Assembly (NCBI GenBank): GCA_951406725.2
Contig: OX597829.1
Location: 14,694,001 to 14,758,000 of the forward strand
DNA length: 64,000 nt
DNA from: Octopus vulgaris
Taxonomy: Eukaryota
Direction of reading: 5' to 3'
The notes below the pieces were generated by a model that was not told the origin of the DNA, did no database searches, and saw only the letters and a program-made list of their open reading frames with translations. How positions within the stretch are numbered: position 1 is the first letter of the stretch; each line of letters opens with the position of its first letter. Of this stretch, positions 1-64,000 are shown one piece after another. Both the position numbers and the translations under genes were made by a program.

Positions 1-205
1 CAAACACACACACTATCGAAGAATGGATTTAAGAAATCATCAGTTTTATACATCTTTTACAATCGTTTCATCACATTTCAATATAACCAATTTCATGTAA
101 ATGTGTAACCCTGTTGGCAACTGTGGCTTAATTTTCACATGATATTGAGAATTTCCTTAATAGCACATTTTGAAAATGATACATAAGAATTTTGTGTAAA
201 ATAAT

Positions 206-224
206 ATGCTTATACATACATATA

Positions 225-258
<34 letters not shown>

Positions 259-280
259 CATACATACATACATACATACA

Positions 281-314
<34 letters not shown>

Positions 315-332
315 CATGCATACATACATACA

Positions 333-366
<34 letters not shown>

Positions 367-392
367 CATACATACATACATACATACATACA

Positions 393-428
<36 letters not shown>

Positions 429-455
429 TTGTATGTATGTATGTATATATACATA
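206..455. repeat. (TACA)n microsatellite
   Basis: Direct reading of the sequence; source of the YIHT/MYVC pseudo-ORFs. Confidence 0.98.
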
Positions 456-1283
456 CCAAATATATACGTTTTTATTATTATTTTGCAATTTACTTAATCA
501 TCAGTATATTATTGTTATTTTATTTTTTATATTTCTATTATATGTAATTTTCTAGATGGTGTAATTTAATTGTTCATTTTGAATTGATAAAAGGTGTTTT
601 TTTTCTAATTTTTATATATATTATATTTTGTGAAATTTGATTTAGTATTTCTAAATTGAATTTTTCCCTGTAAGTTAGGAATAATATTCCCTCAAATTAT
701 ATATATATATAAATACATACTTTATTTTCTGATACTTAAATCGAAGTAATATATAGAGTAAACATGTGTAAACACTGAGACAACGTTGCTATCTTCCTGA
801 ATCCTGCAGTATTTCACATGGAATTTTTTGTTCTTTAGAGTTGTATCGGTATATATACGTTTTGGTCTGAAAAATTTTGAGTTGTATACCAGAAAATGCA
901 GTAGTTTAACTAGGACTATATTTTTAAATATGTGGTATAGTAATTAGAATTATTGGCTTATTTGTAGTTTAATCCCAGCTCAAGATAAACCAAGAAAATA
1001 TTATCAAACGTGTTCTACCTGTGACAACTTCTATTCAGTTTATTTTCCGGCATATTGTATAAACGCGTAGTGTAAACATTCCAACCTTGTCACTATCTTT
1101 CTAAATCCTGCTGCGTTTCATACGGAATTCTGATCCTCTAGAGTTGTTTTGGTGTATAAATTTATCTATTTTATTTATTTTAATAAATATTTGTTTGAAA
1201 AATTCGGTTTGTATGCTGGAAATTCCGGTATTAAGAAGTAATCGTATGTTGCCTATAAATGTAATTAATAATCACTTATATTA

Positions 1284-1500
1284 GGGCGGCGAACAGGCAG
1301 AATCGTTAGCAAGCCGGAGGGAAAATGCTTAGCGGCATTTCGTCTCTCTTTACGTTCGGAGTTCAAATCCCGCTGAGCTTGACTTTGTCTTTCATCCTTT
1401 TGAGTTCGATAAAATAAGTAGCTGTTTACCACCTGGATCGATGTAATCAACTTAACCCCATCCCGGACTTGCTGGCTTTGTGCCAACATTTGAAACTAAT
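1284..1500 (+). mobile_element. tRNA-derived Meta-domain SINE, alternative-tail subfamily
   Basis: A-box-like GGCAGAATCG, B-box GAGTTCAAATCC, Meta-like core CTTTCATCCTTTTGAGTTCGATAAAATAAGTA; AATAATCACTT on both flanks. Confidence 0.8.
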
Positions 1501-1549
1501 CACTTTTTGTTTATTTGAAACCAATAATCACTTTTTTTTTATTTTGCAG

Positions 1550-1717
1550 ATATACAAAAACTAAAGGCAATATTTCTAAAAACAAATCTGGACTGGAACA
1601 CAGTTGTACTTTGTTAAAACCTTTGTTAGAATCTTAATGACATTAGCACTAAACTTTACCAAATTCATCAGTGAAAAAATATCGGATCACTTGGGAAAAC
1701 TTTTACACTTTTAGAAG
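1550..1717 (+). other. Candidate host exon (168 nt; non-coding or terminal coding)
   Basis: T-tract + TTTTGCAG acceptor and AAG|GTAAGT consensus donor; stops in all three frames. Confidence 0.4.
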
Positions 1718-2501
1718 GTAAGTCTAAAAATTTCTAAGGCACTTGAAATACGTTTTCTTAAATGAATTTCATAGTTTTCACTTCTTTAGTGTTAAAGCTG
1801 TGCATACGAACATATGGAGGCAAATGTTGTGATTGAAAATATATTGTCCTAACACTGAATCGCTGGTTGGTGTCTCTCCTGTTTCAGATCTAGATTATTT
1901 CGTTTGTCCAAAACTAGCTGCAACCAAAACTCGCCTTGTTACGCTTTTTGACTCATTTGGTACATACTCCACCCACACACACACACATGAAGTACACACT
2001 TTACGTATGATGTGCTCTGATTAGGAACCATCAAGTGTGAACATTGCTGTGTTAGGTGTAAAGATCTTGCATTTTGCGGCAATATTTTCGTGCCGTTTTT
2101 TCAATGCTTCGTCAAACTGTTTATCGGATATTTTCAGTGTGTTCCCATCATTGGTGTTAGCGTTGTGCAACTACCAGATTTAGTATCTATAAAAATGGTG
2201 TCAGTGAGTGCCATGGTTTCAGATTGTATTATATTAATTGCTTATAACAACTAGCCATGTCGCAAACAGTAGAAACAAAATATTGTCTTATTTTCAAAGA
2301 AGGCAATATTCCTGATCAGCCAGAGGGTAGACTTAACCAGCGTAAGATTGCGTAGAGTATTATGATACCTCGTGCCATGGTCAACACAATAATTGTTCAA
2401 TTCACCAATAAATCAAAGGGACCAACATCATCTTGCTCAGGCTAATTTCAGCCTTCTGACAGTTGAGTTCAGATGGATTCTTTAAAATAATCCTGATTAT
2501 A

Positions 2502-2734
2502 TATTTCTTTACTGCCCACAAGGTGCTAAACATAGAGGGAACAAACAAGGACAGGCAAAGGGATTAAGTCGATTACATCGATCCCAGTGCGAAACTGGTA
2601 CTTTATTTATCGACCCCGACAGGATGAAGGGCAAAGTCGACCTCTGCGGAATTTGAACTCAGAACTTAACGGCAGATGACATACCGCTAAGCATTTCGCC
2701 CGGCGTGCTAACGATTCTGCCTGCTCGCCGCTTT
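2502..2734 (-). mobile_element. Full-length Meta-domain SINE (Tx1-like tail) with 16-bp TSD
   Basis: Pol III boxes, Meta core, tail ...TTGTGGGCAGTAAAGAAATA; TSD AATAATCCTGATTATA at 2486-2501 and 2735-2750. Confidence 0.92.
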
Positions 2735-3096
2735 AATAATCCTGATTATAAGGCAACTGATATTGCAGAACAACTCCAAATGAGTCGCAGTACTCTGAAG
2801 TATCTCGAGCAACGTGACTACTATGGTAGAGAAGCTAGAAGGAAATATCTATTTCGACCAGTAAATACACAAAGAAAAAAGGAGAAATATATCTTAGAAA
2901 AAAAAAATAATGCTGGCCATTTACTTTGAAAATCAGACAAATCTTTGCTTCTAGTGTTCGCGGCATGGTTAGTTACTATAAACAATTATTTTGCCGTAAT
3001 CTTAAATGAAAATTATAATGCATTAACGAGTTTGAAACACCAGGTAGTGTCCGCACAGATAAAACGGTATAACGAGAGGTGTCTATTTACTTTTAG

Positions 3097-3131
<35 letters not shown>

Positions 3132-3149
3132 ATACATGCATACATACAT

Positions 3150-3213
<64 letters not shown>

Positions 3214-3339
3214 GAATTTGTTTAGATCGACATGATCAACACCTATTATTATTAGCTCGGTAGCTTCAAGCATGTAATTGGTTAGCGGTTTATACTGTAG
3301 AAATACTTATTATAGCAATTTCCAGCACCATTTTGCCCG

Positions 3340-3716
3340 GATTCCTCCTCCTCCTCCATCGGCGTTTCCTCCTTCTCCCCTTCTTCTTAATCTCCGTTTA
3401 CTCTTCCTATCCTCCTTCGCTTTCTGCTAGTCTTTTCTCTTCTTCTTCTTCTTCTTCTTTTCTTCTTCTTTCTTCTTCTTCTTCTTCCTTCTTCTTCTTC
3501 TTCTTCTTCTTCTTCTTCTTCTTCTCCTTCTTCTTTTCTTATTATTTTTCTTCTTCTCCTCCTCCTCCTTCTTCTCCTCCTCCTCCTCCACCCCACCTCC
3601 TCCTCCTCCTCCTTCTTATTCTCCTCCTCCCCCTCCTCCACCTCCACCCATCCTCCTCCTCCTCCTTCTTCTTCTTCTTCTTCTTCTTCTTCTTCATCTC
3701 CTCCTCCTTCTTCTTT
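3340..3716. repeat. (TTC)n/(TCC)n polypyrimidine tract
   Basis: Direct reading. Confidence 0.95.
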
Positions 3717-4599
3717 GACCCGGCTACATAATATGTGTATGCTATCTTTGTATTATTTCCTCCATCCACGCTTTTATACATCATCTTTCACAAAAAACCG
3801 CTCTTGGCTTTCGAGAAATACATTCACATATTCATACATTCACATGCTTTCTTCTTGGTTCTGCTGCTAACAGACTCAATGCCACAACATTTTTATACCC
3901 CTTCGGTTTAAAAATACGTATATATGCATCGCATTTACTTTTCAGGTGTTCTTTCTTAAAACTTCTCAACATTTCATCCGTTGAAGCCCTGTATTCTTCC
4001 ATTGTTGGTTTTTAGCTCCTAGCTATCGTTGATTTCTATTCTACATTCTACACTAATGTTCGCTACAATTAAATCATGTGCGTACATTCTTATATTGGTT
4101 AAACTACATCCGTTAATGGGGTCATGGTTGGGGAGAAGCCAAGATTTTGAAGAATGTGGAATCACTCTTAGCCACCATTGTTCCTTCGCCTTCTCTGAGC
4201 CGGAGTTATGGCACGTCAGTGTTTCAGATATTTGTTAAAATTTCATGTAAGTACCCGAGCCAGGGTACGTTGAAATCTTAGGGTGTAGCATGATAGATGT
4301 TGACTATTTCAGCAGATAAGTCAACAGCGAATGTCACTAGATGCTGAACAGATTAAAAATAAAAAGAAATTGTCAATAGCCAAGATCAACCAGTTCGTTT
4401 GAGGAATTACTGCTATCATCAGCAGTCGTGGCACGCACAGATGAGATATTTCAGCCACCGAAAGAACATAGTGACAAAAACTCAGGCCAGACGGGGACAT
4501 CACAGTCATGAATGTGGACGTATTAGTCCGAGAAGACGCTCAACAAGTGATCACGATATGTATATTTAAATCCTTCCTGTACACTTGATGAAATCTCAG

Positions 4600-5330
4600 G
4601 CCTGATCTGCAAGCAGTGAATCTATGGCCAACCGATGTATTTTCACTGCGGTTTCTGTGTGCTCTAATTTAGTCGATTTCCAAGAAAGTCATTTCGGTGC
4701 ACTCTGCATTTTAGTGGAACATTACTAAGGCATGTAGAAAAGTTAAGTATTTTGGATCCACGCTAACGAATGATAGAAAGCATAAGTTAGAATTGGATAA
4801 TAAAATTATAGTAGCTGACACAGTAATAAAGGAGCTCCAACATTCGATCATAGCCAAACTCGTCTTCAATTCGTTTACCGTACCTACCCTCTAATCTAAT
4901 AATGAAAGTTGGGTAAGAACCGAAAGAGTACGATTGTGAATATAAGTAGCCGAAATGGGGATCCTCGGAAGTATTTCTGGAGTAAAGCTTCTCAACAGGA
5001 TGACCAGCTCGAAAGATAATGGTGTCTCTCTCTAAGTTGAGCCGCAACTTCTTCGCATTGAGAGGTTATAGCTCTGGTTCTACGGATTCGCTGGAAATAA
5101 TCCCCAGACGGGTTCTTCAAGCCGCAACAACAGACAGGAGACTTAGAAGTAGACCAAGAACGAGATCGTCGCACAATGCCTTTAGTGTCATGTGGTTAAG
5201 CTTGTGAATCCACGTGGTAAGTCCAATAAAGGTTGCTTCACATGGAACCGTATAGAGGAGTCGCATGAGGACTTTTACCTCCATGACTTTTCCAGGAATA
5301 GTGGACGAAGAAAATATAATGCATATAATA
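4600..5330 (+). mobile_element. Highly degenerate RTE-clade LINE 3' remnant
   Basis: Broken frames resembling KYLGSTL, NESWV, AEMGIL and RSRPR motifs typical of the RTE ORF C-terminus. Confidence 0.6.
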
Positions 5331-6371
5331 ATCCAACGTATTTGTATTTAGTTTTTTCCCCTAAGGTAATATATCGTGTGTTTAAAGAAATTTGGGTCCC
5401 TATCTAGAACGCTCACAATTATTAGTAAGTTTTACGATCACCCTTTCCTCTTCAAGCATAGCATAAGAGGGTGGGGGGGGGGGGTAATTCTTTCGTCGTA
5501 TTGATGGATGAGAGTTCAGTAATACACAGCCACAAAGTATTAAAATGGGACGATGTTGGTGCTAACATCTTAGTTTGCTGTACGAACTGCACCATGTAAA
5601 TTATTATAGTAAGCATGGTTTGTGCAGAGCTAGACCCATTCTCTCCTTCTTAACACGCACACGCACACACACACACACACACACGAGTGCCTGCGTGTTT
5701 CTGTGCGTGATCGACTTTCTCGTTGATTCGACGAATGCGGGTTCAGCAAAATAGCTGCACAGAAAGACAGACAGATAGATAAGCCCTGCTTACAGAGTCA
5801 AAACTGAAAACTTCCAGTTGCTCTACCCGTCCTCGTCGCCTTTTTTTTCCCTATCTCCACTGCATTTATGAAAAAATTGCGATGGTGTTGGTACTGGTGT
5901 CTTTGCTTTCTGAACAACCTGCACAATAAATATTATTATAGCGAGAATGAATTGTACAGAACCAGTTCCATTCTATCGTCTTTCAAACTTATACTGGTTT
6001 GGTGCAAAAGGTACTACAAACCTTGAAATTCTTAGGATGCTGGATTTGTATAGAGAGGCTTGTACTTAAATTACCGTTAAAGAGCTGAAAAGTTTCATCA
6101 GCACTGGGTCTAGCCACAACGTATCGCGACTTCCACTACGTTTGCATCATATGAGCTACTTCCAAATCAAAATCTATATGTCTGTCTGACTGTCTACCTG
6201 TCTGCTTGCCTGTCTGTTCGGATATCTGTGAGGGGGCTTTCTTCCGGACGTAATTCCAACACATGCTAATTTACCCATAAATAGAACACTGACGTCTCGA
6301 AGTAAACCTGAGAACAGTAGTAGCTAAGAATTGATTTGACATTCCAAGGCTCCACTACTGCATATAATATA

Positions 6372-6990
<619 letters not shown>

Positions 6991-7103
6991 GCGTGTGTGT
7001 GTGTGTGTATAGGGAGAGTTTACGAAAAAAAACAAAAGATGAAGACAGGTGGTGTACAAAACAAACAGATGTGTTAGTATAGCGCTCAGGAATAGAAAAA
7101 GTA

Positions 7104-7138
7104 TTTTACATTTCGAGCCTACGCTCTTCTACAGAAAG
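7104..7138 (-). ncRNA. Degenerate minimal hammerhead ribozyme in Penelope-derived mini-element (about 7010-7215)
   Basis: TTT-CTGTAGA-A-GAGC(GTAG)GCTC-GAAAT-GTA-AAA; downstream TTCCTGAGCG shared with the 34497/51856 family. Confidence 0.6.
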
Positions 7139-7217
7139 GGACATAGAAAAAACAAGGAGAGAAACAAGGAGAGAAAAAAAGGAGAGAAAAAATGTGTGTA
7201 GTGGCTAACGATCTATC

Positions 7218-7255
<38 letters not shown>

Positions 7256-7744
7256 GGAGAGAAGAAGCCACTAGAGTATGTCCAGATTCTGGTGGTTCCT
7301 GCTCGACCATACACGAGCGCAAAATCTCTTCAACCTTTTTTAATACTCATGGAATCACTCGCTGTTCGCTGTATTTTAGGAATCTTAGAGAAACAACTCG
7401 CAAACGTCATAGCGGTATACCTACAGTAAACTCAGTATCGAATTGGCTAATATAAAAGTACTTGGACACTTACAGACTAACAATGTATCCGGATCTACCA
7501 CCCGAAACTCGAAATCCAGGCGCTTTCTTAGTGCGGGTAGGAATGCTAGAAAGTGGGAAGTACCTGGTTCTTTGAAACTTTCTTTCTTAATATTGGAAGT
7601 TGATTACCGATATTGGTTTATTCACTGCTTTATAGAAGCATTTTCCTTCATCTTGTAAGTACAAAGCTCCTCCGCAGTATGCGCGCGCAGTACGCACGCA
7701 TGCGTGCATACACCTCCACCTCAATCCTCCATACTCCCCACACA

Positions 7745-8030
7745 CTCTGACCTCTGACCTCTCCCATCGTTAGACGACGAATGAGGGTCCCACAATTTCT
7801 TGTTGGTGGAACTGAACAAATGCTTGTGCGTACATAAGCCCACTCCCTCTATCAATTCGACATTGCCTTTACAGGTGCACGAGTATGCCGCACTCCTGAT
7901 GTCGAAATGACCACAAAGCAACGTGTGTTTTGCTCAAAAACAGAACGCGCCACCCGGTTAGGGAATCGAACACCCGATCTATCGAGCGTGAGTGCGACAC
8001 TCTAGCCACTACGCATCGCGCCTTCCACTA
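7745..8030 (-). mobile_element. tRNA-derived SINE
   Basis: tRNA-like head with TAGTGG and GTTCGATTCC followed by CORE-like TTGAGCAAAACAC. Confidence 0.7.
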
Positions 8031-8063
8031 CGCTTACATTATTAAAGCTATTTCGAAATCGAA

Positions 8064-8215
<152 letters not shown>

Positions 8216-8581
8216 TCCACCCCTTGCTAGTTGCATAATCAGCAACCACAAACCTAATATACCCACAACCCACACCCCTGCCATCAACACCAACACCACC
8301 AGCAGTAACAACAATAACAAAACAACAACAAACTTCGCCGAGGCGATAAAAGAAAAAAAACAATAGTATCGTTTACTGCACAGCAGATAAAAGACTCCAG
8401 AGCCCTAATCACCAAAGAAAACGGCAAAGTACAATTACACATACCACAGCACATACTGAATGAGGAAAAAAAGAAAACGATTATTTATAAAATAACAAAC
8501 AACACAACTAAAAGTCCAGGAAAAGCAAGCACGGACAAAATAGAAAAGTGCCTACGCCCCATCTGGGGATACAAGGAGTAT

Positions 8582-9823
8582 GTGACCTGGTCGAACAAGT
8601 TTGCCCACGTACACGTGGTTTTTCAGAATGAAGAGTTGGCAAAGCAATTCTCAACGCTAACTCTTCATTCAGATGAGCTAACAATGACACCCAGTTACCT
8701 TGGCCAGAAGGTGACAAAGGTCATTATCAATAATGTCCCGCAAATAACAACCACACTATGGATAACATCCGCCATATGCGTCGAAATGGAGGACATAAAC
8801 ATCCTGGAAATCACTGTTTCGAAACACAAGGACTGGGTGGGAAAGAGAATGGAGATTCTCTTTCACATAAGCCAAGACGACATTAACAAAATTCCCACCC
8901 ACGTACATCTTGCGGATGACCGCAAGTTGTATGTAGTAGTCGAGGGCAGAAGGCCACGCTGCTATACATGCGGCAATGAAACACACCACAAAAAGGAGTG
9001 CAAATCTAACGCGAAACAACAACAACAACAACAGCCACGGGAAAAACCACAAAAGCCAACATTATTGCCCACACCACAGTATGGACGGCTAATCAAGAAG
9101 CTATATTCAGAAATGCACGAAAAGCAACAAAGAACGGACCAACCCAACCAAACAACACCACCACCTGCGCCAAGACCAGAACCATCACCACCAACAACTA
9201 AACCAATTCCAACACCGAGAACAACAACGAAGAAGACAAGCACCAAGGATGTAGGAGAGACAGTCACCACACCAAACCCCCCCGCACCCCACCCCCGCAC
9301 ACCACAACAATATCTACAACCGCACAAACAGACCCAGATGCTTTACCCTTGCCCCCGTGTGATTCGTCAGACTTTTCATCTAACGATGAAAGTTCGACAG
9401 AATGGCAAATAGCCACCGGGGGTAAAAGAAAAAGATTTTTAAAATAACAAACAAGAAAACGCAACCAAAGCAGGGAGATATCTGAACCCTGAAAGCTTCA
9501 TACACAACCAAACAAGTACCAACACCACAAAAACACACACAATGCTATCAGCGATAGACACCAAAAACTCCAAACTAATGGAGTACATCACAGCCCACAC
9601 AAACATCTGTGAAGATGACTTCAAAACTAACAACCATCCACGCACTACACTACCCAAACACAAAATACTACACATCACACAAACACAACACCACACACTC
9701 AAAGCCTTCTTTCCAAATGCGGTTGGGGAGTTCCAAAAATACCTTTCACAACAACTCTATAAAAACCTCCTCCAAGACACATCAAAGGATGAGGAAGCCA
9801 GAACTTTCGACACAAGTAAGTAA
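8582..9823 (+). pseudogene. LINE ORF1 (gag-like), frameshifted
   Basis: VVVEGRRPRCYTCGNETHHKKEC = CX2CX4HX4C knuckle; Pro/Thr-rich linker; continues in 9542-9823. Confidence 0.8.
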
Positions 9824-9869
9824 CTCTCTGTACCTTCCTTTTTGTGTTTTAAAGCACACACCCCAATAG

Positions 9870-12800
9870 AATCAAGGTCAAGATTGGTTGTGTGAATGCG
9901 CGTGGCTTGGGGTCTCCTAGGAAACAAGGATACCTCCTAAATGACATCAAGTCACACGATTTGGGAATCATAGCCATAAGTGAGACCAGACTCCACGAGC
10001 CACGGGCCCTAAAGTCCATGTTTGGCGGACAGTTTACCATTTATTTTGCTCCCTGTCTGCCGAGGATGGGCGGTAGTGGCACCGCGGTACTTTTTCACAA
10101 GAGCCTGGATCTCGAAGTCAAGACGGTATTCGTAGACCCGGAGGGTAGACTGGTCGTTCTGGATGTCGACGGCAGCAATGGGTGCGCTTTTCGACTCCTT
10201 TCAATCTACGCACCGCCTTTAACAGGTCGGCCGGATTTCTTTCGATGTCTAGAAGTATTCCTGAGAACGTCTCGTCCTTTACTTTCAGTGGGGGTTGGAA
10301 TGCTACCTTGGACATGCATCTAGACTATGTGGGGTAGACAAAAACAGAAGGGGATGCAAATGCCACAGAGACCTGCTCAGACGATTCCAACTGTCTGACA
10401 GGTACCGACTCGACCACCCAAATGCACCAACGTGGATATGGAGCAACCGCAGTGGGTTTTCGAGATCGTATCTAGATAGGATACTGTGTAGGACAGTAGA
10501 CAGGGATAACTTAGGATGTCCACAATTCCACACAGTCAGCTACACGGATCACAAATTCGTGACATGTACGCTAGACTTAGATAAGGCAAATAGACAGGGT
10601 CCTGGTTACTGGAAACTGAACGCATCTTTCCCGTCCAGACAGGTTTTCAGAGACAGAATCAACACGTTAGTAAAAAGGGCTTTAACGGGAGCCATTGTCA
10701 ACAACAAATTGTGGTTCGCTCTCAAGAGAGCAGTAAAAGCGGAAGCAATTAGATATAGCAAGGCACTAGCCGTAGATAGAAATAGAGTAGAGGGTGAGTT
10801 AGTTAAGAAGTTAGAAGAGGCAATTAGAAGCGGCATCGCATCCGACGTTTTAGCGGTGAGGTTCGCCCTTGACCAACATTTCAACGCCAAACACGAAGGG
10901 TGTGCTGTCAGGGCTAGGATGCGTGCTCTAAGGATGGAAGGTGTTGGAGCCGCGAGGGAGGCCCGGGTGGCGGAGGCGCAGCAGGGCAACAAAGCCACCA
11001 TTCGGTCTCTGGTAGATGAACAAGGGTGCGAATTGCTCGAGCCCAGCAAGATGTGCGAGACATTTCAACGGCACTTTGCACGACTGTACGGGACGAGTGG
11101 TGAGCGTGAACGCAGGGTGGACTTCAGTGCCTACCTGCACAGCCTACTACGACTCTCGGCAAGAGAGGCAGAGTGCTGCGAAGGTGCCATCACGGCGGCG
11201 GATGTGCGGGACGCGATGGCAGAATGCTCGAGAGACAAATCACCGGGTTTGGATGGTCTGCCCTGCGAGTTTTACAATTGTATGCCAGACTTGTTTGGAG
11301 ACGTTTTGGCTGCGGTATACTGCAACTGGCAGCAAGACGGGAGCATACCCGGTTTTGTGGGTCCAGGAGCCGTAACGCTGCTGAAGAAAGATCCAAACAA
11401 GGGGAACATTATAGATAACTTTACACCAATCACTCTGCTCAATGCAGACCTGAAAATTTTGACAAAGGTGTTAGCCAAGAGGTTGGCGCTTGTCGTCGAG
11501 ATATTGGTCGACAACACACAAACGTGCGCCGTGCCGGGCCGGAGCATCCATGACAACCTCCATCTGGTGCGCTACATCATAGACAGAGTAGTTAAGGAAC
11601 CCGGCATGGATCAATCGAAAGCCTTCGATAGGTTAGACCATCGATACTTGGAGGCAGTCCTGAGAGCGGCTGGTTTCGGTCCCGTCTTCCGCGGCTGGAT
11701 AGCTTCCTTGTACAGAGGCATCTGTCCGGTAATTCGCGTAAATGGACATCTACCGAGACCTTTCGACATTGCACGTTCCGTCCGTCAAGGATGCCCCCTC
11801 TCAGCGCTTCTATACGTATTGACTCTTGAGCCACTACTGCGGAAGCTGGCGACTCTGAGGGGCATCTCGCGAGAATTGGGATGCGGGACGAGCGTGTCTG
11901 CATACGCGGACCACGTCACCGTCATAGTGTCAAGCCACGAGTACATCGAGCTGGTCGGTGAGACACTGAAAGACTACGAAGCGGTGACAGGAGCAAAAAT
12001 CAACCGGGAAAAGTCAGTGGGCTTGCGACTCGGCACCTGGAGAAGCAAGCCCATGCCGTCCACAGTACCTCCGTCATGGGACGCTGGACAGACGTCCCGG
12101 TTGAGTTGCTCGGGGTCTGGTTCGGTCCGGACCTTCAAATGGAGAAGAACTGGAACGAGATAAAGAGTAGGGTGGTCACTTTCGCCCGGCAATGGGCCGA
12201 GAGGAAACTGTCCCTAAAAGGTCGGGCGGAGGTGGCGAACACGTACATCGCGTCCATCGTCTACTACCGCCTGACCGTCGTACCTTGTCCCGACCCTTCC
12301 ATCGCCAAACTAGAACGCATTCTCTTCCGCTTCTTGTGGAAAGGATGTGTCCCGATGGTCAGGCGATCCATTTGCTGTCAACACCCGTTAAAAGGAGGAC
12401 TGGGCATGCCGTGGTTGATGATGCGCAGACACGCGCTGAGACTGCGACATCTCAGGCTCTATGTAGACGACGGTGAACAGGTGTGGTCGCCGTTTGTGAG
12501 ACACGCGTTCCCGCAGCGCGTCTCCATGACCGAACTGCAGTCGTGGATCAATAAGAGGCCGAGGAAATGCGAATGGCGCCGCGAGTGTCGCGTTGCTCTC
12601 AAGCAACTCTGCCGTCCCGTGTCGACCTTGAGTGACTTCAATACAACCAAAGCATTCTATAGGGGATTAGTGGAGAGGAGGTACGACGACGATCTTGGGG
12701 CAAACCTGGGCGTCGACGAGGAATACCTGACCCGCCTGTTTGAAACGACTTTCGGGCCGGGACCTATGGACAACTTCCAGAGATCCCTGGCCTGGCGGTG

Positions 12801-13230
12801 CTACCGAGAAGCGCTACCCGTTCGGGATAAGCTCTATAGGCATGGCTCGAGAAACACGGGGCCGACCTGCCCGAGATGTGGGCAGAGCGACGAAACCGCT
12901 CTGCACGCAATCGTGCAGTGTCCAACAATCTCCGACCTGTGGGCTTATGTCGAACGACTGCTGTCACGTGTGGGACGTGTCGGTTTATCAGCCGAGTCTA
13001 TCGTTAATATCGTCACGCCTCCTTCCTTCAAACGGGAACGAAGAGCTATTTTTATCATACTTGTGGCTATGGCGAAAGAATGTATCTGGTGGACGCGCCT
13101 GAAAGGATTAGAGACAAACACTTTCCTCTCTGGTCAATCTCTCATCAACTTCTTCAAGTATCACTTGAAGAGGAAAGTGAGAGTAGAGAGGCAAGTTTTG
13201 TCTAGTGAATGTTTTAAAAAAGATGGGTGA
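9870..13230 (+). pseudogene. LINE ORF2 (APE endonuclease, RT, C-terminal zinc finger), frameshifted near 10295 and 12070
   Basis: NARGL, SETR, IYAP, YLDRI, YTDH, GYWKLN, KSPGLDG, KAFD, RQGCPLS, YADH (dead YADD), CPRC..H....C; lacks 24 nt (GGALINL region) present in the second copy. Confidence 0.93.
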
Positions 13231-13702
13231 ATGTAGCAAAGATGGCACGTATGAATGACGAAGACACCTTGACTATGATTCTATGAACCGTAAAAATTAG
13301 TACAGAGAGTTGCTTATTTGCAAAAAAAAAAAAAAGAAATATAACATGTGACCGAGGTTACCGTGGTCTTTTCCGTAGGCTTTTCTTTCCACGGGTAAAC
13401 CTCACCTGTCATCCCCTTTACACTTCATATTGACATTTCTCTGATAGCGATCCCTATTGATCAATTTTTTCCTTTCCCTTCCCCTACCTTTTAAAAAAAA
13501 ATGTTATCCCCCCCTTTTTTGTCCTCTTTCTTTCCTTTTACGATCCCTTTTGATTGAAAACCAAACCCCCTTTTTTTACCCCCAAAAGAAAAGCTCTACC
13601 TTGTAATTTGTCTTGTCTGTGTGCAGCCCTGTGTGGCTAATAAAGAAACATATCCATCTATCTATCTAACTGTCTGTCTGTCTGTCTGAACTCTCACTTT
13701 AT

Positions 13703-13738
<36 letters not shown>

Positions 13739-14122
13739 CACATAATACATATATGCCGATGTACATGAATACATACACATACACACACGTACACACACAC
13801 ACGTATACATTATAGGTATTCTACAAGTTCTGTGATTGGGTCTATATTGTAAAGGGCACGTGTGAGTTTGTGTGTGCTTGTGCGTGCGTATATGTGGGTG
13901 GGTGTATATTCTTCTGTGTATTTGTGATGCTAGTGAACGGTGTATTAATCATTCATCGACCAGTTCTACAGCAATCAATACACCGTACCTCTGTCTGCTC
14001 TGTCAAAGCTACACGTAAATAGACGTTGAACAGGCAGTGTATATATATATATATATATATATTTATACATATATATATATATATATATATGTTTGTATGT
14101 ATGTATACTTATACGTACATAC

Positions 14123-14153
<31 letters not shown>

Positions 14154-14599
14154 TATATATGTATATATATATATGTATGTATATGTATGCATACTTATAC
14201 ATATATATATATGTATATGTCTACATATATAAGTATATAAATATATGTATATATATATATATATATATATGTATTTGCAGTAATTCCTTTACAGGGAGAG
14301 AGAGAAAGAAAGATGACAGAAATAATGGAATGTATGCATATATGTGTGTGCGTGTGCGTGTGTATACAGATACACACACACATATATACATATATATACA
14401 CACTTGTATAAATAGTTAAGATTATTTGTATGTGTGTGTGTGTGTGTCTGTGTGTGTGTGTGTGCGTGTGTGTGTGTGTGTGTGATTGTATGTAAGCCCC
14501 GACCTAAACATACCGTCACTGCGGCATAAAACCAGTGCGGAATAACAAAATAACAGCTACTGGGTGACGTAAACATGTACTGACTCACAGAACACACAG

Positions 14600-14860
14600 A
14601 GACATTGATAGATAGACAGACAGAGCAGACAGATAGGTAGATAGATATATAGACAGACAGGTAGATAGATATATAGACAGATAGATAGAGAGAGAAGTAG
14701 ACAGATAGATAGAGAAATAGGGAGAAGGAGAGAGACAAAGAGTTAGACTGGCAGACAGGTAGACGGATATATAGATAGAATGACAGACAGACAGAGAAAT
14801 AGATAGCTGAGAAGACAGACTGACAGACATATTGACAAAAAAACAGACCGATAGATAGAT

Positions 14861-14930
<70 letters not shown>

Positions 14931-14944
14931 GTAGATAGGTAGAT

Positions 14945-14976
<32 letters not shown>

Positions 14977-14980
14977 TATC
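14600..14980. repeat. (GATA)/(GACA)n microsatellite
   Basis: Direct reading. Confidence 0.95.
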
Positions 14981-15639
14981 ACTACACACCATCGAAGGAC
15001 AACATCACGTTCTTCTTCATCAATGACGGATGCTGCTAGTTTCATTCTCATTCCCACCAATACCGCATTAGAACGACTTCTCTTACTCTTCATACCTGGT
15101 TTATTCTCTCTCTCATTCACTCTTATTCTTCCGTTCATCAACGCTCGTTTTTCCAGCTTCTCTCTTATTCTCTTTCTATATCGTGTTCATTCGTGTTTAC
15201 TCTCTTTCTATTTTTCCTCTCTTCCAAGTTCATTTTCTTTCTCGACTTGTTTCTCATTGATCTCTCCTCTCGTTCACTCTCTTTTATCTCATTCTCTGTC
15301 TCACCTCGTTTAATCTATTTCTCTGACTTTCTGCTTCCTTCTCTCTCTCATTTTCTTTTGTTCAATCTTTTTCGCACTCTCTCTCTCCTTCTCTCTCTCT
15401 CTCTCCGTTTCTCTATCTCACTATCTCTCGTTCTCTCTATTTCTCACAATCACTCTTGCTCTCTCTCTCATTCTCTCTATCATTTTCTCTTCCTCAATTT
15501 TTTCTTACTCCTTCACTCACTTTCTCTGTCTCTCTTATTCACTTTCTCTATCGATCATTTTCTGTCTCTTTTTTCTCTGCTTATTTTTTCCGGATGGGGG
15601 TGGAGTGGGATGGCTCCATACTTTGAAACAGTTACTTAG

Positions 15640-15680
15640 TTTCTCTCTCTCTATCTCTCTCCCCCTCTCTCCATCTCTCC

Positions 15681-15762
<82 letters not shown>

Positions 15763-15767
15763 CTCTC

Positions 15768-15828
<61 letters not shown>

Positions 15829-15850
15829 ATATATATATATATATATATGT
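15640..15850. repeat. (CT)/(TCTA)n/(TA)n compound microsatellite
   Basis: Direct reading. Confidence 0.95.
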
Positions 15851-17240
15851 TTGTATATATGTATCTATATATCCACCAAACCACCATTCCAGCTCTCCCC
15901 CGCTCTCTCTCTCTCTCTCACTCTGTCTACCTTCACATCTTTTTATTCTCCCCTCTCTTTATAAGTACCTATCTACACATCCCATTTTGTCTCCCTCTCT
16001 CCATCTATTTCCCCATATGTATATCATATTACCTCTCATTAACACACCACCCTACCCCACAACCATCCATGACCCAAATCCGCTGCGACCTACATTTAAT
16101 GGTAACCTTCACCTAAACAAGCTAGCTTAAACGCGCATTAAATGCGCACGCCTACTCGCTCATATACAATTATGCATACTCATACATACATACATACATA
16201 CATACATACATACATACATACATACATACATACATACATGTATATATATATATGCGCCTGTTTGCTTGCATTCATGTAGACATTTGCACATATTTGCATA
16301 TATACGTTTATATATACATAAACATACATATACACATACATAGATGCATATAAATATACATACTTATACATACAGTCACCGACAACAACAACACCACCAT
16401 TTCCACGACCATCACGGTGTATAGTAATTTCATTTGTCTATCCACACAGGAGTTTACTCTATTAAGCTCATCCACTGGTGCAGGCCATCAGTCTAGATAG
16501 TAATTGATCGACTTAGAATGAATGTTAGAATATAAAGAATTTTGAAATTTTTCATTTGTGTTCAATCACATGCAAATTATCCTTCAAGTCAGCGTGTATA
16601 TAATTTATTCGTTTTTTTTTTCTATTTAATAAGTAAGACATGGCATATAAAATCACTGAAAACATCAGTGTATATGTGTGTGTTTGTGTGCGAGCGTGCG
16701 CCTGCGCGCGACTTCTGAATGCTGTGGCGGCAGACATCTAACTCTTGAACACACAGGATCTGACCTACTGCAATAATTTGGCGAACGAGAAACTTTCAAA
16801 GTGATAAAACTATAAACGCATGTTTGGCATTTCATATCTAATGGAAAATGGAACGAGCATACCTTAAGAACAATAAGCCATTATTGAAGAATACAACCAT
16901 AAAATACTTTTGCTCATACAGAAACTATTAACAAGCAAATAACATACTTTAGCGCCTGCGAACTAAAACAATTTCGTATGCTTCTTTCCTTTATTTTATT
17001 TTCTTTTATATTTATATTTCTTCCTAGGCAGGTTACTCCAAACCAGTGGTTTGTTTTGTTTGTATTATGTAAATGTAATCATGTGAAAACGCCCAACACG
17101 ATATATTTATAAATTCTTGATAATTCAAGTTCCTGTAGCAAATGAATTTTATACATAATTCTGATTAGTTTGATGTGGTATGTGTCATTTCAATTACACC
17201 CCAAAAATCAATAGTTGCATATATTATTGCATAATATAGC

Positions 17241-17282
17241 AAGATTGACGACGTCAAATTCAGATGAAACAATTGTAAATTC
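17241..17282 (+). ncRNA. Degenerate hammerhead-like motif
   Basis: TTGACGA-C-GTC(loop)GAT-GAAAC-AATT-GTA; palindromic stem III, weak stem I. Confidence 0.4.
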
Positions 17283-17342
17283 ATGTAATAAAATGACTTT
17301 CTCACACCATTCTTCTTGTATTGCATTACACACACATATTCT

Positions 17343-17400
<58 letters not shown>

Positions 17401-17539
17401 TTGTATGTATGTATGTATGTATGTATGTATGTATGTATGTATAATGTGGTAGTTTTGGTGAAGCATTGTCAGTATAACGTTAAAGAATGTAGTTATGTAA
17501 GGCCGGAACCATGCGAGAATGTACAAAGTAAGCTACAAA

Positions 17540-17800
17540 AAGAAAAGGAAACTACAAAATTGCAGTTTTACCTTGGATTTCATATTTCGGGGTGAAGACC
17601 CCTTCTTCAGGAAATTCAGAAACGCGGTAGTTGGAGAAGGTTGCTGCTCAGATGTGTGTGTGTGGAGGGAAAATTAAGGGAGGAAGGAGGAAGGTGACGT
17701 GGGCGGACTGTTGTAGCTATAGCAATCAGTCTACCTCGTGTAGTTTCCTCCTGTTGTTAATGGCTAGTCTCATTTTGTTTATAAGGAGGTCTATATTAAT
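17540..17800 (-). mobile_element. Penelope-like 3' remnant with hammerhead motif at 17577-17615
   Basis: LLINKMRLAIN resembles the GIY-YIG C-terminus; ATTTC-CTGAAGA-A-GGGG(TCTTCA)CCCC-GAAATAT-GAAAT. Confidence 0.6.
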
Positions 17801-17809
17801 CAATGTGGC

Positions 17810-18764
17810 CGTCCTCGGCAGTGAGCAAGCGCTCCATGCGAGATCTGAAAGCTGCGCACAGGTTGCAAGCGAAGTCCTTCCCCATGCTGGCCCTCACGCG
17901 TTTGACGGAGGTTTCAGCTTTTCGACATTGCTGTAGCGGATCTTGGAGGCCTTGACCTTAACATGCACTCACATGCTGTTCTACTCGAGGGAGTTCAGGT
18001 CAGGTGACTGCAGTGGCTAAAATTCCTTCGACCAGAAATTCAGGTTCGATCCCAACCACTCTTGCACGACCTTGGCCGTGTCGGCTGGGGCACCGTCCTG
18101 CTGAAAGGCGAATTTTGCCTTCGTGATCTTGCTCACCCAGGGCAGGACTTTCGAGCCACGAGGCTGATCATCAACACGGAAGCTGGGTGTTTGGTCGCGG
18201 ACACGTAACGGACCTCAGTGACATCCTGGCCGAAGCTGACCACGCAATCGTTCTGCTTGTTGACTGTGAAGATATTTTCATCAGAACAAATGACAATTCG
18301 ATTGTCATGACACTTCAAGTCGTTGAGAAGGCGACGACAGCTCTCGACGTTGTTCCCGCATACTGTCGGCGAGCAAAGACTTTTCCGCGCACCTTAATCG
18401 CTTGTTGCCTTCCTCCTTGACAGCTCTGGTCTTCGCGAGCGCAGTCATTTTGGTTTTCGGATCTCTTTCGGAGGCCCTTCTCACAGCCAGACGTTCGACA
18501 ACATGAGGTCTGCCTCTCCACGACTATATGGACAGCTACCCGGCTGACGCTGAGCTGCTTGGCGAAGTCGGACTTGTGCCTCGCGTGCAGGACAGGAGTG
18601 ATCTCGATTCTTTTCGCCTCCATCCCGATACAATGGAAAAAGACTTTTTAATTGCACGTGCTGGAAAAATAGAAAGATAAGTACGTTTGATTGTACTTTT
18701 TCTATCACACGTAAACTTCTCGAAAGAGCAAAACCGAGTGTAATAGGACTTTTGCAATGCTCGG
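17810..18764 (-). mobile_element. Degenerate Tc1/mariner (maT/DD37D-like) transposon
   Basis: SDENIFTVNKQND, FQQDGAP...SPDLNSLE motifs; putative TA-flanked TIR at about 18733-18763. Confidence 0.85.
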
Positions 18765-18784
18765 TACAGACGCATGCACGCACG

Positions 18785-18858
<74 letters not shown>

Positions 18859-19284
18859 CCATCAGTCAGTGTGCTGACCAATGTACGAACCAGCTTGCTA
18901 GTTAGCCTGCTAGCCGGCCTGATGGCCATCCAGCAAACCTACCGGCTAGTCACCAAAATAGTTGGCCAATACGCAAGGTAAGCAGCAAGCAAGGCAGCTA
19001 GCAAGCCGGACAGCCAGCCGGCCAGCCAGTTCGTCTGCATGGCAAGTTCGTCTCCATCCATTTATCCATACAAAACAGGCACCCGCCTCTAATTCGGCTC
19101 GTTCTTGAAAATGTCATTACCTAAATACCGGCATTCATTAAATAACACACTTAACTATTTTGTATGACTGCTATTTCCAGCAGTGCCCTCATACTACTTG
19201 GTGCATTAATCTCTACTCAAACACAACCAACTTGCCGACATGAAAATCCGCGACCAGCCAGGTAGCCAGTTAACCCTTTAACAT

Positions 19285-20270
19285 CTTCATCATTTCACCT
19301 TCCGCTTCTTCTTCTTCTTCTTCTTCTTCTTCTTCTTCTTCTTCTTCTTCTTCTTCTTCTTCTTCTTCTTCTTCTTCTTCTTCTTCTTCTTCTTCTTCTT
19401 CTTCTTCTTGTTCTTCTTCTTCTTCTTCTTCTTCTTCTTCTTCTTCTTCTTCTTCTTCTTCTTCTTCTTCATCATTTCACCTTCCGCTTCTTCTTCTTCT
19501 TCTTCTTCTTCTTCTTCTTCTTCTTCTTCATCATTTCACCTTCCGCTTCTTCTTCTTCTTCTTCTTCTTCTTCTTCTTCTTCTTCTTCTTCTTCTTCTTC
19601 TTCTTCTTCTTCTTCTTCTTCTTCTTCCCCTTCTTCTTCTTTCATTTTCCCTTTTGCCTTTTTTCTTCCAAACCTTCGGCTTCATACTCTTTCCCTTCCC
19701 TTTTGCCTTCCCCCCTTCCTCTTCAGCTTCTTTTTAAATTTCCTAGTCAATTCACATGTTTAGATATAGCTTTATATCTTTCATTGATCTCATCAACTAT
19801 CTAACACGTATGCTTTATTCTACTCCTTCTTTCCTCCTTTTCCTTCTCCTACTTTTTCTTCTTGTCCATCTTCCGCTTCTAAACCATCGACACTATCTTT
19901 TTCCGCTCCTTCTTCTTCTCCATCTTCCTCCTCCTCCTCCTTCTTCTTCTTCTTCTTCTTCTTCTTCTTCTTCTTCTTCTTCTTCTTCTTCTTCTTCTTC
20001 TTCTTCTTCTTCTTCTTCTTCTTCTTCTCCATCTTCTTCTTCTTCTTCTTCTTCTTCTTCTTCTTCTTCTTCATCTTTTTCTTCTCCATCTCCTCCATCT
20101 CCTCCTCTTCCTTTTTCTTTTTCTTCTTCTCCTCCCCTCGTCCTCCTCCTCCTCTTCCTTTTTCTTTTTCTTTTTCTTCTTCTCCTCCCCTCCTCCTCCT
20201 CCTTCTTCTTCTTCTTCTTCTACTTCTTCTTCTTCTTCTTCTCCCCCCCCTCCCCCCTCCTCCTCCTCTT
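19285..20270. repeat. (TTC)n arrays with interspersed CATCATTTCACCTTCCGC units
   Basis: Direct reading; spacer motif near 19288, 19470 and 19529. Confidence 0.95.
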
Positions 20271-20469
20271 TCTTCTACGTCTCTCCCACTTCCTTTCCCT
20301 TTCACCGTTCCTACTTCTATTCACATTTTTAAATGCCATTTTTTTTTTCTTTTATTGATCTCAGCAAATATCTAACATGCGTGCTTTCATCTTTTATGCA
20401 GAATACAATCCCAATACATTAAAGGAATGATACAATTAATCTGTGTGAGAGAATTAACTGGTTGTTAAC

Positions 20470-20582
20470 GAGATCTACTTAAGCACAAACCAACAACGCG
20501 GTTCCGGGTTCGGTAGCATTACGCGGCACATTGGGCAAGTGAGTTGTGAGTGAATTTGGTACAGGCAAAGTGTATAAAGGCA

Positions 20583-20648
<66 letters not shown>

Positions 20649-20830
20649 ATGTAAATAGAGAGAAGGGGAGGGAGATGATAGCATAACTGTATGTTAGTGG
20701 AGATTGGTATCGCACTATGTAGCCGCAGTGCGATGTCTTGAGGAAAGGTCTTCTATGACTCCGGGCCGACCAATACATTATGGGGCAATTATTACACGGA
20801 AATTGTTTCGAAGACCATTGTGTGTCTGTG
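20470..20830 (+). mobile_element. Two CORE-SINE head fragments
   Basis: GGTTCCGGGTTCG B-box, TTGGGCAAGTG CORE motif, GGGCCGACCAA. Confidence 0.65.
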
Positions 20831-20841
20831 TATGTAACGTC

Positions 20842-21361
20842 GGCATCCGTCGGTCTCGAGAGACGATAGTGTAGCTCGGAAAAGATGGTGGGTTTATCTG
20901 CACTTCCTGATGAGCTACAAGGCCTGGGCAGATTTGTATGAGGGAACGGCGGGTCGATACAGCTTGGTACCAGATGAGTCACAGGAGTTGCCGGTGAGAT
21001 GCGTTGTGTCAGGCCGCCTTATAGACTCCAGCTCCGGATTTTCTGTCGGGGTTTACTCCCTTAGCCTTCCCCAGGAGTGGGGTCTTACCGCAAGGCAGCG
21101 GAGGTTTGAAATCGGAGTTTCCCTCTCCTAGGTGGGCTGCCAGTCAAGGCTGTCTAGTCCCAACTACCCGAAGCAACTGGTTTTAAGGCGCCAGTGACTC
21201 GCCTTTGGCCTTTCTCCTGTCAGTGGGAACAGTTTCGCCGCGGAAAGGAGGAGTTGGACTTGACTGTCAGAGGCTATTTGAGACACACGCCATCGGAGCA
21301 CTTTGTAGGCAGTGGAAGCTTATCCCCGCTAACACTCCCGGCTATAACAGCCTTTGAAACC
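20842..21361 (-). mobile_element. Bipartite non-autonomous RTE derivative (5' UTR fused to 3' tail)
   Basis: RTE 5' UTR-type GGCAGCCCACCTAGGAGAGGGAAAACTCCGATTTCAAACC and RTE tail-type ATCGTCTCTCGAGACCGACGGATGCC; no ORF. Confidence 0.7.
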
Positions 21362-21367
21362 AAAGGC

Positions 21368-21443
<76 letters not shown>

Positions 21444-21444
21444 T

Positions 21445-21830
21445 CTTTTACTGGTTACCGTCATTAGATTGCGGCCAGGCTGAGTGTTTTAGTCGAAACA
21501 AATGGATACAAGATTTTATTTTTAAAGTCTGGTACGTATTCCGTCGGGCCTTTGGCCGAACCGCTAGTCTCGAGATGTAAATACGCAAAAGATCGATTGT
21601 CAAGCTATCATAGGAAGACAAACACAGACATAAAGATACACTAACAAACACAAATACTCACATACACACAGACACATACATATATGACCAGCTTTTCTCA
21701 GTTCCCGTCTACCAAAACTTCTCACAAGGCTTTCGTCGGCCCGAGGCTATAGTAGAAGATACTTGCCCAATGTGCGACGCAGTGAGACTGAACCCAGAAG
21801 CTTCTTAGTACACAACAGCGCCTGCGCCAG
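21445..21830 (-). mobile_element. CORE-SINE (octopus OR/OK-like) with internal microsatellite
   Basis: tRNA head, TTGGGCAAGT CORE, body and tail homologous to the 57160 and 35295 copies. Confidence 0.8.
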
Positions 21831-21891
<61 letters not shown>

Positions 21892-21953
21892 TTTATATAC
21901 TTATATATGTAGACATATACATATATATATATGTATAAGTATGCATACATACA

Positions 21954-21995
<42 letters not shown>

Positions 21996-22009
21996 AATTC
22001 CACTATAAT

Positions 22010-22319
22010 GGAGGCGCAATGGCCCAGTGGTGGTCAGGGCAGCGGACTCGCGATCGTAGGATCCCGGTTTCGATTCCCAGACCGGGCGTTGTGCGTGTTT
22101 ATTGAGCGAAAACACCTAAAAGCTTCACGAGGCTACGGCAGGGGCTGGTGGCGACCCCTGCTGTACTCTTTCGCCACAACTTTCTCTCACTCTTTCTTCT
22201 GTTGGCCTGCTCGCTTAGCCAGCGGGGTGGCGTCATATGAAGGCTAAAATAATGCGAAGCGCATTGTGACCAGCGATGTGTAGCAACATCTGATAGCCTG
22301 GTCATTCACGGTGATCACG

Positions 22320-22325
<6 letters not shown>
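22010..22325 (+). mobile_element. tRNA-derived SINE with TCACGGTGA-repeat tail
   Basis: TGGCCCAGTGG A-box, GTTTCGATTCC B-box; the tail dimer recurs at 22368-22385. Confidence 0.8.
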
Positions 22326-22369
<44 letters not shown>

Positions 22370-22434
22370 ACGGTGATCACGGTGAGATATATATATATAT
22401 ATAGGAAATAGTAACCACGAATGGTGCTTAAAAT

Positions 22435-22520
22435 GTACTACAAATGTTTCGGTAGAATTTTATTAACTGTAGTCTTTTAAGATTATATAATAATATATAA
22501 TCCACCGTCAGCAGATAAAA
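22435..22520 (-). ncRNA. Degenerate hammerhead-like motif with long stem II
   Basis: TAT-CTGCTGA-C-GGTGGA...TCTACC-GAAAC-ATTT-GTA-GTA. Confidence 0.45.
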
Positions 22521-23803
22521 TTTTAAACCGGTAAGATTTAAACAAATAAGATGATGTTGGACTGCATATTATGATGTACTCTTTTACGTTTACATTAGAT
22601 AAAATTCTACCAAATGGTTTAAATTTTAAGCACCTTTCGTGTTCACTTTTATCCACTAGTGAGTCGTATCGATGATTTACAATGTTGTTTTCTATCACTC
22701 TGAGCTCAATTTGTTTGTATTTAGCCATTTTCTGGCATCTTATATGATGATGTGCTTTGATTGTTAAGGGATCCTTATAACTAAATCAACTTCACACACA
22801 CACACATACAATATTGGAGCCGAACCAAGTTATGTTATTTTAGAAGCATCTAATACGCACACTTCAGATCATTGCATGTTAAGTAATAGCAATGCATACC
22901 TTACGAAATCTTCCTCAGTTAATGCATTTGGAAATATTTTGAACTATAATAACTGAGGAACGTCCAACAAAAAGGGTGTGTTTTCCGTTATATATTATGC
23001 AACGCTCTGAAATGTACGTATTAAATGTTTTGCTTGACTTCATTGCTATAACTTATACGATTTGATTGAATACAAAGTAGCCTATCCTGTATTTACATGG
23101 ATACAAGTTTTGTACTATTTGAATTGAGTCGCAAATTCTGACACCGTTTATAGCTTCTAAGCTGCACGCAATGCGTGTGTATGTGTGTCTGCGCGTAGGC
23201 GTATCTGTGTGGTTAAGAAGTGCATTTTGTGAGTGAATGTCACAGAGGGAGACTGCATGGATGCAGTCTACAATGAATGCATCTTATATATATATGTGTG
23301 TGTGTGTGTGTGTGAGTGGCGTACATGGCTTGGTATTGGCTTGTCTACGTTGCAAGAATTAGTAGCTCGACTGAAGACACCGACAAAATATCTATCAAAC
23401 TTACAAGAAATAACCTTGAGTACTTTGTTTGATTTGCATGAATATATCATTCAATGTGGAAAAACTATCATAGCCTTCTTCTTCTTCTTCTTCTTCTTCT
23501 TCTTCTTCTTCTTCTTCTTCTTCTTCTTCTTCTTCTTCTTCTTCTTCTTCTTCTCCCCCTCCTCCTTCTTCTTCTTCTTCTTCTTCCTACCCTTTCCTGC
23601 CCCGCCTCTTCACGTACTTTTTTACTTTTTTCCCTAGCATGGCCGCAGTCTAATGATTGAAATAACAGATAAAAAAAACCAATAAAGGCTGCATATATTT
23701 ATATACACTTAGACATGCACTGACACACATACACACACACGCAAACATATAGGTGCATACATACACACATACATACACGCACATACACTCATACATACAT
23801 AAG

Positions 23804-23897
<94 letters not shown>

Positions 23898-24082
23898 TAG
23901 TATAAAATATGGATTTAGAGAATGGTGCGTAATCCTATGATGTCACGTGGTTAAATAAATATATATGCACCTCTTGTATCTGTTGACTGTTTTTTTATAC
24001 ATACCCATATATATATATATATAATATGCCCAGCCATATATATACGCATACATACACATACACGTTCGCGCACACACACACA

Positions 24083-24117
<35 letters not shown>

Positions 24118-24344
24118 GCATAGGATATGATTGAATACATATATATATATACACATATACACTTACTCTAAATGGTTGATTGATTATTTTTTTTTAAGAT
24201 ATCGACCAGAATTTGATACCCTTCCTATGATTTTGTGTGTAACAATATCCTGCAATGCCGACAGTAACATGATCTAGGAACATATATGAGGCTGATCATA
24301 TGCTTCAAACCTCACCGAAAACCAATAGCATCTTTCTTCTTTTT

Positions 24345-24823
24345 TACATGTTTCTGTCTTTTGGACTGCGGCCATGCTGGAGCACCACCTTGAAGGGTTT
24401 TAGTCTAACAAATCAACAACAGTACTTTTATATTTAACTCTGGTATGTTTTTTTTCTATCTACCGTCTTTGCTGAACCGTTAGATTACGGTGACGTAAAC
24501 AAACTATGGCAAGTTGTAAAGTGGTGGCGGGGCACAGGAACAAGGCACAAAGATAGACAGACAGACAGACAGACACTGAGATATGCACTGGCGCGAACGC
24601 ACACACACGCGCGAGTACACACACACACACATACACATATATATGTATGTATGTATATATATATATATATATATATATACCACGGGTTTCTTTCAGTTAC
24701 TTTTCACCAAATTCACTCAACTTCACACCACCTGGCGTGTGTTGAAAGACCCTTGACCTACGTGTCACGCAGTTGGATTGACCCGAAACCATATAGTTCA
24801 GGTGTGTATATATGTGTGCGTGG

Positions 24824-24854
<31 letters not shown>

Positions 24855-25311
24855 AGGATCAATAATGTATTCATATAATATATAATATCTAGATGTGGAT
24901 GTGTGGTTAAGAATCTGGGCTTGTTTCTCGACTGAGTGAACTTGGGTATGGTGCCATGTAGTACTTTCTACTATAACCCCATGCTGACCATGGCACGGAC
25001 GTGGGGTTGTGGTAACAAGCTCACTTCCTAACCATGTTGTCGTATATTCAGCTACATTGCGTGGCTCTCTTTGAGCAAGTGCTTGCTACTGGAGCCACGT
25101 GCTGACCACTAGGACTTGTAAGTGGATTTCGTGGACGGAAGCTAAAGGAAGCTGTCTTTTTATCTTTTATCTATTAGTGTGCCCATGCTGGGGCACCAGT
25201 TTGAAGGGCTTAATCGAACAGATCACCCACAGTTCCTATTTTCTAAGTTTCATACTTGTTGGTTCGGTGTCTGTTGCCGAACCGCTAATGTAACAGTGAT
25301 GTAAACTAACC
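24345..25311. mobile_element. Cluster of old CORE-SINE copies in both orientations
   Basis: GCGGCCATGCTGGAGCACC tails, CORE motifs, tRNA heads. Confidence 0.7.
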
Positions 25312-25465
25312 TATTTCTTTACCACCCACAAGGGGCTAAACACAGAGGGGACAAACAAGGACGGACAAACGGATTAAGCCGGTTATATTGACCCCAGTGC
25401 GTAACTGGTACTTATTTAATCGACCCCGAAAGGATGGAAGGCAAAGTCGACCTCGGCGGAATTTG
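25312..25465 (-). mobile_element. 5'-truncated Meta-domain SINE fused to a Tx1-like LINE fragment
   Basis: Meta core and tail; begins inside the B-box directly after LINE sequence. Confidence 0.9.
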
Positions 25466-26789
25466 CAAATGGATCGCTTGACCATCGGGACGCATCCTTT
25501 CCACAAGAAGCGGAAGAGAATGCGTTCTAGTTTGGTGATGGTAGGGTCGGGACAAGGTACGACGGTCAGGCGGTAGTAGATGATGGACGCGATGTACGTA
25601 TTCGCCACCTCCGCCCGACCTTTTAGGGACAGTTTCCTCTCGGCCCATTGCTGGGCGAGAGTGACCACCCTACTCGTTATCTCGTTCCAGTTCTTCTCCA
25701 TTTGAAGGTCCGGACCAAACCAGACCCCGAGCAACTCAACCGGGCCGTACGTCCAGCGTCCCACGACGGAGGTACTGGTGGACGACAGGGGCTCAATTCT
25801 CCAGGTGCCGAGCCGCAAGCCCACTGACTTTTCCCGGTTGATTTTTACTCCTATCACCGCTTCATAGTCTAACAGTGTCTCGCCGATCAGCTCGATGTGC
25901 TCGCGGCTTGACACTATGACGGTGACGCCGTCCGCGTATGCAGACACGCTCGTCCCGCATCCCAATTCTCGCTGGATGTCCTTCAGAGTCGCCAGCTTCC
26001 GCAGTAGTGGCTCAAGAGTCAATACGTATAGAAGCACCGAGAGGGGACATCCCTGACGGACCGAACGTGCAATGTCGAAATGTCTCGATAGATGTCCATT
26101 TACGCGAATTACCGAACGGATGCCTCTGTACAAGGCAGCTATCCAGCCGCGGAAGACGGGACCGAAACCAGCCGCTCTCAGGACTGCCTCCAAGTATCGA
26201 TGGTCTACTCTATCGAAGGCTTTCGATTGATCCAAGTTGATCAGGGCCCCACCTATGCCAGGTTCCTTAACTACTCTATCTATGATGTAGCGCATCAGAT
26301 GGAGGTTGTCATGGATGCTCCGGCCCGACACGGCGCACGTTTGTGCGTTGTCGACCAGTTTCTCGATGACAAGCGCCAACCTCTTGGCTAACACCTTTGT
26401 CAAAATTTTCAGGTCTGCATTGAGCAGAGTGATTGATGTAAAGTTATCTATAATGTTCCCCTTGTTTGGATCTTTCTTCAGCAGCTTTACGGCTCCTCGA
26501 CTCACAAAACCGGGTATGCTCCCGTTTTGCTGCCAGTTGCAGTATACCGCTGCCAAGACGTCTCCAAACAAGTGTGGCATACAATTGTAAAACTCGTAGG
26601 GCAGACCATCCAAACCCGGCGATTTGTCCCTAGAGCATTCTGCCATCACGTTCCGCCCATCCGTCGCCGTGATGGCACCTTCGCAGCACTCTGCCTCTCT
26701 TGCCGAGAGTCGTGGTAGGCTGTGCAGTTAAGCACTGAAGTCCACCCTGCGTTCACGCTCGCCACTCGTCCCGTACAGTCGGGCAATGT
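25466..26789 (-). pseudogene. Second Tx1-like LINE fragment (RT domain)
   Basis: Near-identical to about 11075-12375; GGALINLDQSKAFD, RQGCPLS, YADG; 5' end abuts (TATC)n. Confidence 0.95.
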
Positions 26790-26810
26790 AGATAGATATA
26801 TAGATAGATT

Positions 26811-26879
<69 letters not shown>

Positions 26880-27242
26880 ACTTACACGCATATTTCATTG
26901 GTGATCGACATTAGATAACATTGGAGTATTGGAACAAGTAGAATATTAATTTAAATTACGTCCTGTCTTCCTGATGAAATCTTGCAGGCCAAGTCTTCGA
27001 CATATCTTTCACTAATCTTTGACTGAAAGTGTATTGAACATGTACTCTAAAAACGCAGTTGTGTAATCTTTCACTTTTCTGTGTATATATGGCTTAACTG
27101 ATCGAAAGTGACCGAACCTTTTTAAGAATAAATTTGTACTTTACAAAAATATAGCATAAACCACAATGTTAATATAAAATTGATTTTATTATAACTGAAC
27201 TTAAACACAGACACAGAACAGAACACAGAACACACACAAACA

Positions 27243-27286
<44 letters not shown>

Positions 27287-27904
27287 ATGATTGCATACTT
27301 GTATATACACACAGGCACACACTCAAATTGAGAAACATACACATGTGTGCGTAACAAATATATACATATATTTGTATCATGCATTTAGACAAACTTTGTG
27401 TGTGTGTGCGTGCCCGCGCGCACGTGTTTGAATGCATGAATGCATGTATGTATATGTATATATATTGGTAGACGTGTTTGCATGCATGTATGTGTGTGTA
27501 TGTAAACGTTGCATGTTTTGTTGTGCCCTAGGGATAGACGTAATTTTTGAAAGTGTGAAGGTAACAGGTTCTATATTCCCTGAAGGACACCAAGGTAGTA
27601 ACTTAATATGACCCGTCATATGAGAATGGGATGCGAGATTGTGTGGGTGCACCAGAAGCCTACTTCTTTGAGAACATAACTGCCGGCGCAATGATAGATA
27701 AAAATTTGGTTTCAAATCACGGATATGCCCCTTCAGATAAAAACCCTAGAGAAATTTGAAGCATTTTTGTTTAACCTCATTAAAAAGATAAGGTTTCGGT
27801 ATCAATCTCACCCTTTCCTAAACACTTTGCTTAATTATTTGGTGCGCTTAAAGCATTTTCGCTGTGATAGTCTTTGTGATTATTGTTTCAGCCAAATTTC
27901 TTAA

Positions 27905-28175
27905 GCCTATCGTCTCTATACAAATGAGATTATCAGGACGTTGTCTCTGTACTCATCAAGCTGTCAACCCATCATCTCTGTACGCTCCAAACTGTCAGAA
28001 AAGCTTTTCTGTACACTTTAAATTGACAGTCCATTTCTTTTGGTAAACTTCAAATTGTCAGACTATCTCATCTGTACACAGGAAATTATTTGCCCATCAT
28101 CTCTGTATTCTTGAAATTATCAGACAATCGTTTCTGCGCACTTCAAATTGTCATTACCTCTCCTCTGTACTTACC
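27905..28175. repeat. Degenerate ~31-bp minisatellite (about 8 units)
   Basis: Recurrent TCTGTACAC-TTCAAATTGTCA with variable middles. Confidence 0.75.
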
Positions 28176-28775
28176 TATTTCTTTACTACCCACAAGGGGA
28201 CAAACACAGAGAGGACAAACAAGGACAGACAAACGGATTAAGTCGATAATATCGATCCCCAGTGCGCAACTGGTACTTATTTAATCGACCCTGAAAGGAT
28301 GAAAGGCAAAGTCGACCTCGGCGGAATTTGAACGCAGAACGTAGCGCAGACGAAATATCTATTTCTTTACTACCCACAAGGGGCTAAACACCAAGAGGAC
28401 AGACAAGGGCAGGCAAACGGATTAAGTCGATTACATCGACTCCAGTGCGTAACAGGTACTTATTTAATCGACTCCGGAAGGATGAAAGGCAAAGTCGACC
28501 TCGGCGGAATTTGAACTCAGAACGTAACAGCAGACGAAATACCTATTTCTTTACTACCCACAAGGGGCTAAACACAGAAAGAACAAACAAGGACAGACAA
28601 ACGGATTAAGTCGATTACATCAACCCCAGTGCGTAATTGGTACCTATTTAATCTACCCCGAAAAGATGAAAGGCAAAGTCGACTTCGGCGGAATTTGAAC
28701 TCAGAACGTAGCGGCAGACCAAATACTGCTAAGCATTTCACCCAGCGTGTTAACGATTCTGCTGCCTCGCCGCCT
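28176..28775 (-). mobile_element. Head-to-tail trimer of the Meta-domain SINE within one TSD
   Basis: Units 28176-28359, 28360-28543, 28544-28775; TSD TCCTCTGTAC[T/A]TACC at 28161-28175 and 28776-28790. Confidence 0.92.
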
Positions 28776-29244
28776 TCCTCTGTACATACCACGCTGATGG
28801 AAGAAAAGAAATTAGCTGTGTAATTCTTCAAGGTGATTTTAAAGTGTTGCATGTTGGGACGATTTACATCTTCGCCTATTTTGCGGTTGTTACTTGGTCC
28901 TTGATTTAATATTTGTATGTTTTGCGATCTTAGTTATCTTATAACATAATCCAGTAACCAGTCTCATAGAGTAAAATGAGATGCCGGATTGTTCAGTGTA
29001 CTAGAAATTTATTACTTCGTGCACGCAACTACAGGCACAGGCGAAGAGAAATTTCGTTTTAAATCACGTAAGTGCCCTATATGTATAAGCACGTCGGACA
29101 CTAACACACACTCACAATTAATAAAGAAAAAAAAAAGTAAAATACAAAGTATTAGGCGTGCTTCTGTTGGTAAGAAGTTTGCTTTCTCATTGCAAGGTTC
29201 TCAGTTCAGTTCCACTGCTTGCTGACATGGACAACTGCTTTCTC

Positions 29245-29279
<35 letters not shown>

Positions 29280-29282
<3 letters not shown>

Positions 29283-29584
29283 GATATTAGCCAACCGAAT
29301 ATGGCTAGGGACAGGGCAGGGTGGTGGGGGTGTCACTGTTGCATTTAGCCCCAGGCGAACATCAACGTCACCAGATAGGCCGACGCCATCACGGCGTCCT
29401 CTATCTTGCAAAGGGAGATCATTCACCAAGAAGCGGATACCACACACGGACCTAGGTTTCAAGGTGTATTGCCTATTATCAACGTGTGGTAGGCATCGCT
29501 TCTCGACGAACGACCAACCGTGCAACAGTGACACCCCCACCACCTTGCCCTGTCCCTAGCCATATTCAGTTGGCTAATATCCCT
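29280..29584. mobile_element. MITE with 64-bp terminal inverted repeats, TA-flanked
   Basis: 29280-29343 versus 29521-29584 inverted with 2 mismatches. Confidence 0.9.
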
Positions 29585-29634
29585 TATATTATGGAGCAGT
29601 CACTGTCTATATCTCATTTAGAGAATTATTATTG

Positions 29635-29678
<44 letters not shown>

Positions 29679-29921
29679 ATATATATATATATGCAAATAT
29701 ATATTTATTGTGTATGTGTACGTATATAGTATATATATATATATATATATTGTATATATAAATATGTATGTGTATATATGCATTGTATACATATATACAT
29801 ATAAATATGTATATAAATACGTATGTGTATCTATGCATTGTTTATATATATATATGTTTATATATACATATATATATATATGTATACATACAATATATAT
29901 ATAAAATATATAAAAAATATA

Positions 29922-30092
29922 AAGTCAGAGCCGCCTGCACCAGTAGCACTGCCCCTACCCACTTCTGCCCCACCTGTGGGGGGGGGGGGGGCTTCCTTGC
30001 CCGGATTGGCCTCACCAGCCACCTCCGGTCTCATGGCGGCAGTTCCATCAGATGATGTCAGTTGGTCATCTTCGAACCGAAGGACGAACATT
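29922..30092 (+). mobile_element. RTE-clade LINE 3' end
   Basis: C2H2 finger HFCPTCG..FLARIGLTSHLRSH and tail TGGTCATCTTCGAACCGAAGGACGAAC. Confidence 0.85.
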
Positions 30093-30189
30093 ATTATATA
30101 AAATATATATATATTATATTGTATATATATATATATATACATAAGTATATTGTATATATATGCGTATATATATATGTATGTGTGTGTGT

Positions 30190-30389
30190 TTGTGTGTCTG
30201 TGTTTGACCCATCCTGCATCGCTTGACAACCGTTTGCTAGTGTGTTTACGTCCCTGTAACCTAGCGGTTCGGCAAAGAGTCCGATAGAATAAGTACTAGG
30301 TTTACAAGGAATAAGTCCTTGGATCGATTTGCTCGACTATGGGCGGTGTTCCAGTAAGGCTTACAGTCAAATAACTCAAACAACTAAAA

Positions 30390-30393
<4 letters not shown>
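30190..30393 (+). mobile_element. CORE-SINE 3' half
   Basis: GCTTGACAACC...GATAGAATAAGTACTAGG...GGCGGTG tail. Confidence 0.8.
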
Positions 30394-30440
<47 letters not shown>

Positions 30441-30442
<2 letters not shown>

Positions 30443-32775
30443 TGATTGATTGATTGATTGATTCTAGTTTCAGCTCATGAGCTGTGGCCATGCTGGGGCA
30501 CCGCCATTTGGTGTTGCTACTTGGTTTTACTTCACGAAAGCTTTTTAGCAACTGCCATTTGGTGCATGAGAGAGTTCGATGCAGCTGCCCTCATCTGCAT
30601 CTCCTGCCGTGAAGTTGGTTCATCTGGCACATCTGACAGGAAGAGATCCAGTTTCATTTTAAAGACATCTGCATCCACCCCATGCAAGTCTCTTAGGTTC
30701 TTCGGGAGGATATTGAAGAGCTGTGGGCGTCGGAAGCCCAGGCTATCACAGTATCTTGTCCTACATCTTGATGGCAAATTTGGAGTCCTAGGCACCACGC
30801 AGTGGCGCCCAGTTCTGGCATTTGTGTAACTCTCGATGCCAAAGTTTGGGACAAGTCCCTCCAGGATGTTCCAGATGTATATTATGGCATATCTTTCCCG
30901 CCTACGCTCCAAGGAATTTAGTTTTAATCTCTTGAGTCTTTCCCAGTAGCTTATACTCTGCATAGAGGCTATCTTCTTCGTGTAGCTACGTTGGATCGCC
31001 TCAAGTTCTGTGATCAACTTGACACTGGAGCAATAGTCAGAGTGGCTTAGGACAAGTGTCCTCCAGAGGACCATCATGGTTTCTTGTTCTCTTGTTCTAA
31101 AGGTTCTGAGAATCCATCCGGCCAGTCGTCTACATTTCATTGCCAATTTAGCAACATGTACACGAAAGGTTGCGTCATCACTCATGTAAATACCCAGGTC
31201 ACGCACTGATTGTGCCTCTGGGATTGCAATTCCTCCGGGTCCAGTGTATTCATTGGGTATTGCATTTAGTTTTGCATGCTGATAGTATAAAGCTTGAAAC
31301 TTTTCAGCATTGAACTGCATGCTATTCTTTTCAGCGCACTTGTATATTTTGTCCAGCTCACATTGCAGGCGTTTAGTGTCCTCAGGGTTCTGTATTGCCT
31401 GTGAAACTTTTGTATCATCTGCATAACTTGTGATCGTGACTCTCTGCGTGGCTGAGGGCATGTCTGAGAGGGCCATTATGAACAATAGTGGTCCCAAAAC
31501 AGTGCCCTGCGGAACACCGCTCACTATTTGCGTGTTAATGGAAGTGGCCCCATTGGCTACTACCACCTGACTTCTATCTTTCAGAAAGTCATGAAGCCAT
31601 TCTCCCAGTTTTCCAACTATGTTGAGATCACGCAGTTTGTGACATATCATTCCATGATCGACTTTATCAAAGGCCTTTGCAAAGTCGAGATATATCACTT
31701 CCACATTTGAGTGGTTGAGCAGTCGTTTCAGCACCCAATCATAGTGTTGTAGGAGCTGAGTTAAACAGCTTCTCCCTGGTCGGAAACCATGTTGGGTGTC
31801 GGGCAGCAAGTCATTTTCTTCAAGGAAGGTGATCAGTTTCCTTCTGACTATTCGTTCCATGACCTTGCTGATGTGTGAGGTCAGAGAGATAGGTCTGTAG
31901 TTCTTGGCCTCCGCTCTGCTACCTCCTTTATGAATGGGGCATATTTTACCTTCCTTCAGTTTTCTTGGAAGTTTGCCAGCTGCAAGGAAGCTCTGAAAGA
32001 GGAACTGCAGTGGTCTTGCTAGGACTCTCTTACATAATTTTAGGAGGATTGCTGGGAATCCATCGGGGCCAGTAGCTGAGTCTGTTTTCATTTCATCTAT
32101 AGCCTTGATTACATCGTCTTCCTTTATATTGATGTAATATATCGTCGCCGCCTCTGATTTTATATCTGCAGTGGTAAAGGAGTCAGTTGGATTGGTGATT
32201 TGGAGATGCCCTAGGGGTGGAGTGAAAACACTCTTGAATTGCTCATTCAGTATTTCACTTATTCTCATTGGATTTCCTGTGAGTGTACCATCCTTTTCAA
32301 GGAGTGGCCCTATCCTACAGTGCACCATAGCTGTTTCTTTGGCATACCTGTAGAAAGCTCTGGGGTTAGATTTTATGTTGTCTATAGCCCAGGCTTCTTT
32401 GTCTGCTCTTTCCTTTTCATGGGAGAGTTGCAGACAATTTTCAATTTCCAACAGTTTTATTTTCAGGCGGTACTTTTCACTGCTTTCAATTTGTTTGTTT
32501 AGGCGATTTGAAATTTTTGTACGCCGTCTCATTAAAATATTCCTCTCTCTGGGGATTTTGTTCCTGTGTACAGTGGCCTTTCTCTCTGGGACACATTTGT
32601 AGCATATGGCTTGCATTACAGACATGAATTGTTGAAGTTTCACTTCGATGTCTGGCGAGGAGAGACATTTAGGCTAGTTTTGTTTGAGGATCTCTTTGTT
32701 TGTTTGATACCAGTTTGCCTTATGGTAGTTCAAGCTGGAAAGATTCTGAGGGTTTCTTGTAGGCTGCATGTCCGT
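30441..32775 (-). mobile_element. 5'-truncated CR1/L2-group LINE with (TCAA)n tail
   Basis: 703-aa RT ORF, 3' stem-loop CAGCTC-AT-GAGCTG, microsatellite tail. Confidence 0.93.
30532..32643 (-). pseudogene. LINE ORF2 reverse transcriptase (open but lacking the endonuclease)
   Basis: GPDG, NYRPISL, QHGFR, DFAKAFDKV, SGVPQGTVLGPLLF, YADD, RDLG, SLERRR motifs. Confidence 0.93.
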
Positions 32776-32919
32776 GCTCTCTCTCTCTATATATATAAAG
32801 AGTGTATATATAAATAGTGTATATATATACATACATATATATATTTATTTATTTATTTTGTATATATATAGTTATTTATATTTATATTTTAAAATTATAC
32901 ATATATTTTATATTGTATA

Positions 32920-33400
32920 CTAGTAGAAGTACCCGGCGTTGCTTGGGGCTTAAATCCATCAAGGTATTCTTAATGATCCTACTCAATTATGATTATTGAG
33001 GCGTAAATTGATATAAGTTTATGGCCAGCCAATCGATTGGCAACTGGATAGAAAGTCCTACAAAGATCATTGCAACACTCTCAGAAACTCCCACCGAATC
33101 CCTAAAATAACTAGTGTCTACCTTGCAGTCGCACCTCTTCAATAGTTCTTTAATTCAGGACAGCCTCCAAAGCACGACCCCACAGTGTTCACTTCAGCAA
33201 GTAACTAACAAACACGCATGCGTAAGCAAGCTACTTACCACACAGCCACTCCTACGCCTATGGTAGTAAGTAAATGTGTTTAAAAAAGGATTTTGCAAAA
33301 GATGTGTCGCTATTTATTTTTTCGTTGTTATCTTGAAGGACGGTGTTAGAAATGGAAGCTGAACTTACAATTCCCGCCAATTAGAATGAGGTCATTGGTA
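32920..33400 (-). mobile_element. Helitron-like element, second family (5' limit uncertain)
   Basis: 3' CCCCAAGCAACGCCGGG hairpin + CTAG with an unrelated interior. Confidence 0.55.
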
Positions 33401-34319
33401 ACCATAGGTACATATATATATGTAGATATATATGTGTATTTACGTAGGATTGGTAGTCTGTCTGTTTATTTGACTCTCACTCCTTCTCCTTCCTTCCTGT
33501 CTGTCTTTTTTCTTGGATCATTCGTAAACGTTCATAAGAGGAAGTAGCAATTTAAACGATTTGTAATGGTAGTAGAAGGAGTAAATCATATTGTATTAGA
33601 GGGGAAATGGTTATCTATGTAGTTTTATCGATTTTCTTTCGTAATTGGGAGTTATTTTGACCGAAAAAATGCCCCTATGACCGAAGTTATCGTATTTAGA
33701 ATATTAATTCTGATTTTTTCATCCACTAAGTTTGGAATTGTGTAAATATATGAATTTTCATTATATATACACACAGAGAAAATCTACCTTTAATAGATAA
33801 GATATATACATACATACATCATACATACATATATATATATATATATCGTCTCCGCGGGACCACTCTTCCATCTTCCCCTCAGCTGGAGTCCTTTTCCTTA
33901 TAACCCCCCCTTTTTTTGTACACACACGCGCACACATACATACACCCACTCACACACACACATTTGCTTAAATATATACATTACTCTTACACACACTTCA
34001 AATCTACTCGCCATACATACAACTACGACACTGGACACACACACACTACCACTCAACACACACACTGGCACGTTACATACGCCCCCAACCCTTCCCCTCC
34101 CTCCCTTCCACCTTCCTTCATTTTTTTACTACTGACCACTGTCTGCTATGCCTACCACTGTTTCGCCCTACCTCACACGCCTACACACAGACGCACACAC
34201 TAACATATACATATATTTTTTGTTTTTTTATCTCGCCTCACACACACATACACACACGCACACGCACACACTCACACATACACACACGCACACGCACACA
34301 CTCACACATACACACACAT

Positions 34320-34625
34320 CTGTTGCGTTACCAACCCTGTCTCCACTCTTTTGGCTTTAAAAACCTACTTTGCTTTTGTTATCGTAAACTTCCGCCTTTC
34401 ACCATGTGTACTTCGTAAACATCAGTCGCTTTTTTTTTTTCTCTCCCTCTGTTTGCCCACCTTGGGATCTTTCTTTCCTCTCTCTTCCATCTTTATGTTT
34501 CCGACGAAGAGCTCCGCTCGAAACGTCATACCTTCCTGCTTCCATCTTTCCTGAGCGCCTATTAATAATAATACTGTAATTGTTCCACGTGTTGTTGTTT
34601 TTTCTGTTTTCCCGTTTGGATTAAA
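34320..34625 (+). mobile_element. Penelope-derived mini-element
   Basis: Homologous to 51700-51990; carries a hammerhead motif; ends at (TA)n. Confidence 0.7.
34497..34531 (+). ncRNA. Minimal type I hammerhead ribozyme, U4C core variant
   Basis: GTTT-CCGACGA-A-GAGC(TCC)GCTC-GAAAC-GTC-ATAC. Confidence 0.7.
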
Positions 34626-34737
34626 ATTATATATATATATATATATTTATATTGAATATATACATATATCTATATATTCATATTTTATATATATACATAT
34701 ATATATGTATATCGTAATTATATATATATATATATGT

Positions 34738-35120
34738 ACTTACTTGTACTTGTGACGGCGTTCACCCAGGGCGGGTTGAGCCGGCTTCTTCTCTGCTCCT
34801 GACGGCATCAGGAACCATGGCGGCCCACACTCGACGGTCCTGTGCGAGGTCACTTGAGATAGCGAGCCATTTGCGGTTCCATCTGCGTAGACCGACCACC
34901 TGACGTAGTTCGTATTCGTATTTATTGCCATGGTAGTAGTAGGATTCATAGAAGAAGTTTCGTGGGAATATGGAATTCACAAGCGGTCCCCGACATCCCG
35001 CATGCATATCCCGAGTGACGGGACTCCCTGTTTGCCGCGGAGTCTCCACAGACGCAGGAACAGAACGACCTCGAAGCTGCCGGTTGCCGATCAGACGCCT
35101 CTTGGAATTTTCACCAGAGC
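34738..35120 (-). mobile_element. RTE-type LINE 3' fragment
   Basis: WLAISSDLAQDRRVWAAMV motif; (CAAGTA)n tail. Confidence 0.75.
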
Positions 35121-35294
35121 ACCTACCTACCTACCTACCTACCTACCTACCTACCTACCTACCTACCTACCTACCTACCTACATACATACATACATACAT
35201 ACATACATACATACCTACCTACCTACCTACCTACCTACATACATACATACATACATACATACATACATACATACATACATACATACATACCTAC

Positions 35295-35470
35295 ATCGCT
35301 TGATAACGATGGTGGTGTGTTTACGTCCCCGTAATTTAGCGGTTCGGCATAAAGAGACCGATAGAATAAGTACTAGGCGCACAAAGAATAAGTACTGGTG
35401 TCGATTTGCTCGACTAAAGGTGGTGCTCCAGCATGGCCGCAGTCAAATGACTGAAACAAGTAAAAGACTA
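35295..35470 (+). mobile_element. CORE-SINE 3' half
   Basis: Tail GGTGGTGCTCCAGCATGGCCGCAGTCAAATGACTGAAAC. Confidence 0.85.
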
Positions 35471-35664
35471 AAGAGAGTATATGCTTCAGAAAAAGATCTC
35501 AGTTAATTACAGAGCTCTTATAAACAACTAAAATGACAAGGGGGAAAAAACTATCATGGACTTCATTGCCGTAGAACAGTTTCTGTTATAACATTCAATA
35601 CATGCATATTTGAATGCTTGTGCAACACCCTATAACCTCATCGGAGCTTCAAAAGTAAAGTGCA

Positions 35665-36160
35665 GTTTTATTTATCTCCTCAAAGACATACATCATCTCG
35701 AAAGAGTCCAGAAGCTGGCTACCCGCATGGTTCTTGGTTTCAAGCAATTGTCTTATGAAGAAAGGCTGAAGACGCTCGACCTTTATTCTCTAGAAAAACG
35801 ACGACGCCGTGGTGATCTCATTCTCGCTCACAACATCATAAGCGGAAAAGTGTAACCTCTCGAAAGAGCTGTTCTTCACTCCTGCTCCAGAGCGTGGGCT
35901 GCGGGGTCACTCCGAAAAGCTCTATCTGCGACGATTTCATCTCAATCGAAGGAGAGGGGCTTTCTACGTCCGGGTTGCGGATCCGTGGAATAAGCTGCCG
36001 GACAAATAATGAAGATGCCGACGACCGCTCGGTTCAAAGTCTCTCTTGACCGGAAATGGCCTGAACTCTTTGTATGAACACCCTCCCTGTACATAACTCC
36101 ATGTCCCCCTACATGGCCTTGCTTTTTGCTTTTTGAGCCAAAAAATTAACTTAACTTAGC
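35665..36160 (+). mobile_element. CR1-clade LINE 3' fragment
   Basis: KDIHHLERVQKLATRMV..LSYEERLKTLDLYSLEKRRRRGDLI; (AACTT)n tail. Confidence 0.9.
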
Positions 36161-36342
36161 TATTTAGGAAGGCATTTACACAGACACACATACGTACACA
36201 CACACTTATACAGAAACGCATTACTAACCAAAGGGGTATTAACGTATGTAGGAAATAACGTTAAGCTATGAGTGGGAAAGCCCCACCCAGAAGTGGGCTA
36301 ATAAAAATTTTATCCAGCCACCCACCTACCTACCTACCTACC

Positions 36343-36568
36343 TATTTCTTTGCACAAGATGCTAAATATAGAGGGGAAAAAAGGACAGACAAACGGATTG
36401 AGTCGATTATATCGACCCCAGTGCGTAACTGGTACTTAATTTATCGACCCTGAAAGGATGAAAGGCAAAGTCGAACTCGGTGGAATTTGAAACCAGAACG
36501 TAACGGCAGACGAAATCCGGCTACAGCATTTCGCCCGGCGTGCTAACGATTCTGCCAGCGCGCCGCCA
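36343..36568 (-). mobile_element. Meta-domain SINE inserted in (CCTA)n
   Basis: Head, core and tail present; CCTA repeats on both sides. Confidence 0.9.
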
Positions 36569-37078
36569 GCTTACCTACCTACTTACCTACCTATCTACCT
36601 ACCTATCTACCTACCTACCTACCTACCTACCTACCTATCTACCTACCTACCTACCTACCTACCTAACTACCTACCTAACTACCTACTTGCCTGCCTGCCT
36701 GCCTACCCTCCTGTCTGTCAGTCTGTCATATGAGTACACATATGCGCATACATATGCATGCCTACATACATAGACATGCGCATATATATGTGTGTGACTA
36801 TGTTTGTATCGCACCACCGCTTGAGAACCAGTGTTCGTTTGTTTATATCCACGCAAAATTAAGGGATCGACATTAGTAATAATAAGTACTAGACTTCTAA
36901 AACGTAATTAGATGCACTATCTGCGATTCATTCATCTTACATTTACGAAGATCCGATTAATCTATAGAGTGTAATGCAAGAATTCAAATATGAGTACATT
37001 GCATTTTATAGCAGAAACAACTGTTAGCTAATGGAGACCATTCCATAATTTCTTATTCGTCATTTTAATTTCTTTTAC

Positions 37079-37140
<62 letters not shown>

Positions 37141-37149
<9 letters not shown>

Positions 37150-37372
37150 CTGCCCACAAGGGGCTAAACATAGAGGGGACAAACAAGGACAGACACACGG
37201 ATTAAGTCGATTACATCGACCCCAGTGCATAACTGGTACTTAATTTATCATCCCCGAAAGGATGAAAGGCAAAGTCGACATCGGCGGAATTTGAACTCAG
37301 AACGTAACGGCAGACGAAATACTACTAAGCATTTCGCCCGGCGTGCTAACGTTTCTGCCAGCTCGCCGCCCT
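37141..37372 (-). mobile_element. Meta-domain SINE with TSD TTTTACGTATATATA
   Basis: Full-length copy; the flank is repeated near 37073 and 37372. Confidence 0.9.
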
Positions 37373-38125
37373 TTTACGTATATATATATATATATACTCA
37401 CCAATAAATATATGCGCATACATATACATGCCTTACATACATAGACATATGCGCCGCATATATGTGTGTGACTATGTTTGTATCCCACCACCGCTTGTAA
37501 ACCATTGTTCGTTTATTTATATCTCCGCAAAATTAAGGGTTCGGCATTAGAGATAATAAGTACTAGGCTTCTAAAACGTAATTAGTGGGATTGATTATTT
37601 GCACTAATACCCTTGAAGGCAGATGCCAAACATGGCTGCCGCAGTCCTGTACAAAGAATGAAAAAAAAGATTAAATTGCTGGTGCTGGTTTGTTCGACAA
37701 ACCTCGTCAAGGCATTGCCCCAGCATGGCCGGGATTAGTCCGATGACTGAATCAAGTAAAATATAAAACACAAAAATTTGTCTTAACGTGAGGGAAACCG
37801 ATATTCTTGAAAGCCTAATCGATATAATCGATAATACAATCTTACCATTGCTAATATATCTTAATACAGTATTAGTATTAGTTTTGGGGTATCGATAACA
37901 CACACACACATGCGCGCGCGCGCAAATAAGTAAATAAACAAATAAACATAACATACATTAGGAAACAAAGTGAGGTAAAAAAAAATGATTAAAATATCAG
38001 GAAGAACAAAAACAAGGTATTTGATCGGATTTTCTTGTAACCAGATATTGTTGATGGAATAAGCTGATAGAAAGACGTTAAGACAGAATGAATTATATGT
38101 GTGTGTCTGTGTGTGTGAGAGAGAA

Positions 38126-38164
<39 letters not shown>

Positions 38165-38296
38165 TTGGGTGTACGCGTGCACGTATATATAGATACTCTG
38201 ATAGATAGATTGATTGATAGATGGAGATATACATATATATGTATATATACATTTACATACATAAGTGCAAACATATACATGCACATACACATGTAT

Positions 38297-38438
<142 letters not shown>

Positions 38439-38476
38439 ACATACATACATATATACATATATACATATATATAAAT

Positions 38477-38592
<116 letters not shown>

Positions 38593-38895
38593 CTACCGTG
38601 CTAACGTGATTGAGAAGATTGTTTTCCATCAATGAGGTTTTGTGTTTCGTCCCATTGTGCGGTATCTTGACCCGGCGTCTTCTACTATAATCCCAAGACC
38701 ACCAACGCATTGTATGTAGATTTCTTTGACGGAAGCTGTATGAAAACCCGACTTGTATGTATGTATGTACGTATGTATGTATGTATGTATGTATGTATGT
38801 ATGTATGTATGTATGTACGTATGTATGTATGTATGTATGTATGTATGTATGTATGTATGTATGTATGTATGTATGTATGTATGTATGTGTGTATG

Positions 38896-38929
<34 letters not shown>

Positions 38930-38951
38930 TGTATGTATGTATGTATGTATG

Positions 38952-39183
38952 TATTTCTTTATTGCCCACAAGGGGCTAAACACAGAGATCGCAAACAAGG
39001 ACAGACAAAGGAATTAAGTCGATTACATCGATCCCAGTGCGTAACTGGTACTTAATTTATCAACGCCGAATGGATGAAAGGCAAAGTCGACCTCGGCGGA
39101 ATTTCAACTCAGAATGTAACGGCAGGAGAAATACGGCTACGCATTTCGCCCGGCGTGCTAACGTTTCTGCCAGCTTGCTGCCT
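38952..39183 (-). mobile_element. Meta-domain SINE inserted in (TATG)n
   Basis: Full-length copy; TATG repeats on both sides. Confidence 0.9.
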
Positions 39184-39604
39184 TTATTTATGTATGTATG
39201 TATGTATGTATGTATAGAAAAATACATGAAGGATAAAGATGTATTATCTGCGATTTATTCATCTTACATGCGTTTCGAATAGCCTAGACTCACCCAAGCG
39301 TTGAACATTTCAACATGTATATTTAATCGATCCTTTATCTGATCGACTAAAATGCCAGAGAAAGATGGGAGTTAGGTTCCACTGTATTCTTTTCAAAGCT
39401 AGAACGTTTCCGTCAAGACTAAAACTTTTGGAGGCCATGCCTCAGTATGACAACAGTCCAAGTACAGAAACCAATGAGAGATAAATGGTAAACAGTGTAG
39501 CAAATACCTGAACCGTAATCAAGATTTGAATTGCCAAATAGGGATTCTAATGCCTCAGTTTCTATGTCTTTATTTCTAGTTATCTTTAAATATTTCAATA
39601 CTTT

Positions 39605-39772
39605 AAGGCAGCATGCTGCTGTAATTGTTAACACTCCGCAAATGAACCTCAGCGGAATTTCTTCCTGTTTTACGTTCAGTGTTCAAATTCTATTCATGTT
39701 AACCATTTCACTGGGCTTGACATGATTGGCTAACCTGTTACTCCTAAAATAGCTGGCCTTGTGCCGAAAGGA
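39605..39772 (+). mobile_element. Degenerate Meta-SINE (alternative tail) leading into (TTA)n
   Basis: GTTCAAATTC B-box and GCTGGCCTTGTGCC tail. Confidence 0.6.
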
Positions 39773-40463
<691 letters not shown>

Positions 40464-40659
40464 TGGAAGAACCATTATTATGCCGGACAAAATGCTTTGC
40501 AGCATTTCTTCAGGATATATTCGTATCTGAGTTCAAATTCCTTTGAGGTTGTCTGTATTTCCTTTTATTGGGATCGATAAAATAATTACAAGTCAAGTAC
40601 TGGAATTCGTTGTAATCGATCTGCGACTGCTCCTAATATTCGAAGCAATCGTTGTTATT

Positions 40660-41626
40660 ATTATAATTTTGATTTTGACGTGTTTGATACAATCATTTAT
40701 CGGGTCACATCCACTGTCCTAGGACAAGAGGAGATTAACAGATGTTCATTGGATGTAATTGAATGTTTAGGAAGGGAAGGTGGGTAAGGAGATGCAAAAA
40801 TACATTCATATGACGCAAACAATATAAAATATTTAATTCAATTTGCTTGGGGTTTCTAATGATGTGAGCGGTACTTGTCAGCACAATGTTTTGAATTTCT
40901 GTGAAACATATTTCTCCTGGGATGTTATCTAGTTGTTTCTGACAACCCTTTTTATAATACCAAGGATACCAACAATAACAACAACAGTTTGAGCTTTAAA
41001 ATACCACACATTATCATCATCATCATCATTATTATTATTATCTTTTCAATCTGCATTTGGTGCAACCACTTTCTGAACGACAGACAGCAATCTAAGTCAA
41101 CGGAAGGTTAAAAGTTAACATGTAATTCAGACTTTGGGAAGTGAAGCGGGGAGTACAGTATAGGAATATACCCATACGATGCAACACAACACAAAACATT
41201 TAACTGAAGTTGATAGTGTTTTTCTAAGGGTGTAGGCAGAACTGCCGACAATCTTTTGGATTTCTATGAGAGATGGATCTTCTGGGACGTTATATGCATA
41301 CACCTCTGATATGTTGTTGCAATATCGTATTGGATCACACCTAGTGACCTAGGGCAAACGAAGGTTTCGTGCTGTTTAGATGTAACTGAAAATTTGGGGA
41401 GTACAGTATAGAAATGTAATATAGCACAGTGCAAAACATAAAATTACGTTGATAGGATGATTTTTCTTAGGATATTCGTCAGCGCAGTCTTCTGAATGTA
41501 AATGAGAGCTGCGTCTCCTGAGATATTATTTTGCTGTTTCTAAGATTACTTTTTTATCTTACCAAGAACATCTGCAATAACAAAGACAATTTTCATTTTA
41601 AGATACTACATCATATTATTATCCCG

Positions 41627-41659
<33 letters not shown>

Positions 41660-41875
41660 ATTATTATTATTATTGTTATTATTATTTTGTCGAAGAAATG
41701 CCGATAATCATTATGTTCAGCGTGCTAACAATTCTCCCTAAAAATTCTTATGGATTTCTGTGAGAAAAGGGTCTCCTGTGATGTCATTTCTTCGAATTCC
41801 TAAATATCCTATTTATACCAGGGCACCTGCAATAACAGGGACTGTTTTAGCTTCAGCATGTCACATCGTACCTCA
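40660..41875 (-). mobile_element. Tandem cluster of R4/Dong-like (RLE) LINE 3' fragments
   Basis: Minus-strand translation near 40845-41010 resembles W.LK..TV.VIVG.LG..KKG..KQL..IPG....EIQ.IVLTSTAHI.R; about 4 copies separated by AAT tracts. Confidence 0.7.
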
Positions 41876-41922
<47 letters not shown>

Positions 41923-41962
41923 CACCACCACTACCACCACTACTACCACTATCACTACCACC

Positions 41963-42024
<62 letters not shown>

Positions 42025-42160
42025 TATCACTACCACCACCACCACCACCACCACCACTACCACCACTACTACCACTATCACTACCACCACTACCACCACT
42101 ACCACCATCACGTCTACTACTACTACTACAACTACCACCACCACCACCACCACCATCACC
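41875..42160. repeat. (CTA)/(CCA)n microsatellite
   Basis: Direct reading. Confidence 0.97.
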
Positions 42161-42963
42161 CAGGGTAACACTCATCCAGCATTTCCACATAAACTTCACT
42201 GTTGATCTAGATATCAGCATCGATGAAGATCAAGGCAGACTTCGATCCATCAGATGCAAATGCGGCCGACACCATGAGTGAAGTTGGCTTCTGGTGGCAG
42301 AAATGACTCCTGCTACTTTCGAGCAAGTCTCCTGCATTACGAGCATAAAGCATGTCATTCTGCCTGTTGGTAACTACCTCCACGGTGAAGATCTTCTCGT
42401 CGGACCAGATCAACGCTTTGTTAGCGGGGCGCTTCATCTCAGTTAATGTGGTTTTACTCCTGTCGGGCCGTTTCTTCTTGGAAGCTGATGAAATTAAGTA
42501 CCAGGATGGTTTCTTGTAATCAGTTAGCTATAAATCCTATTTAGAAATCCTGTGCATTGACGATTTGCAGTTTTTCTTGCACTTCTGCGGGGATTTTGGT
42601 TCATTCGCTTCTCCACAGCTTCAACACTTTGTTTCGTACGAATTGATCGTTTCTTATCGTGAATTGGCCTACTGGAGGTGGTAGAGGACTCCATATATCG
42701 TATTGAACACTGTTTTAAGGCACGCATTCAACTATTTTCTTATGTCCTTGTTGCTCACTACAGTTGTTTTTAAAGAGACAATCTGATCGCGTCTTGCTTT
42801 CGACGCCATGTTTGTTTACAAACCTGTTATAGACGAACGAAGCAATAGACATTTTATCAAAAGGCATATGCCTACCTTTTTGTAAAATGTAGATAATATT
42901 TACCCGAATTGATATTCTTTAGGAAGTTTTAAACAAGGGTAATTCTTTCTGGAATACCCCGTA
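42161..42963 (-). mobile_element. Degenerate Tc1/mariner (maT-like) transposon, 5' portion
   Basis: NPRRSARK HTH, IWSDEKIFTVE..NRQND, LIFID..INSEVY; TA-CGGGGTATTCC terminal motif. Confidence 0.85.
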
Positions 42964-43444
42964 TATTCATAGTGCTTTTCTAAGGGTGTAGCTTGTATTT
43001 ATCAACACAATCTGTCGGATTTCTGTGAGAGAAGGGTACACTGGGATCTTATCCTTTTTGTATTACACCAAGGACACTTTCAGTATCAGAGATGGTTTTT
43101 CACTTTGTAAAGCTATATATTTTGTATTTCGATTTCTAGATATTTATATTTACTGAACTTGCCGTCCTTTTACCAAAATTTAAAAGATATTGTTATAGTT
43201 CTTTTATTTCAATCAAATATATATATTCTCCTCCAGACGAATTGATCTATTGATTAGAAGATCATTTCATTATCTAGTTGTCTTTGACAATAAATCAAAC
43301 TATCAGTCTAGTTTCCATTAATCCCTCTGTCTAAATTACATATATTGATATCTCCCAGAGTATAGGAAATTTTTTTTCATTCTCTGAAGACATTTGCGCA
43401 ATATATTTAGAACAACTTTTTCAATCATTTGGGTATTTAATAAT

Positions 43445-43965
43445 CTGTTATCTTTTATTTGTTTTAGTCATTGGACTGTGACCGGTCATACTGGGACACG
43501 ACCTTGAAGCGTTTAGTCGAACAAATCTACCCCATTATTTATATTTGATATTGTTGTTATTTATTTATTGCATCATTGGATTACGGCAACGGTACAACAC
43601 CAACTTGAAGGGTTTTTGTTTTAGCCGAACAATTCGATCGCATCACTTATTTTTATCAGTTATCTGCTTGTAGTTACTGGACAGTGGTCTAACATGCTGG
43701 GGCGCCAACTTGAAAGCTTTAGTCCAAAAAATGGAACGCGGTGGTTAACTTTTATATTTTACTTGTTTCAATTATTGGATTGCGGTTTGAGTAGGGGTCG
43801 CATCTTGAAAGATTTAACCAAACGAATAGCTCCAGTACTTCGGCATCTTTTTAAAGCCTCGTTCGTTTCCTATAATACTCTTTTGGCAAGCAATTATGTT
43901 ACGGAGACGTAAGCGTATCAATACAGGTTGTCAAGCGGTGGTGGAAGACAAACACACAAAAGATA
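43445..43965 (-). mobile_element. CORE-SINE with about four tandem 3'-tail units
   Basis: Repeated ~100-bp diverged units with CTTGAAG..TTTAG and the tail stem-loop. Confidence 0.65.
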
Positions 43966-43987
43966 CATACATGAAGGTATGTATGTA

Positions 43988-44040
<53 letters not shown>

Positions 44041-44574
44041 AACGTTTACATAAATAAATAACGTGAAATACACGAAGGGACGAACAAAAAGACAAACGGT
44101 TCATTCAAAGCCTTCATTCTTCAGTCAGAAACTGATCCCTCATCGCAGATTTCGGCTGTTTAATTCTGAGATCCGCTCCGAATCAGCCAGCCACAGAAGG
44201 AAAGAATGAAACGCAACAGAGACGAACATGAAACGAAAAATCTTTTTTGGGGACAGTAACGGTTAAAAACATGGATGACATAGGCGCCCTACGGCTTTGA
44301 GACAAACAGAGAGACACAAAAACAATATCAACAGCGTGCAAAAAATTACTTTTTCGGTGATGAGACACATGTTGTTGAACAAGCGGCCGATGGAAACGAG
44401 GCAGCAAGTTGCAAGAGGATAAGAGAGAGAAAAGGGGGTAAGAGAGAGAGGGGACAGTGACCGCACGCACAAGCACACACACACGCATATACACGCATAC
44501 ACAAACACACACACACACACAGACGCATATACACGCATACACAAACACAAACACACACACACAGACGCATATAC

Positions 44575-44943
44575 ACAGTGGGTTTCTTTCAGTTTCCGTC
44601 AGCTAAATCCAATGGCAAGGCTTTGGTCGGCTCAGGACTATAGTAGAAAACACTTGCTCAAGGTTCCGCGCAGTGGGGGAAGAACCTCGGACCATGTGCT
44701 TTAGAAGCAAACTTATATATATATTTTTATTCTTTTATTCTGTTACTTGTCTCAGTCATTTTGACGGCAGCCATGCTGGAGCACCACCTTCAATCGAAGA
44801 AATCGACTCCAGGACTTATTCTTTGTAGCCTAGTACTTATTCTATCGGTCTCTTTTGCCGATCCGCTAAGTTATGGGGATGTAAACATACCCGCATCGGT
44901 TGTTAAATTATGTTGGGAGGGGGGTGCACACACACAAACATAA

Positions 44944-44980
<37 letters not shown>

Positions 44981-45361
44981 CAACGGGCTTCTTTCAGTTT
45001 CCGTCTACCAAATTGACTCACAAGGCTTTTGGTCGGCCCAAGGCTAGAGTAGAAGACATTGGGACTGAACCCAGGACCATGTGGCTGGTAAGCAAGCTAC
45101 TTACCACAGAGCCACTCCTTATATATTAATCTTTCTTTCATCTTTTATTTATTTCAGTCATTGAACTGTGGCTAGCCATGCTGGGGCACCTCCCCAAAGG
45201 CATTTAATCAAACAAGTTGACTGCTGTGCTCATTTTTGAATCCTGGTACTTATTTTATCGATATCTTTGCCGAACCGCTCTGTTACATGGACACAAACAA
45301 TCCAACACCGTTTGTCAAGTATATATATATATATGTATACATACATACATACATACATACA

Positions 45362-45411
<50 letters not shown>

Positions 45412-45555
45412 AATATATATAAATATATATATATATGTGTGTATACATATATGTACGACAAGCTTCTTTCAGTTTCCGTAAACATTGTTCGACCTGGGGC
45501 TACAAGTTACCCAAGGGACCACATAGTGGGATTGAACCTGAAACCATGGCGAGTA
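44575..45555 (-). mobile_element. Cluster of CORE-SINE copies
   Basis: Three heads and two tails homologous to the 57160 and 35295 copies. Confidence 0.85.
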
Positions 45556-45619
45556 GAGTTTGTGTGTGTGTGTGTGTGTGTTTGTGTACGCGCACGTGCA
45601 ATTGTATATATATATTATT

Positions 45620-45925
45620 CATACCTAATGCTTCTAAAATCCATGTGTGGCCACCACTACCAAAAGGACTTCTGGCAATTAATTCATACCAATCCAAGTC
45701 TCTACAGTTAGCGCTCTAAAGATCACAAACCGATATTTACTACCGCATCATTCTTTTTAAGAACCATTTTCAGATGGATTTTTCTTCCGACCGGTCTTTA
45801 TAGTTTCCTATGATAATATCGCTAAGACATTACAGGGCACGGATCTGTAGTTTTTTTACTTTGATGTTCTTCCAATGTTTGGGATTAAATTGATTTTTCG
45901 TTTGGAGTGTAGTTTTTATTGTTAT
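45620..45925 (-). pseudogene. Degenerate RLE-LINE (R4/Dong-like) RT fragment, duplicate of 47245-47555
   Basis: DLDW.E.IARSPF.S.GHTWILE resembles W.D..KAFDSV.H.WI. Confidence 0.6.
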
Positions 45926-46092
45926 TACGGATTTTGTCATCATGGCTGAGTGATAAGAAGATTGTTTTCTAACCACAATGGTTTCAGGTTCAGTCACACT
46001 TCGTGGCATCATAGGCTTTGGTCTTCATTAACCTCGGGCCAACCTAAACCTTTGCGAATAGATTTGGTAGACTGACTGAACGAAGCCTGTTG

Positions 46093-46169
<77 letters not shown>

Positions 46170-46499
46170 CCACGTACATACATGCATACATATATACATA
46201 CATATGTGTGTGTTTGTGTGTATGTTTGTCTTTATTCCCCCTCCTTGACAGCAGTGTTTGTTTATATCCCTGTAGCCTAGAAGTTCAGCAAAAGGCGACC
46301 GACAGAATATGTACTAGATTTAATACAAAATAAATACTGAGGTAGATTCGTAGCTGCAGTTCAATGACTAAAATAAGAAAAGCATAAAAATAGATAAAAG
46401 ATATCTGCAAGTAATCTGTGTTCGTCAGATATTTTTGTCAAAGGCCTGGGATTTTCCTTTATTCCTGTTGTTCAGATTATGCTGATTCGGTAATGTTTC

Positions 46500-46930
46500 G
46501 AAATTACCAGCGACCAAAGAACTTCAAGCTGTAAATATCCTGTCTCTTTTCCTAAATTAGATATCACATTATCCAGCGTGACTTTCCTTCATTTTTGGAT
46601 CAATGAACGTGAGAAATGTTGTCGTTGTTGTTGTTGTTACTGTTTAGTCCCTGCATGACACTTGTAAAACATACATACGACTAAAGAATATCCAGCCGCA
46701 TACATCCTGTCTCTTTTCTTAAATCAGACATTACATTTTCCAGGGTGATATTCTTTCATCCTTGGATCATTCATAAGAACTGTTGTCGGAATTGCTGATG
46801 TTGAATAGCCCCCACAGAACACTTTTATGAACAGACCCATAACCAAAGTTCATCGAGCTGTGTATATCCAGTCTCTTATTCTAAATCAAACATTACATTA
46901 TCCCGCGTGACATTTCTTGAGTCTTAAGAA
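46500..46930. repeat. Diverged tandem repeat, three units of about 140-180 bp
   Basis: Recurrent ATCCTGTCTCTTTT..TAAAT.AGA.AT.ACATT.TCCAG.GTGA. Confidence 0.75.
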
Positions 46931-47049
46931 GACAGAGCTGATTTGAAAATGATTACGTGTTTATATTTAGTAAATCGACTAACCGTGAAGGAAAACTTCC
47001 TTATACAACGTTTACCAGCTTTAGACAATCATTGCATTGTGGCCCTCTG

Positions 47050-47660
47050 TTGTTCACACTTATTCTCAAAATATTATTCTTCAAGAAATGCTGAACGAGT
47101 AAAGGAGACCCAATGGAACTTTTCTCTTCTAATAGAAATTGGGTTTGGTTTTGAAATCTCTTTGCTTACATAGACCAGTACAACTGCTCTCCATTTATAA
47201 ATGCTATGTTTAATCAACCTGGTTGCTTTTGGAGATATATATTACTCGTAGCTAATGTTTCCAGAATCCATGTGTGGCCAACACTATCAAAAGGACTTCT
47301 GGCTATAAATTCAAACCAATCCAAGTCTCTACTGTTAGCGCTCTGAAGATCACAAACCGATATTTACAACCATATCACTCTTTTTAAGAACCATTTTCCG
47401 ATGGATTTTTTTCCTGACTGGTCTTTATGGTTTCCTATAATAACATCGCTAAGATATTACAGGACACGGATCTGTAGTTTTTTGTGGTTTGATATTCTGC
47501 CAGTCTTTCGGACTAAAATGGGTTTTTCTTTTGGAGAGTAATTTTATTGTTATTTCGAATTCTTTTAGTAAATGGTTGAATATCTCTAAAAGAAATTTGT
47601 CGGCATTTGCCAAATATTTCACTCAAAAGTCTGGAACATGCTCCGATTGTTCGTATCCTG
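47050..47660 (-). pseudogene. Degenerate RLE-LINE RT fragment
   Basis: PFDSVGHTWILETL...PISIRR motifs with stops. Confidence 0.6.
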
Positions 47661-47667
47661 TAGATTC

Positions 47668-48005
47668 TGCTTAGCGATATTTCGTCTGTCTTTACCTTTT
47701 GAGTTCAAATTCTACCGAGGTCGACTTTACCTTTCATCCTTTCGGGGTCTATAAATTAAGTACCAGTTGCTTACTGGGATCGATCTAATCGACTGGCCCC
47801 ATCCCTCAAAACTTCTGGCTTTGTGCCTAGAGTAGAAAAGGATATATCGTCTCGCTCTTAACGTTCTGAGTTCAAATTATGCCGAGGTCAGCTTCAATTA
47901 TAATTTTTTTTCAGGCTCGATAAAATAAATACCACTCAAGAACTTGGATCTATGTAATTTACTTACCCCTCACCTAAAAAAAACTGGTGGCTCTATGTCC
48001 TTATT
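47668..48005 (+). mobile_element. Meta-SINE dimer (alternative tail)
   Basis: Second unit starts at 47841 GATATATCGTCT directly after the first tail. Confidence 0.8.
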
Positions 48006-48041
48006 AAAGGTGGTGAGCTTAGATAATCTTTAGCGTATCAG

Positions 48042-48204
<163 letters not shown>

Positions 48205-48579
48205 CACACACACACACATACGGTGCATCAGCATGACCGCAGCTCTGAGCTGAAAATAGAAAAAAAAATATATATTCAGTATACGTTTTACTTTGGTTTA
48301 GAAAATCGCAGAGAAAACGGTGCGAACGGACAGACATATTGAGGTGCTTACGAACATAGATTTTTACTACGAATTCTGCGTTGATCTCTTAGGGATAATT
48401 TAGAACTAGCATTTATATATATATATATATAACCCCACACGGACTCAACACAGCTCCCTCCTCTTAGTGACTGCGCTCCACTTCTCCCCACTAGCATCTT
48501 TTATTTTTTATTTATTATTTATTATTTATTTTTTATTTTTCATTTTACATTTTTTATTTTTTATAATTGTCCTTATGCA

Positions 48580-51500
48580 GTCACACACAATATATACTCA
48601 CGTACCCACGAACACACCTACTCCCAACACACCACACACACACAACGTAGATGCACATGTACGCATACATACTTCCACACCTATACACACACCCACACCC
48701 TCACACACCCCCACGTGCACACACACACATGCCTGTGCACACACACCAGGGACAATACTCATACAGATACGCACACTCCTATAAACACCTAGCTGAGACG
48801 CACAGACACACGCACGTAAGCGCACACACGCACACAAGCACGCGCATGTACCTTACGTCCACACAACTCCACCCCCATCCATACATACACACACACGTAC
48901 ACACATACATGCACGCATACATACACACATACAAACATACATACACACACATACATACACACATACACGCACATGCACACATACACACACATACATATAC
49001 ACAGATACATACACACACACACACACACACACACATATAGATACATACATACATACATACACACACATATACGTATACATACATACAAACAAACATACAT
49101 ATACATACTTACGTACACACACGCACATACACACATACATTACATATATACACATACATACACACATACACACATACATACGCACATACATACACACACT
49201 TACATACATACATACATACATACATACACACACACTTACATACATACATACACACACACATACATACACATACATACACACACATACACACACATACATA
49301 CACACACATACATACACACACATACACACACATACATACATACATACACACATACTTACTTACACACACGCATACATATACATACATACACACACATACA
49401 CACATACACACATACATACATACACACACGCATACATACACACATACATACATAGACACATATATACATACACACACACATTTATATACATACATACATA
49501 GAGACACACACATGCACACATACACGCATGCACACATACATACATACACATACATACACACACACATACACACACACCCATACTATACACACATACACAC
49601 ACATACACACATACATACATACACACACGCGTACATATACATACATACATACACATACACATACACACACACACTTACACACATACACCCGTACATACAT
49701 ACATACACACACACACTTACACACACACACATACATACATACATACTTACACACATACACACATGCATACATACACACACGCATACATATACATACATAC
49801 ATACACATACACACACGCATACATATACATACATACATACACATACACACACACATACACACATACATACATACACACACATACATACATATATACACAC
49901 ATACATACACACATACATACACACATACATACATAGATACATACATACACACACACACACATACACACACGCACGCACACATACATACATACACACACAT
50001 ACATACACACACACGTACATACAGACATCCATACACACACACACTTACACACATACATACACACACATACATACATACATACATACACACACATACACAC
50101 ACATACATACATACGCACATACATACACACACATATACACACATACACACACATACACACACATATATATAGATACATACACACACACATACTCACATGC
50201 ACGCATGCACACATACATACATACACACACACACATACATACACTACATACATAGATACATGCATACATACACACACACACATACATATACATACATACG
50301 TACATACACGCACATACACGCACATACACACATACACGCCTGTATAAATACATACATACACACATACGTACATACATACATACATGCACACACACACTTA
50401 CACACATACACACACATACATACGTACGTACATACATACACACAGACATACATACACACAAATTCATACATACATACACACACATATACGCATACATACA
50501 TACACACACGCATACATACACACATACACACACACATACACACACACACATACACACACACACCCGCATACATATACATACATACATACACATACACACA
50601 CATACACACATACACACACATACATACACACATATATACATACATAGATACATACATACACACACACGCACATAAATATACATACATGCACACACACATT
50701 CATACATACACGCAGGCACACATACATACACACACACATACACACACACACATATACACACATACACACACATACATACATACATACATACACACACACA
50801 CATACATACACACATACACTCACATACACACATACATACATACACACACGCATACATTTACACACATACATACACATACACACATACACACATACAAGCA
50901 TACACACACATACGTACACACATACATACATAGATACATACATACACATACATATACATACATACATACATACACACATACATACACGCATGCACACATA
51001 CATACATACACATACATACACACACATACATACACACACACTTACACACATACATACATACATTCATACACACATATAAACATATAAACACACATATAAG
51101 CCTCTACATTGTACACACACGCACGCATATATACATACATTCACTCGCACGCACGTACACACATACACATTTACATATATATACTATACACGCACACACA
51201 CATACGCACGTACAAACACACACAAACTCACATACACACCGACAGATATACATACACAATATACACCTTGCCGCGCACGCACTCATACACATAAACACAT
51301 ACAAACGCACCCATACACGCACACACATACACGTTACATACTCACACAAATGAACCCACACATACATCCCTACACACACACACGCACACATACACTAGGT
51401 TACGCACAGTTACTCGCCACACACCCAAACTCCACGCATACACACACGAACACACACACACTACAAACAGCACACACTACAAACAGCACACACGCATGAT

Positions 51501-51710
51501 ACATATACTTACACGCACACATATATACCCCTTTGTTTTTTGACCTGGTTTTGACCTGGCTGGATACAAACAAGTGCCACTCCTTTATGACAGCTAACTT
51601 GCCATGCCTATTATTCACCATACATACACACACACACACACACGCACACACGTACAAACACACTTGTCGTCCTTGCACACACACACACACATACGCACCT
51701 ACACACAATC
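48580..51710. repeat. ~3.1-kb compound (CA)/(TACA) microsatellite block
   Basis: Direct reading. Confidence 0.98.
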
Positions 51711-51855
51711 CTTGTCTTTGAAACTCTCTTGTTTTTAAAAATCATGATTCGTCTACCTCTCAACTTCTGTTCTTTCAACATGTGATCTCTTGAGTACCAC
51801 CAGCAAAAATATTTTTTTCCTCTGTCTTCCCTCCTTGGGATCTTTCCTTCTCCTT

Positions 51856-51890
51856 GTTTCCGACGAAGAGCTCCGCTCGAAACGTTAAAC
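51856..51890 (+). ncRNA. Minimal type I hammerhead ribozyme, U4C core variant, in mini-element 51700-51990
   Basis: GTTT-CCGACGA-A-GAGC(TCC)GCTC-GAAAC-GTT-AAAC; stem I GTTT/AAAC. Confidence 0.72.
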
Positions 51891-51995
51891 CCTCCTTCCC
51901 TTCTTTCCTGAGCGTCAAATAATACTTTAATTGTTCCACGTCCTCGCGTTGCTGTGTTTTTTTCTGTGTTTTCTTGTTTGGATTAACTTTATATA

Positions 51996-52446
51996 TCTAT
52001 ATATATAAAACTGTAGTTGTGTGAGTGTCTGTCCCTTTCGAAATAGATTCCTAACTACTCCCACATTTTGCGGTGCAGCCCGTCTGAGTATTAGCGCGCG
52101 TCTACGATGAGTCTACGAATTTAAAAATAATTTAACATTATTTTTATTCCATTTCGTGTGTCGATGGCGGCGGAGTTGGCGTCCATGGTCACACCTGCAC
52201 CTGTTTGCTTCTACTCCTTCTTCCCTCCCTCGTGAAGCTGTGGGGAAGGGAGTGTAAGGAAATCAACGTCGTAAAGCGTTGTCAAGGAGACCAGCGTTCT
52301 TTTAGAACAACGAGTTCATGGCTTGAAGACACCAAAACAGAAATGGCTAAGAAAGCTCGAATTGGCATCTATAAGGGAAGTAACTCTCTAAAAATGCTTA
52401 TATAGTTATTTCCCTTACAAACCCGAGCAACGCCGGGCGATACTGC

Positions 52447-52449
<3 letters not shown>
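51996..52449 (+). mobile_element. Non-autonomous Helitron
   Basis: 5' TC, 3' CCCGAGCAACGCCGGG hairpin, CTAC (mutated CTAG); inserted in (TA)n. Confidence 0.88.
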
Positions 52450-52492
<43 letters not shown>

Positions 52493-52534
52493 ACATATAT
52501 GTATGTATATATACTTATATATACTTATATATTC

Positions 52535-52750
52535 TTTTATTCTTTGACTTGTTTCAGTCATTTAACTGCGGCCATGCTGGAGCATAACCTTTAGTCGAGC
52601 AAGTCAACCCAAGAGCTTATTCTTTGTAAGCCTAGTACTTACTTTATCTGTCTCTTTTGCCAAACCGCTAGGTTACGGGGACGTAAACGCACCAGCTTCG
52701 GTTGTCGAGCGAGGTTGGGGGGGGGGGGGACAAACACAGATACACAAACA
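52535..52750 (-). mobile_element. CORE-SINE 3' half
   Basis: Tail and body homology to other copies. Confidence 0.8.
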
Positions 52751-52782
52751 TACGCACACATACACACACACATATTTACACA

Positions 52783-52846
<64 letters not shown>

Positions 52847-52873
52847 TTTTTTAGATCTATATACTTATATATA

Positions 52874-53271
52874 TCTTTATATATAAAAGTCAAGTCGTGT
52901 GTCTGTCTCCTACGATTTAGATTCCTAACTACTCCCACATTTTGCGGTGCAGTTTAACCAAAAGTGGGTATCTTATAGTCGTGATTCATATCGAGCCCTT
53001 CTGGGTATTAGCGCGCGTCTACGATGAGTCTACGATTAAAAAAAAAAAATTACCATCATTTTTTCCATTTTAATGCATTTTTTCGCTATTATATAAAGGA
53101 AGTAACTCTCTAAAAATGTCTACGATGAGTCAACGATTTAAAAAAAAATTTACCATAATTTTTTTTCCATTTCTAATGCATTTTTTTGCTATTTTTTGGC
53201 TATAACTCTCTAAAAATGCTTATATAGTTATTTCCCTTACAAATCCGAGCAACGCCGGGCGATACTGCTAG
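52874..53271 (+). mobile_element. Non-autonomous Helitron with internal tandem duplication
   Basis: A|TC...hairpin...CTAG|T ends. Confidence 0.9.
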
Positions 53272-53418
53272 TATATTTATAAAAAATGAATGCATCTCTA
53301 TATATACATGCACACATACACGTATATATATATAAACAATTGCAGCGTGGAAGGTGTTTATAAGTCATATAAGAAACACACAAAAGCCGTTCGATTCACT
53401 TCAACATTTAAGTTTAAT

Positions 53419-53467
53419 TTGTCAAAATATTTTCGTCGCTTTCAGACCGCGATCTGTTCACTGACAA
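53419..53467 (-). ncRNA. Type I hammerhead-like motif with G3-C8 core
   Basis: TTGTCA-GTGAACA-GA-TCGC(loop)GCGAC-GAA-AATATT-T-TGACAA. Confidence 0.7.
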
Positions 53468-54043
53468 AGCTTCGTGCTGCATCTGAGAAAGTAACAGTTA
53501 GTACGTGATATATATGTACGTATGTATGTGTGTATATATGTATGTATGTCTTTATGTATGTATGTATGTATGTATACATGTATGTATGTGCGTATATATG
53601 TGTATACATGTATGTGCGCATGCATGTGTGCATGCCTATACGCATGTATGTATGTTCTTATGTACTCACGTATGTATGTGAGTATTTAGGAGAGTGTGTA
53701 GACGTGTCTGTGTGTGTGTACATGTGAACGTATGTTTATGTAATGATATGTGTCAGTTCAAGTTGTATACATGACTGTTACCTTGTTGAAGTTTGTATAT
53801 ATACACACATATACATTTATATAGACACACACACGTGTGTGTGTGTGCGTTTGTCCCTCTAACGGTGAATGGATACAACGTCTTAGATACATATATGCAC
53901 ATATAACCTTATACATATATACAAGTACACACAATCATATAGACACTTACACATACTCACAAATATACGTATAATCTTGAAGTATACACACATACACGCT
54001 CATCCATCTCTACATACATATATACATATACCCACACATAGAT

Positions 54044-54080
<37 letters not shown>

Positions 54081-54453
54081 CATACACACATACATTTACA
54101 TATATATATACATGTATATGACACTCTTTTCAAGGACAACGGTTAAAATTGTAACTTGCTTTATTTTATTCTATTTATTCTTTATTTATTTTTTTTACAT
54201 GCATACATATATAATTCATATATATATTTACACCTACTCATATGTGCATGCATATACATACTTATACACTAACATACAAAACACACAACACATACACACA
54301 CGTATACACACATATACATCTACACATACGTACATACATATCAAACAATGTACGCTCGTACGGTTATATATAACTGCATATATGCATTTTAGTACCATGC
54401 ATTTCAACATGTATAAATGGATTACTACATGTAAATGTGAGAGAGAGGGGTGG

Positions 54454-55733
54454 CTATAGAATGGTACTCCCGAGTGGAATCTGGATGTTACCCCATCCGG
54501 ATTTTCGGTTGAGAGTGGGTTTGTATTCTTGTATACAGACAGCTTCAGTGACCTGTCTCAGCATTGCATCAGTGGGATGTGTGGATAAGATGTTGAACTT
54601 AAGTCTCCCTAAGGAGCCCTTGTGGCAGTCTAAAGCATGCTGATAGAAGATGGAGTTTGGCTTCTTTTTAATGTAGTTGTCCAGGTGTTCTTTGAACCTA
54701 TCATTGATACACCTAGAAGTCTCACCTATGTATGACTCTGGGTTAGTCGCGCAAGCTCCTTCTTGGCACTTAATTTGGTATACAGTGCTCTTGGTTTTGC
54801 AGTTCACAAGTGGGTTTGTAGAACATACTGCACAATTATTTTGACATGTGAATCTATCAAATGGATATGATCTACATAATACAGATTTGATAGTTGTACC
54901 TGTCTTTTCTACAACCTTGATCTTAAGGCCAGTTGTGTGCAGGATTTTCTTGAATGCCTTACATAATTCGTTCTTAGGTGTGGCGTCAACAAACATTACA
55001 CAGTGAAATTTCTTCTATCAAGTATTGGTTTTATTTCTTTTGTTGGTGTCTCTCTCTAACCTATTTCGGAACTTGTTGCGGTACAGGGGGGCATATACCG
55101 TTTCGTCATCTCTTAGAATGCGTTCGAATCTTGTTTTCGCTCCTTTGTACACTCTGATTCTCTCATATTGTGTGTATCCGGAGCGTTGCATTCGGAATAT
55201 GAAGTGCTGGATGTGTTGTTGTCGTTCTTGTGGTTGGCATAGGCGAGATACATTCCTCATTACTCTAACGAAGTCTGCCACCAGGATGTTGAGCTTGGTA
55301 GTACTCGACATCGCTGAGTCACTACGGGTTACCAGTGGATTAGCCATAGGTTTACAATAGTGTGAGTGGAGCATACAGGGTTTAGCAGTTCCGTTAACCA
55401 TAGTATTTTCCATCCACAGCTCAGTATCTAGGACAGGTAATCTATTACTGGGGTGTTTAGAGGGGTAGTCCACGGTAACTTTTATACTGCTATGAATAGA
55501 GTCAGCTATGTGTTGTATAGCTGTCATCACCTGTTCTTCATTTAGTAGAGAGTCTGTCTCTGTGTCTGTATTATTATTACATTTCACGACAAGGTTAATG
55601 TCATCAACATATCGAGAGTACATAGTGAAGTGGATGTTACGGGTCGCTTGGCAATGTTTAAACTGTCTGTCTCACCATACCATGAAGAGGTTTGCAACAC
55701 CACCGGCTATCCTTACTCCAATAGCACCGCCTT
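54454..55733 (-). pseudogene. Penelope-like (Neptune-type) RT C-terminal half + GIY-YIG endonuclease
   Basis: GGAIG, SRYVDD, LPVLD, Cys-rich linker, TVYQIKC..YIGETSR..RFKEH, EAVCI..KPTLN. Confidence 0.92.
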
Positions 55734-55924
55734 TACGTATATTTGTGAGTATGTGTAAGTGTCTATATGATTGTGTGTACTTGTATATATATGTATAAGG
55801 TTATATGTGCATATATGTATCTAAGACGTTGTATCCATTCACCGTTAGACGATGGTGAGAGGGACAAACGCACACACACACACATAAATATATATGTGTG
55901 TGTCTATATAAATGTATGTGTGTG

Positions 55925-55972
<48 letters not shown>

Positions 55973-56336
55973 ACAAGGTAGCAGTCATGTATACAACTTG
56001 AACTGACACATATCATTACATAAACATACGTTCACATGTACATACACATGTACACACACACAGACACGTCTACACACTCTCCTAAATATACACATACATA
56101 CGTATGTACTTACATACATGCGTATTGGCATGTACACATGCATGCGCACATACATGTACACACATATATACACACATACATACATACATACATACATACA
56201 TACATACATACATACATGTATACATACATACATACATACATACACACATATACATACATACATGCATACATACATACATACATACATACACACACACACA
56301 TACATACATACATACATACATACATACATACATACA

Positions 56337-56371
<35 letters not shown>

Positions 56372-56391
56372 CATGAACGCAGCACGAAGTT

Positions 56392-56439
56392 TTGTCAGTG
56401 AACAGATCGCGGATTTTAGCGACGAAAATATTTTGACAA
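56392..56439 (+). ncRNA. Type I hammerhead-like motif with G3-C8 core
   Basis: TTGTCA-GTGAACA-GATCGC(GGATTTTA)GCGAC-GAAAATATTT-TGACAA. Confidence 0.7.
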
Positions 56440-56575
56440 ATTAAATTTAAATGTTGAAGTGAATCTAACGGCTTTTGTGTGTTTCTTAAATGGCTTATAA
56501 ACACCTTCCACGCTGCAATTGTTTTCGTTCCAGCACAACATCTCAGATCAAGTCACTCGCTATGCAAGTACATCT

Positions 56576-56645
<70 letters not shown>

Positions 56646-56784
56646 ACGGACATATATTTGCAAAGCAAGTGACCTGATTTGAGATAATGTCCTGAAACAA
56701 AAACAATTGCAGAGTGGAAGGTGTTTACGAGCCATTTAAATACACACGTAAACCGTTAGATCCACTTCAACGTTTAAATTAAAT

Positions 56785-56833
56785 TTGTCAAAATATTTTC
56801 GTCGCTTTGAAACCGCGACCTGTTCTCTGACAA
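56785..56833 (-). ncRNA. Third G3-C8 hammerhead copy in mini-element 56650-56850
   Basis: TTGTCA-GAGAACA-G-GTCGC(GGTTTCAAA)GCGAC-GAAAATATTT-TGACAA; tail-to-tail with 56378-56577 across (TA)n. Confidence 0.65.
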
Positions 56834-57159
56834 AATTCCATGATGCAATAAATTAAATGTTGAAGTGAATCTGTTTTAATGTTTTTAAATGGCTTATTTG
56901 CACCTTCCACAACAGCCAACAACTGATGAAGGGCCGTTTTTTATTGTGCTCTTTGTCTTGTTTTCCATTTGCATCTTTCGTTGTTCGAAAAAATAGTTCA
57001 TATTCTATGTACACGTACTTCGTATTTTTTGTTGTACACGTTTTGTTACGTCCTGTGCCCACATATGGATATTTATATACGTATAGATGTAAGTATGTAT
57101 ATATACGTATGTATATATGCATAAATATTATTTATATTATATATATATATGTTTATATA

Positions 57160-57495
57160 GGTGCAAGTGTGGTTGTGTGTTAAGTAGCTTGCTTACCAAC
57201 CACGTGGTTCCGGGTTCAGTCCCACTGCGTGGCACCTTGTGCAAGTGTCATCTACTATAACCTCGGGCTGACCAAAGCCTTGTGAGTCAATTTGGTAGAT
57301 GGTAGATGGAAACTGAAAGAAGCCCGTCGTATATACGTATATATATGTATGTATTTATGTGTGTGAATATATTTGTGTGTCTGTGCTTGTCCCCCAACAT
57401 CGATTGACAACCAATGCTGGTGTGTTTACGTCCCCGTAACTTAGCAGTTCGGCAAAAGAGACCGATAGAATAAGTACTAGGCTTACAAAGAATCC
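57160..57495 (+). mobile_element. CORE-SINE (octopus OR/OK-like), near full length
   Basis: tRNA head, GGTTCAGTCCC B-box, ACCTTGTGCAAGTG CORE, internal microsatellite. Confidence 0.88.
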
Positions 57496-57713
57496 GGATT
57501 TTTTAAAGTATGCTAGGTCACTGGTTGAACATAAATGAACATAAATACATACAAACGCACAATCGTACCTACATACATGGACACATGCACCCATATATAA
57601 TGTATTAACTTGCATCCATCAATCTATATACATCTATACATGCATATACATATCCAGAAGTCTTCCATATTCTTATTACCTTTCTAATAATTATCTATTT
57701 TCCTTATTTTCAG

Positions 57714-57734
57714 GATAAATAATTTACGCGAAAG
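57714..57734 (+). other. Candidate 21-nt host microexon
   Basis: CTAAT branch point, pyrimidine tract TTTTCCTTATTTTCAG, AAG|GTAAGA donor; one open frame (INNLRE). Confidence 0.5.
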
Positions 57735-57899
57735 GTAAGAAAAATAATTTTGTTTTACAAATTGTTTCAATTTTCTTTAAAATAGCAATCTGTGAATCAT
57801 ACTGAGAGTAGATACATCATGGAAAGCCAAATCTAACTGCAGTCCCCACCTTAACTCTAATCCTAATCCTAACCTGGAAAATAACATTGCTTCAACAGA

Positions 57900-58210
57900 A
57901 ACAGGTATCCAGGTAAGGATTACGAAAGTAGTGAATGCCTTAGACAGCCTCAGAATCATATAGAAGTCCTCCGTACCTAACAACACGAAGAAGATTTTTT
58001 TCTACAAAAACAGTTATTGAATCAGTGATTCTCTGACTCATGGGTACTGACTACTCATAAACCCACAGGCGCCTGAGGATCAAGAAGAGGACATCAATCT
58101 GTGGAAGCCATTAGATATCAATTTGAGGCTACGAAGACTGCTATTGAAGATCAGTACAACTGGTGTAGAAGACTTACATTAGTCCTAGCAAGTCATCCGG
58201 TCCAATACCC
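57900..58210 (+). mobile_element. Very degenerate RTE-like remnant
   Basis: Broken SL..I.KS...NTK..FF..TVIESV-like frame. Confidence 0.4.
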
Positions 58211-58597
58211 TAACCATAACCTTAGGCGTTTTTTTTTATTGTAATAGGTTCAGTAGAAAACGAGCACAGACCGTCTGTGATTCCATTATCCTCAAGGTTT
58301 GTGGAAACTTTGAATGAAGCCATTTGTAGAAGAACTCTAATATAATGCATTGAAAAGAGAAAACTTGGTGAAAGAGGAGCGCCAAAGATTACACGGTAAC
58401 AGTTGATCCATAAGACATAAGCTAATGGAGTGACAAGCAAACAAGATTTACGCAGATTCTTTAGCTTACAGCTGTTTCTGTTACTAGCTGCAATGCACTC
58501 AGAGTGAATGGTTATACTTCACCTTATAACTCTCTAGTAGCTTTTACAATGAGGTGCGTAGATATTTATGAAATATATATATATATATATACACACA

Positions 58598-58669
<72 letters not shown>

Positions 58670-58768
58670 TAAAACGATAAGATAACAAAAGAAAGAAAGA
58701 GACCTCAATATTATGTAAATAGAGGAAATTTATCTATAAAATAATATGTTACATTACTCGATAGTCAA

Positions 58769-58829
58769 GATAAAACTCTGAGTTTCACATGCCGAAGTGG
58801 AAATCCACAACACCATCTCTTCGGTTATC
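58769..58829 (-). ncRNA. Type I hammerhead-like motif, U4C core
   Basis: GATAA-CCGAAGA-(stem II)-GAAAC-TCAGA-GTT-TTATC; stem I GATAA/TTATC. Confidence 0.6.
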
Positions 58830-59221
58830 TGGCTATTTGAAAACGCTATGAAAAATACCGTTATACAAAGGGAAATTACTGTGTTATAACTCTGCTTGCC
58901 TGCGTACTTATACATCGCTCGCACATTTCGCCATAAAAATTATATAAAAATACATAAAAAATATATAAAAAATATATAAAAATATACATAAAATATATGA
59001 TAGAAGGTGTGATGAGGTAAAAAAACCTTCTTGGGACATAACATAGAAAGCATGTTCTATCTGTTTTCTTTAGGGGACCAAAAACGTAACAGAAATTTAG
59101 TCACGTATGGGCATGACCCGAAAAGTTCTGTCCTTGTGTTTATACATGTAGTAGGATATACAAATATTCCTTTAAAAAAACATTTCTTTTAATTTTTCTA
59201 AATTTAATTATTTAATCGTTA

Positions 59222-59262
59222 CAGTTGAAAAGGTCTCAAAATGACTGAAGCCGGTACTAAAA
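59222..59262 (+). ncRNA. Degenerate hammerhead-like motif
   Basis: CAG-TTGAAAA-GGTC(TCAAAAT)GACT-GAAGC-CG-GTA-CT. Confidence 0.4.
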
Positions 59263-60015
59263 TGTTCTTTTTAAAATTATTTTAGCATTTTCTATCTTGA
59301 CTTGTTTTTTCATTTATATCGACTCGTGTGTTCCTTTTCATCCTTATACACACACATATATATATATATATACATATATATACATACATATATATATATA
59401 TTTAGGAATATATCTATCTATCTATGAACACACACACGCCCAGACATATATATACATATATATTAATGTGTGTGTGTGTGTGTGTATGTGTATACATGTA
59501 TCTGGATTTTCAGATGCACTAACACTTAACACTACTTTGTAATTGATTATTATGTGAAGTGATAGCCGGGACTGTAGGAGGTGCTTCATGTGATAGTCTC
59601 ACGATTCTCTAAATCCACATTTTATACTACTCCACACTATATGTAAATATATATGTGTATGTATGTATATATATATGCACATGTATGTACGTATGTATAT
59701 ATGTATATTTATGCGTATTTATATGTGCAAATATGTGTGTAAAAATATGCGCACTTATGCGTGTAAATATGTATGTATGTATATGTGTGTCTCCGTGTAG
59801 CATTTTACGAATCTTTTAATTACAACATTGAAGAAGTTACGCTGGTCACTCTCTCTTTAACTCCCACTCACTGTCTCTCTCTTTTACTCTCTCTGTCTCT
59901 CCCTTTCTCACTCTCACTTTATTGCCCTCTCTCTTCTATCGGTCTCTATTGCTATCATCTTCTATATCACCTTCGCTCTCCCTCATACGTATATACATAT
60001 ATATGTATGTATATT

Positions 60016-60062
<47 letters not shown>

Positions 60063-60546
60063 CTCTTTCCTCCTTACCTTTTCCTATACATTCAGCTAAC
60101 ATCAAAACGTTCCGCTAATTGCCACCGCCATTTTGACTGCAGAGATTTGTGAACTTTATTGATTTCTAGCTAAATTCAATCACCGTTTCAGCTTATCAAT
60201 CTTGTTAGCTATCGATAACAAATCGACATGGTGTTGTTTATAACGAACAACGTATATACAACGATAGATATATGCATACACACACATACACAAACACACA
60301 CACACACACATGTACGCTTACGGGCATACATACATACATACATACATACATATAACTGTTTCTATAAATTTATCGCTGTATCTAGTGTATATATATATTT
60401 GTGTGTTTGTGTATGTATATTTATGTATGTATGCATATTCATAAAAATATATACATACGTATATATATATACATATATATATTAGAAAGGAGAAGGTGCA
60501 TATATACAATCGTATATACCAAAAACACACACGCACACACGCAGAG

Positions 60547-60588
<42 letters not shown>

Positions 60589-60774
60589 TTATATACATAT
60601 ATTTGTGTGAATATGCATATATGCATGTGTGTATCCAAGTAGACATATAAATATATACATAAGACTCCTAGAACACGTAAAAATACAACTATACGTATGT
60701 TAGAAATATCTGAGTGTGTGTATGTGAACCCTATATGTATCAGAGATACATACAGACTTACACACATGCATGCA

Positions 60775-60828
<54 letters not shown>

Positions 60829-61129
60829 CATATATTTCTATATATGTTTACATGTAGGTCTGCGAACATAGAAATCCATACATATCTATGCATGCACGTG
60901 TGTGAACGTATTTATACATTTGAAACATCTTCCAGTCTACATATGTATGCGAGCCTGGTATTGTGTGTCTGTGTATCTACACACGTTTACGCAGACACAC
61001 ACGAACACACACACACTTACACACACAAATATACAGACATATATTTATAATAAATGCACAAAAAACGAAACAGCACGTTCACACTATCGTTACAACAGTT
61101 GGGCAAATATTTTACGTTATTTTATCTGT

Positions 61130-61447
<318 letters not shown>

Positions 61448-61830
61448 GACAGAAGTAAGTAGACACCCTGATACTCACTAAAATTACTTTAAATCTGAAA
61501 TTATACATTCAAATTATTTATTAATTGTTATGATGCGAATATTCTCTTGCAAAATATCACGCCAAGTTTCATGAAGCAGTCTCAAAATATCTGGCTTTGA
61601 AGATGCTTTCTTCTTTTTATGAAGTGTCCTGTCCATTATATCACAGAGAGTTCAATAGGCTTCATATCTGGTGACAAGCTTGACCACGGAAACTTTTTAA
61701 TGCCATTCTCATCCAGAGAAATAAAGAGTCTTCGTTAATCATTTCACCATCAGAGAAGATTGGAAGTTATCCTTTCTGCAGTATGGAAAAAAAGAGGGAG
61801 GAAGAGATAGATATATGCATTTATACGTAT

Positions 61831-61894
61831 TGAACTCAGAACGTAGCGGCAGACGAAATACCCGGCCTGCTAACGTTTCTGCCAGCTCGCCGCC
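61831..61894 (-). mobile_element. Meta-SINE head with internal deletion at the hairpin
   Basis: GACGAAATA joins CCCGGC, missing CCGCTAAGCATTTCG. Confidence 0.75.
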
Positions 61895-62562
61895 CGACAC
61901 TAATACCGCCCAATGCTCAGATATAATGACATTCTAAAGACCTGAAAACCTGCAACAACAAAACTTGAAGTTATAGGAATAGGTTGCACTGAACACTGGA
62001 AATAGATGATTTTGCTAATATCCTCGATTACACCAGTCAGCTTTGTTCCAGTGTCAAACACCAAGGTCACCCACTGCTAAGTGATAAGGACATACTTGAA
62101 AAGCTGGAAAATAAATGTGAAAATAGATCGATCGAAAGCGAAAGAATAGAACCAAAGGAAACTGTTGCTACCAAGAATCTCCGATCTTGAGGCAGCCAGG
62201 AACAACACCAAACAGGACAAAAGAGTCCAATATAAAGCAAAGTCTAATGTCCCTCATGAAGAGGGAAACCGCCACAGTGAATTTTACTTCTTTATAATTA
62301 CATTTTCTAAGGTACTCACAGGGCTGAATATTTTGCAGGAAGGGGCTATTCGATTGAATCGCCATCAGTGCTCAAGTGGTACTGATTAGTATGAACTATA
62401 TATACACATACACACACACATATTTATATATAAAAGGATGTGTTACAATACTATACCACAGCCATAACAACAATCCAACGTGCCTCTTTCATCAGGTGCC
62501 CCATGCATATTATTATGGTTTCAGCACCTGGGCAGTACCATTGAATCCGGCAGTGTCAGCAA

Positions 62563-62635
<73 letters not shown>

Positions 62636-62639
<4 letters not shown>

Positions 62640-62731
62640 TTCTTCCCTTCCTTCCTGAGCGTCCAATAATACTATATTTGTTCCACGTCCTCGCGTTGTT
62701 GTGTTTTCTCTTTGTGCTTTCATGTTTTGAT

Positions 62732-62736
<5 letters not shown>
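62636..62736 (+). mobile_element. 3' portion of the hammerhead mini-element family
   Basis: Homologous to 51891-51990; flanked by (TA)n on both sides. Confidence 0.8.
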
Positions 62737-62808
<72 letters not shown>

Positions 62809-62819
62809 ATGTATGTATA

Positions 62820-63215
62820 TCTTTATATATAAAAGTGAAGTTGTGTGTCTGTCTCCTACAATTTAGATTCCTAACTACTCCCACATTTTGCGGTGCAGTG
62901 TAACCAAAAGCGAGTATCTTATAGTCGTGATTCATATCGAACCATTCTGGGTATTAGCGCGCGTCTTCGATGAGTCTACGATTAAAAAAGAAAATTACCA
63001 TCATTTTTCCCATTTTTAATGCATTTTTTTGCTATTATATAAGGGAAGTAACTCTCTAAAAATGTATTATTAAATCTCAGAACGTAAAAAGCTACAGTAA
63101 CACCCCCCCCCATTGTGGTTAGCCATATTGAGATGGCTATTATACTTTACATCTCTAAAAATGCTTATATAGTTATTTCCCTTACAAACTCGAGCAACGC
63201 CGGGCGATACTGCTA

Positions 63216-63216
<1 letters not shown>
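62820..63216 (+). mobile_element. Non-autonomous Helitron
   Basis: A|TC...hairpin...CTAG|T ends. Confidence 0.9.
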
Positions 63217-63287
<71 letters not shown>

Positions 63288-63803
63288 TACTAATCAGTGT
63301 CTCCTATAGAGAAAAATAAGGATAATCAGCTATTTTCCATTATCTTCATCTTCATCTGAGCAATAATAACAAAATATATATGTTTAATTTTACCTTCCAT
63401 GCCGCGGGCATTAGATAAAGTAGGATAATTGCAACACACACACACACACATACACACACACACACATACACACGCACATACAGTTGGCATCATGTCTACA
63501 GGACATATGGCTTTGGGTCCCTTGGACAGTCTCACATATTTCACATTTCACTTGTTACTATTCACATTTTTTAAGTGTGCTTCAAGATCCACCGTTCCTC
63601 AACAGAATCTATCTATCTGTCTGTCTGATTGCCTGTCTGCCTGTCTGTCTATCTGCCTTCCTGCCTTTTTTTGTGTGTGTCTATCTGCCTGTGTGTGTCT
63701 GTCTGTGTGTCAGTTCTGTGCCTGTGTGTTTGTGTATCTGTCTGTCTCTTCCTCCCTTCCTTCCTTTCTTTCTTTCACTCTCTCCCTCTCTCTCTCTCTC
63801 TCA

Positions 63804-63842
<39 letters not shown>

Positions 63843-64000
63843 TATATTTTTTGTACTGTCGTTACTGTCCTGTTTTTTGACCAATTTCTTTACCATTTTT
63901 TACCCCTCTGCGAAAAGATCTCAGAATTTTAATTGATTTGCTATTCGCAGGAAGGAAAGTTTCTTGTCGAAGATGCGTCACGCTTTTATCCTTCGAAACA

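Follow-up and report, generated by a model that had tools for sequence, protein, structure and literature searches.

Within one 64,000-nucleotide stretch of octopus DNA, here called the window, a LINE copy and several copies of a SINE end in similar sequences. This locus raises the question of whether the two tails are related by descent and, if so, which LINE moves the SINE. A preliminary description had proposed a partnership between this particular LINE, taken to be Tx1-like, and a Meta-domain SINE. The features of the window are collected in Table 1.

Table 1. Repeats and related features of the window
Feature	Position	Strand	Remarks
LINE copy of the L1/Tx1 group ('family A')	8217..13650	+	Host site (TATC)n microsatellite
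ORF1 region of this LINE	8318..9412	+	CCHC knuckle present
ORF2 of this LINE	9853..13285	+	In three frames; Pfam: endonuclease PF03372, RT PF00078, zf-RVT PF13966
LINE 3' tail common to the SINE	13599..13650	+	Predicted upper stem 13625-13638; lower stem pairs UCU/UGU with the AAUAAAGA end
SINE copy	2501..2734	-	tRNA-like head, UCON3 body, Tx1-type tail; exact 16-bp TSD
SINE trimer	28172..28776	-	One full unit and two starting at SINE position ~48; one bracketing TSD of 15-16 bp with one mismatch
SINE copy, tail damaged	36353..36567	-	Within (AGGT)n
SINE copy used as query	37141..37372	-	Within (AT)n
SINE copy with the end nearest the tail first quoted	38953..39184	-	Within (ATAC)n
Older SINE subfamily copies	47668..47980	+	Tail differs and has a CTTGT-type hairpin, head and body as in the SINE; another at ~1283-1500
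Family-A RT fragment joined directly to SINE 3' part	25309..26786	-	RT part 25465-26786; SINE positions ~80-230
Second LINE	30535-32673	-	RT and Tx1-like ORF2 share 23% identity; probably CR1-like
End of second LINE	near 30440-30470		By eye resembles the tail of the other abundant SINE: a conventional LINE-SINE pair
ORF with weak GIY-YIG match	54454-55014	-	E 1e-4; probably Penelope-like element
C/A-rich tandem repeat region	48574-51710		Long; strong GC skew

The flagged LINE and its target

The LINE copy starts near position 8217 and is probably 5'-truncated. Its ORF1 region gave no match in Pfam, and its ORF2 is disrupted by two frameshifts. The latter is ~75% identical at the amino acid level to an intact ORF2 of 1149 aa elsewhere in the genome, whose best match among solved proteins is human L1 ORF2p (E 1e-58; R2 reaches only 1e-21). 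Based on its ORF1, APE endonuclease, RT and C-terminal zinc motif, with an RT nearest that of L1, the copy can be assigned to the L1 group (L1 and Tx1). None of the homologues is a named Tx1 protein (one homologue, at 69%, is labelled Argonauta hians), and the RT tree holds no named reference; 'Tx1-like' is the limit of the evidence for placing family A within the group.

In all 30 of the best genomic copies the tail stops at the identical endpoint and poly(A) is absent. TATC repeats are found at 98 of 114 family-A 3' ends and at 23 of 28 5' junctions, counts in which some loci overlap and not all are independent. Their presence at the 5' junctions indicates that TATC is the target of the element and not a part of its tail. 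Family A is target-specific, and a preference for a target sequence is typical, though not exclusive, of the Tx1 clade; the habit fits that clade as it is characterised in the available text of PMC4494074.

The family is abundant, with 2749 candidates at first look, and further blocks of the 3' UTR, beyond the tail, are conserved between A families. One young TATC-targeting family has the intact 1149-aa ORF2 and is 79% identical to the window LINE (loci L232-L256, L322, L323 and L326). Its 25 intact copies diverge from their majority sequence by a median of 0.15%, and the family has likely been active recently. The tail of this family holds GTATTTCGTC, a ten-letter sequence also present at the self-insertion site of the SINE.

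Structure and insertion of the SINE

The SINE is ~230 bp long and consists of a tRNA-like head, a UCON3 body and a Tx1-type tail; six tail-bearing copies lie in the window. It is short, dispersed, non-coding and flanked by TSDs, as are tRNA-derived SINEs. Between 54 and 72 tailed copies, depending on stringency, were counted in 80 random 10-kb stretches (800 kb), from which roughly 190,000-250,000 copies are extrapolated genome-wide. The head begins with an A-box-like motif and contains GTTCAAAT, with the strict B-box pattern unmatched, and resembles the heads of hagfish UCON3 SINEs. ARAGORN and Rfam detected no tRNA, and Rfam returned nothing else of relevance.

The Meta domain assigned to the body in the preliminary description gives way to another. 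When motifs from the supplement of PMC7245038 were matched within one mismatch, three UCON3 motifs occurred in 65, 65 and 52 of 70 SINE copies (shuffled sequences: 1, 0 and 4), and two Meta motifs, short sequences and not the full alignment, in 0 of 70, the same as in shuffles. Three bivalve Meta motifs were likewise at chance level in five window copies. The published UCON3 alignment fits the body, which by eye agrees with UCON3_CM at 38 of 47 letters. The body is thus a UCON3 domain of ~50 bp, downstream of the head. In a weak test for a Deu/Nin domain, two short BivaMD-SINE1 Deu motifs were at chance level in the same number of window copies, but the body is accounted for by UCON3.

Both ends could be defined in 62 of 74 SINE units. 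Among these closed units 27 carry a TSD (median 16 bp, range 9-20), five lie in low-complexity DNA and 30 have none, and TSDs were found in 0 of 396 mismatched flank pairs. The TSDs of 15-16 bp first described agree with this median; within the window they are clean in just two copies (2502-2734 and the trimer 28172-28776), with three others in microsatellites. The target of the SINE is biased, with N-R-T-A-T directly after the element end AAAGAAATA. The same motif occurs inside its own head at positions ~17 and ~48, which would explain head-to-tail SINE arrays. Arrays of up to six units are bracketed by single TSDs, and the junction from the tail to position 48 has 20,820 exact occurrences genome-wide (control, 0). 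Self-nesting at head positions ~48 and ~17 is seen as arrays with 184- or 217-bp units.

Median divergence is 5.6% in 72 random SINE copies and 16.7% in 40 copies with older tails. Compared with Tx1 tails, these older tails score at background. When contigs from four runs with four organism labels are compared with the SINE, their loose ends include older tails and the self-junction, with no LINE junction among the matches listed.

The shared 3' tail

The tail common to the SINE and the Tx1-like elements comprises 45-58 letters at the exact 3' end. Both ends read as they had been quoted, with an AGCC/GGCT stem in the LINE at 13599-13650 and GCCC/GGGY in the SINE. Window-type LINE ends share a mean of 36 identical letters in 47 columns with SINE ends. 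The alignment, which the preliminary description had proposed as a check, is significant: the window copy scores 37, compared with a mean of 15 and a maximum of 30 for dinucleotide shuffles, none of which reached the observed score in 2000 tries (p = 1/2001). After removal of the last 14 nt (the AATAAAGAAA part), p is 0.054 for the window copy, 0.018 for its family and still 0.0005 for sister families. Since families C, D and E and the sister A subfamilies match the SINE tail without AATAAAGAAA, the doubt raised by the trimmed window copy is removed. As judged from sequence comparison, the tail homology between family A and the SINE is real.

Scores against SINE ends are 70 for family C, 68 for E, 51 for the sister A subfamilies, 50 for D and 39 for window-type A, with a background of about 15 for shuffles and 12 for the other RT-bearing LINE of the window. 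Identical columns number 47/55 in family C, 36/43 in the sister A subfamilies and 30/33 in D. The A-sister, D and E sets were chosen with patterns containing SINE-like letters, so that their scores are inflated; the clade of the A-sister and D sets was read independently, from coding sequence. The sister A subfamilies account for 460 exact pattern matches (control, 0). A random 800 kb of the genome contained 56 tail-like sites, made up of 54 SINEs, one family A and one family C.

A closer tail in another LINE clade had been named at the outset as an observation that would speak against the pair. None of the clades outside the Tx1-like radiation has a better match to the SINE tail within the sample examined, and the best matches with visible coding sequence are all members of that radiation.

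Sister families of the radiation

Family C was first met in the random sample and carries the CTTGT (CUUGU) loop of the SINE in its tail. Its ORF1 shares 29-34% identity with the ORF1 of the window LINE (E 1e-17 to 1e-21) and is followed by the 3' UTR. In 30 loci and seven longer stretches, the interval from ORF1 to the tail holds no Tx1-type ORF2 on the same strand, and the family can be classed as HAL1-like, with ORF1 present and ORF2 absent. Its TSDs are mostly 15-24 bp, by a method that differs from that used for the SINE, and its median divergence is 5.7% among 30 top hits, a biased sample. The element is ~1.9 kb long with 641 first-look candidates, has a target that begins GAG and is sometimes found in tandem (L285-L321).

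Further families were found with a 21-nt core pattern that excludes the SINE and family C. It has 720 matches, and the 41 distinct places examined (the first 30 and 14 picked by eye, three overlapping) comprise four of family D, two of family E and a remainder of altered or truncated SINEs. Family D bears an RT; its ORF2 is 54-62% identical to that of family A, and 27 letters are identical to the SINE tail. Taken together, families C and D have 27-30 consecutive near-identical letters at the SINE's distance from the 3' end. The RT phylogeny suggested as a check bears out the grouping in part: in a tree of 35 rows D groups with A at 99/99 support, but named Tx1 references are absent from it. 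The tail and RT homology of family D indicates that the tail motif persists across lineages ~50% identical in RT. In three of four D copies the element is followed by the same tRNA-head site of the other abundant SINE, with one 13-bp TSD (L341, L355, L357 and L358).

No coding sequence was seen upstream of the tails of families E and F. The latter is represented by one copy with an AGGC-CTTGT-GCCT hairpin (L164, minus strand, near 9280-9327), which bridges the older SINE tails and the Tx1-like tails. Related tails elsewhere include that of a Tx1-like copy before (ATT)n (L225:1000-1150) and one interrupted by a SINE (L166:2150-2250). Around a short family-E insertion (L359:5600-6900) lie two interleaved satellites, one with A/T-rich units of ~15 nt and one with a ~29-nt unit.

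The predicted tail hairpin

The predicted minimum-energy structure of family A, family C and most SINE ends tried is a two-tier fold. In the window LINE the upper stem is formed by AGCC (13625-13628) and GGCT (13635-13638) around the loop CTGTGT. In the predicted lower stem the AAUAAAGA end pairs with an upstream UCU-N-UGU; this stem is nearly invariant and so says little. When anchored on the loop, the upper stems differ in sequence with pairing kept: AGCC/GGCT in A, GGCC/GGCT in C, GCCC/GGGY in the SINE and TGCC/GGCA in D, with TGGC/GCCA and AGGC/GCCT in older SINE tails. The loop is 6 nt long in family A and 5 nt in the SINE, and in the sequence alignment the two stems stand one column apart. 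In the A register 86% of cells are paired, three pairs are changed on both sides, and the percentage paired is above all slid controls. Covariation in the SINE/C register is not above shuffles, being reached by 81 to 144 of 500. The stability of the hairpin is ordinary, with z from +0.1 to -2.1 in six of six folds.

Which LINE moves the SINE

Based on these observations, the SINE is probably mobilised, guided by its tail, by a lineage that is sister to the flagged LINE and likewise Tx1-like. The proposed partnership is supported for the Tx1-like radiation by tail matches and coding sequence, but not for the flagged family, which differs in target, loop length and score. Family C cannot move the SINE, because it lacks ORF2. 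The SINE does show a biased target and TSDs of ~16 bp; this insertion signature is, however, unlike those of the families available for comparison, C inserting at sites that begin GAG, A at TATC and D in the head of the other SINE. This leaves yet another sister lineage as the likely carrier. Ages had been suggested for comparison: median divergence is similar in the SINE (5.6%) and family C (5.7%) and is 0.15% in the young A family, which fits a carrier that predates the youngest A family.

Under this reading an ancestral SINE with tRNA head and UCON3 body would have acquired its tail by template switch or recombination, the donor being an autonomous element or its ORF1-only derivative. The ORF2p of the sister lineage would recognise the predicted stem-loop of the tail, and the endonuclease of that ORF2p would set the target. 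In L2 LINEs the tail is bound by the EN-RT linker (PMC4176376, available text). As in the preliminary description, we infer stringent tail recognition by a Tx1-like enzyme. An autonomous LINE combining the SINE's hairpin and target was not found by exact-match patterns, which miss diverged families; the matches examined were SINE variants, SINE heads and unrelated flanks, and in one match an A-type tail leads into the head of a SINE. Nor does an autonomous LINE occur at any of the 80 internal SINE sites in the random sample.

As an alternative, the SINE may have taken its tail from a Tx1-type element without the tail being read as a structure. Priming would then depend on a relaxed enzyme or on a short stretch of pairing between the RNA end and the nicked target, and the tail would be a relic or a signal for RNA end formation (AATAAA). 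The ordinary fold energies are consistent with this, as are the share of AATAAAGAAA in the match, on which the window copy depends for significance, and the way in which the final letters of each family run into its own target motif. However, pairing is kept across the differing stems of the loop-anchored families. In C, D, E and the A sisters a pyrimidine-rich core lies upstream of the hairpin, and its match still reaches p = 0.0005 when the AATAAA part is left out. A poly(A) signal would have no obvious function in a Pol III SINE, which also counts against this alternative. On balance, capture of a tail that is not read as a structure seems unlikely.

Slightly less plausible still is mobilisation by the flagged TATC-targeting family A itself. 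This family has a significant tail match, is abundant, has young intact relatives and has sister subfamilies that reach the 36 identical columns given above. Its ends have nevertheless the lowest tail scores among the families compared, and the 6-nt loop differs from the 5-nt loop of the SINE. TATC repeats, so frequent at A ends (98/114), occur at 0 of 62 SINE units, and a pattern joining a family-A anchor to the SINE hairpin has 0 matches. The disagreement in target, loop length and tail score suggests that family A is probably not the mobiliser. Two loci bear on this possibility and count in its favour. One is a SINE dimer whose last unit has the family-A hairpin and then TATC repeats (L091:1440-1900, minus strand), the sole exact case in the genome, which shows what family A would do. 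The other is the LINE-SINE junction at window position 25465, where the RT fragment is 92.6% identical to the main LINE copy, with a TATC repeat upstream and no TSD seen. A one-step template switch was considered for this chimera and rejected for want of a bracketing TSD; a deletion or a recombination event is no less likely.

Chance likeness or convergence of low-complexity T/C-rich sequence with a poly(A) signal, for which the compositional bias of the tail and the marginal trimmed window copy might speak, is largely refuted and very improbable, given 27-30 near-identical consecutive letters in C and D at the same 3' distance, 0 of 2000 shuffles reaching the observed score, and a single exception by eye (score 31) to SINE- or Tx1-tail likeness among the matches scoring at least 30 in 20,000 random 75-mers.

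Comparison with known systems

The assignment to a Tx1-like sister lineage invites comparison with known LINE-SINE pairs. L1-group elements are generally regarded as relaxed in their choice of RNA, but exceptions have been published for maize/sorghum and Chlamydomonas (PMC3472496, available text). The survey of SINE/LINE pairs there lists 58, of which just three have L1 tails, from maize and Chlamydomonas. The stringent L1-clade pairs described are ZmSINE2/ZmSINE3 with LINE1-1_ZM and SINEX-3_CR with L1-1_CR (available portions of PMC3472496 and PMC3747384). As in the octopus, an L1-group LINE and a tRNA SINE share a 3' tail, in their case the last ~45-50 nt; the accessible accounts describe a hairpin with compensatory changes and a stringency that is inferred, not assayed. 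The octopus elements differ in being animal, target-specific and without poly(A), and in that families with different targets share one tail design. In the accessible part of a later SINE review, Tx1 is mentioned only outside the table of pairs.

Crocodilian SINEU is similarly ascribed to Tx1-clade machinery, and has a target preference and tandem insertions that sandwich a TSD. In contrast to the octopus SINE, it is tied to that machinery by shared target alone and ends in poly(A), and no LINE shares the 3' end of SINEU-1 (PMC4494074, available text). The octopus SINE is linked by tail homology, and its missing piece is a target-matched LINE. The (TC)n of Kibi, the (TTC)n of Koshi and the (TTCC)n of crocodilian Tx1 LINEs are, as described in the same text, single microsatellites to which an EN-RT LINE is nearly confined, like family A. 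The target of family A is (TATC)n, and the family is likened to these LINEs by habit. Family C is like HAL1 in having ORF1 alone and a LINE-type 3' end (available text of PMC5753468 and PMC5786205), but is of Tx1-like origin and has the tail nearest that of the SINE.

UCON3-domain SINEs also have a tRNA head, a UCON3 body and exchangeable tails. Their reported hosts are chordates, a nematode, a coral and xenacoelomorphs; the tails are of RTE or CR1 type or unknown, and the available text of PMC7245038 names neither a mollusc host nor an L1/Tx1 tail among them. MetaSINEs likewise have a tRNA head, a conserved central domain and variable tails, and their reported partners are Nimb and CR1-Zenon (PMC4824008 and PMC11481361, in part). 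However, the Meta domain, 66 bp directly after the tRNA head, is absent from the octopus SINE. For mollusc SINEs in general the partners given in the accessible reports are CR1, CR1-Zenon, L2 and Nimb. The openly accessible literature, Repbase excluded, yielded no tail-sharing pair of an animal L1/Tx1 element and no mollusc UCON3 SINE.

Significance

The known L1-group pairs that share a tail come from plants and algae, and the octopus genome offers an animal case. This genome has two dominant SINEs, and a likely driver clade can be named for one of them; UCON3 SINEs are extended to molluscs. Direct tail-swap tests become possible in a genome where intact ORF2 copies are young, sister families differ in tail and target, and a SINE passenger is present in huge numbers. 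More tentatively, and with somewhat less than even confidence, the poly(A)-free two-tier hairpin of the radiation could be an address label carried alike by LINEs, ORF1-only half-LINEs and a SINE of ~200,000 copies. Which carrier is used would depend on the length and sequence of the loop, and tail swaps among carriers, with the CUUGU loop kept, would have let the UCON3 SINE lineage survive. Whether the poly(A)-dependent, relaxed RNA choice of L1 arose from a stringent ancestor is treated as an open question in the available text of PMC3472496 and PMC4176376. If the address-label reading is true, the octopus would serve as a present-day animal model for stringent recognition, out of which the relaxed behaviour of mammalian L1 is proposed to have come.

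Follow-up and report, generated by a model that had tools for sequence, protein, structure and literature searches.

Why does a SINE of the octopus genome restart, copy after copy, at one and the same base of its own head? The question was raised by a trimeric SINE in a 64,000-nucleotide stretch of Octopus vulgaris DNA (hereafter the window), for which the initial annotation had proposed either cleavage of the SINE RNA in a hairpin loop or targeted self-insertion. Base numbers below refer to a 233-nt consensus that we built from 208 copies. The trimer consists of the following parts.

28161 to 28175, no strand: TSD copy adjoining the array on its 3' side; read on the element strand, its GGTA start lies right behind the tail
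28176 to 28359, reverse strand: unit 3, consensus bases 50-233, with a long tail of the T allele
28360 to 28543, reverse strand: unit 2, consensus bases 50-233
28543/28544 and 28359/28360, reverse strand: the two junctions from a tail to base 50
28544 to 28775, reverse strand: unit 1, a SINE complete from tRNA-like head through central domain to long tail; A-box-like and B-box-like motifs seen by eye
28715 to 28744, reverse strand: head hairpin, consensus bases 33-62
28721 to 28727, reverse strand: target motif (consensus bases 50-56), mutated in unit 1
28776 to 28790, no strand: TSD copy adjoining the head

The architecture described in the initial annotation held up. The trimer lies inside a single 15-bp TSD (28161-28175 and 28776-28790, one mismatch), and the two 184-bp units have a common start, each beginning at consensus base 50. 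The head hairpin has a stem of bases 33-45 and 50-62 around a 4-nt loop at bases 46-49 (z -3.6), with base 50 at the 3' edge of that loop, and the inverted repeat at the junction is present, with a length of 6 bp. When divergence within the array was compared with that between copies, as the annotation had suggested, the three units proved no closer to one another than random pairs (9.9-11.3% versus 10.2%), and they had no private changes in common. A single circular template is thus disfavoured here. Because the window TSD begins with GGTA, unit 3 represents an ordinary T-allele end in unique DNA. The trimer as a whole is compatible with two later insertions or with one-step copying of an already mixed multimer. 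In sequencing reads, contigs of organisms B and C run from the flank into the window element, at a resolution that leaves the number of units unreadable.

The SINE family and its tails

The element is a short, non-coding, dispersed and high-copy SINE flanked by TSDs that begin immediately behind its tail; 143,952 exact long-tail ends occur genome-wide. Pol III A-box-like and B-box-like motifs can be seen in the head by eye, and searches of the SINE with ARAGORN and Rfam returned no tRNA gene and no match at E 1, respectively. We distinguished at least four families that have a common head and centre but different tails, namely the young long-tail family (LT) and the older families B, C and D. 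Their core divergences are about 0.04, 0.11, 0.11 and 0.16, and each tail family has its own TSD-start motif.

We take the SINE to resemble the tRNA-derived SINEs of octopus, among which OR1 and OR2 were reportedly described by Ohshima and Okada in 1994; a tRNA-like head and centre common to families with different tails is presumably an OR1/OR2-like trait. OR1 and OR2 are named as CORE-SINEs in the consulted parts of two papers (PMC4758252, PMC4824008). Head-only fragments also occur in tandem, with periods of 117, 121 and 55 bp and with each fragment restarting at base 1 (loci L286-L288; G000:C11:81438136-81438664; G000:C4:19472626-19472931).

A fixed junction at head base 50

The genome-wide junction census suggested by the initial annotation revealed a fixed rather than a scattered breakpoint: GGTATTT, the motif at head base 50, recurred directly after 50,005 of the 143,952 exact LT tail ends. 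The exact 25-mer across the junction had 26,139 matches in the genome compared with 0 for its reversed control, far beyond chance. In 80 unselected 10-kb stretches (800 kb), we found 47 tail ends, of which 20 led to base 50, 4 to base 17-20 and 23 to non-SINE DNA. The junction follows about 35-43% of LT tail ends. A junction search with a free gap gave 22,840 long-tail matches; all of the first 100 listed resumed at one base, 4 of them after one additional tail repeat. By contrast, the family B tail followed by the B-box gave 39 genome matches, with varied junctions. One tail family (LT) stands upstream of the junction and other tails almost never do, whereas the downstream units come from several older families.

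The initial annotation had placed the same breakpoint at two other positions in the window.

47660 to 47980, forward strand: dimer of short-tail family B whose second unit resumes at base 52 (47842); a rare class
61830 to 61894, reverse strand: head fragment that reaches base 82; the 15-bp deletion in it ends at base 49-51

For the dimer at 47841, the neighbourhood of the breakpoint stood but the exact base did not: the second unit resumes at base 52, and the dimer is one of the 39 genome matches with varied junctions. In 7 loci examined, the window's included, the second unit of family B resumes at base 52, and at this base the end of the family B tail itself matches the target. The deletion near 61860 does end at the expected place, but it lies between short GG repeats and is one of 153 head deletions with varied ends, so that it points only faintly to a common breakpoint. 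Among the first 50 listed of these 153 deletions, 23 resumed at bases 48-52, as judged by eye. These small deletions, whose left ends vary, may be scars left where insertions at the same nick failed.

Proposed mechanism

We consider it probable (roughly 0.7) that young LT SINEs join base 50 of related heads through LINE-driven TPRT at GGTATTT, likely replacing the resident head. A Tx1/L1-type enzyme would nick the bottom strand between bases 49 and 50, and TPRT would start at GGTATTT inside a resident SINE copy. The 5' end of the new cDNA would then anneal in register to the host head, as proposed for Drosophila R1A, and replace it; a read-through RNA carrying the target sequence may assist. 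Each event would add exactly 184 bp and leave a fresh target, so that repeated events would yield dimers and trimers. Targeted self-insertion with homology-driven 5' joining, as the initial annotation had put it, is supported by the fixed 3' junction, the motif in unique DNA, the host-derived stubs and the young heads on old bodies with old outer TSDs.

Arrays combine old bodies with young heads

We collected 146 arrays, comprising 128 picked by their junctions on C1, 16 unselected arrays and 2 in or beside the window; the majority lie in the first 11.5 Mb of C1, having been chosen by junction patterns. One junction was present in 96 arrays, two in 38 and more in 12. In 56 arrays the tail of the last unit belonged to family B, C or D and in 71 to LT, while in 19 no tail was recognised. 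Last units had a core divergence of 0.085 and first units one of 0.043 (n = 123, P = 3e-10), a gap that narrowed with own-family consensuses (0.087 versus 0.066; 32/38). Last B units were somewhat less diverged than solo B copies (0.087 versus 0.110, P = 0.02).

The heads of these arrays followed another pattern. Head divergence tracked neither unit strongly (rho 0.18 and 0.05), and LT-like heads were found on 41 of 51 old bodies, compared with 57 of 65 solo LT copies and 21 of 72 solo old copies. Over bases 16-49, the heads of arrays ending in family B gave P = 0.52 against solo LT copies and P = 2e-4 against solo B copies; head bases 5-15 do not discriminate. A marker head allele was present in 26/65 solo LT copies, 11/37 heads of B-ended arrays and 0/27 solo B copies. 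By these measures, arrays that end in a family B unit carry young heads.

The outer TSDs, on the other hand, looked old. By a crude test (best 12-mer) on small samples, with simple-repeat flanks left out, a perfect 12-mer TSD was present in 2 of 27 arrays with an old last unit and in 2 of 43 solo old copies, versus 18 of 44 solo LT copies (P = 0.0025 against the arrays); among old-last arrays with young heads only, the count was 1 of 20 (P = 0.003). Taken together, a young head, an old body and an old outer TSD indicate that the old copy stayed in place, had its head exchanged and gained 184 bp. We found no empty or pre-insertion allele in contigs of other organisms, and the order of events is accordingly read from divergence. 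At one locus (L187), a contig of organism E with 29 differences in about 370 nt reaches ~30 nt into the tail of the old host, while the insert is free of private changes from base 46 to base 233; we give this little weight, as a single locus is concerned, no contig spans it and the contig may be a paralogue.

The same arrays could in principle have arisen by co-insertion, that is, from a few junction origins whose mixed dimers or multimers were copied whole, through read-through or through template switching between old RNA and LT RNA. Co-insertion predicts young heads, as seen, and it fits LT-ended arrays with a young TSD, the window trimer included. Most last units are back in host sequence by base 63-66, and LT alleles at bases 63 and 65 were present in about 16 of 51 old-type last units versus 7-8 of 72 solo copies, a hint that some RNAs extend beyond the junction, as co-insertion would allow. 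However, arrays with an old last unit have old TSDs (2/27 perfect), like solo old copies (2/43). Nor do last B units cluster around a few sources: at least four changes were common to 9 of 1,485 pairs, versus 11 of 351 solo pairs. Co-insertion also leaves two-head copies with host-derived stubs unexplained, and we regard it as unlikely.

Sequential insertion does not account for every array either. Adjacent units had at least two private changes in common in 16 of 52 arrays, compared with 2% of random pairs, which sequential insertion does not explain; local duplication thus also acts. Two arrays, with 10 and 6 junctions (L170 and L163, respectively), consist of near-identical units with a family B unit last. 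A minority of arrays, mainly long ones, were extended by local duplication. We regard L170 and L163 as incipient SINE-derived satellites.

Two-head copies and the probable replacement of the resident head

Genome-wide, 160 full-length copies lie behind a head stub. At 26 usable loci, this stub, 8-20 nt in length, agreed with the downstream host at 13, with the insert at 3 and with neither at 10 (P = 0.021). These loci remained from 30 that were fetched, after we had dropped one duplicate, one without a tail and two without a junction; bases fixed by the search pattern were excluded. A control anchor gave 56 matches to a head fragment plus a full copy, so such shapes also occur without nesting; none of the 10 control loci that we read was nested at that anchor, the script having failed to locate the tail in 6 of them. 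Two heads were kept in 4 of 123 arrays and one head in 119. A precise 5' junction is thus the main product, whereas a TSD accompanied by a duplication of upstream sequence is the minor one.

If a copy nested in the ordinary way, with a TSD, and the two adjacent heads later recombined so that one was deleted, a single head would also remain. Two-head copies do exist, and some one-head arrays, for example L187, keep a host-like head, as later collapse would allow. If crossovers were spread over the head, however, 110 mismatches would be expected over bases 16-49, whereas we observed 71 (P = 4e-5) and would expect 63 if all heads were insert-derived. Inserts in two-head arrays were also no younger than those in one-head arrays (0.034, n = 21, versus 0.038, n = 44; P = 0.51). 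These two results favour replacement at insertion. Crossovers might possibly have been confined to the extreme 5' end of the head, where bases 5-15 are uninformative; even so, we think later collapse quite improbable. The evidence for head replacement at insertion is a new point of the present analysis.

The DNA target and its link to the tail allele

Where LT copies lie in unique DNA, their TSDs begin right behind the tail, and three classes of start motif can be told apart. Because the base-50 motif is also found at TSD starts in unique DNA, the junction reflects a DNA target. The motif differed with the tail allele: once 13 of 140 rows reaching into a short piece of SINE had been dropped, TSDs began with GGTAT in 33 of 67 copies with T tail alleles versus 2 of 43 with C tail alleles (P = 2e-7), and with AGAAA in 2 of 67 versus 13 of 43, respectively. 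C tail alleles have a fixed junction of their own at head base 17, with 1,084 genome matches (also L061-L090); the head agrees there with the tail repeat AGAAA. In the loci examined, which include loci picked for base 17, 42 C tail alleles were joined to base 17 versus 8 to base 50. The link between allele and target is incomplete, as C tail alleles also occur among the first 100 listed tail ends joined to GGTATTT. That target choice is linked to the tail allele is likewise a new point of this analysis.

GGTAT sites were used in 16 of 53 cases in SINE heads versus 5 of 1,174 elsewhere; with each array counted as a single insertion, this ratio may be too high. The GGTAT motif alone is insufficient for target choice. 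The window also holds an LT copy outside any SINE head.

36339 to 36567, reverse strand: solo long-tail copy in a (GGTA)n microsatellite, the same motif without the hairpin

At GG-type unique targets, base 8 was C in only 7 of 43 cases, so the inverted repeat seen at the junction is dispensable there; it stems from one ancestral junction. In 23 unique-target loci, we found no asymmetry of the kind left by RNA-templated bases (3' TSD copies towards the motif, 5 versus 7). At another locus (L062), a long-tail copy lies at GGTAC on the opposite strand of the central domain of another SINE, where the motif was used without head homology. As to whether the enzyme or the RNA end determines the site, the allele link and the excess over the motif favour a part for the RNA, although the direct look for RNA-templated asymmetry was negative and different LINE partners could be an alternative source of the difference between the tail alleles.

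Cleavage of the SINE RNA in the hairpin loop, with reverse transcriptase then jumping between templates or circling a 184-nt RNA, could explain a junction exactly on the 3' edge of the loop, as well as the near-identical units of the 6- and 10-junction arrays, but we find it hardly credible, because 5' ends show no peak at the loop (8 at bases 46-55, 8 at 36-45 and 11 at 66-80 among 118 unselected copies with no long tail before them), other tails hardly precede the junction (39 matches for the family B tail versus 22,840 for the long tail), TSDs in unique DNA open with the base-50 motif as well, the fixed junction of C tail alleles at base 17 lies off the hairpin, and the units of the window trimer have no private change in common.

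Insertion of LT SINEs into resident heads also admits a more far-reaching interpretation, which is conceivable but which we hold to be doubtful. The SINE may be an RNA-programmed element that targets itself: site bases captured at the 3' end, together with the element's own head, would serve as homology arms with which new copies scarlessly overwrite the decayed promoters of old ones, and tail alleles would inherit their targets (base 50 versus base 17). An ancestor that landed in a sister head would have captured the site at its own 3' end.

Relation to known systems and implications

SINEU-3 of crocodilians, according to the consulted part of its description, is likewise a target-preferring SINE whose sequential insertions create tandem copies, and its preference was probably lent by a Tx1 LINE, Tx1-Mar (PMC4494074). 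The two elements differ in that the SINEU-3 target is a Mariner transposon, with a TSD between tandem copies, whereas the octopus SINE targets its own head and 119 of 123 arrays are without a second head or stub; moreover, the SINEU-3 head is derived from snRNA (PMC4494074), whereas that of the octopus SINE had no Rfam match. The same excerpt calls a SINE target-specific if more than 20% of its copies have a single kind of repeat beside them, at a fixed position (PMC4494074); the corresponding values here are 20 of 47 unselected tail ends and 50,005 of 143,952 genome-wide.

For Drosophila R1A elements of the melanogaster type, the portion of the source used here proposes transcripts that carry target sequence (PMC2718515). 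As in the octopus SINE, R1A has a fixed 3' junction, and its 5' side shows either of two outcomes, a precise annealed junction or a TSD plus a duplication of upstream sequence (PMC2718515). By contrast, R1 is described there as an autonomous LINE that inserts into 28S rDNA with a homology of 7-28 nt and a deletion of 9 bp (PMC2718515); the octopus element is a non-coding SINE, with ~50 nt of homology to a target that is itself, and the host head is apparently replaced.

Squamate SINE-derived satellites, as far as the relevant excerpt goes, also form dispersed tandem arrays of a SINE portion, and some of their units span the late head through the LINE-derived region (PMC10702118). They are described as having at least four units (PMC10702118), whereas 96 of our 146 arrays have one junction and the arrays mix families and ages. 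Homogeneity of the satellite type is absent in the window trimer and present in the 6- and 10-junction arrays. In the part consulted, the main text of a 2026 octopus repeat annotation contains neither 'nested' nor 'target' (PMC13282606). PMC7265360, as far as consulted, added nothing to this comparison. In the literature that we consulted, in part as excerpts, no SINE is reported to target and overwrite members of its own family; subscription papers, Repbase/Dfam or the supplements of PMC13282606 could hold one.

If targeted insertion with head replacement is true, a non-coding SINE uses dead relatives as safe landing sites and gives them a fresh Pol III head. It would also provide a high-copy natural case of homology-directed retrotransposon insertion, so far argued mainly from R1/R2 in rDNA. 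The roles of the endonuclease and the RNA end in target choice would become testable, since two tail alleles prefer different sites and can be swapped. In this genome, age landscapes of SINEs and markers based on their presence or absence would call for caution, as single loci mix young and old parts and insertions can recur at the same base. Were the RNA-programmed interpretation also true, this would be a natural, self-reinforcing, RNA-guided gene replacement at tens of thousands of loci.

A LINE relative in the window

The window contains one LINE whose tail resembles that of the SINE.

8318 to 13650, forward strand: frameshifted LINE with endonuclease, RT and zf-RVT

The 3' end of this LINE matches the SINE tail at 79% over 42 nt, a match also seen in other loci. 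The LINE lies in (TATC)n-type repeats and is thus a relative of the likely partner rather than the SINE-targeting LINE itself. We did not find the latter in the loci examined or with two tail patterns (40 matches, and 511 matches of which 6 were fetched), and no diverged LINE piece in the loci examined ended at base 50. All 6 fetched of the 511 matches end in point variants of the SINE tail.

In the LINE family with the SINE-like tail, (TATC)n or a similar microsatellite follows nearly every copy seen; the copies concerned are the window LINE (8318-13650) and those at L140, L149, L186, L187, L190, L192, L200, L208 and L266. Judged by these flanks, the family appears to be a microsatellite-targeting relative. 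Elsewhere in the window (25309-25880, reverse strand), a 5'-truncated long-tail SINE that starts from base 80 abuts LINE ORF2-like sequence. At L231 (1050-4900), C-terminal LINE fragments recur at a spacing of ~1.45 kb, one of them with a long-tail SINE in a GGTATT site.
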